A stretch of 63,074 bases of DNA, counting the filler, from Craspedostauros australis (taxonomy: Eukaryota), in the NCBI GenBank assembly GCA_030167865.1. It is 14 parts of 14 records of this genome, joined end to end, with 100 filler letters (N's around TTAATTAATTAA, not from the genome) between each part and the next. Parts side by side here need not be neighbours in the genome. Positions count along the whole stretch, not along the records: positions 46,315 to 60,322 come from JALAGF010005137.1; 13 more parts are not named here. One strand, given 5' to 3'. Made by a program: the position numbers and the translations under genes. The notes beneath the pieces are model-generated. The model had not been told where the DNA came from. It saw nothing but the letters and a program-made list of their open reading frames with translations, and did not search any database. Shown one piece after another: positions 1 through 63,074 of this stretch. Every line of letters starts with the position of its first letter. The first letter of the stretch is position 1.

Positions 1-1402
1 CATTGCGCCCAACACGCTCGAAGTTCACCTGATACGCCTTTCCTCCTCGCTCAAAGCAGTTATCTGTTGGGGCAAATGCTGTTGATGCAATTGCCATGGT
101 CTTGTCAATGTGACACTTGTGATGCACAGCATGGTCAACAGGCTTAACTCCCATCTGGGGCACATGTTTGAGATGCCTGCAAGCGACAATAGAGTAGAAC
201 CACTTTTCGTCCATGTGGACAAGGACAACTTGCGTATTCTCGAACAGCTTCGCTGATTCCCAGAANNNNNNNNNNNNNNNNNNNNNNNNNNNNNNNNNNN
301 NNNNNNNNNNNNNNNNNNNNNNNNNNNNNNNNNNNNNNNNNNNNNNNNNNNNNNNNNNNNNNNNNNNNNNNNNNNNNNNNNNNNNNNNNNNNNNNNNNNN
401 NNNNTTTCCGCTGCCTGCCAGTTTCCATGCAATTCTGTCCCACGAGATTGCGCCATTGCACTGTCGCAACACATCCTGGAGCTCAAATTGCAGGAAGGGA
501 CCACGCTTCAACCACAAATCAGCCAGTGCTTTTGCGGATGCCAGCTCTTGAGGCGAAGCAGAGGCATAGGCAGAAGCGATTTCGTCGTTCTTGAACTGTT
601 GGTCTGGATGTTGAAGACGTAGTTGTTTCGCAAAGGCTGTACGCTGCGTGAAGTACTGTCGTTGCTTGGTGGGGCAGGTGAAGATGCTGCTGCCTGTGTC
701 GCTTCGCTTCTTGCATTCGAGCGTCTCTGTTTGGAATTTCACAATGTTGCGTCTCACTGTGGTGCGGTCGATACCCCATGCATGGGCGATCAACTCTGCA
801 TGTGCTGGAATCCCACCCAAATTGAAATAGAGAACAGTGTAGTTCCGATTGTCTTCTTTGTCAAGGCGTTTGCTAGGATTACCAGCCTTAGCAATACTAC
901 ACCCTCCATCCTTTCGCAACCATCCTTTTGTTTTCGCGCCTTTCTTCATGTGCTTCGTGAGCTGGGCGATTGCTGTTGCTTTCTGACGCCGCGAGACCTC
1001 GAGAAAAGCGGCGATTTTGGCGTCTTGCGATTCTGTGGTAGTTGGGGATGGTGTGGTGGGCTTAGCCTTGTTGTTGGTACGCGTGGCAGCGACGGAGCGA
1101 TGCTGGGGAGAAAGGAGGGAAGGCTTAGCAAGGCCACCAGCAGTGCGAGTCCGCGCGAAGGTAGCGAGGCTGTGTGGTGCGCACAGATCCTCACGAACAA
1201 CATACATTCGGCTCTGCCCCATCACTGGGGTCACCATGACCATTGCCACCTCTCCTGGTGCAAGAGGCCCATCACGTTTGATTGTAGCACCGTCCGTGGT
1301 CTGCTTCATTGCAAACTCAACATGACATACGCCCAGGTCATGGATCTTGCCACTTGCGCTCTGGTGGGGTGCCACCTTCACACAGTCACCAGCGCGCAGC
1401 AT
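1..1402 (-). CDS. Tc1/mariner-superfamily (plant/stramenopile mariner-like) transposase, 3'-truncated by the window edge
   Basis: Manual translation from ATG at 1402 is open to position 1, and both sides of the 266-404 gap are in the same frame. It is absent from the ORF track because no stop lies inside the window. It contains an HTH-like LIAHAWGIDRTTVRRNI, then KKRSDTG, GAISWDRIA, the first catalytic motif VVLVHMDEKWFY and HKCHIDKTM. Confidence 0.85.
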   Translation of the reverse strand, partial: MLRAGDCVKVAPHQSASGKIHDLGVCHVEFAMKQTTDGATIKRDGPLAPGEVAMVMVTPVMGQSRMYVVREDLCAPHSLATFARTRTAGGLAKPSLLSPQHRSVAATRTNNKAKPTTPSPTTTESQDAKIAAFLEVSRRQKATAIAQLTKHMKKGAKTKGWLRKDGGCSIAKAGNPSKRLDKEDNRNYTVLYFNLGGIPAHAELIAHAWGIDRTTVRRNIVKFQTETLECKKRSDTGSSIFTCPTKQRQYFTQRTAFAKQLRLQHPDQQFKNDEIASAYASASPQELASAKALADLWLKRGPFLQFELQDVLRQCNGAISWDRIAWKLAGSGXXXXXXXXXXXXXXXXXXXXXXXXXXXXXXXXXXXXXXXXXXXXXXXFWESAKLFENTQVVLVHMDEKWFYSIVACRHLKHVPQMGVKPVDHAVHHKCHIDKTMAIASTAFAPTDNCFERGGKAYQVNFERVGRN

Positions 1403-1849
1403 GCTTGCAAGGTGAAGAGTTCAGTGGTTGCAGGATGGTGTGTGCTGTGTTGATGGAGGCTGCAGTTGAGTTGAAAGGCGCGTCGCAACACACACCAGAA
1501 ACACGAGGACAGCGACAAAGCGCATCGCATCATCAGCCATCAACGCACAGCACGGCGCGGCGCATCACAAGGGGCATGGGCAACATTGGATGGTCACAAG
1601 GTGCATTGTATCGTCCGCTCTCCCATGTGGAGAGTCACAGTCATTCTACATTGTTGTACAAGCAATGGCTACAAGCAGCCGAGAATCAACAGCAGCTCGT
1701 CCCAGATGCGCATTGTTTCCGTTGCGCACTTTGTGACGATAGTTTTGGTGTTGTGGAGTGGAGGCGAAATTCGGGACTCGAAAAGTGTTCCCATTGATGG
1801 GCACATTCGGTAGAATTGTGGTTAATCTCCATGGCCCCCAACAGCAAAA

Positions 1850-3093
1850 ACTGTTTGAGAACACCAAACACAACACAACAACACGACAATGGAGAAACAC
1901 AACAAAACTCCTCAAGCGCCGTCGAACGGCATCATCGGCGCCGCGATAACCATCGGTCCATTGCAAGATCCGAGGGCATAGGCAGAAACTCCATGTAAAG
2001 CTTGGTGGATGAGCGAGAGGGGGATGCCATCGTGGTTGATTTGGGACCGTGGCAGGCCCACGCGCACAAGGCACGATTCGGAGGAAAATCTGCTCGTTGG
2101 ATATGGTCTCTGCCTGGAATGCACAGGCCATCCCAACGACCATGGATGGGCAAGACGCATCCAAGAGGATACGATTAAGATGAACACGAAGTTTGAGGGT
2201 CGGGGATGGCCTGGAAGGCGCCCTCCGCAAGAAACAAGTGGAGGGCAAGAGTTTTTTGGTGGGTGGCGGCGGACACATCACGTGACTTCGCCAGTGATGG
2301 GTGCCATTGACAAGTCACCCAAATCGCCAAGGTACCCATTCAAGATGTGTCCAGAATCAACTCAAGATGGCCATGTCCAAGTATCCTGCGCAGATACGGT
2401 CTGGAAGAGGCTGCAAGGTGGGATGCACACAAAATGGTGTTTTTTGGGTGTCGGAAAAACTCCATGGTGGCATCATCACATGGAGATGTACCTTTGGAGG
2501 TACGAACTCCCCACCCATTATGAACACATCAGTTTGTCGCCAGAGAATGTGGGAACGCATGAGGGGCATGTGGAGGAGCTGCAAGGACCGTATCAAGGAG
2601 ATACGGATCCAAATATGAACGGCATCCGTGTCGGAATCCGGTGTTCGAAAATTCTGCTTTTCAGTGCAGGGACAGTTTGGAGTATGAGATGAGCCTATCT
2701 GCGCAGGATCTTCATGGAGTGGATAGATGGGGGGTATCCGGAGCCAATGTGATGCGTGGATTGCGAAAATGCCAGGGATGATAATGATGATCATGGGTGA
2801 TGAAGGTAGGGCAGCATGGTGCCATCGAGAATTTTTCGCACCCACCACCTGACTGACAGCAAGCCAAAACGACATTAAAAATAAANNNNNNNNNNNNNNN
2901 NNNNNNNNNNNNNNNNNNNNNNNNNNNNNNNNNNNNNNNNNNNNNNNNNNNNNNNNNNNNNNNNNNNNNNNNNNNNNNNNNNNNNNNNNNNNNNNNNNNN
3001 NNNNNNNNNNNNNNNNNNNNNNNNNNTTTAGTCTACTTTATCACGACTCATCACGAGTAAAACTCAAAAAACACTCCACAACTAGTGTTATCG
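1850..3093. repeat. Dispersed repeat, probably the non-coding 5' subterminal region of the mariner-like element; homologous to 34990-36709
   Basis: Colinear similarity blocks are shared with the 34974-36779 scaffold (gccgtcgaacgg...ggcgccgc, gtctggaaga.gctgca, cttcatggagtggatag.tggggggtat, gtgccatcga). Both regions end in an identical 21-mer, ACTCCACAACTAGTGTTATCG. Confidence 0.65.
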
Positions 3094-4126
3094 TGAGTGC
3101 ATCAACTGCGACCTGGACCTCGTAATCCAAGTACCGGACGGTCCTGGATATGACCCACGGTAGCCAATGACCGTACGACCACGGCAGGATTTTGAAAAAA
3201 TGGGCTCCTATAGAGACTATAATTTAACCATATATACTTCAACACATTGTTAATAAGTTAGAAGTGTTAAACAGTGAGTCCAGGCCTTGGTTATAAACTT
3301 ATGATGGCGTCAGCCTAGCGTTTTAGAGGCAAAACGTGATGCAAGCGGCCAGAATTCTCTTTTTGAAGGGCTCTTGTCACGACACGTGGAACCCATTTCT
3401 GTCTGGTTTTCGATTTCTTTGTGTTCTGCTTGGTGGGACCCTCGATTTGGAACAAAATGAAGTGCTGATTTGGACGTTACGGACGTTAATTCCAGTCGAA
3501 ACTGTGATGACGTGATTCTTCTTGTCGTTAAGTGCGATGTGATGTCGCATGTTCCATGTTGAGTGACATCGTCAAGCCCATGAGTGGTTGGACAGACTTT
3601 TTATTTGATGTCTTCGTCTCACTTGGTCCAGATCGATACTGATTCTCACGGGTGTTTTGGGTCGCAGAAGCATGTTTGCCAATCCGTTTCGAAAGTGTGT
3701 TTTTGGGACGCTCGTCGTGCGATGAAAATGAAATCAACTGCATTTGCGTTTTGCATCGCGTGTCGCCACACAACACGGCGGAGAGTCTGGCGTTGCTAAT
3801 AGAGGATTGTCGCATTCAGCTCCCCCAGTCCCGAGCAGTCCCACAAGGGAGTCATAACCTGATAGAGACACTTTTCGAGGGGTGGGATGCGAACTTCCCA
3901 CTCCACGAGCTGAATTGATTTCAGTTCCGACGCTCTGAACTGAAATGATCTCAGCTCGTGGATTCCTGGCAAAATTATCACTTACACGCGGAAATAAACT
4001 TGTAGCCAATCCTGATGCCTTAATTCGTATTGATTTTGATCGTTCTTGTCGTCTCCATGGCTCTATTTGTGTGGCTGGGGTGCCTCGTCTGCGTTCGATC
4101 TGAAACAACGACATCAACGAGAGACA

Positions 4127-4251
4127 CCACATCACGTCGCATCACAGCACGTCGCAGCACAACACGTCGGAGCACGGCACGTCGCACCACATCACAGCAC
4201 ATCACAGCACATCACAGCACATCACATCACAGCACATCACATCACATCACA
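4127..4251. repeat. Pentanucleotide microsatellite (CACAT/CACAG/CACGT)n
   Basis: Direct reading: acatcacagcacatcacagcacatcacatcac... Confidence 0.9.
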
Positions 4252-4414
4252 TAAATCCTCTTTCCTCCGCAGCATCCCCATCCTCATCACCCCACCTCCA
4301 CTTCACCTCTGTCCCTTTGTGTCATCAACATCCACTCGCAACAGCCAAGTCTTTCTCACCATCGCTTGCTGTGTGTGTTCATGCACAATCCGTGAGACAT
4401 CAGCTGCTTCCATC

Positions 4415-6521
4415 ATGGATCCATCTCATCTTTTCCATCATTCCTCCACCCCTCGCCTCGATGACAACAGCAACCATCCAGCTGGGACTGGGGCACAACC
4501 TCCTCTGCCATCCACCTTCATCCTCCAACCTCGTTCCTATGCCAACGATGTGAAGCCGCCACCAGACTTCACGAGGTGCGCCAGAGTCTCCACTTTGGCG
4601 GAGCCTCCACAGGATGCAGGCGCGACCTCCGCAGACCACCATGACAGCGAACTCCGCATGATGGCCTTCACCAACGAGCGTCCCTCCACAGGACCGCCAC
4701 ACACCATGCCAAGCAAGAAGAAGATAGCCTACCGTCGCAAGAAGCCACCACCTTCTCGTGGCTCCACCTCCAAAACTGCGGCAGTCGACAGCAAACAGAA
4801 GCAGAGCCAGTCATCAAATTCTCTCTCCACCACTGTCCAAAGAAGTTCATCACGCTTCTCTCCAATGTACTACGACCACAAGGGCAAGGTGGACTACTTC
4901 CCTTGGCTTGAATCTCCACAACCCTGCNACCGAATCCTTGTGGCTGAGGTGACAGAGCTTCCACAGAAGCCATGGATACCACCATTTGGTATAGCATGGA
5001 AGATCATCTGCAACGCCGTCCACAAGCGGAACTCGTCAGTGTTTCCGACGGTGCCAAACGAGCCATCGTTGTCCAATCGGTTCACAAACCTGATGAATTT
5101 CACTGCAAAATTCCTGAGAACTTCCCCGAGCCGCAGTGGCATGGCCGAGAACGTCAAGCAGTGGCTGGACGAGCTCACCTTCCTCCAGCAGCAGCAACAA
5201 GACTACATTGAGGATGCCATCNNNNNNNNNNNNNNNNNNNNNNNNNNNNNNNNNNNNNNNNNNNNNNNNNNAGAGCCAGTCATCAAATTCTCTCTCCACC
5301 ACCGTCCAAAGAAGTTCATCACGCTTCTCTCCAATGTACTACGACCACAAGGGCAGGGTGGACTACTTCCCTTGGCTTGAATCTCCACAACCCTGCGACC
5401 GAATCCTTGTGGCTGAGGTGACAGAGCTTCCACAGAAGCCATGGATACCACCATTTGGTATAGCATGGAAGATCATCTGCAAGGCCGTCCACAAGCGGAA
5501 CTCGTCAGTGTTTCCGACGGTGCCAAACGAGCCATCATTGTCCAATCGGTTCACAAACCTGATGAATTTCACTGCAAAATTCCTGAGAACTTCCCCGAAC
5601 CGCAGCGGCATGGCCGAGAACGTCAAGCAGTGGCTGGACGAGCTCACCTTCCTCCAGCAGCAGCAACAAGACTACATTGAGGATGCCATCACCTCTGCAC
5701 GTCGAACATCAGGACGGAAGCGCATCTCGAGCAAACAAATGGCTTGCATGCTCGGCCGGCGCCCACCCCAGACAAAAGAGGAGGCTGCCGAAACCGCACG
5801 CAAAAGGAAAGCAGCAGTCATCAACACCAAAGCTGCATCTCTCCCTGTGTCCTCCAAGGAAACACAATCTGCAAAAACTCCCCACGCAAGCGCACAACAG
5901 CAGATGCAGCACACTGTCAGCCTGCTCGAGAAGCTGGACAGAACACACAACCAGTTTGCAGCATGGATGCATCAGGCAATGCCTCTGTCTCCTGCGCAAT
6001 CTGGGCGACATCCCATCATGGCTGCATGGCCTGTCGCTTCCACTACGGTACCACCTGCGGAGGCAATGGTGTCCATCCACAACCACAGCAACAACGACCA
6101 CAGCAACAACGACCACAGCAACAACAACCACAGCAACAACAACCACAGCAACAACAACCACAACAACAACAATGACAACAACAATGACAACAACAATGAC
6201 AACAACAATGACAACAACGACAACAACAACAACAACAACAACAACAACGACAAATTCCTGCAGTTAATTCTGAATCAGCAAGAGCTGATGCGCGACATGA
6301 GCCGCCGCCAGGAGGAGGATCGCAACTGTCTGCAGCAAGAGACATCGCAGTTGCGATTCGCACAAGAGAGGATCTTGTCAGATATGAGGTCTCTTGTGGA
6401 CCTCATCACCAACAACAAGACCAACAGCAGCAACAGCAACAGCAACGACCACCACGACGGCCACCCCTTCGACAGTCACTGCGATGGCGACGCCAACAGC
6501 AACAGCAACCAACAAACCTGA
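4415..6521 (+). CDS. Harbinger accessory Myb/SANT-like (trihelix) DNA-binding protein with Asn-rich low-complexity tail
   Basis: Contains DRILVAEV...PW...AWKIICKAV...LSNRFTNLM...SG, a helical pattern typical of Harbinger ORF2, then a coiled-coil and (AAC)n tract at ~6080-6250. The segment 4803-5221 is repeated at 5272-5690 across a 50-N gap; removing one copy gives a single ORF from ATG 4415. Confidence 0.75.
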
Positions 6522-6599
6522 CCCTCGCCAACGCATTCCTTTCCATCGACTGCGCATTTCTCTTTTTGCTGTCCACGCTGCTGTACGTGTCATCATACA

Positions 6600-7160
6600 C
6601 CATCCCATCCATTCAGTTTCCCTCAACTGATCCATTCATCCCTCCACATCTCCGTCAGGCGTTTCATCCTTTCTTGCGCTCATCCACGCATTCATCCATC
6701 ACTCCTCCACTTATCCATTGATCCATCGATCTATCCTCCCATCCATCCATCGGCCCGTCCATCTATTCACTCATCCATCCATCCATTTACTCATCCATTC
6801 TCCCATCCATCCATCCATCCACCTCTCCATCCATCCACCTCTCCATCCATCAGCTCGTCCATCCATTCACTCATCCATCCATCCACCTCTCCATCCACTG
6901 GCTCGTCCATTTATTCACTCATCCATTCTCCCATCCATTCTCCCATCCATCCATCCACCTCTCCATCCACCCATCCATGCACTATTCCATCCATCCATGC
7001 AGCCATCGATCCATTCATCCACCCATACACCCATGCATGCAAGGATTGATCTGTGCATAACATAGTGAATTTATCTATCCATGAACCCATCTATCCATGC
7101 ATCCATCTGTGCGATCGCCCCTCCATGCGCTCGTGCATCCATCCGTCCATGCACTCGTCC
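6600..7160. repeat. Degenerate (CCAT)n tetranucleotide tract between the two Harbinger genes
   Basis: Direct reading: ccatccatccatccacctctccatccat... Confidence 0.9.
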
Positions 7161-7427
7161 ATCCGTTGCAAGGAGCATCCGCTACAGCATGCGAATCAAT
7201 GCGCAAAGTGGAGGTGGCGAAACAAAGCGAATGTTGCTGGCAGCCAAAATTGGTGCGCATGCCGATGTGCGCATGCAATCATCCTTGCGCGGAATCTTGG
7301 ACGCCGACGAACTATTTGACGACGACGCACACAACTGCACATGTAGGCATGGAAATAGTACATGCATAGTGCAATATCTAATTCATATTTTATGTACTAA
7401 ACCGCCTCCGTCGACCTCTCTGTGCGT

Positions 7428-8687
7428 CTATGGGATGAGATTGATGTACTCTTCAAATGTGAGCTTGTGAGAATGGTATCTTGCGGATTGCTGATTTCCA
7501 TTCATGGTGCAATGAATGTTGGCGAGAAAGGCGACGATGTAGTGGATGAGAGTGAGAGGATTCTGCAGAGTCTTGTTGACGCTACGAACAGTCACCAAAG
7601 GGAAATTCTTGGTGATCTCCTTGAACGCCCACTCAACACAGATGCGTCCCGATGCCATGTCCTTGTTGCACTGCGCCTCTGATGATCCAGGGACGGTGTG
7701 TTTGAATGCACTGAAAATGTATGGCGTATTGGGATACGCAGGGTCGCCATATAGCCGGAGAGGCGGATTGTTCTCGTCCATGGGCATCAATACTTCCAGG
7801 TCCTCCTCAACGTGGCTTTGAGAGAACATGTATCCATCACCGCGAGCACCTGCAATTGGCCCAAAGTAGTGGATGAACAAACCATCTGGCGCAACGATGG
7901 CCTGATAGTGCAAACCATGCCCACGTTTGTAGCCAGAGTATAGGTCTTTTTGATTCTCCTTGGGACGACATGTTTCCCAGAAGGTACCATCGACATAACC
8001 GAACACATCATCTACCAAACCGTGGGTGAGACGATGGTTGTTCTGTGCATAATCAGGAAAACGAGGATGAAATAAACCGATGTTGCTCAGGTATGGCTTG
8101 GCGATGGCATAGAAGTAGGAGTAGAAAGTAGAGACGATGCTGGATATGCGGGTGCTGTCCATGCTGAATCTAGCTTCCATGTCCCACAGTCGTCCACGAT
8201 GTGCAAGACGGTACAGCATGAGCAGCAATCCCATTTCGTATGATACGGTGTATCTGTTCTTCACTTGAATGCAAGCAGGGTCATTCTCACCGGACACTGC
8301 CTGATACTTTGGCCAGAGACGGTCGGCCAAGCGTTGGAGGTAGCACACTCGGAAGCGGAAGTGAGGAACAGCTCCGGTGTCCTCCAATTCTGCGATGGCG
8401 ATGTTGTGATTAGTGTGTAGAGGAGGAGGACCCAATGGACCGAGATAAAGCTGCTGCATCTCCAGCACATGGCAGCCTAATGCGATGACGTTGCCATAGT
8501 GCTGCAGGAGTATGGCAGCGCCAGCGGGATCCAGACCCTGCCAATCAATCTGCGAAAGCTCGGTTACAGCCTCCACAAATCTGCGATTGGCTTCCTCCAA
8601 AGCCTGCCTCTCAGGGAGAGTGTTCCAAGTTCGTAGCACCATGGGGGTGATTCTGAGAATGGCTAGTGGGCGAGAACGAGTGTGCAT
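7428..8687 (-). CDS. PIF/Harbinger (HARBI1-like, DDE_Tnp_4) transposase
   Basis: Uninterrupted 419-aa ORF with HFRFR, LLMLYRLA, an HTH region, FGYVDGT (D1), YSGYKRGHG, LYGDPAY (D2) and RICVEWAF (E), with 36 residues between D2 and E. Confidence 0.95.
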   Translation of the reverse strand: MHTRSRPLAILRITPMVLRTWNTLPERQALEEANRRFVEAVTELSQIDWQGLDPAGAAILLQHYGNVIALGCHVLEMQQLYLGPLGPPPLHTNHNIAIAELEDTGAVPHFRFRVCYLQRLADRLWPKYQAVSGENDPACIQVKNRYTVSYEMGLLLMLYRLAHRGRLWDMEARFSMDSTRISSIVSTFYSYFYAIAKPYLSNIGLFHPRFPDYAQNNHRLTHGLVDDVFGYVDGTFWETCRPKENQKDLYSGYKRGHGLHYQAIVAPDGLFIHYFGPIAGARGDGYMFSQSHVEEDLEVLMPMDENNPPLRLYGDPAYPNTPYIFSAFKHTVPGSSEAQCNKDMASGRICVEWAFKEITKNFPLVTVRSVNKTLQNPLTLIHYIVAFLANIHCTMNGNQQSARYHSHKLTFEEYINLIP

Positions 8688-8738
8688 GCAATGGNNNNNN
8701 NNNNNNNNNNNNNNNNNNNNNNNNNNNNNNNNNNNNNN

Positions 8739-8750
8739 TTAATTAATTAA
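8739..8750. other. Artificial scaffold linker TTAATTAATTAA (first of 13)
   Basis: Six-frame-stop 12-mer embedded in N runs, starting at 8739, 14502, 16548, 19392, 21182, 30635, 32471, 34918, 36824, 41920, 44725, 46259 and 60367. Confidence 0.97.
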
Positions 8751-8794
8751 NNNNNNNNNNNNNNNNNNNNNNNNNNNNNNNNNNNNNNNNNNNN

Positions 8795-11700
8795 AAGAGT
8801 GTCCTGCTGTCGGACGTCCAGGGCCTCATGTTGTAACTCTCCCTCTCGATACGTTGTGTGAGAAGGGAGTCCCTGAGGTGAGGCACACCGTCACCAACCC
8901 ATCAACAGCTTCCTGAGCTTGATGAATAGGTCGTGGGCAAGTCCCTTCGTGAAGATGTCGGCGACTTGATCTGTGCTGGCCACGTACTTGATGACGATGA
9001 AGGACTGTTTCACCCAGTACCAGAAGNNNNNNNNNNNNNNNNNNNNNNNNNNNNNNNNNNNNNNNNNNNNNNNNNNATTGTCAAATTGGACTAATCCGAT
9101 TACAAGGAAACTCCGAAGAGTGTCCTGCTGTCGGATGTCCAAGGCCTCATGTTGTAACTCTCCCTCTCGATACGTTGTGTGAGAAGGGAGTCCCTGAGGC
9201 GAGGCACACCGTCACCAACCCATTAACAGCTTCCTGAGCTTGATGAATAGGTCGTGGGCAAGGCCCTTCGTGAAGATGTCGGCGACTTGATCTGTGCTGG
9301 CCACGTACTTGATGACGATGAAGGACTGTTTCACCCAGTACCAGAAGAAGTGATACTTGATGAGATAGTGCTTCGTGCGCNCTGTGACCTGATGGTTGTT
9401 GGCCAGNNAAATACAAGCGTTGTTGTCCTCAAACACCGTGCATTTGATGCCGGCCTCCAATTCTTGGTCCAAGTCCATTGCAACGGATATCTCGCGGATG
9501 AGTTGCATGAGCGGGATGACAACGCGCATTGCCTGTGAGAGCGCCGCATACTCCGCTTCCATCGTAGAGAGGGCAATCTCTGTCTGAAGTTTCGACTTCC
9601 AGACAAGAGGACAGCCCCCAAGCTCGATGATGTAGCCTGTTCGAGATCGTGCTGCGTTGATTGAGCGATGGTCCTCACATCGATATAACCCACCGAAATC
9701 GGCATCCACATAGCAAGTCAGCTGCAGTCTCCCAGTTGGCTTGATGATCGTGCCTCGATCGGATGTACCAGCTAGGTATCGCACCAGCGTCTTCATGGCC
9801 TTGGCGTGTGTGCGCTTGGGATCATTGCTGAATCGGGCGAGCTGGGATACTGCGAAAGCGATGTCTGGGCGTGTATTGGTTGCCAGGTAGAGTAGCATAC
9901 CTACCACGGAGCGGTAGTTCCAGTCTTCCGAATATGGCGGCTCGTGATCGTCGGCTCCAAGAGCTTGCTGGATGGTTGGCGTGGCATTCGGTTTACACTT
10001 CTGCATGCCAACCGTGTCGATGACCTTCTTGATGAGTCCGCGTTGAAGCATGTGCACCGTGCCTGCTTTTGGATCGTGAACCAGTTGGATGCCCAGGAAT
10101 TCGGTGAAAGAGCCTTCCTTTTTCAGTTCAAATCCACGGTTGCGCATGGAAGCAATGAATGCCTCCGCCTCCTGCTCGGTCTTGGATGCTATCCCAGCGT
10201 CATCCNNNNNNNNNNNNNNNNNNNNNNNNNNNNNNNNNNNNNNNNNNNNNNNNNNGATCGTGCTGCGTTGATTGAGCGATGGTCCTCACATCGATATAAC
10301 CCACCGAAATCGGCATCCACATAGCAAGTCAGCTGCAGTCTCCCAGTTGGCTTGATGATCGTGCCTCGATCGGATGTACCAGCTAGGTATCGCACCAGCG
10401 TCTTCATGGCCTTGGCATGTGTGCGCTTGGGATCGTTGCTGAATCGGGCGAGCTGGGATACTGCGAAAGCGATGTCCGGGCGAGTATTGGTTGCCAGGTA
10501 GAGTAGCATACCTACCACGGAGCGGTAATTCCAGTCTTCCGAATATGGCGGCTCGTGATCGTCGGCTCCGAGAGCTTGCTGGATGGTTGGCGTGGCATTC
10601 GGTTTACACTTCTGCATGCCAACCGTGTTGATGACCTTCTTGATGAGTCCGCGTTGAAGCATGTGCACCGTGCCTGCTTTTGGATCGTGCACCAGTTGAA
10701 TACCCAGGAACTCGGTGAAAGAGCCTTCCTTCTTCAGTTCAAATCCACGGTTGCGCATGGAAGCAATGAATGCCTCCGCCTCCTGCTCGGTCTTGNNNNN
10801 NNNNNNNNNNNNNNNNNNNNNNNNNNNNNNNNNNNNNNNNNNNNNGTCGATGACCTTCTTGATGAGTCCGCGTTGAAGCATGTGCACCGTGCCTGCTTTT
10901 GGATCGTGCACCAGTTGAATGCCCAGGAATTCGGTGAAAGAGCCTTCCTTCTTCAGTTCAAATCCACGGTTGCGCATGGAAGCAATGAATGCCTCCGCCT
11001 CCTGCTCGGTCTTGGATGCTATCCCAGCNNNNNNNNNNNNNNNNNNNNNNNNNNNNNNNNNNNNNNNNNNNNNNNNNNNNNNNNNNNNNNNNNNNNGAAA
11101 GCCTTCAGCGGTCAGTGCCTTCAGCAGGTGTTCGTACCACAAGCGTGGAGCGATGTTGAGGCCATAAAGACTTTTGTTGAGTCTGAGACAGGTGTTGCGA
11201 CCGTTGGTGGAATGGAATCCCCGAGGAAGGTGTAGGAACACAGGCTTGTGTATCTTTGCCTGCGCGAATGCATTGGAGAAGTCGATGGAGATTGTAGACC
11301 AGTTCATGATGGTGGAAATGATGAGGAAGGTTCGTACCGACGACCAAGCNNNNNNNNNNNNNNNNNNNNNNNNNNNNNNNNNNNNNNNNNNNNNNNNNNN
11401 NNNNNNNNNNNNNNNNNNNNNNNNNNNNNNNNNNNNNNNNNNNNNNNNNNNNNNNNNNNNNNNNNNNNNNNNNNNNNNNNNNNNNNNNNNNNNNNNNNNN
11501 NNNNNNNNNNNNNNNGTGCCTTTGCTGATGAGTTCCCGAATCTCGGCTTCAGCTGCTTGCATCCATTGCGCTTTATCGTTGTCACGCATGGCTTCGTCGA
11601 ATGATAGGGTATCAGGGTCACTGCTGGAAGCTTTGCAGATGATGGCTGTGTTGGCAAGGNNNNNNNNNNNNNNNNNNNNNNNNNNNNNNNNNNNNNNNNN

Positions 11701-14457
11701 NNNNNNNNNGCGACGACTGGAGCATACACGGACTCGTTGGTGTCCATCAAGTCTCCGCGACAGCACCATCGTCCTTTGTATTTCTTGACCGTATCATCAG
11801 GAAGCCGCTTGCGTCGGAAAACCCAAGTTCCCGGAAAGATACGTGAGGTAGCTTGCGTCTTCGGCACCTCATCCCATGTGCCTTTGCTGATGAGTTCCCG
11901 AATCTCGGCTTCAGCTGCTTGCATCCATTGCGCTTTATCGTTGTCACGCATGGCTTCGTCGAATGATAGGGTATCAGGGTCACTGCTGGAAGCTTTGCAG
12001 ATGATGGCTGTGTTGGCAAGGTACCCANNNNNNNNNNNNTCGAAAAAGGGGCGCATCTCCATCTGGACGTGCAGGATGTTGGATGGCTCTGCTGAGGATC
12101 TGGTGGCACTGAGGACATCGCTGCATTCCTGAAGCAAGCATGTGCTCATGTGGGAGTTGGACAGTGGTGCAAGTTCGTCGTTGTCCATCTCGAATGCTCC
12201 CATGAGGGCGAAGTATTCGTCGTCGTTGTCTTCCATTTGGTCATCCTGAGTGGTGATCATCTCACCACCTCGTCCAAGCATGGATGCAAGTCCATAGAGC
12301 TGCCTGGACATGACAAGAGCGACGATGCGAATNNNNNNNNNNNNNNNNNNNNNNNNNNNNNNNNNNNNNNNNNNNNNNNNNNNNNNNNNNNNNNNNNNNN
12401 NNNNNNNNNNNNNNNNNNNNNNNNNNNNNNNNNNNNNNNNNNNNNNNNNNNNNNNNNNNNNNNNNNNNNNNNNNNNNNNNNNNNNNNNNNNNNNNNNTCC
12501 ATTGACGCTGAAGAATGGACTTTGTCCAAAGGGGAGTAGATGTCGAAGACGAGTTGGTGCTTGCTGAATGCTTGGTGGCAAAGGATGATTCTCAGAGCTG
12601 GATCCGTAGGTGGTGCTGAGATCATCGGCGATGCTGTGAAGTAGAGGAACGAGCTCCCTCGCGAAGGTTGATNNNNNNNNNNNNNNNNNNNNNNNNNNNN
12701 NNNNNNNNNNNNNNNNNNNNNNTGAGAGCTGACCCAGTCGTCTCAGCATGGACACACGTAGCTGCGACGTGATGGTGTCAAATGCGCTCTCAGTCTCTCG
12801 TATGTGATCCGCTGCTTCATTGGGATCGCAGATTTGGATTGGGTTCGACCACGGGCGCATCTGAACACGCCACTCATCTACTCCATTGACGCTGAAGAAT
12901 GGACTTTGTCCAAAGGGGAGTAGATGTNGAAGACGAGTTGGTGCTTGCTGAATGCTTGGTGGCAAAGGANGGTTCTCAGAGCTGGATCCGTAGGTGGTGC
13001 TGAGATCATCGGCAATGCTGTGAAGTAGAGGAACGAGCTCCCTCGCGAAGGTTGATTCCATATAGGGGTTCATGTGAAGCTGCTCAGCGATGTCTTCTCG
13101 TACTTGGATGGCCATGCGAATGGATGGTCGCTCAAGCATGCCAATGTTGGCGGTCGATGCGTTGTCTTCTTCGGTGAGAAGGACAATGATATCACCTCCA
13201 TCATCATCGCAGTAGCGTCCTCCAAGAGTATCGTAGTGCAGGCGTGTTGGAGGCGCTCTGGTACGCTGTCCCATGATACGAGCCGATCGTCGGNTNGGCT
13301 CCCTCTGTTGACGAGATTTCGACGGCTTGCGAGGAGTAGATCGCTTTGGCTTGGCAGGTGTTGTTGCACGTCTAGGCGACGGTTGCGCCGTGATGGGCAT
13401 TGATGGCGTCTCTCCCTCTTGGGGAGAGTCCGGTAGTGGTGGGAGCTCCTCGTCATCAGCATCGGCCAATGGAGGTTCATCACGTTCATTTTGTGNNNNN
13501 NNNNNNNNNNNNNNNNNNNNNNNNNNNNNNNNNNNNNNNNNNNNNTTGCGAGGAGTAGATCGCTTTGGCTTGGCAGGTGTTGTTGCACGTCTAGGCGACG
13601 GTTGCGCCGTGATGGGCATTGATGGCGTCCCTCCCTCTTGGGGAGAGTCCGGTAGTGGTGGGAGCTCCTCGTCATCAGCATCGGCCAATGGAGGTTCATC
13701 ACGTTTATTTTGTGACGAAGGTGATTTGGTTTGGAACGGGATAGTCTCTGGCGTCGAGTTCGCAATTGGCGAAGGCGGCTTCGAATTCAACGGCGTTGAT
13801 GGCACAGCAGAGGATGGCGTTGCGATCGGTGGCTGGACCTCAGCGACGTCTGGTGATGGATTGTTTGGAGTTGTCGGTGGCTCAGTGGTCTGCTCCGGTG
13901 CTTGGGTGAGGGGAGCAGCTGGTGGGTCATCGGCAAGTGGTACCAGAGGCCTGTTGTCGTGATCGGCTTCATCCGTTTGCTGTTCTCGACGAATCTCTCT
14001 GTCTGTTCGCTGAAGAGCTTCCTCTTCTTCCAGGAGACGGAGGTCTTCCTCATCGAACGGATATTGGTACTCAGTTTCTCCAAACATCTTCACCCAGTCG
14101 TCCGATCCGAAGTCAGGTAGCTCCCTCNNNNNNNNNNNNNNNNNNNNNNNNNNNNNNNNNNNNNNNNNNNNNNNNNNNNNNNNNNNNNNNNNNNNNNNNN
14201 NNAGGAACCGTTGATGAGTGTCGTGCAGATAGTCCCATGTTGACGTAACGTTCGCTGCGTGGTTCCCAACGAGGGATCTTCTTGCCGTCAGCGATAGTCT
14301 TGTTGAGGACGTATGCAGGTGATCCCCACACATGCAGGTTGTGCAAGTGCTTGTGGGGGAATCGGACGCGTGAGAAGATGTCATATGGCGACAATCCAGT
14401 GGTGTGATTGGGGACGCGGTTGAAAACATATGCTGCATGGACGACCGCCATGGGCCA
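8795..14457 (-). mobile_element. Ty1/copia LTR retrotransposon (CoDi-like), 3' half, assembled as overlapping fragments
   Basis: Domain order is IN-RT-RNaseH. A polypurine tract GAGAGGGAGAG lies at 9168-9158, followed by LTR-like sequence. Several segments are repeated across N gaps. Confidence 0.95.
9212..14457 (-). CDS. Copia Pol polyprotein (integrase C-part, long linker, RT, RNase H), partial
   Basis: IN: AVVHAAYVFNRVP, HVWGSPAYVL, GKKIPRWEPRS. RT: TWVFRRKR, YKGRWCCRGD, IDFSNAFAQ, KSLYGL, DDAGIAS, TRPDIAFAV. RNase H: CYVDADFGG, STMEAEY, FEDNNAC, QVADIFTKGL, ending KLLMGW*. Confidence 0.93.
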
Positions 14458-16728
14458 NNNNNNNNNNNNNNNNNNNNNNNNNNNNNNNNNNNNNNNNNNN
14501 NTTAATTAATTAANNNNNNNNNNNNNNNNNNNNNNNNNNNNNNNNNNNNNNNNNNNNCTGTATTTGCCTTGGAAGCAGTAAGGCGATGTGCCGCCCAAGA
14601 TGGTCCCGGACGATTCGTACCTGGGTAGTCCGTCCGCAATGCATGGATGGAGCGGGTCTCGCATCCGCAATGCTGCTACGGTGTCGAGCTTTGTACCAGG
14701 AGACCGCATCGAGCAGCACGAAAGGAAACGGAGCGGAAGTACACTTCCAATCCCGCTGNNNNNNNNNNNNNNNNNNNNNNNNNNNNNNNNNNNNNNNNNN
14801 NNNNNNNNNNNNNNNNNNNNNNNNNNNNNNNNNNNNNNNNNNNNNNNNNNNNNNNNNNNNNNNNNNNNNNNNNNNNNNNNNNNNNNNNNNNNNNNNNNGA
14901 AGGCACGAGCACCATCAACGCGATGGTCTCTGCTGTCCACAGGTCGCGGCGAGTATTGATATCATGCGTTGACATGCCGATACAAGAGCGAGACTAAAGA
15001 AAAAGAATTCGGTGCACTTCAGCTTCGACTTCGACGTCACCTTGCTGCGTTGACGCTGCGAGCATTGCCCAGAGCAACAGAAGGTGACATCATCGACGGC
15101 TAGCGCATGCAAATGGAGGCAAATGCAATGGTAAAGAAGACTACTCTACTATCCTCTACGAGACATGCGAGCGCCTNNNNNNNNNNNNNNNNNNNNNNNN
15201 NNNNNNNNNNNNNNNNNNNNNNNNNNNNNNNNTCACCCGCTGATTGCTGTCGAGCTCTGTCCGCCCTTGTGAATACGGCGGATGGAATATGAAAGATTGA
15301 TTTGGAGCTCTTTGCCTTCATTGAAACGTACTACTAGCGATGTAAGATGAATAAAGAAGTGGTTCTAATGACGGATTATGGCCGAGGGTCTGTGTTTTTG
15401 CTTTGGACGACTTCCTTTTGTTGTTTGTTTTCTTTGTCGGTCTGGACGGTCTTGTGNNNNNNNNNNNNNNNNNNNNNNNNNNNNNNNNNNNNNNNNNNNN
15501 NNNNNNCTTTGCCTTCATTGAAACGTAGCGATGTAAGATGAATAAAGAAGTGGTTCTAATGATGGATTATGACCGAAGTCTGTGTTTTTGCTTTGGACGA
15601 CTTCCTTTTGTTGTTTGTTTTCTTTGTCGGTCTGGACGGTCTGGTGGCCTTGAGTCTGCCTCCAACAACTCGACATCAGTCACAATCAACACCACATCAA
15701 TTTGAAGCAAACAACGTGAAAGGCTCCAGAGACAGAGAGACAGAGAGACAGAAGGAGAGAGAGAGAGCTGTCATCACCACCACCATGTGCACCATGACCC
15801 TTGCTTGCTTGCGTCATCGTGGCATCTGCAATACCGTTGACCCTCATCCACCTGCCATCGCAAGTACCAACTTGAGGTGTGAACCAATGCCTCGAACAAA
15901 GATGAAGCCACCGATGAAGCCACCGATATGACTGCCTCTGTTGCTTGCGACCCATCTCATTTGGACTTGGCTGGTTGCCATCCCACTGCATTGCAAGCAT
16001 CACTATCTGCGTGGGCAACAAGAGTCCTCAACACCAAATCAACATCACATTGCATGTTGGGATGGGTTGACACGTTCAGCAATCAACAAGCAGAGCGATA
16101 CCGTGCCANNNNNNNNNNNNNNNNNNNNNNNNNNNNNNNNNNNNNNNNNNNNNNNNNNNNNNNNNNNNNNNNNNNNNNNNNNNNNNNNNNNNNNNNNNNN
16201 NNNNNNNNNNNNNNNNNNNNNNNNNNNNNNNNNNNNNNNNNNNNNNNNNNNNNNNNNNNNNNNNNNNNNNNNNNNNNNNNNNNNNNNNNATACGGTGCGC
16301 ATGGGCCATGGATCGCTGACCATGTGCTTCTTCTACCATACGGAAACTCTGTGTCAACCATGATCCGCAATACTGCACTCACACTCTGTGTGGGGTTGCT
16401 CGTTGGTTTCTTCTTTTGCTCGTAATAGAGCCCAAACGTAATGGCTGTTGTCTTGTTGGCTGTTCTTTAGCTGTAGGCAGAGGCTTGACTGGCAAGCGAT
16501 CCGNNNNNNNNNNNNNNNNNNNNNNNNNNNNNNNNNNNNNNNNNNNNTTAATTAATTAANNNNNNNNNNNNNNNNNNNNNNNNNNNNNNNNNNNNNNNNN
16601 NNNGTGAGACTAACAATGTGATTGCTTGGGTGACATTATTCATGACTAGTATCTATTGTGCACAAGTCTAGGTCTTGTGTCACCAATGGTCTATCTAGCC
16701 AGCCGTCTAGGGCACGATATGGGGGACA

Positions 16729-19235
16729 ACCCATGGTGATAGCACAGGATGAAGGCCGCTTCACCGCGTGCCTCAAGTCCGATGGCACCACCATCTACCT
16801 TGACACCTGGCGCCCGTCCACCTCCGACCTGCAGNNNNNNNNNNNNNNNNNNNNNNNNNNNNNNNNNNNNNNNNNNNNNNNNNNNNNNNNNNNNNNNNNN
16901 NNNNNNNNNNNNNNNNNNNNNNNNNNNNNNNNNNNNNNNNNNNNNNNNNNNNNNNNNNGACTCCGAGGCGCACAGCGACGCCATTCACGATATCCATGCC
17001 TTCGACACCAGGCTCATCCAGTCAGTACAAGTCAGCGCCAAGAACATCGAGCTACCAATCAAGACGGCCACACAGACCGACGAAGCGACGATTCCACAGG
17101 AGAGTCCGATCACAGAAGCCGAGATACGACCTCCCAGGTCCTTCTTGTCGCCTGATCGCCACTCACGGACGACGCCTGAAGAGCTCAGCGAGCGGTGGGG
17201 CCTCAGCATTGCTCAGGCCAGACTCACACTCAACGCCACCACCAGGCATTTGGTCCGCTCTGCGCTCATGCCCTTGGCACGCAGATACAGAGCTGATCGC
17301 ATGTACCTTCCCAAGCGTATCCACGGCACCATGGCCACCGACACGATGCATGCGCGATGTACTGACATCCATGGGCGCAAATACTCCCAGATCTTTGCCA
17401 ACAAGCAGTTCTTCATCGAGGCGTACCACCTCGATCGCAAGTCGGAGGCACCTGACGCATTGGAGGCATTCGTACGTGAGTACGGTGCGCCTGATCTGCT
17501 GATTTCCGACGGCGCTCCGGAGCAGGTTGGACGCAACAGCAAGTTCCAGGCGAAAGCACGTCGGTACCGCATCCAGACACAAGTCTTGGAGGTCGGCCGG
17601 CACAAGCAGAACCCCGCTGAGGGCGTCATCCGCGAGTTGCGAAGGAAGTGGTACTGCACCATGTTTCGGTCCAACTGCCCACGGCGAGTCTGGAGCTATG
17701 GGTTGACGTACATTGCCCGTATCATGCAGCGCACGGCCAGCAATGCTGGTGGGTTGGGCGGGAGGACGCCGATTGAGCACCTGACAGGTGAGACTCCGGA
17801 CATCTCCGAGTACCTGGATTTTGCATTCTACGATCGTGTCTGGTTCAAGCCGGATGCGGGGTTGGGCGAGATCCAGCTCGGGCGTTTCCTTGGAGTTGCT
17901 GATACAACTGGGAGCTTGATGTCGTATTGGGTGCTTCCGGCCTCCGGTATACCTGTCGCACGGACGACTGTGCAACGGGTTACGGAGCTGGAGAAGGGCA
18001 TTGACGAGCACAAGGCTCGTTTCCAGACCTTCGACGACGCGATATCCGCTCGCTTCAAGGAGGAGCGGCTGGCAGTCGTCGGCGGCAAGCCTGCACTGTC
18101 TGCCTGGGCGGAGCTGGTGGAGGACGACCCGGATTTTGCTGAAGAGTTTGGGCGCACGTTCGACAATCATGCTGTGCCCCATGCGGACGATTCCTTCTCT
18201 CCTGACGAGTTCGACGGATACACCGACATGGAGTTATCCATCGATCGCGGGGGGGATTATCCTGAATTCGCGAAGGTGACGAAGAGGCTACGGGACAAGG
18301 ATGGCAAGCCTATCGGCACTGCATCTGACAATCCCATCACGGACACAAGGATGTACGAGGTGGAGTTTGCGGACGGCCACAAGCAGTCCATGGTGGCAAA
18401 CGTCATCGCTGAGAACTTGTTCGCACAGGTCGACTCTGAAGGGTATCGACACGTCCTACTGGACGCGATACTCGATCACAGGGCCGATGAGAGCGCCATC
18501 AAGCAGCAGGATGCATTTGTTACATCCAGCAACGGGGTTCGACGCCGACGAGAGACGACGGTGGGCTGGGAGATGCTGGTACAATGGAAGGACGGAAGCA
18601 CAACATGGAATGCCATGAAAGACGTGAAGGATTCTTATCCGGTGCAACTCGCAGAGTATGCCACCCAGAATCGCATCGCTGGAGAGCCAGCCTTTGCGTG
18701 GTGGATTCCGTTCGTCCTCAAGAAACGGGACCGCATCATATCCAAGACCAAGTCCAAGTACTGGTCCAGGACGCACAAGTACGGGGTCAGGGTTCCCAAG
18801 ACGGTCAACGAAGCCAGGGAGATTGATCTGGAGAACGGGAATACTCTCTGGTGGGATTCGATCCTGAAGGAGATGAAGAACGTTCAACCAGCATTCGAGG
18901 CATTCGAAGGCAACAAATCGGAGCTACCAAAGGGATACCAGCAGATCGAGTGTCATCTGATATTCGATGTGAAGCTGGGCGAGAACTTCCGACGGAAAGC
19001 AAGGCTCGTAGCTGGGGGACACAAGACCACAACACCATCATCCATCACATATTCATCAGTGGTATCCAGGGAATCAGTGCGGATCGCGCTGACCATCGCC
19101 GCGATGAACGACCTGGAGGTGCTGGCATGTGACATCCAGAATGCATACCTGACAGCAGACTGCCGAGAGAAGGTCTGGACCAGGGCGGGACCGGAGTTTG
19201 CTGCTGAGGAAGGACAGATCATGCTCGTGCGCTAA
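16729..19235 (+). CDS. Copia Pol (CoDi type with chromodomain-like region): protease end, integrase, chromo-like domain, truncated RT
   Basis: IN: LSERWGLS, MATDTM, LLISDGAPEQ, QNPAEGVIREL, TGETPDISEY. RT: CHLIFDVK, RKARLVAGGH, YSSVVSRESVR, CDIQNAYL. The RT stops at MLVR* before the expected ALYGL and YVDD motifs. Confidence 0.93.
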
Positions 19236-21237
19236 TACTCAATAACAACACTCATCCTCACCGCAACAACGATCTGATCACTCTACGTTTCGGTGCGGAA
19301 TCCCATCCTTGATTTCGTTCTAACAGATTAACAGTCGCAAGCTTTCANNNNNNNNNNNNNNNNNNNNNNNNNNNNNNNNNNNNNNNNNNNNTTAATTAAT
19401 TAANNNNNNNNNNNNNNNNNNNNNNNNNNNNNNNNNNNNNNNNNNNNTCACTACCACCCAGAAGACTACAGTCACTTCAATGCTTCATCAATGCTCTACT
19501 CCTGAGGTTCAAAATGATGGTGTCATATATACCTCACTGATTATAACTGTTAAGTTATGCGCTGGGGGGCGCTTTGATTCTGCCTCGTTTATTCTCAATG
19601 TCTGCATGTAGTGGGAACGGATGTGTCAGTATTATGATCATGTTGGGAGAGAGGGCTGTGTCCATTGGGCNNNNNNNNNNNNNNNNNNNNNNNNNNNNNN
19701 NNNNNNNNNNNNNNNNNNNNTGTGTCCATTGGGCAGGTCTGTTTGCTGGCGATGTTGTGGTGGCAGGGGAATCGTCTCAGGGTGCGATCCGCCTATAGTT
19801 CCATCTCCAGTTCACAAGCACTGCTGTGGCTGGTGACGCATTGCCTCCAAGGCCTTGGTGCATGGCTTGGACCCACGGAATGAGCTGGGCGTGTTGGCAA
19901 GTTCCGCTCACGGTAACCTACGATCGTGGAAGATGGTGTTGGTTGATAGTCGTCTGTTTGCTATTTCATTACGTTGNNNNNNNNNNNNNNNNNNTGTCCG
20001 TTCGTTCTCTTGCCCGATGCTCTCGGCGCTTCAATCTGTTTTGTAGATTCAGTCTCCGACTATGAGTCGGTACGCGAGATCTTCTCTCGCTCCTCTCTGT
20101 ATTCTCTCTCTCTCTCTCTCAACATCGTGTGCTCGTGCTACACGATACTCCGTGTTCGATGCGTACTCCACATTCAACACTCCGTTCATTCAGTACTGGC
20201 TTCTACTTCATGAGTACTCACCATTTGAAGTTCACCTTCTGTATCCATGATCTTGATGCCCTTCGGTCATCGGATCTTTGCCTCCTGCTCTGACTTGGAG
20301 ACAGATGTCGACGTNNNNNNNNNNNNNNNNNNNNNNNNNNNNNNNNNNNNNNNNNNNNNNNNNNNNNNNNNNNNNNNNNNNNNNNNNNNNNNNNNNNNNN
20401 NNNNNNNNNNNNNNNNNNNNNNNNNNNNNNNNNNNNNNNNNNNNNNNNNNNNNNNNNNNNNNNNNNNNNNNNNNNNNNNNNNNNNNNNNNNNNNNNNNNN
20501 NNNNNNNNTGCAAATTTCCTCCAGAAATCTTGCCCCTTTTCGTGTGTTCCATTTCCACTGTAATTCTGACGAATCACAGTATACTATCGACATGAATGTA
20601 GTTATACCGTCCAAGTGTGTATGAGAGAATAATGGGTGAACGATGCACATATACTTGTACATTTCGACATATACTCACATGTACATCTCGACATGGGCGG
20701 TCTGTTCAGTGTGCGGATGATGCTCCCAAAGTGGGTGCAGGACTGCAGGGATGGTGGTTGGCAGGCATGTTCACAGCATCTGAAAATATTGGAGCAGCAC
20801 AGGCATCGTGTCATCGGAAGTCTGGGACGCCTTGACCTTGGTCTGATCCTGCCATTGCATCAGTGTCGTGTGCCACATGAGGTTGGTGACACTGTCCTGC
20901 CAATTGTGAAGTAGTCGAGGGCGCGCCTGCGATTGTGAGGTACCATGGGAGGTGCTTGCGCACTCCGNTCCACTGCATCGCCCATCTGCCCTAAATCATG
21001 GCCATCCAGCCTACTTTGCTTTGCTGCAGCTGTATGGATTTAGTGGGGGAGTTGCGAACGCCGGAGAGACGATGGTGTCAGCATGGCTTGGATCCAACAC
21101 CTGATGTCGAACAGTGTGGACAGGACTATCCACAAATNNNNNNNNNNNNNNNNNNNNNNNNNNNNNNNNNNNNNNNNNNNNTTAATTAATTAANNNNNNN
21201 NNNNNNNNNNNNNNNNNNNNNNNNNNNNNNNNNNNNN

Positions 21238-22080
21238 ATCTTCATGAATGGTGTGGTACTAGTTCGATCGCTGAGTTGCAGGGCATCCCATGCTTCTTTC
21301 ATGCCATCTCGAGTTGCATCTGTCTCATTGACTTCATTGACTTCATTCGCTTCATGTGTTTCACTGCTGCCATCTCGCAACAACCGATTGACATCCGCGA
21401 CTAGACGATCGAGATCTGGTGTGGCCGTTGATTTGGCTGATAGCGAGAAGGAGAGCACGTTCGCCTTGGCCGAAACACCAGCNNNNNNNNNNNNNNNNNN
21501 NNNNNNNNNNNNNNNNNNNNNNNNNNNNNNNNNNNNNNNNNNNNNNNNNNNNNNNNNNNNNNNNNNNNNNNNNNNNNNNNNNNNNNNNNNNNNNNNNNNN
21601 NNNNNNNNNNNNNNNNNNNNNNNNNNNNNNNNNGCGGACCGTCGGCGCAGTGATGGTGGGGTTGAACTCGTATCCGCCCAGGAAGGAGGGTCCATGATAC
21701 GATACGATCAAGGCGTACGTTGGTCGCAACCGCCGCCGCGGATCTCTGTGCGGCACGAACGGTGGGAACCGTGGCGGTTGCGGCATGTCGAGATCCTGGA
21801 AGAGTTCTGGAATGCCTGAGAACTGATGGGAATCATTGGGAGGTAACTCGTCGATGAAAGGATGCCTGTATTTGCCTGCTTGATACGGTTGGTCATCCTG
21901 AGGTTGTGGCACGTCATGGTGGAGACTGTTGCTATCGATCTGATGGCTTCCATGATGACTGCCATGGTGGCTTCTGCGCTGAGGGTTGGAAGCACGCGGT
22001 TGATCTTTGGGGAGACAGGGCAACGCACAGTATGCCGAAGATGACCACAACGCATCTGCAGAAACGGTCTGCTTCTCCAC
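21238..22080 (-). CDS. TruA-family pseudouridine synthase, N-terminal half (runs off the left scaffold end)
   Basis: TYALIVSYHGPSFLGGY resembles TruA motif I, and AGVSAKANVLSF is the second half of the RTDxGVxA motif (the catalytic Asp falls in the 21483-21633 gap). The start is uncertain because an in-frame TGA lies immediately upstream of 22080. Confidence 0.75.
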
Positions 22081-22509
22081 TCATGATGCCATAGCTTTCT
22101 CCTTCTCTTCACAAGTATGACGGTATGTGCTGGTGATACCGGTGGTACTGATGATCCTGGTTTGCTTGTTGCATTCCTTTGTGAATGCATCGTGTGATGT
22201 GTCCACATGGAGTGGTGCTTGTTCGTTCCTTGTTGCCTCGGTTTGATGTTGGTGGTTGATTGGTTGGAGAAGATTCGTTTTGGCGCCATGATAACGGCAA
22301 AATAACGCTCACCAATCACGTGTGTGAGACACGATCCAAATCAAAAAGTGATGGCGACCACAACTACCCAATCTGAGAGGATGTTCCTGAACTCACTAAC
22401 ACCTTCCACTGCGTCGACATCGTCCCTTCGGACCGCGCGTGATAAGACAAGACAACCGAGACCAATGATCCAGGGAGCTTCCACTCCGCGAGTGCAGAGC
22501 CATCATGCT

Positions 22510-24470
22510 CTACTTATCGTATTTCAATTGGACAAACGCGCTACGAGTTTGGATTGGAGTGACACATGCTACATCGTCGTGACCAATTCCAATAGATCTG
22601 TCCCTGGAAGAATCGAACGATCGTGGACTTGTGTGGGGAGGCTTGGCTGCAGTGCGTCGCGACCTGCTGGACTTGTCCCATTGCACCTGCTGCTGCCTCT
22701 GCTGTTCAGAGTTCGTCTCACAATGATACTCAGCGGCATGCTGGAGGATACAGATGATGTCATACGTCCGCTGTTCGAGCTGCTCCCAATAACAGAACAG
22801 TGTCATGACTGGCTGCTCCCAGTACGCCCACAGAAGCTGCTTGTGCTCTCGTCCCTGGATGAAGAATTGGCGCAGCCATTCATTCTTCAGCTCGTCCAAA
22901 AGTGATTTGTTCGGATCTCCATCGCTTGGATCCGTTGCGATGGAAGTTGTCAACAGCGGTCCTGCATTTGCGGATCATGTCGTGCACGTTGTGACCTACC
23001 CTCAGCAAGCGATGTGTGGAGGAGAAGCGCGTGGTCGTGACTTGGTCAGCATCTGCGCCATCGTTCGATGAGGTATGTACCAGCACAGTGTGCTGACGGT
23101 GATGGTTGTGATCGTCGAGCAGGTAGTAGGCACACCATGATGGCAACGTGACAGCAACCGGCGGGCTTTCCTTCTCAACGCTGATATCGCCAAGGCGTTT
23201 CTGCTTCGGTCCTTCCGCGTTGTGCGTCACTCGCAATGCGACGGACCAGTCGTGCTCGTGCTTCTTTGCGAAGCTCATACCTGCCTTCGCATCCGCATGT
23301 CCATGAACATGTTCGTGGACATGCCCTTGTTGTTGTGATCCAGAAGATGACTTCGATTGGAAGTTGTTGAGATCGAACATCGTCTGATACACGGCAATGG
23401 TGGAAAAGTGCTCCAACGAGCTGTCCACATGCCACGACACTGTGCACTTCGACTCTCCCAACATGAGCTCATCCTTGAGCCGAGACGATTGGGTCTTCAT
23501 CTTGTTGATGAGCGTGACGCTGAAGCCCGCACGACCCTGCACCGTGGGTTCTGGCACATTGCGATCCCAACGCTGCTCTCCCAACACTTCCAAATGACGC
23601 TGCGTTCGCTGTGTCAAGCATTGGGTTGAGATGATGGATCTGATCGACGGCAACCTGGACGTCCCCGTTCCACCGCGATGATGTGCATGCTTCGGTGGCA
23701 GCATCTGAGGGTGGCACGCTGTGGCCCTCTTGCGTACCATCCACATTTGTATCACACCAAAGATGGCTGAACATCCTCAGGCCGAGGTGCTTGTACGTCG
23801 CTCCTGGATCGCCCAGCAAGCACCATGTGACGTACGTCTTGACACATCTGCTTCTCATCCCTCCCGGTTGCATCACATCCGTGCGGAACCACCCAGCATG
23901 GCCCAAAGCGGACAGAGCTGATTGGACATCCCTTTCCTCCACTGTTGCGGCATCTGTCTGAGGGTTGGCCAAATCCGCGGAACGGTCCCAGACGCATCCT
24001 TCGTAGCATGTGGACATGGCGGATTGAAATGCGTGTCTGTGATCGCCCTCGTCGCGCAAGAACTCATTCATTTTGGACTGCTTCATTCTTGTTTCAAGCC
24101 GAGGGAACTGCTTGAGCGGAAATGGTGGCGGCAGGCGTTGTCCATGTTCCATCCGACTTGTTGGGGTGGCATCGACGGAATTGTTGGGCAGATTTAACAT
24201 GCCTGACATTGCTGCTGCTGCTGCTTGGCCATTTCCTCTCTTGCGTTTCTTTGCTTTGGACGAAGGGCATTGATTTGGGCGTGTGTCGCCACCACGATCG
24301 GTTGCCCACGCAGCAGCTGCGGCCATCATGAACATCTCATCTTCGCTGCTGTCCTCATTGCTGGTGCTCCTGTTTCCATTCTCTTTGTCAATGCGGTTGC
24401 CTTTGCCATCAACTTTGAAATCAACTTTGCCATTGATTGATCCCTTCCTTCTCTCATTTCCTTCTTTCAT
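22510..24470 (-). pseudogene. FTO: FTO-like 2OG-Fe(II) RNA demethylase with two +1 frameshifts
   Basis: FTO motifs occur in order over three frames: LLGDPGATYKHLGLRMF, RAGFSVTLINKM, VSWHVDSSL, AYYLLDDHNHHRQHTVL, RFSSTHR, EWLRQFFIQG. Frames switch at ~23624 (AAC-C-CAA) and ~22906 (CAA-A-TCA). Confidence 0.88.
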
Positions 24471-25629
24471 TTCTTTTAGGCAACCGGCTACCAGCGGTGG
24501 TGATGGCTCGGTGTTTCGTCAAGGCCATTGACTGGCGTTGGCTGGCGTTGCTGCTGATGCTGCTGATGCTGTTGATGCTTGCATTCCCTTTGCTTCAGCT
24601 TCTTTCGCTGGTTGCGAGATATAATAGTTGTGGAGCACTTCCGTTTGGAGCTTCAATGGTTGGCATGACAGATGGGATTGGTGCTCAATCCATCATGGTG
24701 GCATCGGAGAACAAGTTTGTATGAGAGCAGCGTGTGGTAGAGTGGAGTAGAGTGGAGTGGAGTGGAGTGATGATGTCTACAATTCGCATTGAAGCTTTGT
24801 TGTCCTCCTTCGTCGCTTCGTTTGTTGTTGTGTTGATCGGTTAGTCGGTTGGTTTTGGATCTTCCCACTTGATGTGTTGGGTGAAGGATTCTGTTGATGC
24901 GAACAGTGCCTCGCCAAGATACGATGGGTCGCTGTTCGCATCCTCGATTCGCTCAGAATGCTAGTAATAGTCCACAACGGGCCATCCATCTTGTTAGAAC
25001 TCTTCTTGTTTGGCTTCGCTCCTTTCACATGGTGTTGGTCTCGCGAGGATCCAGCGAACAGCCACCGCGCGATTATTGGTTACCAAAGAACAACCAGTTG
25101 CATGTGACATTTTATCAACCAGACACGAGTGACATGCTACAAGACACGGACAACGTGTGTCATGTTGGTTGTAGTGTGTGATACATATCACTCTCGAAAG
25201 TATCTCTGAGTGTTCTCTGCTCAAACGACAGAAAGGCACTGAATTCGTTGATGTCCACGATCTTGAACACCGCCGCTTCTCACCTCGAACGGACTTGGTT
25301 GTTTGGTGCAGACAACATTCTTCACCTCACCATGCACGCTCTGGCCACGAAGGGGTAATCTCCGCCCATGAACATGCAACGTCTTGGATCACATCGCATC
25401 CGTGCTCTGTGCTGCGCTGTGCTCGTCGTTGGTGTTTGAGGAGGGTACAAAAGCGTGTGGTACGAAGTCTGTGCCAGCCCAATCAAACGAGCGAAAGCGA
25501 CGTCCACGCTCGTTGGCACCAAAACGCAACGATCGTGGTTGGCGAAGGAATGGCTGCAGGAGGTATTATGCGAGCTATTATCTGTGCCTATCCCTCCAAT
25601 TGCAATCATAATTCCATCCCTCGTCCATC

Positions 25630-25747
25630 ATGAAAGCCTCGCATTCCTATCGACAAACCCTCATTGCCGCGCTGCTTGCGGCGATTGCAGTCTCTGCAAC
25701 ATTGGCCGCAGCTCAAACGGTGAGTGAAACGACCCTTTGCGATGGTT

Positions 25748-25783
<36 letters not shown>

Positions 25784-25970
25784 GACCGTGGATGGGTCGG
25801 TCACACCATCTCATCATCCATTCTCAACCTTGCATTCCGCGTCTGCTAAACTCCGTTCCCTCCACCCCACACCCCACATACGAGTACGAATATTCACCCT
25901 TTTCACAACCACCACACCTTCACCCAATCGATCTCACTCAATCCATTTCAATCCGAACGACAATCAGACC

Positions 25971-26002
<32 letters not shown>

Positions 26003-29000
26003 CATCCTGAAGGAACCATGCCTCATCATCGCGCGCATCACCGGTTTCACTGATGGAACCGATGCAATCGACCTTTTCTGCAGGCTCAGAGGAGCCGATG
26101 CCACATCCCATGGTCCCATCGACACGAAGATCGATGGGTTGATGGAACAGTGGGCGATCGATCGCCAAGCGTTCCCCAGCGCCACCGTCAAGCACACCAT
26201 CTTCATGGAGAACGTCATCGTTGATGACAGCAACTTCACGCTGAAGCTGCCGGATGGCATGACTATCGATGACATGCTGCTTGGGCATCATACCGATGGA
26301 CACACAGATGGACACGGGCATGGACGCGCACTGGACACTCCAGATGTGTTGGGCGTTGGCGACAAGAAGGTCCTCCTGATTCAGGTTGTGTTTCAGAACA
26401 CTTACACTGTCCCAAAATCTCTCATTGTGGACAAAGTGTTCAATGCGCAGCCCAATTTCACCGACCAGTTCGAGGCCATGTCGTTCGGCAAGCTTTCGCT
26501 TTCCACAATGCCAACGAATGGCACCGACGATGGGATCCTCACAATTCACTATCCTTCTGAAGTTGATCCCGACACTCTCAAGAACACCAAGGTTGAAAAC
26601 TACGTCAAGAAATACCTGGCGCTGGAGGCCAAGATCTTTGACGACTTCGATCATTTCATGATTTTGATGCCGTATTCGACTGACAGTAGTAGTACATCTG
26701 GCCGAGCCTGGGCTGGTAAGTTTCAGTGCCATTTTCAGCAACGGGCCTCCCATTTGGGAAATGGCACATGCACCGCCATGCAGCGCGGCAAACTGTCTTG
26801 TGCGCTCCTGCGGCATGAATAGTGATGATGACGGGGCATCGTTTGAGATGGTTCTCCTTGACGTGAGCCCAAATCTCCACAGGCCGGCGAGATCATTGCT
26901 CAAGACACTGCGGCCATGATTGGATCCACCGTATTATACGAGTGTGATACTGAGATGATCGGTTTGTTTGCTCTGTTTCCAAGCACCGCAATCTACTCAC
27001 CCATTCAATAATGTCATTCCATGCGAATCCAACATGTTGTCCATAACGTGCTTCATGCCCAACGACAAATCTCAGCTTACGCAGACTTGCCCGGAGAAAC
27101 CAGCGTGTACAACGGTATTAAAAACTACCCAAACGCACACTGGGGGTTCCAATTGAACGTCATCGTCCATGAACTTGGTCATAACTTCGGTCTGAAACAT
27201 TCCAATCGATTTGGGATAGAGTACGAGGACCGAAGGTGAGAACCCGAAGATGATTTGGAGCACACGTGCAACCGCCGAAGCTGCATGGTGGTAGCTTCTA
27301 ACAACCACTTCACCACCTCTGCATGCACGCATACACTCACTTTCTCTGTCGCTCTTTCGCTTTCTCTTTCCTTTTGTGCTGTTGCTGGGCTTGTTTCTGC
27401 CATTTCTCCTTGGCGGATCAACATGTCTGCAATGAATCGCACAGTGGGGCCATGGGTGGTGGGAAACTCAATCGATTTAAGAACGAAACACTTTCTACGC
27501 TCTCGGGTTACAACGGTAAGCATCCTCAGATCTGATGGCGGCAGATCACATGTCCATTAATGCAGAGCCCGATCGATGCCTCATTCTGCGACAGCCAATT
27601 TCATCATCGAAAGAACACTCTGCATGACGCAGCGGGCGGAATCTGGGGGACTCAACCAGTGGAGCTCTCACTGATCCGTTTGTATGCACTTGTCGGGAAT
27701 TGCTGATCGAAATTGCACCCAATCTATGACGTTCATCGACCGGGGCATGTTGGGCTATTCCGCCATACTCGCGTGGCCACTGACTCGTCTCCCCAATGCA
27801 ATTGCCTTGCCGTGCTTGTTTTGTCTTTCACATCAAAACTAAAACCACAACGCGTGCACTCACCGTGCGGCATGCCATGTTCCACACGTCTACTCACACC
27901 CCAAACGGAACCAACTGAAATCGAACACGCCCATCTCAAAGGGGCCAAGAGTTGGGAAATGGGATGGTATTCTGATCAGACCGTCACACTCACGGCAAGC
28001 CAACCCATCGACTTCGAAGGAAGGCTCTGTGGTGTGGTAGACTACGATCCCACCGATACAAGCTACCATGTCATCATCCGAATCGATGATCCCGAGAGCG
28101 TTTTCAACTACTACATCGCGTTTAACCGAGCCATCGGTTTCAATGCCGATTCGTCACTGGGCAGAAACCAAGTGCTCGTCACATCAGCACGTGATCAGGC
28201 CCCACGCGATGGGAGCAGATCCGAGTTAGAGGCCATTCTGGACATGACCCAACCGTCGTACAGGATCATTGAGTTTGGATCTACAAAGTTCTTGGATGGC
28301 CTCGTCATTTCCGTTTCCAACATCGATGATGAATCAGCAACTCCAATGTGTGCGACGGTGAGCGTGAAAGGGGAGTTCAGCCAATCGCCATCCACTACTC
28401 CATCCGTTTCTGTTGCGCCATCAGTATCAGTAGCACCTTCTAACAGACCAAGCGCACTCCCCAGCCTAACTCCAATAGCAGGGTGCGGAGAGTGGGAATA
28501 CACAAAGTCCCGTCGAAGCTTGCTTAATCAAATCACGAAGTCCTTCAGATTCGATTTGCGTACAATTAGGGACTTTCAAATCACCGGAATGCGGCTTTTC
28601 GTGGCCCCTGGCTTTTCCAATATGCCTTACACGATCTTCTTCCGACCAGACACCTGGGAGGTGGATGGCAATTGGACTCAGATCGCATCGGGAAACAACG
28701 GAAAAACAGATTCGGATGACTATACGGCCACCCTTCCGTTTGATTCACCTCTGCTCCTGCCAGCGAATACTGGCACTGTTTCCTTCCGCATCGACATGGC
28801 CAATCAATTTCAATCCTCAAGCCGGAGCTCCGCAGGCATCACACCATCCTACATTTTCTCATGTCCATCTTGCCCATTTGATGTGTATGCTGGACAAGCC
28901 AGTTTTGAAATTGGAGACAGTGCGCCCAACTTCTCCGGTTACTTCCCCTACTTCATTGGTTCACTCGATTTCTGCTATGGCCTAGACACTGAGATGCCAA

Positions 29001-29806
29001 CTGGATCGGCTTCTCCTTCAACGACAGTATCACCAACGACCCAGCCATCTATCGTTCCCACACAGGCACCGACTACTTCATGTCGCAGCGGAGAGACGGC
29101 TGGTCTCCCACGTGAATTCTTTGGAAATGAGATTGCATCTGTGCGATACGATATTGAGATATTGAGCGTCATCGACATCACGGGCATGAGGCTCGTGTTG
29201 CCATCGACTGGGAGCCAACCATACACCATCTTCTACCGTCCAAGCACGTGGGACGCACCTGGTGACTGGACGGAAATCGCGTCCGGCACAATCGAGGCGA
29301 GAGGGAGCGGAGATTTCACAGATGTGATCGCATTTGATCCACCACTGTCTGTTTCGGAGGCCGACGGCGTGGTCGCAATCCGTGTGGATACGCAGACAGA
29401 ATCATTGGATGCGGCCACACGGATCTACGGGCCTACACTCCGGAACTGGTTCGAATGTGAGGAATGCCCGTTCATCATGTTCCCAGGGTTGTCAAGCGAA
29501 GAGGTCGGAGAGTATCCTGATGCCTTTTGCGAAGGTTTCTACAACTTCTTCATGGGATCGTTGGAGTTCTGCAACGGAAACTCGAGGATGCCGTCGGCTG
29601 TGCCATCGCCTGAACCATCCGCACCGTCGCCTTCGCCGTCAAACCCTCCAAGCAACACACCCAGCGGGGCATCTTCGATGCAGCCTACTTCTGTCCCCAC
29701 CACTGCACCTACCAGCTCAGCTTTCTCACCAATGATCCCTTCCACGGTATCCGTCATGCTAGTGATGGCGTTATCAATCATGACAACAGTCACGTTGCTA
29801 AACTAG
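25630..29806 (+). CDS. Secreted/cell-surface M11 (gametolysin-like) zinc metalloprotease, 5 predicted exons
   Basis: Predicted exons are 25630-25719 (signal peptide, GTGAGT donor), 26013 (or 25968)-26715, 27076-27235, 27445-27515 and 27942-29806, with consistent phases. The spliced product reads AWAAYADLPG..SVY..HELGHNFGLKH..EYEDRSGAMG (Met-turn)..YNGAKSWEMGWY, then S/P/T linkers, two similar beta-rich repeats and a hydrophobic C-terminus. Confidence 0.88.
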
Positions 29807-29930
29807 GCCGTGGAATAAATCACACCTCCATTGTTGAATACAACAGCGAGATACCACAGCTGATACATCCTGAGATACATCGTACCACCTGCCTACAATT
29901 GTCGATGATTGTCACGAAGACCATTCCTGT

Positions 29931-30590
29931 TCATTCTTCAAAGTAGATCCTCCACAAACACAGACCACCCGGCGGCGCTGCACAATTGTATGAGCGATCC
30001 ATCCTCTCAATCCTTCGCATCCATCGGTTAGGCTGTTCGTCGTTGCCATGTGGCTCTTCGATGGTGGCTGAGGCATCCAGTAGCAGCGAGTTCACCATCT
30101 TGCGAATCATCCGTTTGAGAAATCGGTTTGCACGGATCTGGAAGACGAGAGCGCCGTCGTATTCCGGCCCTACCGCCGCCCCTACTGATACAACTGCTGA
30201 TGATGGTGATGATGATGTTGATCCTTCCTGTTCATGCTTGCGCCATACCTTGTTGAAGCCCGGAATGGCATCCTCCAACTCAGCGAGGCCAGTTGTGCGG
30301 AGCTGCTGCTGATCATTGGATACTTCATCTACGTCTTCAACATCGACGCTGCCCGAACCTGTCACCAACCAACATCGTCCTGCTTGAATGGTGCAATCCG
30401 CCGACTGTGTCAATATCCTGCCTTTGCTCAACGAGGTGTAATCCATCGATTGGTTCATGACAGATGCGAAGAACTGGTTCACCGTCTTCACCATGAGTCT
30501 GGCATATTGAAGACATACTGTCTTGCGCAAAGGAAGGATGTAGATGTATTCACGAGCCGTCGCTTGGAATGTGGGATGGAAGCTGGATGA
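29931..30590 (-). CDS. TruA-family pseudouridine synthase, C-terminal half (enters from the right scaffold end)
   Basis: SFHPTFQATAREYIY, VFQIRANRFLKRMIRKMV and AAPPGGLCLWRIY match TruA C-terminal motifs. Confidence 0.85.
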   Translation of the reverse strand, partial: SSSFHPTFQATAREYIYILPLRKTVCLQYARLMVKTVNQFFASVMNQSMDYTSLSKGRILTQSADCTIQAGRCWLVTGSGSVDVEDVDEVSNDQQQLRTTGLAELEDAIPGFNKVWRKHEQEGSTSSSPSSAVVSVGAAVGPEYDGALVFQIRANRFLKRMIRKMVNSLLLDASATIEEPHGNDEQPNRWMRRIERMDRSYNCAAPPGGLCLWRIYFEE

Positions 30591-30704
30591 NNNNNNNNNN
30601 NNNNNNNNNNNNNNNNNNNNNNNNNNNNNNNNNNTTAATTAATTAANNNNNNNNNNNNNNNNNNNNNNNNNNNNNNNNNNNNNNNNNNNNTTAATTTTAC
30701 ACCA

Positions 30705-31672
30705 ACTTTATTTTCCGCCAATTACGATGTTTGCATAACTTTATTATCCGCCAATTACGATGTTTGCGTAACTTTATTATCTGCCAATTACCATCTTTGC
30801 ATAACTTTATTATTCGCCAATTACGATGTTTGTGTAACTTTATTATCTGCCAATTACCATCTTTGCATAACTTTATTATTCGCCAAATACCATCTTTGCG
30901 TAACTTTTCTATCCGCTAATTACCANNNNNNNNNNNNNNNNNNNNNNNNNNNNNNNNNNNNNNNNNNNNNNNNNNTTATTATTCGCCAATTACGATGTTT
31001 GTGTAACTTTACTATCCGCCAATTACCATCTTTGTGTAACTTTATTATCCGCCAATTACAATGTTTGGGTAACTTTATTATCTGCCAATTACCATCTTTG
31101 CATAACTTTATTATTCGCCAATTACGATGTTTGTGTAACTTTACTATCCGCCAATTACCATCTTTGCGTAACTTTATTATCTGCCAATTACGATGTTTGC
31201 ATAACTTTATTATTCGCCAATTACGATGTTTGGGTAACTTTACTATCCGCCAATTACCATCTTTGTGTAACTTTATTATCCGCCAATTACGATGTTTGGG
31301 TAACTTTATTATCTGTCAATTACGATGTTTGTGTAACTTTACTATCTGCCAATTACCATGTTTGCGTAACTTTATTATCTGCCAATTACGATGTTTGCGT
31401 AACTTTATTATCCGCCAATTCCGATGTTTGGGTAACTTTGTTATCTGTCAATTACAATGTTTGTGTAACTTTATTATCCGCCAATTACCATCTTTGCGTA
31501 ACTTTATTATCTGTCAATTACGATGTTTGCATAACTTTATTATCCGCCAATTACGATGTTTGCATAACTTTATTATCTGCCAATTACGATGTTTGGGTAA
31601 CTTTATTATCTGTCAATTACGATGTTTGCATAACTTTATTATCCGTCAAATACGATGTTTGCGTAACTTTAT
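30705..31672. repeat. AT-rich 33-bp tandem satellite
   Basis: Unit TTGCATAACTTTATTATCCGCCAATTACGATGT, roughly 27 visible copies either side of a gap, with variant positions. Confidence 0.97.
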
Positions 31673-32205
31673 TCCTCCATTCCAAAATTAGCAGCTACAC
31701 TGACAGCCAAAGACAAGCAAATCAATGGATACACAAACAGACCATGCACAACAGATTGTGACAAGCCTCTTTTTGGCTTNNNNNNNNNNNNNNNNNNNNN
31801 NNNNNNNNNNNNNNNNNNNNNNNNTAGTAAAATGTGGATTGTTTGGTAGTCACAAGCAAACATACACAAACACAGACAGCCATATGCATAAACAGCCACA
31901 GAACAAGAAACCATCTCTGCAGCCATGGTTGTAGCTCGAAATCGGTCTTTCTTGGATGATGATCCTGTGCTAAACGAGCAAACCCCGAGGTCCTGCAACA
32001 TCTCAGCTCTGTTCATCCCTACCCTTTTGTCTTGGTTGGTGTCAACTTCGGAGGTTGGGTGGGCCAACTGTGTCCTCAACTGACAGACGCTGGCAGTTCA
32101 GCACAGACACACAGACAGACAAACAATCTGGAGTAAACAGCCATAAACACACAATCACGAGGTTACAAAGTTTATGCCTTTTTGTACGCAATCGTCATTA
32201 TTCGC

Positions 32206-32426
32206 GGAACAATCCGAACTTTGTTTTCGCATACATACGCAAACTCACAATGCCTGGTTTGGGAACAGTAAAGTTTGCGAACAATCCCATCTGTGGTGGA
32301 AAAATTCTTGTTGTGGATTGTTGTTCTTTGTGGAACAGTCCAAACTTTGTTTTCGCATACATACGCAAACTCACAATGCCTGGTTTGTGAACAGTAAAGT
32401 TTGCAAACAATCCCATCTGTGGTGGA
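32206..32426. repeat. 126-bp-period direct repeat (about 1.75 copies, running into the scaffold end)
   Basis: ggaaca.tcc.aactttgttttcgcatacatacgcaaactcacaatgcctggtttg... starts at 32206 and 32332, with no gap between the copies. Confidence 0.9.
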
Positions 32427-33705
32427 NNNNNNNNNNNNNNNNNNNNNNNNNNNNNNNNNNNNNNNNNNNNTTAATTAATTAANNNNNNNNNNNNNNNNNN
32501 NNNNNNNNNNNNNNNNNNNNNNNNNNTGTGCTCCATGCTGGTGCCAGTATTTTGTCATTTTTGTCCTGAATGGGCAATCGGACGTCATCGCATGCAGGTA
32601 TTTATGGTTCCGGACATGTTTGCGACAAAAAGCAAGTTCAATAAAATATGCCCAGAGCTCACTTGTGTTCATTTATTTAAGCGAAGAAGAAACAGACATT
32701 ATGCGCATGCGTATCAATCGAAGACTGGGTCACAGCGAAAACCGTCATTGGCAATCAANNNNNNNNNNNNNNNNNNNNNNNNNNNNNNNNNNNNNNNNNN
32801 NNNNNNNNACAGCGAAAACCGTCATTGGCAATCAACCCGCCACCGTGGCGACAACAACTCGCTCACACGATTGTTTGTGTTGTGGTGGCACAGAGAGAGA
32901 GAGATCCACCAAATCGCAAATCTTCCCACCCAACAGCGTGAGAGCGCCAACTTGCCAATGAACCCGCCCCAATGTGCTTCATGGCACAGACGCTTCGGTG
33001 CCTGTTCGATGCGACACGACTGTGCATGCTGTCCTGGTGACGCGAGTGGTGTGATGCGGTTTGGTGCGAGACAACTTCGACCCAACAAACAATTTGCCAA
33101 CGCTCCTTGTGCAATGACACTTGCCGGCTGTGTACCAGAACAGAGGCACCTTGTGTGGATCAACCACCACAACAGCTGGAGTCATCAAAAGAACCACACA
33201 CGCCAATCTGTGTCAACGAACACACAGTTGTTGTCACAACAGACAAACCACACAGAGTGACACGTACAGCACTGATGACACGCAGACAAGTGCACCTTTG
33301 GGAAAATACAATTCGCGTATTCCACTAAAAAATAACCCTATTTTTAGACCTTTTTGGAAAGTCAGAATTAACAATTTAGACACGCTCCAAGACTTGACGC
33401 GCTGGTCTGTGCTTTTCCGTATCCTCCTGCGCCCGGCCTCGCGTCTGAATCTCTTTGTTCTCGTACACAACTGCAGAGCAGAGCAGAGTGGAGCAGCTCC
33501 ATCGCTTCCACTTCTTGCACTGCTTCCTTTGGTGTCATAAAAAGGATCAGCCAACAACCAACAACCAACGATCAACGATCGATCAACGATCAACGAACAA
33601 CGAACAACGAACAACAAGCAACAAGCAACCAAGAGCAGCCCACACCGTGCAGCCATCACTCCTTTCTGCCAGGCCCTTGCTGCATCCAAGCATCTCATCC
33701 TCGCG

Positions 33706-34840
33706 TTGGAGCTCAATGAGACGCCTGAAGGATCCAAGCACGAAGAGAATGATCAGGATGTTCAATCGGCGCCGCCCTCCATCGCATCTCCNNNNNNNNN
33801 NNNNNNNNNNNNNNNNNNNNNNNNNNNNNNNNNNNNNNNNNNNNNNNNNNNNNNNNNNNNNNNNNNNNNNNNNNNNNNNNNNNNNNNNNNNNNNNNNNNN
33901 NNNNNNNNNNNNNNNNNNNNNNNNNNNNNNNNNNNNNNNNNNNNNNNNNNNNNNNNNNNNNNNNNNNNNNNNNNNNNNNCAGCAGGTGCTCCATCACAGC
34001 ACCAAGAAACGGTGCATGGCTGCTGCGCCTACTCAGAACCTCAAACACACATGGTGGACCCACACCAGGCAGTGCTGTATCTTCCAGACCGCGTTCCTGA
34101 TCCCAGAGGACGGATACGCCAAGGATTTCTCGCATCTGCAGTACGCCATCACATGCATGTTCAATCTCGGTTTGTGCCACCACCTCTTGGCCGTCCAGGA
34201 ATGTTNNNNNNNNNNNNNNNNNNNNNNNNNNNNNNNNNNNNNNNNNNNNNNNNNNCTGCAACAGCAGACGCCAGTACCAACACGGCACCGCGGACAGCAG
34301 CAGCAGCAGCAGCAGGTGCTCCATCACAGCACCAAGAAATGGTGCATGGCTGCTGCGCCTACTCAGAACCTCAAACACACATGGTGGACCCACGCCAGGC
34401 AGTGCTGTATCTTCTAGACCGCGTTCCCGATCCCAGAGGACGGATACGCTGAGGATTTCTTGCATCTGCAGTACGCCATCACATGCATGTTCAATCTCGG
34501 CTTGTGCCACCACCTCTTGGCCGTCCAGGAATGTTCGCAACAACACAGCAGCCTCCGCATCTCCAAGNNNNNNNNNNNNNNNNNNNNNNNNNNNNNNNNN
34601 NNNNNNNNNNNNNNNNNNNNNNATGTGCGCAACATCTTCCCCCTGGCGATCCTCGACAACTTGGGTCAGGTGCATTGACTGGATGGAAATCAAACCCAAT
34701 CGAATCATTACTTTGAGCAACTACTGTCGACGTTGATGTTCATCGTGGAGTACACAGACTGCACTGAAGGCCTGGGCGGGTTCTTCTCGAATGTGATGGA
34801 TCTCATGCTGCGAGATCCATTGACGGCACGGGCGGCTTAG
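33706..34840 (+). pseudogene. Disrupted helical (TPR-like) hypothetical protein of a type common in diatoms
   Basis: Contains AITCMFNLGLCHHLLA, LAILDNLGQVH*, LLSTLMFIVE and GFFSNVMDLMLRDPLTARAA*. In-frame stops occur at 34415 and 34676, and a segment is duplicated across a gap. Confidence 0.5.
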
Positions 34841-34989
34841 CCACTGCAGCACATGCGATCTGCTTTGCACACANNNNNNNNNNNNNNNNNNNNNNNNNNN
34901 NNNNNNNNNNNNNNNNNTTAATTAATTAANNNNNNNNNNNNNNNNNNNNNNNNNNNNNNNNNNNNNNNNNNNNATCTCCACATCCCCCA

Positions 34990-36709
34990 ACATGTGAGGC
35001 TGGCCGAGAGTGGCAAACTCGACACACCAACATGGAAGTGGAGCAACACCAAAAAAAATACCTCAATGGCCGTCGAACGGTATGCTTGGCGCCGCAACAA
35101 CCAGCCGGCCAACTCAAGATCCAAGAACATCGCCGTCACCTCCACGCAACGTTTGGTGGGTGGACGAACGGAGGCGGGAAGAGGGGTTGATTTGGGGNNN
35201 NNNNNNNNNNNNNNNNNNNNNNNNNNNNNNNNNNNNNNNNNNNNNNNNNNNNNNNNNNNNNNNNNNNNNNNNNNNNNNNNNNNNNNNNNNNNNNNNNNNN
35301 NNNNNNNNNNNNNNNNNNNNNNNNNNNNNNNNNNNNNNNNNNNNNNNNNNNNNNCCGGGAAGGTGTCCGCGCGGAGGCAAAGGTGGTTTTGAGGAGTTTT
35401 GGTTGGGGCTCGCCCAGCACTGGTCGCGTGGCTTTGGCTGTGAGGGGCGATGGGACGACGCCCCTCAATCGCGAAGCCACCCATACAAGATGCGTGCGGC
35501 ATCAATTGAAGATGCACGTCGTGAAGCATGCTCTGCTCAAGTTGTCTGGAAGACGCTGCAGCCNNNNNNNNNNNNNNNNNNNNNNNNNNNNNNNNNNNNN
35601 NNNNNNNNNNNNNNNNNNNNNNNNNNNNNNNNNNNNNNNNNNNNNNNNNNNNNNNNNNNNNNNNNNNNNNNCATCCGCGTGTCGCCATGGAGTGTGGTAA
35701 TTCACGAGGGGCACAAGGAGGGGCTGCAAGGATTGTATGGATGAGAGATGGATCCATATCCATACCGCATCCGGATTGAAAACATTTTTTGGCAATCGCT
35801 CTGTTTCAGTGTGTGGCTGCATTGCTGCATGCAGAGCCAATGTCTGTGGCCAGCCTTCATGGAGTGGATAGCTGGGGGGTATTCAGAGCGAACGGTATGC
35901 ACAGTTTGCTGAAATACAAGGATGATGATGATCATCATGTGTGCTCATTGGAGGGCAACATTGTGCCATCGACCATTTTTTNNNNNNNNNNNNNNNNNNN
36001 NNNNNNNNNNNNNNNNNNNNNNNNNNNNNNNGCTGCAGCCAACCATATCTGCAGAATGGTCATGTTCGGTTGGAGCAAAAAATGCACCACAACATCATCA
36101 CATGGAGGTGTATCATGTCGGCCATGCACTCCCAGCCCATTCTGGATGCATCCGCGTGTCGCCATGGAGTGTGGGAATGCACGAGGAGTGCTTGGAGGGG
36201 ATGAAAGGATNNNNNNNNNNNNNNNNNNNNNNNNNNNNNNNNNNNNNNNNNNNNNNNNNNNNNNNNNNNNNNNNGCTCTGTTTCAGTGTGTGGCTGCATT
36301 GCTGCATGCAGAGCCAATGTCTGTGGCCAGCCTTCATGGAGTGGATAGCTGGGGGGTATTCAGAGCGAACGGTATGCACAGTTTGCTGAAATACAAGGAT
36401 TATGATGATCATCATGTGTGCTCATTGGAGGGCAACATTGTGCCATCGACCATTTTTTTTTTCGAATCCACCACACAACACACAGCAAACCAACATGACT
36501 TCCAAAATATTTTCTATACTCATTTAACTTCAATATTCTGATAAACCGATAGTCATGNGTCAGAATGCAATGTTTAGATTTAATTTTAAGCGATGTGTTG
36601 TTGAGATATAGCATGACAAGCAGATATTGGATGTGCTTTTTGGATGGCCTCTAGACTCGTTTTAGTAGCATGGTCTGCCACCCACAAAACTCCACAACTA
36701 GTGTTATCG
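34990..36709. repeat. Diverged second copy of the 1850-3093 dispersed repeat
   Basis: Same colinear blocks and the identical 21-mer at 36689-36709. Confidence 0.65.
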
Positions 36710-36879
36710 CGGTGATGCACACCCATCACAAAATTTCCGTCCCATCATCCAACACAGCCTCACTTTCTGTGTTGGCCTTNNNNNNNNNNNNNNNNNNNNN
36801 NNNNNNNNNNNNNNNNNNNNNNNTTAATTAATTAANNNNNNNNNNNNNNNNNNNNNNNNNNNNNNNNNNNNNNNNNNNN

Positions 36880-39800
36880 AGATAGCTGAAGGAGCTCAAC
36901 AAGATGCAATAGAGGAAGCAATGAGAGCTTCCAACCTACCCTGCAAGAATGGAGCTGCCTCATCAGCACTCGGCCAATATGGAAGCCGAGATGGACGAGG
37001 AGCAACACGGATCGCTGATGGTGAACGTCTGTGCGCATGGCGCGCGCGACGCAACCAAGCACAAGCATGCAGGCAGGGATGATAAGATGAAGAGAGATCA
37101 AGATCTACGCAGGAATGGGCATGGCCCATGATCGCGATCACNNNNNNNNNNNNNNNNNNNNNNNNNNNNNNNNNNNNNNNNNNNNNNNNNNTACGCAGGA
37201 ATGGGCATGGCCCATGATCGCGATCACATCAAGAGTGGTGCGAGGAGCAGCAACGGAAAGCATCGAGATGATCACGTGGCATCGATTGTCATCGCGTGAT
37301 ACAGGCTCGAGTGCTGGCTGCGATTCCTACTGTGAGATGATCAAGATGGTAAGAATGCAATCTACCAGCCATGAATTGGCGACAACAACGAGAACAGCAA
37401 CACAGGAAGTGTGAGCTTCGACGAGAAGGGAAAGCGCTGGAACAAGCTGGACGGGAGGTCCCACCGCGCTTCGATCCCAGGGTCAATACGAAAGACGAGG
37501 AACAAGAGGTGTCCTCGCCATCGGAGAAGACGATGATTCAAGACACCCGCAGAGCCATGAGCCTCATCTACGACCGCCACCGTATCAAACACGGTTATAA
37601 GNGCGCACGAGGCAATGGCAGTAAGAGAGTGAGAGAAAGATGACACTGACAACGGATCGGTCGGTTCAGGAGCAGATGTCCTAACCGCGATGCCCACGAT
37701 AGCGAGATGAAGGAAGCCGGGTCGGCCAAGGTCGCGACAGACGGGATGGACGGGATGGATGACATCGCTCTCATCGCAAACGACGAGCCGATGTCCGTGC
37801 CCATCAACGAAAATGTGGTCGGCATCAAAAATGTGACCAACACGAAATTCGTGGCCATCACCGAAATCGCGAACAACGACCAAAATGTGACCATGTGAAA
37901 CTACACGATGATGCGCGACGACAACGCGATCACGAACAACATGGCACTCGTAACAATCAACAATGATGGGGTCTCCAACTTTGACAGCGGAACACCAGTC
38001 AACGACTACGAGTGGACCAGGGAGGAGATAGCTGAATACACTCCAGGAGTGTATGGCTACTACGGGCCTACGAATGATCACGATGGAGTTGATCAACAGA
38101 GAACCCTTTTCATCCGAGAATGAAGAGGAAGATGGCAACGCCAACTACAACGAAGGCAAAACGAGTGATGAGGAGTGCAGAGGACTGCATATGGATGCAG
38201 GTCCGATCTGCCTCTTGGCTCGATACTTGTTGAGCAGCATGGCGTCTGCCACCGATGTGCGTGTCAAGCTTTCGATGATCTGAGTTAGGATTCGGGCGTA
38301 GACGGCGCGAATCGGTGGAGGATGCCTCTTGGATCTGCCGGCTTCGGGATAGCCGTGTAATGCAGTTCAAGAGAGGTGTACTGTTTGAATAGTTGTTACT
38401 GTAACGATGAGTAGATGAGTGCTTTGTAGCTATTCCTTGTCTGTTTATTATGAGTTAGCTTGTAGTGTTAGTAGGGTGAAGAAACGATGCCACACAACTT
38501 GGCGAGGCCCTGCACTGATGTACTTGGTTCAGTGCTTGAGGGTAGATAGTCATACCAGTGCCTTGCTCTCCACACATGTAGATACACTGCAGTATAGATC
38601 GTGACGCATGGTAGCGACAGTCACGAAGCAGTGGCTGTGGCTGGAACTGACCCTCGGATTCCATTGCTCGAGTTGAAGCAGGTTGGATACACACGTCAAG
38701 ACTACGGCAGTGGTGCAGTAGTCGTCAGCATGAAGGGAATCGAGGTATGTTGTAGTAAAGAGGATCTGAGGAGCATATAGTTCCCAAGGCGGGGTGTGAG
38801 TCAGGTCGGTCATGCTTGAGTCATGATGGATTCGTGAATGGAGGAGAGAAAGGAGGAGAAAAGATTTGGTGGTCAATCGAGTCGGAAGATTTCGCGCCAA
38901 AACAAGATTTTCTCCCATCGGGTTGATACCGTGTCCGGTATTAGTCTGTCCCTCATTGAATCTCAACTATCTGCTACGAAGCGATCGACGAATTCGAGAG
39001 TCGACTGTGCAGATGAGTGCGCCCACGCGGGTTGCACTGCATGATGCATGAGATTGGCGTGCGGAGTGCACTCGACGTGGCTCGCAACGTGTACGCAATC
39101 AATGACATGCTGGAGAACAGCAACTTCACCCCGATCCAACAGACGCTGATCGGATACAGAAGTCGCATGCAAGCGGTATGGACCGCACGAGTGAACCTGG
39201 TGATGACCAGGATCCTACTCACGATGAACGTGACGTGGATGGATACGTCATGTGGGCAATCGAGTGTATTGAGAATGCCAGCAGGTCAGTACCGACAGAC
39301 CTGGGAGATGACGACTCTACTTCAGGGATGAGTACCCCAGATAGAAGAGTGACTTGGGAGCGACGTGCGGATACCATCCGTAGCATGGAGACCGACGACG
39401 CTGATGAGAGCAGAAGAGCCGGAGACGATACAGATACAGAAGATGCTGCTCGAGGGCAAGATGACTTGCTCCCTACCCAAGAGGACAATGAATCGTACGA
39501 TGACGACGACGATGAATCCGGAAGGGACGATGAGACGGGACGAGACGATTTGGTCGAGAACGCACCAAACATAGTCCCAATCGCAGAACCTGTCGTGCAC
39601 ATGCCGAGGATGCTGAGTTCTCTCGAGGGATACTACGATATGCCCATTCCGAAGGAGGAGCGAGAACTCGGATCAGGTGGAGAATCAGAATCAGATAATG
39701 ATGAGGGGGTATGAGACTGCTTGAGAGATGACTACCACACTAACCGGTGACAGGAGGACCCAACTTTCACACAGAAGGGTCAACATTCAACAGAGATATC

Positions 39801-41212
39801 GTAGGCATGACGAGTGACACCACTCATGAGAGGATGAGCCTGGGTGACTTCATCACTGCGAACCAAGCATTGAACTATATACAGAACAGAGAGGGATCCG
39901 AGCAACCAAATGTCGCAATGATGCTGGATCCAACCACAATTGGCGAATGACGGGGTTATATGGATCCCAAGAAGAGAAATGAATGGCAGGAGGCCATGAT
40001 GGAACGGTTCAGTGATATAGCCATGGCATGAGCATGGCAGATGATCAAGAAGAACCGGATGCCGAATGATCGGCGAGACACTACGTGCACAGATATGAGA
40101 TCGATGTGCGATGAGAATGAAGTCGATGAGAGAGACCCGAATCTGGAAAGGATACAGCTATGAGAGCGCGAGCCATGAACGGCTGATTCCAGATACAGTG
40201 AGCCAAGACGCATCGATATACGATCAATGAGAGAGACGCGGGCATGTTGGATGAAGAATCGAATGACAGAGCCGGAAGGGAGGAACCTCAGATGAATGGA
40301 GGATGAATGGCAGGAAGCCACCAACAACTCCCATGACAAAGAAGCTGCAGCATGATGAATGGATGCTATCCAGAAGAGGATGAATGCGATCGACAGCGTG
40401 GTGGCAAGGCAACACAACGACAGAGCTGGCAGCTGACCACAATGTACCAATACCCAACAAAGGTGACGAACGAGGCATCAGAATCAAGAGATGACGATGG
40501 CTACGCAACTACACAGGAGACAATGACTGCTCCAGTGGCAACAGACGGACCCAACTTCGAACAAGACGGGTTACTCATCAACAAGGACGTCGCAGGCATG
40601 AGGATCGATGCTATCCAATGAAGGATGAGAGTGATCGACTCTATCGCCGCGAGTCAGGATGTTGAGAGCGAACGCAATGGCGAGAGATCCGAGCACATCA
40701 ACACCGGAATGATGCCAAGTTTATGAGAGCCTGAGGAATGCCAGGATCATGTGGATCCTGATGATCTGAAGGGACGAAGTATGAGTGACTCGGAGGCAAG
40801 CCACTGAAGGCGAGGACCTCGAATGCTCTCCCATGAGACCAGTGGCGGGGATGCCACGGATGTTACGCTGCCTGGCTCTGCACAACAATGCGCCAGAACA
40901 CCACTCCAACTCAGATCCAAGCAGTGGAGGTTGTGAGTCAGCCGAGGAAGCGGAGAAGACCCAGCAACCGCGAGAGAGGGAATGAGACGTCCGAGCATGC
41001 ATACACGGCTATGATGCTGGACCCCACCACATCCGAAGAATGCTGGGATCATGCGGATCCAGCGAAGCGAAGTGAAAGAGATGGCAGGAGGCCATCAACA
41101 AGGAGTTCTACAACATGATCAGGCGAGGAGTCTGGCAGAAAATCAAGAAGAGCAAGATACCGAGGGATCGGCGGTATGTGAAGACGAAGTAGATCTTCAA
41201 GGAGAAGAGATC
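36880..41212 (+). mobile_element. Degenerate (probably non-autonomous) copia-derived element
   Basis: An RT-start remnant MMLDPTT.EECWDHADP...WQEAINKEFYNMIRRGVWQKIKKSKIPRDRRYVKTK*IFKEKR lies at 41011-41210. There are many stops, and the 5' part recurs at 46315-48431. Confidence 0.7.
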
Positions 41213-41844
41213 TGTTGGATATCCAGGGTACCCCAGTCTCTAGTAGTAGTATCTGGTTACCTATTCATGTTATTGCATTGTTGGAACTGTGAGTACAACA
41301 TCTTCATCACTTTCNNNNNNNNNNNNNNNNNNNNNNNNNNNNNNNNNNNNNNNNNNNNNNNNNNNNNNNNNNNNNNNNNNNNNNNNNNNNNNNNATCATG
41401 TCATGCAGCATGTACTCCATGTACATCTCATCTTGCAGTATTGGTTCATCTCATCATGCATCTCATCATGCATCTCAGATATTCCATCTCCTGCCTTCTA
41501 CCAATAGTTTCGTTAGCATAGACATTGCCAAGTCGTAGGCATCACACAGCTCGGTCCATTCGATCGGATCAGGGTCTCCGATTCGTCACGGGAGCACCCT
41601 GGATGGGAGTTCATTCAGATCCTCATCGTCACACATCTCCAATCATCTCCGATGCTTCTCCTGTCGTTTCTGCTGGTTTCTTCGCCGATCACTTCACCGG
41701 CTTCCTGGATGTTCCTCATCTCAGGTTCGTTCACAGGCCATCTTACACTTTGTGACATTGGCCTTCCTCCAGTACTCTTTTCTTATTGGTTGCGACATGG
41801 GGGCCGTAGTTGCTTGTATTGTGATGGTGGTCATGATTCCAACA
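41213..41844 (-). repeat. 3' LTR of a nested LTR retrotransposon, with adjacent PPT at 41845-41856
   Basis: On the minus strand, AGGGGGCGGGGA is immediately followed by TGTTGGAATC..., ending ...GATATCCAACA. The termini form a 7-bp inverted repeat TGTTGGA/TCCAACA. It interrupts the RT remnant. Confidence 0.85.
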
Positions 41845-41975
41845 TCCCCGCCCCCTGCGACATACACGTGTGATTNNNNNNNNNNNNNNNNNNNNNNNNN
41901 NNNNNNNNNNNNNNNNNNNTTAATTAATTAANNNNNNNNNNNNNNNNNNNNNNNNNNNNNNNNNNNNNNNNNNNN

Positions 41976-44680
41976 CAACCTTGACCAGGTCAAACTCCCG
42001 GACGGTCCCGTTCACGCTGGCCGAGCGATGGATGTCGGCACCCATCAGGTAGTAGAACAGCGTCATCAAAGGTGTGTTGCCAATGATGCGGCCGACGAAG
42101 CGGTCCCAGATATCGACCAACCGATCGACGAACCACCACCTGATGAAATAGATGTTGGTCTGATTGGCATACCCTTCTGTGTATCTGNNNNNNNNNNNNN
42201 NNNNNNNNNNNNNNNNNNNNNNNNNNNNNNNNNNNNNCTTCGAGAGGATGATCACGAAGGTGAGCGTAATAGCCCAGACTGGGACGATCAAGGGTAGCAG
42301 CACCCATTCATGACCGGAGAGAACGTCGGAGTCGGCGATGACTTTTCCAACTTCGTACGCTGGGACGATGGGGAGCGAGAAGATGAGGACCGCGACGAGC
42401 GCGCCGATGGCCTGGATGATGGCGACGGCCGATTGGGACAGAAACTTCTCATTCGGGATGGAGAGGATCCTCTTGAGGGTTGGGAGGTTGGTTGGTAGGG
42501 GCTCTCCCTTTGATGCCTCGAGGAAAGTCTTGAGATCCATCACTCTCGGAAAGAGCTGGATGATATGTGCGGGAAGGGCTGTGTTGTATCGCTCAGAAAG
42601 GGACTGGCGGAGCTCCAGCTCCATCATGGAAGACAATCCAACATCCTTCCACTCATCATCGGGGCTGACTTCAGTTCCTGTACAGCTCTTCACAAGATCA
42701 TAGAAGTCCATCTCTTCGATGTTGACGTTCTCGATGATGGACTTTCTCATCGAGAGTCGCTTGGATTGACTCGCAAGATTGCTGCCGTGCGAACTGAAGA
42801 AGTTCGATTTTCCGATGACATCCAGCACCGTCTTCTGCGTTNNNNNNNNNNNNNNNNNNNNNNNNNNNNNNNNNNNNNNNNNNNNNNNNNNGCTGCCGTG
42901 CGAACTGAAGAAGTTCGATTTTCCGATGACATCCAGCACCGTCTTCTGCGTTCCTTCATGGAGACGCTGGCGATTCTGGCGTCTCTGGATCTTTCCGCTC
43001 GTCGTTTTGGAGATGGATCGCTCTTCCACGGCTGCGACTGTTGCCGGTGTCAATCCGATCTGTGAGATGACGTTCCTCCTGACCTGTTGGCAGACCGTCT
43101 CGGCATCCTTCGCGTGGCTAGCTCGGATCTCGAAGACGATCTCCAGCTGCCCATCGTTGCCCGAATCATTGGACGAGAAGGCGGCCACGCAACCTGGACG
43201 GACAGCGGACGATGCCTCCTCGACGGCGTGCTCGATGTCTTGGGGATAGTAGTTGACACCGTTGACGATGATGATGTCCTTCTTGCGGCCGCAGATGTAG
43301 AGGTAGTCGTCTTGATAGAATCCGTAGTCACCTGTGCGCAAGTACATCTTGCCATCGGCACTGGCATCGGCATTGGACGATGAATCACCCTCCACTCGCA
43401 GTGTGGCTTGGAAGGCCTCCTTGCTGAGCTGTGGCTGATTGTAGTATCCAGCGGTAACGGATGCTCCCGCGACCCAGATCTCCCCAGTGACGTTGTCTGG
43501 GCGTTGCACGCGGGTGTCCGGGTCCACGATGATGATGTCGATGGAGCTGTGCAGATTGCTGCGCTGGGCGATAGCCACAAACGGCTGGAGATCTTCACCT
43601 TCGCGGATGGTTGAGAGATAGAAGTCGTGATTGTAGCAGGTGCCAACGACGTTCTCCGCCAGTCCATACGCTGCGAGGAACCAGTCCTTGCGCAGGCCGT
43701 GTGGGCAGAATGTATCGGCGAAGTTCTTCTCGGTGTCAAGCCGGATTGGTTCAGCGGCGTTCTGGAGATGAAGCACACTTGAGAGGTCCAGGTTGGGGAT
43801 GGGATTAGTCTTCCCTTTGGGGCTCTCCACGGCCTCGTTGTACTTGCGGGTGACCAGCCGATAACCGAAGTCAGGGGCGGCGCTGAAATGGCATTTGTGC
43901 TGGGACATGAGGTCGACCCAGAGCAACGGGTTGCGGATGAATGTGACAGGGGATATCATGTGGACTCGGGAATTCGATGCCAGTGGCACAATCACCATTT
44001 GAATGAGGCCCATGTCGTGGTACTGGGGCAACCATGAAAAGGTGGTAAATCGCTCCAAGATCTGCGTCTCGTTTGCACCTTTTTCAAAGCATGTGAGGAA
44101 ACTGCTATGGAATAGTTCAATGTTGGCTCTCAGTGCGTTGTGGGTCACCATGACACCCTTGGGGTCGCCCGTGCTTCCAGATGTATACTGGAGGAAGGCG
44201 AGGTCCGAACCTTTGATGTTGGGTTCATCGAATGAAGGTGGCGACGACGATGAGCGGCCGGACATGAGGCTGGAAAGGAAGCCANNNNNNNNNNNNNNNN
44301 NNNNNNNNNNNNNNNNNNNNNNNNNNNNNNNNNNNNNNNNNNNNNNNNNNNNNNNNNNNNNNNNNNNNNNCCCGCTCGGCCACAAGGAGCGGCTCTTGGA
44401 CGCCGGATTGGCGCGATCGGCAGCGCGGAGCATGTTGATGGATGTTTGGGTGAGGATGAGTGCTGGTGCACAATCCCCGATGACCTTGTTCATTTTGGTG
44501 AGAGACTTGACGAGCGGTGGTCCGGGAGGGTAGACCAGGACAGCTGTCACTCCTGCGCGGAGACATCCCACGAACATGGCGAAGAAGTGGAGTCCAAAGT
44601 CGTAGCAGAGGACGACACGGTCATCTTTCTTGGCACCCCACTTGTTGCGGATGAGGTGAGCGCAGTGTCCTGCTTCATCC
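41976..44680 (-). CDS. NRPS-like protein: fatty acyl-AMP ligase (FAAL)-type adenylation domain, carrier domain, membrane Pls-like terminal region; partial at both ends
   Basis: Adenylation: LAFLQYTSGSTGDPKGV, SWLPQYHDMGLI, AYGLAE, YLRTGDYGF, GRKKDIII..YYPQDIE, KTTSGKIQR. Carrier-like: DVGLSSMMELELRQ. These are followed by two TM helices and YFIRWWFVDRL..GNTPL...YYLMGADI..REFDLVKV. Confidence 0.88.
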
Positions 44681-44780
44681 NNNNNNNNNNNNNNNNNNNN
44701 NNNNNNNNNNNNNNNNNNNNNNNNTTAATTAATTAANNNNNNNNNNNNNNNNNNNNNNNNNNNNNNNNNNNNNNNNNNNN

Positions 44781-46214
44781 AGTGATCCTCCGGATCTACG
44801 AGGCCGCTCTGAACGTCGACAGTCGGGTGACGCTGCTATCCGACCACCAAATTCGGGCCAGTGGAACCGTCCTCGACACGGTTTCATCGGAACACCGGGC
44901 ATCGTTCGCGACACCAGGCACAGGCCGGCAATGCCTAATGCCTGACGAAGACACGACGATCAACTTGGAGATGCGAGACGCGCTGATGACATTCGACGTC
45001 TTCCCCATCATGNNNNNNNNNNNNNNNNNNNNNNNNNNNNNNNNNNNNNNNNNNNNNNNNNNNNNNNNNNNNNNNNNNNNNNNNNNNNGGGTTGCTACCT
45101 TACCAGGGACCCAATTGGAGGAGACAAGGTTGTCGACTGGGATGACCAACCTGATGCATCGCGTGACGCTGGAGCAATGGATCCATGCGCCCACAACGCA
45201 CCGAAGGATCCCACGGAACCCGGGACACGCCAGGCCATAGACGGTATCCCGGATGATCCCATGGAAGGACGAGAACCCATCGACCCCAACGCCCATCATC
45301 CAGATGAGCACGCCCCAGGAGACCCCAACCGTGTACACGAAGAGTACCCCAAGGTGGACGCATTCCTTGACACTCTAAGTCTCGAGGAGCTCATCGGAAT
45401 GTCACACGCAATCGACACGGTAACGTTCGCGAAATCGGCTACCGACACGGCCATCTCGATCCAAGGCACCCTTTTCGACATGGTGGACAATCTCTCAGCA
45501 GGAGACATCGAGCACCTATACAGGGAGCTGGGCATCGACCGCGAGGCCAACGTGGTAGGAACGGACCAAAAGGGATACACTGAGCCAACCAACGTTCCAT
45601 CGACAAAGGTATCAGACCCGGATGACGAGGCAGACAGCGTCATCTCATCCTTACACTCGGTAGGATCTGAACCGGCGTTCCAGAGAAATCGGGAAACATT
45701 TCGCATCCCCAACGAAATCGGCGTGACCAAGGCAACACGTGCTGACGCCCACCGGGGAGACCCACGAAGGGCACCTGAATACCACGGACACATCAAGGGC
45801 GAGAACCCCGTCGGGATCGATGACCTAGGAAAAGACAATCCCATGGACACCATGGATCGACACCCTGCAGAAGCCATGACCGAGTACAGCCACCAAGGGT
45901 TCCCCTTCCGAGCCAAATGGAAGTCCATCGATCTTCACAAGATCCGACCGTACCTCGGGTACCTGCCCACGCACGTGATCAAACAGACCCTTGCCAGAAC
46001 CACACAACTCATGCGGGCAGTGATCACNNNNNNNNNNNNNNNNNNNNNNNNNNNNNNNNNNNNNNNNNNNNNNNNNNNNNNAATCCGGGAGATCGTGGCG
46101 ACGGACACCATATTCTCCAACGTCAAGTCCTTTGGAGACGGATACTCCATGGCGCAAATCTTCTACGGAACATCCTCCCACATGATCAACGCATATGGCC
46201 TGAAGAAGAAAGAA
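44781..46214 (+). mobile_element. Copia (CoDi-type) Pol fragment: protease region to integrase start
   Basis: TLLSDHQIRASG, IRPYLGYLP.HVIKQTLARTTQ, EIVATDTIFS and MAQIFYG parallel the integrase start of the 16729-19235 element. Confidence 0.85.
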
Positions 46215-46314
46215 NNNNNNNNNNNNNNNNNNNNNNNNNNNNNNNNNNNNNNNNNNNNTTAATTAATTAANNNNNNNNNNNNNNNNNNNNNNNNNNNNNN
46301 NNNNNNNNNNNNNN

Positions 46315-48431
46315 GAGCTCAACAAGATGCAATTGAGGAAGCAATGAGAGCTTCCAACCTACCCTGCAAGAATGGAGCTGCCTCATCAGCACTCGGTCAA
46401 TATGGAAGCCGAGATGGACGAGGAGCAACACGGATCGCTGATGCTGAACGTCTGTGCGCATGGCGCGCGCGACGCAACCGAGCACGAGCTTGCAGGCAGG
46501 GATGATAAGATGAAGGACAATCAAGACCTACGCAGGAATGGGCATGGCCCATGATCATGATCATCTCAAGAGTGACGCGAGGAGCAGCAATGGAAAGCAT
46601 CGAGATGATCACGTGGCACCGNNNNNNNNNNNNNNNNNNNNNNNNNNNNNNNNNNNNNNNNNNNNNNNNNNCGTGTGATACATGCTCGAGGGCTGGCTGC
46701 GATTCCTACTGTGAGATGATCGAGGAGGTAAGAATGCAATCTACCAGCCATGAATAGGCGACAACAACGAGAACAGCAACACAGGAAGTGTGTGCTTCGA
46801 CGAGAAGGGAAAGCGCTGCAACAAGCTGGACGGGAGGTCCTTCCGCGCTTCGATCCCAGGCTCAATACGAAAGACGAGGAACAAGCGGTGTCCTCGCCAT
46901 CGGAGAAGACGATGATTCAAGACCTCTACGAAGCCATGAACCTCATCTACGACCGCCACCGTATCAAACACGGTTATAAGTGCGCACGAGGAAATGGCAG
47001 TGAGAGAGTGAGAGAAAGATGACACTGACAACGGATCGGTCGGTTCAGGAGCAGATGTCCTAACCGCGATGCCCACGATAGTGAGATGAAGGAAGCCGGG
47101 TCGGCCAAGGTCGCGACAGACGGGATGGACGGGATGGATGACATCGCTCTCATCACAACCGACGAGCCGATGTCCATGCCCATCAACGAAACTGTGGTCG
47201 GCATCAACAATGTGACCAACGCGAAATTTGTGGCCATCACCGAAATCGCGAACAACGACCAAAATGTGACCATGAGAAACCACACGGTGATGCGCGACGA
47301 CAACGCGATCACGAACAACATGGCACTCGTAACAATCGACAATGATGGGGTTTCCGACTTCGACAGCGGAACACCAGTCAACGACTATGAGTGGACCAGG
47401 GAGGAGATAGCTGAGTACACTCNNNNNNNNNNNNNNNNNNNNNNNNNNNNNNNNNNNNNNNNNNNNNNNNNNCACTCCAGGAGTGTATAGCTACTACGGG
47501 TCTACGAACGATCACGATGGAGTGGATCAACAGACAACCCTTTTCATCCGAGAATGTGTTGGAAATCCGGGGTTAAGGTAGTAGATTAATCTGTTATCAA
47601 TCTGTACCAATTTAGAACTGTGAGATCAAACTCCTTGACTCTCCAATTCCAGTTCAGCAGCAAGTGTAATCTGTAGCAGTTCACCATGATCATGCACTTG
47701 TTCATGGTTGCTTTNNNNNNNNNNNNNNNNNNNNNNNNNNNNNNNNNNNNNNNNNNNNNNNNNNNNNNNNNNNNNNNNNNNNNNNNNNNNNNNNNNNNNN
47801 NNNNNNNNNNNNNNNNGCACAGGTACCTTCAGCATGGGTCTCAGTCTGATTGATCCCACTTGACTTTCGGTTCCTCAGTATTCCACCTGCGCCATCATCA
47901 CATACTCACCGGTCATGTTCAGTGCATGTCGCGTCGTCATTCGTGCTCTTGAGCGGATAGGAGCATCGCCTCCATTTCGCTTTCTCAGAGAAGCGATCCC
48001 TTGTCCGTCGATGCGCGTCGACATGTCTGATATATATCAACAGTTTCGCCCATAGTCTTGGCTCATGTGCGATTACATCCCTAGAGGTCGATCCATAGGT
48101 TCGCCCTCATTACAGCNNNNNNNNNNNNNNNNNNNNNNNNNNNNNNNNNNNNNNNNNNNNNNNNNNNNNNNNNNNNNNNGGTTGATGGGGGACAGGCTGC
48201 AAGGTGGTCCGAGTGTTACCAACAAAGTTGGCCTCGTCGAGTTGTGAAGATATTATTGGGAGGTGCGGCAATCATGGGTATCTTGGTAAAAGCGTACCCC
48301 CGATTCCTGACAAGAATGAAGAGGAAGACGGCAACGCCAACTACAATGAAGGCAAAACGAGTGATGAGGAGCGCAGAGGACTGCACATGAATGCAGGTCC
48401 GATCTGCCTCGTGGCTCGATACTCGTTGAGC
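46315..48431 (+). mobile_element. Second copy of the degenerate element at 36880-38235, interrupted by a solo LTR
   Basis: High, colinear nucleotide similarity to 36892-38235. Confidence 0.85.
47557..48312 (-). repeat. Solo LTR with 6-bp TSD AGAATG
   Basis: Reads TGTTGGAAATCCGGGGTTA...CGTACCCCCGATTCCTGACA, with AGAATG at 47551-47556 and 48313-48318. The empty site is visible at ~38117-38122. Orientation is inferred from the related LTR at 41213. Confidence 0.92.
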
Positions 48432-48481
48432 NNNNNNNNNNNNNNNNNNNNNNNNNNNNNNNNNNNNNNNNNNNNNNNNNN

Positions 48482-48911
48482 CCACCTGCGCCATCATCAC
48501 ATACTCACCGGTCATGTTCAATGCATGTCGCGTCGTCATTCGTGCTCTTGAGCGGATAGGAGCATTGCCTCCGTTTCGCTTTCTCAGAGAAGCGATCCCT
48601 TGTCCGTCGATGCGTGTCGACATGTCTGATATATATCAACAGTTTCGCCCATAGTCTTGGCTCATGTGCGATTACATCCCTAGAGGTCGATCCATAGGTT
48701 CGCCCTCATTACAGCGGTGGTACATGGATAGGTTCCATGGTGGGACATGATTGATGTTGATTTCATTCATGAACAGAAGGTTGATGGGGGACAGGCTGCA
48801 AGGTGGTCCGAGTGTTACCAACAAAGTTGGCCTCGTCGAGTTGTGAAGATATTATTGGGAGGTGCGGCAATCATGGGTATCTTGGTAAAAGCGTACCCCC
48901 GATTCCTGACA
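48482..48911 (-). repeat. Partial further copy of the same LTR with a different flank
   Basis: Near-identical to 47883-48312 but followed by CCAACC rather than AGAATG. Confidence 0.85.
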
Positions 48912-49068
48912 CCAACCACAACACTCAATCACAATCATAATCACAAGCGAACACCTCCCAATCAACCCATCAATCAATCAACCAACCAACCATCTCCCTT
49001 TTCCATCTCACTCGTACAACAACACACTCACATTCACCAGAGTATCAATACTGTCTTCATGTGCTGTT

Positions 49069-50526
49069 CTAATTACTCGATGAGCAGAATGCTCCAAGGC
49101 AATGCAGGATCGCATCAATCATCGATGTGCCTTTCTTGTCCACACCGCAAGCAGAAGCATCATCAACTCGGACGAGCCGATCCTCTCTCTTGTCATCCCA
49201 TGCCTGTTTCAACGTCTCACTGCCCTGCAGCAGAACGTTAAAAGTCGCGCTCATGGGATCCATTGTACCCATTAGACCCCCTACATGCATTGGACCACGA
49301 CGTTTGCTTGTTCTCATCAGCATCTCCCCAAACAGGGCCAGTGGTCGCGACCATGTTGAAAGGGAACACAGCACTGCTCTCACCTTGTTGCGATGATTTT
49401 GCCGCAAGTTGCATTCAACAAGCGCATTGTACGAATGGACATGTTCGTCAGGCGGACGTGGATAAATGTAGAGACGAGTGAGTTGGGTAGTCTGCTCCAA
49501 GGCTTGCTGAAGTGCTTCCATTTGTGCCGAGAGAGTCTCAGGTGGAACTTCAAACCTGCCAGGACCCCCAATGGCAAAGTATCTGAGAGATGACAAGGTC
49601 TTGTTTCCCAGGAGCGATATCAATGCGTCGAACCTTGTCATTTCCTCTTGTTGTGATGACCTAATCCAAAAACTGGACACCTCGAGCTTGTTCAGGTGTG
49701 ATGCATCTGAAAGAAGTTTGATGATCTGGTCGATTTCTTGTTGTGAGTAGATTCGTCGGACGCTGTGGACCAGACCGAAATCGATGTAGAACTTGTTGAT
49801 GCGCTTGTTTGACTGGAATAGCTTTGCCAAGCCATCGCAAGTGACTCGGGTGTCCAAAAAGGATACTCCGGTGACGCTACAATTGTTTGGAGACAGCCAT
49901 CTGCACAAATCAGCACCCCCATTGGCGAGCTTGCAGGTATAAAACCCAACGTATTTGGAGTTTTGGGAGATATTGAACATGAGCTTGTCACAATCAACAA
50001 GATCACATGAATACAAACGCACACGATGTGTCACAAGAGGGATATCATGGAGCTGCTTCATCTCGACGAAGCATGGAGGCAAGTAGATGCCTTCGTCGAA
50101 TGAAGATTTGAGTGGGTGTTTGGCAGCCAATCGAAGTACGAAGCGAATCGCTTGCTTGTCTTCTTCTCCGAATTGGTCATTGCTGCCGAATTCCAGATAC
50201 AGGTATCGAATGCGCATCCATCCGCAGCTCTCACGAGACCAATTGCTCAGTAGAACACGAGGTGCCAAAGCAATGTGTTTGTGCCGAACCACCATCGATT
50301 CCAAGTCAGCAAAGGTGAATCCTGCTTCGATGGCCATGTCCCAGTATTCCATCCGCTTGGGTGTGACACTGTAGCAGTCGATCTGCTGTCTTGGATGACT
50401 CTGCACATTGAACACGGTCTTCGGTATCCACCATTTTCGATGGAGTTGTTTCCAGAAAGTCTTGAAGTCTGGATCATGATCGGTGTTGGTATTGGTGTTG
50501 GCGACAACATCCATGTTGTGGTTCAT
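49069..50526 (-). CDS. Hypothetical protein, probable RNI-like/leucine-rich-repeat fold
   Basis: Uninterrupted 485-aa ORF with spaced LxxL-type strands (RINKFYID, HLNKLEVS, SLRYFAIG, QLTRLYIY) and a NLRQN...L.L..ML...FNVL tail resembling diatom RNI-like proteins. Confidence 0.6.
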   Translation of the reverse strand: MNHNMDVVANTNTNTDHDPDFKTFWKQLHRKWWIPKTVFNVQSHPRQQIDCYSVTPKRMEYWDMAIEAGFTFADLESMVVRHKHIALAPRVLLSNWSRESCGWMRIRYLYLEFGSNDQFGEEDKQAIRFVLRLAAKHPLKSSFDEGIYLPPCFVEMKQLHDIPLVTHRVRLYSCDLVDCDKLMFNISQNSKYVGFYTCKLANGGADLCRWLSPNNCSVTGVSFLDTRVTCDGLAKLFQSNKRINKFYIDFGLVHSVRRIYSQQEIDQIIKLLSDASHLNKLEVSSFWIRSSQQEEMTRFDALISLLGNKTLSSLRYFAIGGPGRFEVPPETLSAQMEALQQALEQTTQLTRLYIYPRPPDEHVHSYNALVECNLRQNHRNKVRAVLCSLSTWSRPLALFGEMLMRTSKRRGPMHVGGLMGTMDPMSATFNVLLQGSETLKQAWDDKREDRLVRVDDASACGVDKKGTSMIDAILHCLGAFCSSSN

Positions 50527-51874
50527 CCTTTTCTTGTTGTCGCTGTCGTTTCCGATTGTTGTTGATTGTTACTGATGATGATTGTTGCTGTTGTTGCTGA
50601 TTGTTTCTGTTGGTGGTCGGTATAATCGTACGAGTGGAGCAGGTAGAGCTGATAGAGCAGGCAGAGTNTGTGGTCCCAAATCAGTTGCGCTTGGATGGCG
50701 ATTGTGAGCTCATCTGCTCAAGTTTGATGTCCTCCATTTCATGATCCTGTGCATTGATCACGAAGCAACGTGTCGTCAGTCAACACGCCTGCATGGACTT
50801 GCGCAGTTCCACCACGGTGTATGGTGTGGTGTGGTGTGGTGTGGTTCGGTATGGTATAGTATGGCNNNNNNNNNNNNNNNNNNNNNNNNNNNNNNNNNNN
50901 NNNNNNNNNNNNNNNCTTCGATGATGCCCAACTTGGCCACGCTGTGCAGTTGTGCTTCATCATGTGATGCCATAGTACATCCCTCTGTGATGGTCTTGGG
51001 GGGAGTCAACCACGATACTATTATTATACTCCGATCGATACACTTCTTCGGGAGTTGGATGTCATCGAACGACTCCGATGGGCTGATCCACGATGTGAAG
51101 AATCCACGATGACTTCTTCGGTGGAAATCAGAGGCGTTTCTCATGTTCTGTGGCGATGACGATGACGACGATGGTGATGACACCACTCGTGTTTCAATCC
51201 ACAACAAACGTATCCAAGACTCCTTCCTGCCACCACGATGCGATTGGCACGATGCGATTGGCACGATGCGATCGTCAAACAGCACAACAACACCACAAGA
51301 AGCAGACTTCAAGACACTCCTCGCTTTCGTTCTTGGCGCCTCACCATGTTAGCACTATGATCGTACCCATGCACGCACAGAACGCCTCATCGTCAGTCGC
51401 CACTCACATGGACAAAGATCAAGACAAGGAGGTGATTGGAGCAGTGTGCACACCATCCCGCTACCATCAGCCAGTTGATCATCATGATTGTAGTACGACC
51501 ACCAAGCCACAACACCGCCAAGTTCGTCATCACATCATGATCCATCCATGCAAATCATGAGGATTCTTTCCATCGCTCGCATCTGCGTGGCAGTTGTGAT
51601 CCCCAGTTCTGTCATTGTCGATTCTACTGTTCGTGCTGATGATGGTGCTGATGATGGTGGTGCTGGTGCTGGTGATGTCAAGCAGCAGGATCGGGAACCG
51701 CAACTGAACATGACGCATCCACAACGTCTGCGGCCGCTCTAACTGCGCATCCCCGCACATGCAGCAAGGCACGGCATGTGGCACCAATTGCAACAGCAGC
51801 AACAAGAGCAACAGCAACAACCCTCTTCGACGATTCCACATGGGTTCTACTGTGCAGAACACACCAGGGCACCA

Positions 51875-51985
51875 TGTTGTGAGAGTCTGTGTCAGATGGA
51901 GAAACAGAGAATTTATGAGGTTGTTCTGCTGTTGTGGAGAAGGCAGACACAGCTGTGCCAGACTGACGTCGGCCAGACTATGACA
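51875..51985 (-). repeat. 3' LTR (111 bp, TGTCA...CAACA)
   Basis: Directly follows the G7 PPT and is identical to 59145-59252 over the visible length. Confidence 0.93.
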
Positions 51986-52052
51986 CCCCCCCACGGTCGC
52001 TGGGTGGAAAACCCAGTGACCGGAACAACTCGATTAAATGTATTATGTAAAA

Positions 52053-55000
52053 CTAGGCCTCAAGCCGAGCAGCAGACCACACCGGCACGAGTGCACCGGA
52101 AACGTTGTCCCAGTGCCTAAAGAATGTGGGCGGAGCCGTCTGCTTGGTGCCCATGTCGGCAGCATTCACAGTTGTGTCGATATCCATGAACGTGACGAGC
52201 TCGTTTTCGACCCACTGCTGCACGGCAAAATGCCGAATCTCAACATGTCGTGTGCGCCTTGAGGGTTGCCCAGCATTCGCTATCATGAGGGCCCCTTGAT
52301 TGTCCTCGTACAGAACAGTTGCCTGCACCTGCGGCACACCGAGCTCTTCCAGCGTACACCGCAGGCATAGGGCCATGCGACCCGCATCAGAGGCGCAGAG
52401 CAGCTCAGCCTCAGTGCTGGACATTGCCACTGTAGGCTGCACCCTCGCTTTCCATGCGACCGTGGCGCCGGCCAGCTTGAAGACGATGCTGGAAACGGAC
52501 CTGCGATGTCGAGTATCGGTGGCCCAGTCGCCATCGGCGTACCCGTAGAGGACAGAAGGATCTTCATTGGGATGGCGATGAAAGATACCATCCTGAACCG
52601 CAACGGCGGCCGGTAAAGGAAGGTCCGGAAGGTCCACGACCCGCTGAGTGCGATGGTATGTGACCCCACGATCCATCGTGCCATGAAGATATCGAAAGAT
52701 TCGCTTGACCGCCGTAAAGTGTAAAGCTGAAGGCCGTGCTGAGAACTGCGAGAGCTTGACCACGGGGAAAGTGATGTCGGGACGACAAGTCACCATGGGC
52801 CAGATAAGCTCACCAATAGCCTGCCGATATGACCCAAACTTGGCTTGAATCTTGCGAAGCTCACCAGAATCGAGTGCCTCCGCATCATCCAGAGCCTTGA
52901 TATGGGCGTTGCTGGCCGCCATGGGAAGTTCAGTGTCATGCATGTCGTTGTTGGAAATCCGGGGTTATAGTAGTAGACTAATCTGTTATCAGTCTGTACC
53001 GTTTTAGAACTGTGAGCACAACATGCTCATCTCCTTTCGATTCCAATTCACAACAAGCATGATCTGCAGTAGCCACCCGAGATTACACCCTTCAGCTTGG
53101 CTCCTTTCGTCTGTATCTTCATCTTGCTTTCATCGTGGTTCATTGCTTGCTTGGCTGAGGATTGGAGAGCACCTACATTCGTCAAGTTCATACTCGTAGA
53201 CCTGTAGGTACCTCTCCTTCGGTCTCTTGTCACCTCACTGGTCCCACTTCATTTCAGTTCCTCCCTTCGGTCATCTCGATGGTTGCCTTTGGATGCTTGG
53301 AACTTATTGTCATCTGGATCGTGGTCTTGGGTGAATAGGGATCGCCTCTGTNNNNNNNNNNNNNNNNNNNNNNNNNNNNNNNNNNNNNNNNNNNNNNNNN
53401 NNNNNNNNNNNNNNNNNNNNNNNNNNNNNNNNNNNNNNNNNNNNNNNNNNNNNNNNNNNNNNNNNNNNNNNNNNNNNNNNNNNNNNNNNNNNNNNNNNNN
53501 NNNNNNNNNNNNNNNNNNNNNNGTGCAACTGGTCGATTGCTAGGTTGCGGTTTGTCTGGGAGATGCTATTGGGGGTTGCGGCAATCGTGGGTATCTTTGC
53601 ACTTAACACCATTCCGGTTCCAGTCAGTCCTCATGGGAGCTGCGGTAGAATACGGTATCTTTGCAAAGTCGTACCCCCGATTCCTGACATGTCGTCCCAA
53701 TCATGACGCCGGAATACCTTGCCGAGGTACGTGGCGTTGTGCATGGTGATATGCGTGGATGTTTGAATGATGTCGGCCCCATTGAAGTGTTGGAGCAAAC
53801 CAAAACGCTTCATGGGCACGAAGAGAAACCCATCAAGTTCATCACAGATCGCCCCAAACGTGTCAGCACTGTCGCATGCGATGGCGAAGTCGTCAACTTG
53901 TCTGAGGAACAGAACATCGCGCCCTTTGTACATGGCCCTGTAAAGGCACGGCGCATGCGTGGTCGGCTTGAACCCCATGCGCTGCAGTTGAGCATCGATG
54001 TGTCTTGCCCACTGCCGGGGCGCCTCAGGATGTCCTTGAAGGTTCTTGCATATGGGAATGACATGCCCTTTCGGAATGGGTGGCTTGCCTTTCGACTTCC
54101 ACCAGTTGGCGAATGGTATGTCCACGTGCATGAAGTACCGCTGCTCACCGCAAGGGGCTTCTGCAAATGCATTGGACACATCGGCTCCGTAGATTTTCTT
54201 GTTTTCCAAAGCCGAGATGGCCACAAAAAGTCGGAAATCCGTAGCATCTGGTGTCGCAGTGAAGGTGTGTCCAGTGATGACGGCCTTTCCTGCGCGAGGA
54301 GATCCATCGCACACTGCGCGAGCCTTGCGTCGCGTCTCAGTGGGATTCTGCTTGAGCACGTACACCCAGACCCAATGGAACACTTGATCACCGCCCTGAG
54401 CAGCCACTGGGTTGCCGAACATGCCCTGGTCGTCGTATTGCTGGAGCTGTTGAAACTCAGATTGCTCCCAAAGCTCCCAGTCGTCTTGACCACGCAACGC
54501 TCGTCGTGTGAGCTTGAGCGCCACTCGACGACGTGAAGATGAGTCGTCGCCGCCGTCGTCTTTGGCGGCACGGCATAGCGCCCGGATGTCTCGCCACTGG
54601 TCGAAGTACAGTTGTATCAGACCACGAGCTGACAGAGTGTTGCGGATGGCATCAAAAGCGAACGTGAAGGTGGCTTGAGTTTCACCAAGTCCTCGAGCGT
54701 CACGGACGACCGCCTCAAGCTCCGGCAGGTCGCATACTGGCAAGCCATTGACCGCCAGCAAGTATGCGCCGCGAAGCCGTGATTTCCACTGGGGTACACG
54801 CCGTGCGCGCTGCCCAGAAGAAATGTCGAAGAGTCGAAGCCTCTCACGGTGATTGTTCGAGTTCCACTCGATGCCCGCATGCGGATGGTTGCCGAACAAC
54901 GGTATGTCCACGTCGAAAGACGTGTCATACGGATGGCCGGACATGTCCAGCATCATGACGTCGTTCATGGGTGACTTGGCATGCACGGCTGCAGCAGACG

Positions 55001-56869
55001 CAGCCGGCGCGATGTGGAATCCATCACGGAGAGGCAGCGGAACGAAACTTGCACCTTGAATCCCAGGTAGGATTTTGAGTTTGTCCAGTGTTGGTTGAAC
55101 GGCGAAAGTTGGACCACCAATTTCTGGTTCCGCAGCCGCATCTTTGACAGGGGCCTCAACCTGTTCAGCACCCAGGTCGAAGAGAAGTTGGGCTGATGGT
55201 GGACGATCCGTGCACATGTAGTGTGCCTCATCGAACACCACGGAACCACCAACCTTGACAGTGCCGGAGTCCAGATCGATGTACCGAATATTGACTCCAT
55301 CGCCCATGAATCCAAGGAAGATCCCGCTGTATGTGTGCACATCCAGCTTCCGGATGGCTTTGTCAGGCTTGCGAACCGTGACGCGAGATCCAAATACCCT
55401 CAAATGTGCAATATCGGGGATATTGCCGTTGAGCGCTTCGTACGGCGTTTTGTCAATGGCAGCATGCCACATGCGATTGCGCAGATACGCAGCATGTAGC
55501 AGCGCAGCCGACCAATACTGCGGTGGTAGACCAGCCCCATACAGCATGGCACGAACCATGACCGCGTACACGCGATTGAGTCTCTCAGCCTTGCCATTTC
55601 GATGATGTACACCGGCGCCCGTTGGTTCGAGGACGTACCCAGCATCACGAACCATTTCCGCGAATGCCCGGGATGTGTACAACTCACCACCATGATCCAC
55701 TCGAATGGCACGGTAGCCGTCCTTCCGACCGAACCGTTGGAGGTGTGTACGCACCACATCGACTGGAGTGCTCTTGCCTTCGGTGTTAAACACCCATGCG
55801 TACCTCGAGTATGCATCCACGATGAGTAGATATGCAGTACATCGGTCAAAGGATTCCACCACTGCCGGCATGTTCTTGACTTTGGCGTACTGAGACGAGC
55901 TCGCACGCATGTAGCCGAAGTCCATATGGAATCGGGAACCAACTGCCAGAGCGGAAACGTCAGCAGTAGGACCTCTCGGTTGTCGCTGTGCACGGGCCTC
56001 CATGCACGTGGTGCACATGCGGACCGGATGTTGACCGGCTGCAACCTTGGTGGGGATGCCCACAGAGTGTTGTGGAAGGTGCACCATCTGATGATGCCCA
56101 GGATGTCCGAGGCGCTGATGCCACAGCTCGTATGTGAGGGCCTTGTTCCCAGTAGACGCTGTCACGCTGTGTACAGAGTACAGAGCCATGAAAAAGTAGA
56201 GGTCGTTGATCCTCACCATGGAAGCGCGCTTGGAGAACTTGTGTGCGTTGCCATAGAACCTGACATGGGGGTCATTACGATCCCTGCACACCACATCGAA
56301 GGTGTCATACACCGCCGAGTGCTCACAGATGAGCTGTGGAGAGAGAAGAGTGGCCGAGACGTGCTGGCAGAAGTACATCGGGATGGGGATGACATCGCCA
56401 TCGTCGAGTCTGAATGGAAAGACACCACGGTGTGTGCACACCATAGCACCTGACCTGACGTCGGCGCCGGATAGGTCGAGTGGAATGTCGAGCGGAGTCA
56501 CGTCCGCAAGGACGTGTTTGGCATTGGTGACTGAGATGTTGGCACCCAAGTCGCACTGCTGACGGGCAGCGCTGTTGAATCCGCCAACCGGTGTCACATG
56601 ATGGATCAGGGGAACGCTGTGTATACGTTCATGATCACCTCTCGCCTCATGGGCAACAACACATGCGATTCTTGGCCCTTCAGGTATGAGCATGTGCCAC
56701 TCAGTCGGCTGCGCGGGTGGCTTTGGAAGCACCTGCGAGGTCGACTGAGTACCATGGGCCTGTGATGGCGCAGGCAGTATGCCAACGGAGTTGGCTGGCC
56801 CTGAATCTACCGCGCATTCATGTGTGATAAGCCGTTCACCAGCAGAAGGATGTGCTGGCCGGCTTAGGA
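52053..56869 (-). CDS. Copia Pol (protease, integrase, PDZ-like, RT, RNase H), interrupted by a solo LTR at 52949-53689
   Basis: PR: CDLGANIS. IN: WHQRLGH..C..C, HMDFG, IRVDHGGE, NGKAER. RT: KARAVCDG, ADVSNAF, LQGHPEA, RQVDDF. RH: YADGDWA, STEAE, YEDNQG, AADMGTK. Removing the insertion restores DWDDMHDTELPM in frame. Confidence 0.95.
52949..53689 (-). repeat. Solo LTR with 6-bp TSD TGTCGT inserted in RT
   Basis: Same termini as 47557-48312, with TGTCGT at 52943-52948 and 53690-53695. Confidence 0.93.
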
Positions 56870-56876
56870 AAAATCC
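56828..56876 (-). promoter_or_regulatory. Putative -1 programmed ribosomal frameshift signal (G_GAT_TTT plus stem-loop)
   Basis: The heptamer at 56876-56870 lies one codon before the gag stop. The -1 frame is open from there into pol. A stem follows: TAAGCCG-G-CCAGCA-loop-TGCTGG-TGAA-CGGCTTA. Confidence 0.75.
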
Positions 56877-58970
56877 TGCCCGAACTGGAGCACGGACATG
56901 AGAAGGTCGTCGTCGTCGACATCGGACCCATCATCATCATTCGCCCTGGTTTGAAGCACCCTTGCAACGGCCTTGCGCCCATCGGGTGTGGCCATCTTCA
57001 TGAGGGTGTTGCCCAGTTTCTCGGCCAGCTTCATGTTCTTCTCGCGGAAGCTGGCAAGATTTTGGTGGCGAGCAAGGAACACGCAGCTGGTGCTCTCGTG
57101 CCCTCCACGGCCGCAAGCAGCGCAGATGGCGCCCTTGACTGGCTTGCGGAAGTCGTCGCGGCGAGCGCGGAAGTCTTGATTGACCCCATCATCATCGTCA
57201 TCGCTCGCACGATCGCGATTCCCGCGACCACGGCTCTGGCCATGTGGACCGCCTTGGCGTCGTTGGGACCGAGTCATGGCATGTGCGGTCTTGGTGTCAC
57301 CCGCACTGTCAGCGAGCTTGACAGCCAGTTCCCCAACGTGTAGGGTATGAGGAAAGCTGGAGTCATCTTCACGCGCGAGAACCAGCTCCTTGTACTGATT
57401 GACGTTGTGTCCGGCGCTCTGCATCTCATCCAAAAAATGAATGGATGCTCGACGTGGACTGAACTGATGCAGGGACCCATGTTGGTCAACGAAGGTCATG
57501 AGGGACGTCGCGAAAGAGATGACGCCTTGTTTCCCATCAAACCTTGGTGGCATGGGAATGCCCGCAGCCGCCGGCGCTGTCACCGTGCACTGTAGGACGC
57601 GATGCAGAAAGTGGAATGCGTTGAGCATTTCAAAGCTTCGCGTCTGCAGGAAGCGCTGGTAGTGGATGGCAAGCTTCGTGTCAGGCTTGACCTCGAGCAC
57701 CCCTGGCGACAGCAGCTTCATGGCGTGCGCCGCGTTGATAGCAGCGACCGTGCTGCTGGTGAGGAAGGATGGAAACACGACGCAGTCGACCCTGTAGAAG
57801 GAAAGGGGAATGATGTACGCGCCGTACTGCTCCGCCACCATCTGGTAGTGTTCATACCATGTGCGGACATGGTGAGGTTCCAGACTGCTGAGAGGAGTGA
57901 CATGGGCATCAAGGAAGCCTCGCTTGTCAACTTGAATGCGCGAGCTGGCTTGATATTGCCACGTGGGATGTTTCTTGAGGTCGACACCATAAGGCGCGGA
58001 ATCGTGGTACCTGGCACGGTGTGCCGAGTCTTCACGCATGATGTCATCGAAGAAGTCGTACCCACTGGAGCCGTCCACGTGAGTGCGCGCGTTGGCAGCA
58101 GCACCACGTTGGTTGGCACCGGTGGGAGCCCCGCGATTGCCATGGCGAGGCGTGCGGAAGTCGGGCGTGGGAATGCCACGCTCGAACATGTCCACGAGCT
58201 CGGGGTCGTCGACCACGGACCGGTCGAATGCAACGCCACCGTCGTCGCGCTCACGAGTGACGGCGTTGTTCGCAGGTGCGTCGGCATGCGTCGCAGTCCT
58301 GGACCGATCACCGCGGGCGCCGAGTCTTGGAGTAGTGTCCCGCCTTGGTGTGAGCACCACCGCAGGGTGTGTCGCGATGGGCGGACCGGCCGCATGGCAA
58401 GTCGAAGGTGCCCCCCAACGATGGGATGTTCACGGACGTATCGGAGGCGATGGGATCACCACCCCGATAGAGAGCGGCAGAGAAGCTCGACCACTGAAAG
58501 CCAACTGGCAACGTGGACTGCTGGTACCACTCGCGTAGCGTCTTGAGCTCGTTGAGGTCAGGCTTGCTGATGGACCCGTACAGATTGACCTGCGCGGCAG
58601 CGCGCTGGTCACTGGAGATGCGAAGAAGATTGTGGAACCGCCCCCACACTGAAGGTTCGTCGAGGCAGTTGGTGAAGTACTTGGCCACCGTGGCGGCACC
58701 GGCTGGAGAAAGGTAAGCCACGCGAAGAATGGGCTGTACGAGTGTGCCAGGATCGAAGCTTGCTGGCAGCGCACCGTCGCCGAGCGCCGCAGTGTTGTCG
58801 TTGACATCGCCGGTGACGCCTCCGCCGCGAACGTTGGTACTGCCCCCGTCGCCACGAGAGTCGCCCACGCCGTCGCCGGGCACAGCGTTGTCAGCACCAG
58901 TGCCAAGCGCGTCATCGCCAGTAAGGCTGGATTGGTTGGTGGTGGTGGAGTCGGTTGTGTTGGTCGTCAT
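56864..58970 (-). CDS. Copia Gag with CCHC zinc knuckle; one +1 frameshift near 58411-58416
   Basis: Contains CAACGRGGHESTSC (CX2CX4HX4C). The ORF from ATG 58970 joins the 56864-58360 ORF if one base is removed from the C6 run. Confidence 0.82.
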
Positions 58971-59144
58971 GGTGATGGACACGAATGATGTTGCGAAACG
59001 GAAAGCGAGAAAAAGTTTTGTGTGTGAAAAGCAAACTACGCGTGAAACCACGAGGAGAGAGGTCAGCAATGACGCAAACTTCGTGTGTGACCGCGGCAGG
59101 GATGCGNNNNNNNNNNNNNNNNNNNNNNNNNNNNNNNNNNNNNN

Positions 59145-59252
59145 TGTGAGAGTCTGTGTCAGATGGAGAAACAGAGAATTTATGAGGTTGTTCTGCTGTT
59201 GTGGAGAAGGCAGACACAGCTGTGCCAGACTGACGTCGGCCAGACTATGACA
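59145..59252 (-). repeat. 5' LTR (last 3 nt lost in gap)
   Basis: Identical to 51878-51985. Confidence 0.9.
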
Positions 59253-60422
59253 CATGTGACACGCCACCTCCTCATCCATCTCTATCCGAACAGGTACCTT
59301 ATTCGTGAGTGAATCGGCGATCAGTCCCGTGTTCAACCAACCATCGACCCTCGGCGATAGATTGGTGACCATGACGATGATGGACTCATCATCGAACACC
59401 CCCACGCTGCACCTTCGGGCACCGCATCTTTCCGTGCAGATCCGAGATCCCTCCCACTACCACTGCAACGCAGCGCAATGCAATGCAACACCATCCCAAC
59501 AAAGACAAGAGATGAAGCTGCGCGAGCAATTCATCTCCAACAGCGCAGACACCCATCATCTCCCAAGACAAGTGATGGTGCTTGATCCGCGAACAAGACA
59601 TCGCACGATGTCCGACCATTTCGCAGCCACAACAATTGGCTTTGGCAAGTTCTTGTTCTGCTCTTTGATTTGGCGATGTCTGTTTTGTGGCATCTCATGA
59701 AGCAGTATTCCGCAGCAAGCAGACGAAGACTTGCCTCCTGGATCGTGGTGTGACGACGCAGGTGATGAGAAGCACAGACTGGACCAGGCAATCTCAAGGA
59801 GGCGAAGGCAACTTTGTTCAACATAAATCATGGGCATCCGTACTCAAGTGCAATCGATACACCATTGGCCGTTCTTGTCTTCCATCAATCACAACGCTGG
59901 CTTGTTGATCATGAAGGCACTGCGGTGACTCGGCGCTGCTACGCTATTTGCGGCGATGATCGCTGGGAGTGCAGTCCCAACAGCAAGTGCCATGGGGAAT
60001 ACAACGGTGAGTCACCTGGATCATCGCACTCATTGCCCTCTGGTGGCCTTCACTGACGTCTTCCATGTTGGGTTCTTCGCCCGCTGAATCCGTACAATAC
60101 GTCCATTCGTTCGTATACATGTATGCATGCATGCATTTATGTATGCATGTGTGTAGCATGTATGTATGCTCGCCCTCACCCTGGACCATTCCGCCAAATC
60201 CTCTCTCTCTCTCTCTCTCTCGCTGTGTTCACGCTGCCTGTACTTGCGATCATCACAACAAATCGGATGAAACGAATTCGCTCAATCAACTTGAACTGGA
60301 ACGACTGTGCCCATCACAACAANNNNNNNNNNNNNNNNNNNNNNNNNNNNNNNNNNNNNNNNNNNNTTAATTAATTAANNNNNNNNNNNNNNNNNNNNNN
60401 NNNNNNNNNNNNNNNNNNNNNN

Positions 60423-61331
60423 CACCATGAGAACATGTATGGAGGGAATCGAATACGAATGGCTCACCCCTGAAGGATGGTACAGTACAGGCCAACGGCA
60501 AGGCAATTTTGTATGGGAATCTGCTCCTGCAGCTGCGGATGCGATGATCGATCAGATTGGCAAAGCGCGGCACAAGCGACCCCAGAACCTGCACGTGGTC
60601 TGCATACCCAGATTAATGACTGGTCGGTGGCGGAGGAAGCTGTTGCGGTTGNNNNNNNNNNNNNNNNNNNNNNNNNNNNNNNNNNNNNNNNNNNNNNNNN
60701 NGACTGTGGAATCGTACCGCAGGGAATGTAGAATAAGGATATGCACGACAAGGTGCATGGAAAGAATGCCTACGGATATGCACGATGATGTGCATGATAA
60801 AGGATGCCTGCGGATGCGATCTCATGTATGCAAGCGATGATTCATGATGATGAGATGCATGAACGCTACGGTATAACACGACGCTGCTGTAGGAAATGCT
60901 ACATGAGAAACGAAAGGCAAAGGAGCTGAAGAGAATGAGCTCACAGTTCTGAATAGTACAATCTAACAACCAATTAGTTCTTACTAACACTAACCCCGGA
61001 TTTCCAACACAAGCAACCCCAGAACCTGCATGTGGTCTGCATACCCAGATTGATGACTGGTCGGTGGCGGAGGAGGCTGTTGCGGTTGAGTGACTTCTAC
61101 TTCAAGGTTGAACGGTGTCATGAATGGCCTGCTCACCTGCTGGAGCCTTTGTTTGTCTTCATTTTTCTTCCTTATCTCTCTTGGAACCCCAGACTCGACG
61201 AACAACGCAAGCTATTGGAAGAACCAAATGAGGTTCTGCTGCAGCAAGGTGTGTGGGAAGCTGATCCAATCAGGTGCAGGCGTGTTCTGCGCGAACTTCT
61301 CCAGTCCGCGCGGGCCCTTTGCCCCCTGTAG
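60423..61331 (+). CDS. C-terminal methyltransferase-like region of a DIRS-type pol ORF (two overlapping versions, one interrupted by an LTR)
   Basis: WLTPEGW..FVWESAPAAA..KARHKRP..HVVCIPRLMTGRWRR.L..SDF..WP...EPL follows the pattern of the DIRS MT-like domain, with a degenerate xPP motif. Confidence 0.6.
60702..61009 (+). repeat. Partial LTR of the TAACCCCGGATTTCCAACA-terminus family inserted in the DIRS-like element
   Basis: Ends TAACCCCGGATTTCCAACA, the exact reverse complement of the 47557 and 52949 termini. Uninterrupted target sequence is seen at ~60565-60651. Confidence 0.85.
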
Positions 61332-62775
61332 GTCAGCTTGGTGCGGCTCGTGCTATGGCGAGATTGGAGACAAGAACTTTCCTGTCCAAACTGCCAATGA
61401 CGATGACGGTATCGATCTCACTCCGGATACCGACAAGACTCGCTTCCGAATAGCCCGAAACGGTGACCATCTTATGGTGCCGTTTCAGTGCGATCGCTGT
61501 CACTTCCGCAATATCATGCTCCGCGAGCCACTTAACCACAGACAACAGGATCGAGAGATGCTTGTCTACATTCGACAAGCCAACCTCGACGCCTTTTGGA
61601 GCAGAGAACCATCCACTGTCGCGGCAAATCTTCGCGAAGCCCGACGCATAGAAGCTTTTGCGGATCGGTTGAACATCCCATCCATCAGCGCTCCACTGGG
61701 GCCCTTCCCGCTTCAAGACTCGTGTGGCATGGCTGGAGCAATGGCAGTACTCGACAGGTCCTTGGATACAGGTCGCTATGCGACCAATGTTCAATGGGAG
61801 ACCTTTCGACGCACCAGGTCGGTCATCACCAATATTCACCAAGTGGGTGTTGCTGGACTTGGGGAGTCTGTCATGGCATACAAGAGGTCCCGCATGTGGA
61901 TGTCAAGTGTGCCGTCGCATCAGTTCTGGTTCACTCGATTCATGGAAGGCACCCACAGGAGAGTGGGNCAGATCCGCAAGCCAGCTCGTGCCTACACCAT
62001 TGACGAGATCCATGGGCTGGAAGCTCTGTTGGAGCAAGAGTGGAGAATGGACAACGATCACTCCCGGCGCAAGAGAACCGCAGAAGTGGCTATGCTTACA
62101 ATTGTGGCCTTCTGCACTGGGCTGAGGGGAGAGGAGATGCTACAAATCGACCTTCTTGCTACCTCTTCGAGTCTCAAGCATCTTCAAGATGTGAAGCTTC
62201 CGCACGCACGGCTTGCCATCATCGGTCGCACAAAAGGCAACAGGCATGACGGAGCACGATTCGACGTTCCATGTGTGAAGACAACTTCAGGCACCGGATT
62301 ACAACCCGGCAAATGGATCAAGCGAATGGTGCGACAAGTCGAAGGTGCGGGACTTCGTNNNNNNNNNNNNNNNNNNNNNNNNNNNNNNNNNNNNNNNNNN
62401 NNNNNNNNAATGGTGCGACAAGTCGAAGGTGCGGGACTTCGTAATGGCAAGCTTTTGACGAGGAAACTGAATCCGCCAAGGCTCCTGGAGTTTCGGGACG
62501 ACGTATATGTGGCGCTGGAGGCCTTGCAGGCCCAAGCCATAATCGATACAGAGGTGGATATCCGAGACAAATACGGTCTTGACCGCTCAGCTCGCAGAGG
62601 GTCCACTTCTCACGCGATCAACATGCGTGTTCCAAGAGATATCATCATGGCAAACAACAGATGGCGAACCGAAGCCAACTCAGTCTCGGGAAACCCAAGA
62701 CTGGACATGGTGGACACCTACTCAGCACTGGAGTCACTGCTTCCTGCTGTATTGGAGTACTCGAAGCAGATGTGA
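61228..62775 (+). CDS. Tyrosine recombinase with Cys-rich N-terminal region
   Basis: Catalytic-domain motifs: GLRGEE (R1), GRTKG (K), DRSARRG (HxxR position), NNRWR and MVDTY (Tyr). The N-terminus has CANF, C..AWC..CY and FQCDRCHF. The start is uncertain (frame open from 61090, first ATG 61117 or 61228). Confidence 0.85.
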   Translation: MRFCCSKVCGKLIQSGAGVFCANFSSPRGPFAPCRSAWCGSCYGEIGDKNFPVQTANDDDGIDLTPDTDKTRFRIARNGDHLMVPFQCDRCHFRNIMLREPLNHRQQDREMLVYIRQANLDAFWSREPSTVAANLREARRIEAFADRLNIPSISAPLGPFPLQDSCGMAGAMAVLDRSLDTGRYATNVQWETFRRTRSVITNIHQVGVAGLGESVMAYKRSRMWMSSVPSHQFWFTRFMEGTHRRVXQIRKPARAYTIDEIHGLEALLEQEWRMDNDHSRRKRTAEVAMLTIVAFCTGLRGEEMLQIDLLATSSSLKHLQDVKLPHARLAIIGRTKGNRHDGARFDVPCVKTTSGTGLQPGKWIKRMVRQVEGAGLRXXXXXXXXXXXXXXXXXMVRQVEGAGLRNGKLLTRKLNPPRLLEFRDDVYVALEALQAQAIIDTEVDIRDKYGLDRSARRGSTSHAINMRVPRDIIMANNRWRTEANSVSGNPRLDMVDTYSALESLLPAVLEYSKQM

Positions 62776-63074
62776 TCCATCTGCGGGGACGACGAGGGGG
62801 GAGAGAACGGATCCATTGTGCCAGCACACACACTGCCACACTGGAGCTGATTCAAGCTAGGTGCATTCATCTTTGCTCACCCAATATTGACCTGAAAAGG
62901 ACAACCATGGGAACTTGACGCTGTCGTTCCAAATGGCTAATCCAGGAAAATAAATGGACACGTATCTGGAATCGAACTACATGTTCTTCCATACGTTGCG
63001 AAGCTCTGCCTGCCACCAATGGCGTGAGGACTCGGTCGACTGATTGTCGGCCGGTCCACAACCACCCCCCCCCC

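Follow-up and report, generated by a model that had tools for sequence, protein, structure and literature searches.

Sequence evidence for probable programmed -1 frameshifting at the gag/pol junction of a Ty1/copia retrotransposon clade in a diatom genome

The window, by which we mean the whole stretch of 63,074 nucleotides analysed here (filler included), is made up of 14 parts of the Craspedostauros australis assembly GCA_030167865.1 and carries, on the minus strand, a gag/pol junction that lies within a Ty1/copia LTR retrotransposon (Table 1). The element has two direct LTRs with TG...CA ends, flanked by a 5-bp target duplication; a G7 tract precedes the 3' LTR and the PBS position coincides with an N gap in this copy. 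The Pfam domains of pol follow the copia order, with PF13976, PF00665 and PF25597 ahead of PF07727 (an RVT_2-type RT), and we assume the protease and RNase H labels from their motifs, the RNase H-like part having no Pfam match. The gag ORF of the window copy returned zero Pfam matches and none of 8000 candidates was scored in a search for gag homologs; the Atlas clusters nearest to gag (0.92) carry zf-CCHC, which is a lead only. Two lesions private to this copy make it defective: near 58411 its length differs by one base from that of two other copies, which splits gag, and RT contains an insertion that is presumably hAT-like. The junction signal would thus have worked in ancestors and relatives of this copy, and not necessarily in the copy itself. 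The terminal word of the RT insertion recurs at 47557 (+) and 60994 (-), with similar ends in locus L043, and this short element apparently also sits in other copia copies.

Table 1. Features of the copia element and its gag/pol junction, in window positions
Feature	Position	Strand	Remarks
5' LTR, TG...CA, 108 bp	59145..59252	-	identical to 3' LTR; 5-bp target duplication at 59253-59257
gag-like region	56864..58970	-	one ORF at 56864-58429, another from 58308 upward
slippery heptamer G_GAU_UUU (gag codons GAT TTT)	56870..56876	-	37/38 cassette contigs, 13/14 families
6-nt spacer TCC TAA, holding the gag stop (56864-56866)	56864..56869	-	6 nt in 38/38, by the pattern used
lower stem, 5' arm (GCCG)	56860..56863	-	compensatory C-G to U-A change in 4/20 rows
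upper stem (7 bp, invariant basal G-U) and 8-nt loop	56838..56859	-	7/8 upper pairs changed on both sides
3-nt purine bulge GAA	56835..56837	-	either GAA or GAG in every family; doubles as a Glu codon of pol
lower stem, 3' arm (CGGC)	56831..56834	-	stem alignment and RNAalifold
stem extension of this family, formed by UUA with the UAA stop	56828..56830	-	absent from the alignment fold
pol, 5' part: protease-like motif, GAG-pre-integrase, integrase core, SH3-like, RVT_2	53688..56876	-	Pfam PF13976, PF00665, PF25597, PF07727
insertion breaking RT, imperfect terminal inverted repeats, N gap within	52949..53687		8-bp duplication (CATGTCGT)
pol, 3' part: RT end and RNase H-like region	52053..52948	-	96% identity to uninterrupted copy L052
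3' LTR, 108 bp, G7 polypurine tract before it	51878..51985	-	target duplication at 51873-51877

The genome contains 92 matches to the silicon transporter family PF03842 (best E 2.6e-247), and this abundance of silicon-transporter genes identifies the host as a diatom. No sequence of a named CoDi element (CoDi1-7) occurred among the 120 + 120 homologs listed. The closest database proteins, read as proteins without their DNA context, are mostly pol-sized and without gag domains, which fits split ORFs. In many protein relatives (P0016-P0086 and others), a dUTPase domain (PF00692) lies within copia pol. Elsewhere in the window, an array of a 33-nt unit extends over 30609-31770 in at least 24 registers, and a 561-aa ORF occupies 61090-62775 (+), the first 417 aa of which have no significant Pfam match; its motifs resemble those of a tyrosine recombinase and look DIRS/Crypton-like.

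At the junction, a 521-codon ORF (56864-58429) ends in CAG GAT TTT TCC TAA, and a 1099-codon ORF in the -1 frame (53631-56930) is open across it, reading GF|FLSRPAHPSAGERL, with its first pol Met 61 codons past the heptamer. The first-pass annotation, which had described this gag end, a -1 pol frame and the lack of an ATG for more than 50 codons, was thus accurate on all three points. Its two-part stem of 7 plus 6 bp is real, with the correction that the upper stem has 7 pairs when the basal G-U is counted. The proposed start 3 nt after the heptamer holds for this family, whose own stem is lengthened by three initial pairs (UAA:UUA); the part shared among families starts at 6 nt. The 51 nt past the heptamer fold into the two-part stem with its GAA bulge at an MFE of -20.2 kcal/mol (z -4.33), and none of 200 shuffled sequences was as stable. 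Rfam covariance models run over 56500-57200 gave only two sub-threshold miRNA matches and no frameshift family. A DNA search recovered four assembled copies of the family, all with an identical cassette and none with a T-run length that would fuse gag and pol, an outcome that the annotation had named as fatal to its reading; the junction is therefore not an assembly slip.

Relatives were collected by a protein search with protease-integrase (103 matches, 102 of 413 candidates scored) and from further stretches, so that loci were fetched by protein similarity and not by motif. Among the 49 contigs of the clade examined in this genome, 38 carry the cassette, with G_GAU_UUU in 37 and A_CAU_UUU in one; many of these contigs are near-duplicates, so that some 14 families, which are 44-72% identical in protease-integrase and form two subclades of a quick tree, serve as the independent units. 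Seven of the other 11 contigs end before the junction, one is cut by an insert and three are decayed (one with a degenerate cassette), and in-frame fusion of gag and pol occurs in none of the 11. Throughout the 38 cassette contigs the heptamer is in slip phase; the 0 frame upstream of it is gag, barely visible in the five contigs that begin just before the junction, and pol is in the -1 frame. The downstream ORF overlaps gag in the -1 frame and has no conserved start of its own. The heptamer and, as described below, the stem are conserved among copies and relatives; the stop lies 3 nt past the heptamer in the subclade that includes the window's family, and in the second subclade it falls within the loop of the hairpin, 18 nt past the heptamer. 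The A_CAU_UUU contig (L012/L051, G000:C911) represents a single-copy family with the same spacer and stem, and both its gag (630+ aa) and its pol (1363 aa) are open. Three further copies (L053, L054 and L036) combine 100% identical LTR pairs, open gag and pol and the cassette, indicating that elements moved recently while carrying it.

A synonymous control was available in the protease-integrase region of the 14 families, where the median four-fold third-position identity is 0.33, near saturation, and none of 96 invariant amino-acid columns keeps one codon (0/10 for Asp/Phe columns). The codons used in the heptamer are in the minority there (GAT 111 vs GAC 156; TTT 95 vs TTC 156), yet 13 of 14 families have GAT at the junction and all 14 have TTT. 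Within the heptamer, only the UUUU run is retained in 14/14. Measured against this control, the heptamer is conserved beyond coding need. It is non-canonical in that GGA stands in the place of XXX.

The structure shared among families starts 6 nt past the heptamer and consists of a 4-bp lower stem, an invariant G-U, an upper stem of 5-8 bp and a GAA/GAG bulge on the 3' side. Stimulatory structures usually lie 5-9 nt downstream of the heptamer, and here a covarying bulged stem follows a 6-nt spacer. In 20 distinct junctions, chosen with a pattern that includes the heptamer and 5' arm and themselves the source of the structure, 93.9% of 229 cells pair, compared with 85.2 +/- 1.0 after shuffling and 25-45% in slid controls. 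Changes on both sides were found in 8 of the 12 stem pairs, a count that none of 500 shuffles reached and that is inflated by the shared ancestry of the rows. When no structure was supplied, RNAalifold returned 10 of the same pairs, six of them compensatory. The GAR bulge and its neighbours could partly reflect coding constraint, as they also encode G-E-R in pol. Searched across the genome, the full pattern with the heptamer included gave 47 matches vs 0 for a reversed control, and the stem-only pattern was unspecific (384 matches vs 379). We also considered a pseudoknot. Pairing of the loop with downstream sequence reached P=0.026 over the 14 families, with 7 bp in L019 and L030; it is weak overall, strong in these two families and absent in the window's family, and an H-type pseudoknot stimulator appears not to be general. 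In the alignment a GCG(G/C/A)G word lies at a fixed distance downstream, and inspection by eye revealed no partner common to all families.

The frames, heptamer, spacing and covarying stem shared across families support a programmed -1 shift, and the -1 recoding that the first-pass annotation had proposed for this lineage gains from the constant phase, the 6-nt spacer, the saturation of synonymous sites elsewhere, the compensatory stem changes and the lack of a shared ATG. Very probably, then, the conserved heptamer, 6-base spacer and bulged hairpin cause a minority of ribosomes to slip into the -1 frame and make Gag-Pol. The slip would most likely be tandem: a ribosome whose P site holds GAU and whose A site holds UUU would pause at the hairpin, whose stimulatory part would comprise the 4-bp lower stem, the GAR bulge and the upper stem closed by G-U; on re-pairing with GGA UUU the match would be perfect for the A-site tRNA and partial for the P-site tRNA. 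Most ribosomes would instead terminate at UAA, the gag stop that follows after 3 nt, yielding an excess of Gag, and the nearby stop perhaps helps, as in pea enation mosaic virus. We infer slippage, its efficiency and the role of the stop codon from the features observed at the junction. Against this reading it counts that every intact cassette comes from one genome, with none in 37 metagenome loci, that GGA is a non-canonical XXX, and that in A_CAU_UUU of L012 the P-site tRNA cannot re-pair, yet gag and pol are open. In the accessible part of the report on pea enation mosaic virus (PMC4737148), mutants in the U-run of the heptamer drop to background and those in which P-site re-pairing is blocked retain 36-40% activity; by analogy, this residual activity may explain the A_CAU_UUU variant.

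That pol might instead come from spliced RNA, from re-initiation or from an internal promoter, the heptamer and stem having some other RNA role (splicing, packaging or dimerisation), we regard as unlikely. Splicing is known in Drosophila copia and BARE1 (PMC3735527, in part), the Tca2 junction has a weak promoter and drove no readthrough in yeast (PMC2194720, in part), and L012 lacks a re-pairing P-site codon, all of which lend this explanation some weight. It does not account for an overlap that is always -1 and a heptamer always in slip phase at 6-nt spacing, and copia splicing as described in the same partly available source (PMC3735527) takes pol out of a single ORF and does not generate it. 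Re-initiation is further opposed by the positions of Met ahead of the protease, which are not shared among families and of which there are none at all in 2 of the 12 families listed (L023 and L024).

Slippage of a polymerase on the T4-T5 run, whether in transcription or reverse transcription, could also fuse the frames by adding a base, and would suit the retention of the UUUU run as the sole heptamer part in every family. With a run of merely four or five T, and a covarying stem at ribosomal spacing that such slippage would leave without a purpose, it is less probable still; at the level of reverse transcription it would moreover leave fused copies, of which there are none among the 38 contigs. 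The least credible explanation is a chance frameshift mutation or an assembly error in a single-ORF element, for which one could cite the other lesions of the window copy (the gag break and the RT insert) and an assembly rich in N gaps; it is refuted by an arrangement common to all four family copies and to 38 contigs from deeply diverged families. Programmed -1 frameshifting remains our preferred reading of the junction.

Other arrangements occur among more distant relatives. A protein-based metagenome scan yielded 37 loci, among them a sister clade at 34-45% identity, and none of the 37 has an intact cassette. In three decayed, AT-shifted loci from another host (L108, L110 and L111), GGATTTT is followed after 5-6 nt by GCCGG and a remnant stem, with unreadable frames. 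In 15 of the 37 loci (L075, L076, L078, L079, L081-L083, L085-L087, L089, L096, L102, L103 and L106) gag and pol are in one frame with a single TGA between them, in 14 cases as Glu-TGA-C (mostly with CGG or CAG next), and most then have a GC-rich hairpin. To judge from this layout, the sister-clade junctions look like UGA readthrough. In a quick tree, a branch (SH-aLRT 93) separates 15 cassette rows from 12 UGA rows, the cassette rows being interleaved with 16 proteins from other assemblies that are known from protein alone. In the diatom genome itself, a second, distant copia clade (L058 = L135, L136-L138, L140 and L142; 38-100% identity) also has pol in a -1 overlap, with G_GGT_TTT at five loci and C_GGT_TTT at one, and a hydrophobic pol N-terminus after the heptamer, and L061 and L066 are single long ORFs. 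Viral contigs contained no pol relatives, and their 23 pattern matches were treated as chance, the full stem being present in one of 23 and none lying near copia pol. With only slightly more confidence than doubt, we propose that these diatom elements represent the first instance of programmed -1 frameshifting within Ty1/copia, that their compact bulged hairpin is a new signal, and that such elements may have switched repeatedly among G_GAU_UUU, G_GGU_UUU, in-frame UGA-C with a hairpin, and single ORFs.

Frameshifting by -1 between gag and pol is already known as such, and we found no report of it in the copia superfamily. No copia -1 site appeared in the literature searched, which lies outside subscription journals and Repbase notes and represents Gao et al. 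2003 through citing papers, and no papers were found that join copia, frameshift and slippery. The word 'frameshift' is absent from PMC7017206, PMC8147415 and bioRxiv 2025.10.24.684338, and the accessible parts of PMC6875170, PMC3587641 and PMC6317226 contain no copia -1 site. In the portions available of the work on CoDi diatom elements (Maumus et al. 2009, PMC2806351), neither the direction of the frame nor a slip site or RNA structure is given; its list of CoDi ORF1/ORF2 (Additional file 1) may already reveal how the frames relate.

An entire copia clade that bears a covarying -1 signal would break the textbook split, under which retroviruses and many gypsy elements use -1 shifting and copia elements rely on one ORF, splicing or +1 shifting. 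The clade also supplies a new, small natural candidate for a frameshift RNA (~46 nt) with many natural variants, and gives direct access to the way diatom ribosomes recode. With close relatives that apparently use UGA readthrough at this junction, the clade lends itself to the study of how recoding signals replace each other. For annotation, two-frame elements of this kind should not count as pseudogenes.

Among known systems, a close match in layout is found in plant RNA viruses, in line with the first-pass annotation's statement that G_GAU_UUU functions in some of them: in the parts available, PMC4737148 and PMC5009743 describe it as a tested -1 site of pea enation mosaic virus, and the former includes mutants. 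As in RNA2 of that virus and in umbra-, diantho- and luteoviruses, G_GAU_UUU is combined with a stop 3 nt on, a 5-6 nt spacer and a bulged stem-loop; the viral element, however, has a much larger hairpin and long-distance pairing with the 3' end, whereas the diatom hairpin spans ~33-36 nt with a 3-nt bulge (PMC4737148, in part). Within the copia superfamily, the survey of Gao et al. 2003, as cited in the accessible text of PMC5009743 and PMC3735527, found the overwhelming majority of elements to have one ORF, and the same sources assign +1 shifting to Ty1 and to two-frame copia cases in plants. The diatom clade would share with Ty1 (+1), Drosophila copia and BARE1 (splicing) and Tca2 (gag-UGA-pol) a limitation of Pol relative to Gag, but none of these has a -1 heptamer plus stem, as far as the available parts of PMC5009743, PMC3735527 and PMC2194720 describe them. 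The metagenomic sister clade resembles Tca2 in layout. Like retroviral and Ty3/gypsy gag-pol junctions, those of the diatom clade have a -1 overlap with a heptamer and 3' structure that would set the Gag:Gag-Pol ratio, although in a different superfamily. The HIV-1 frameshift stem-loop has a purine bulge. Overall, the signal in the diatom clade looks closer to the plant-virus type, with an umbravirus-type heptamer and a bulged hairpin, than to a classical retroviral pseudoknot.
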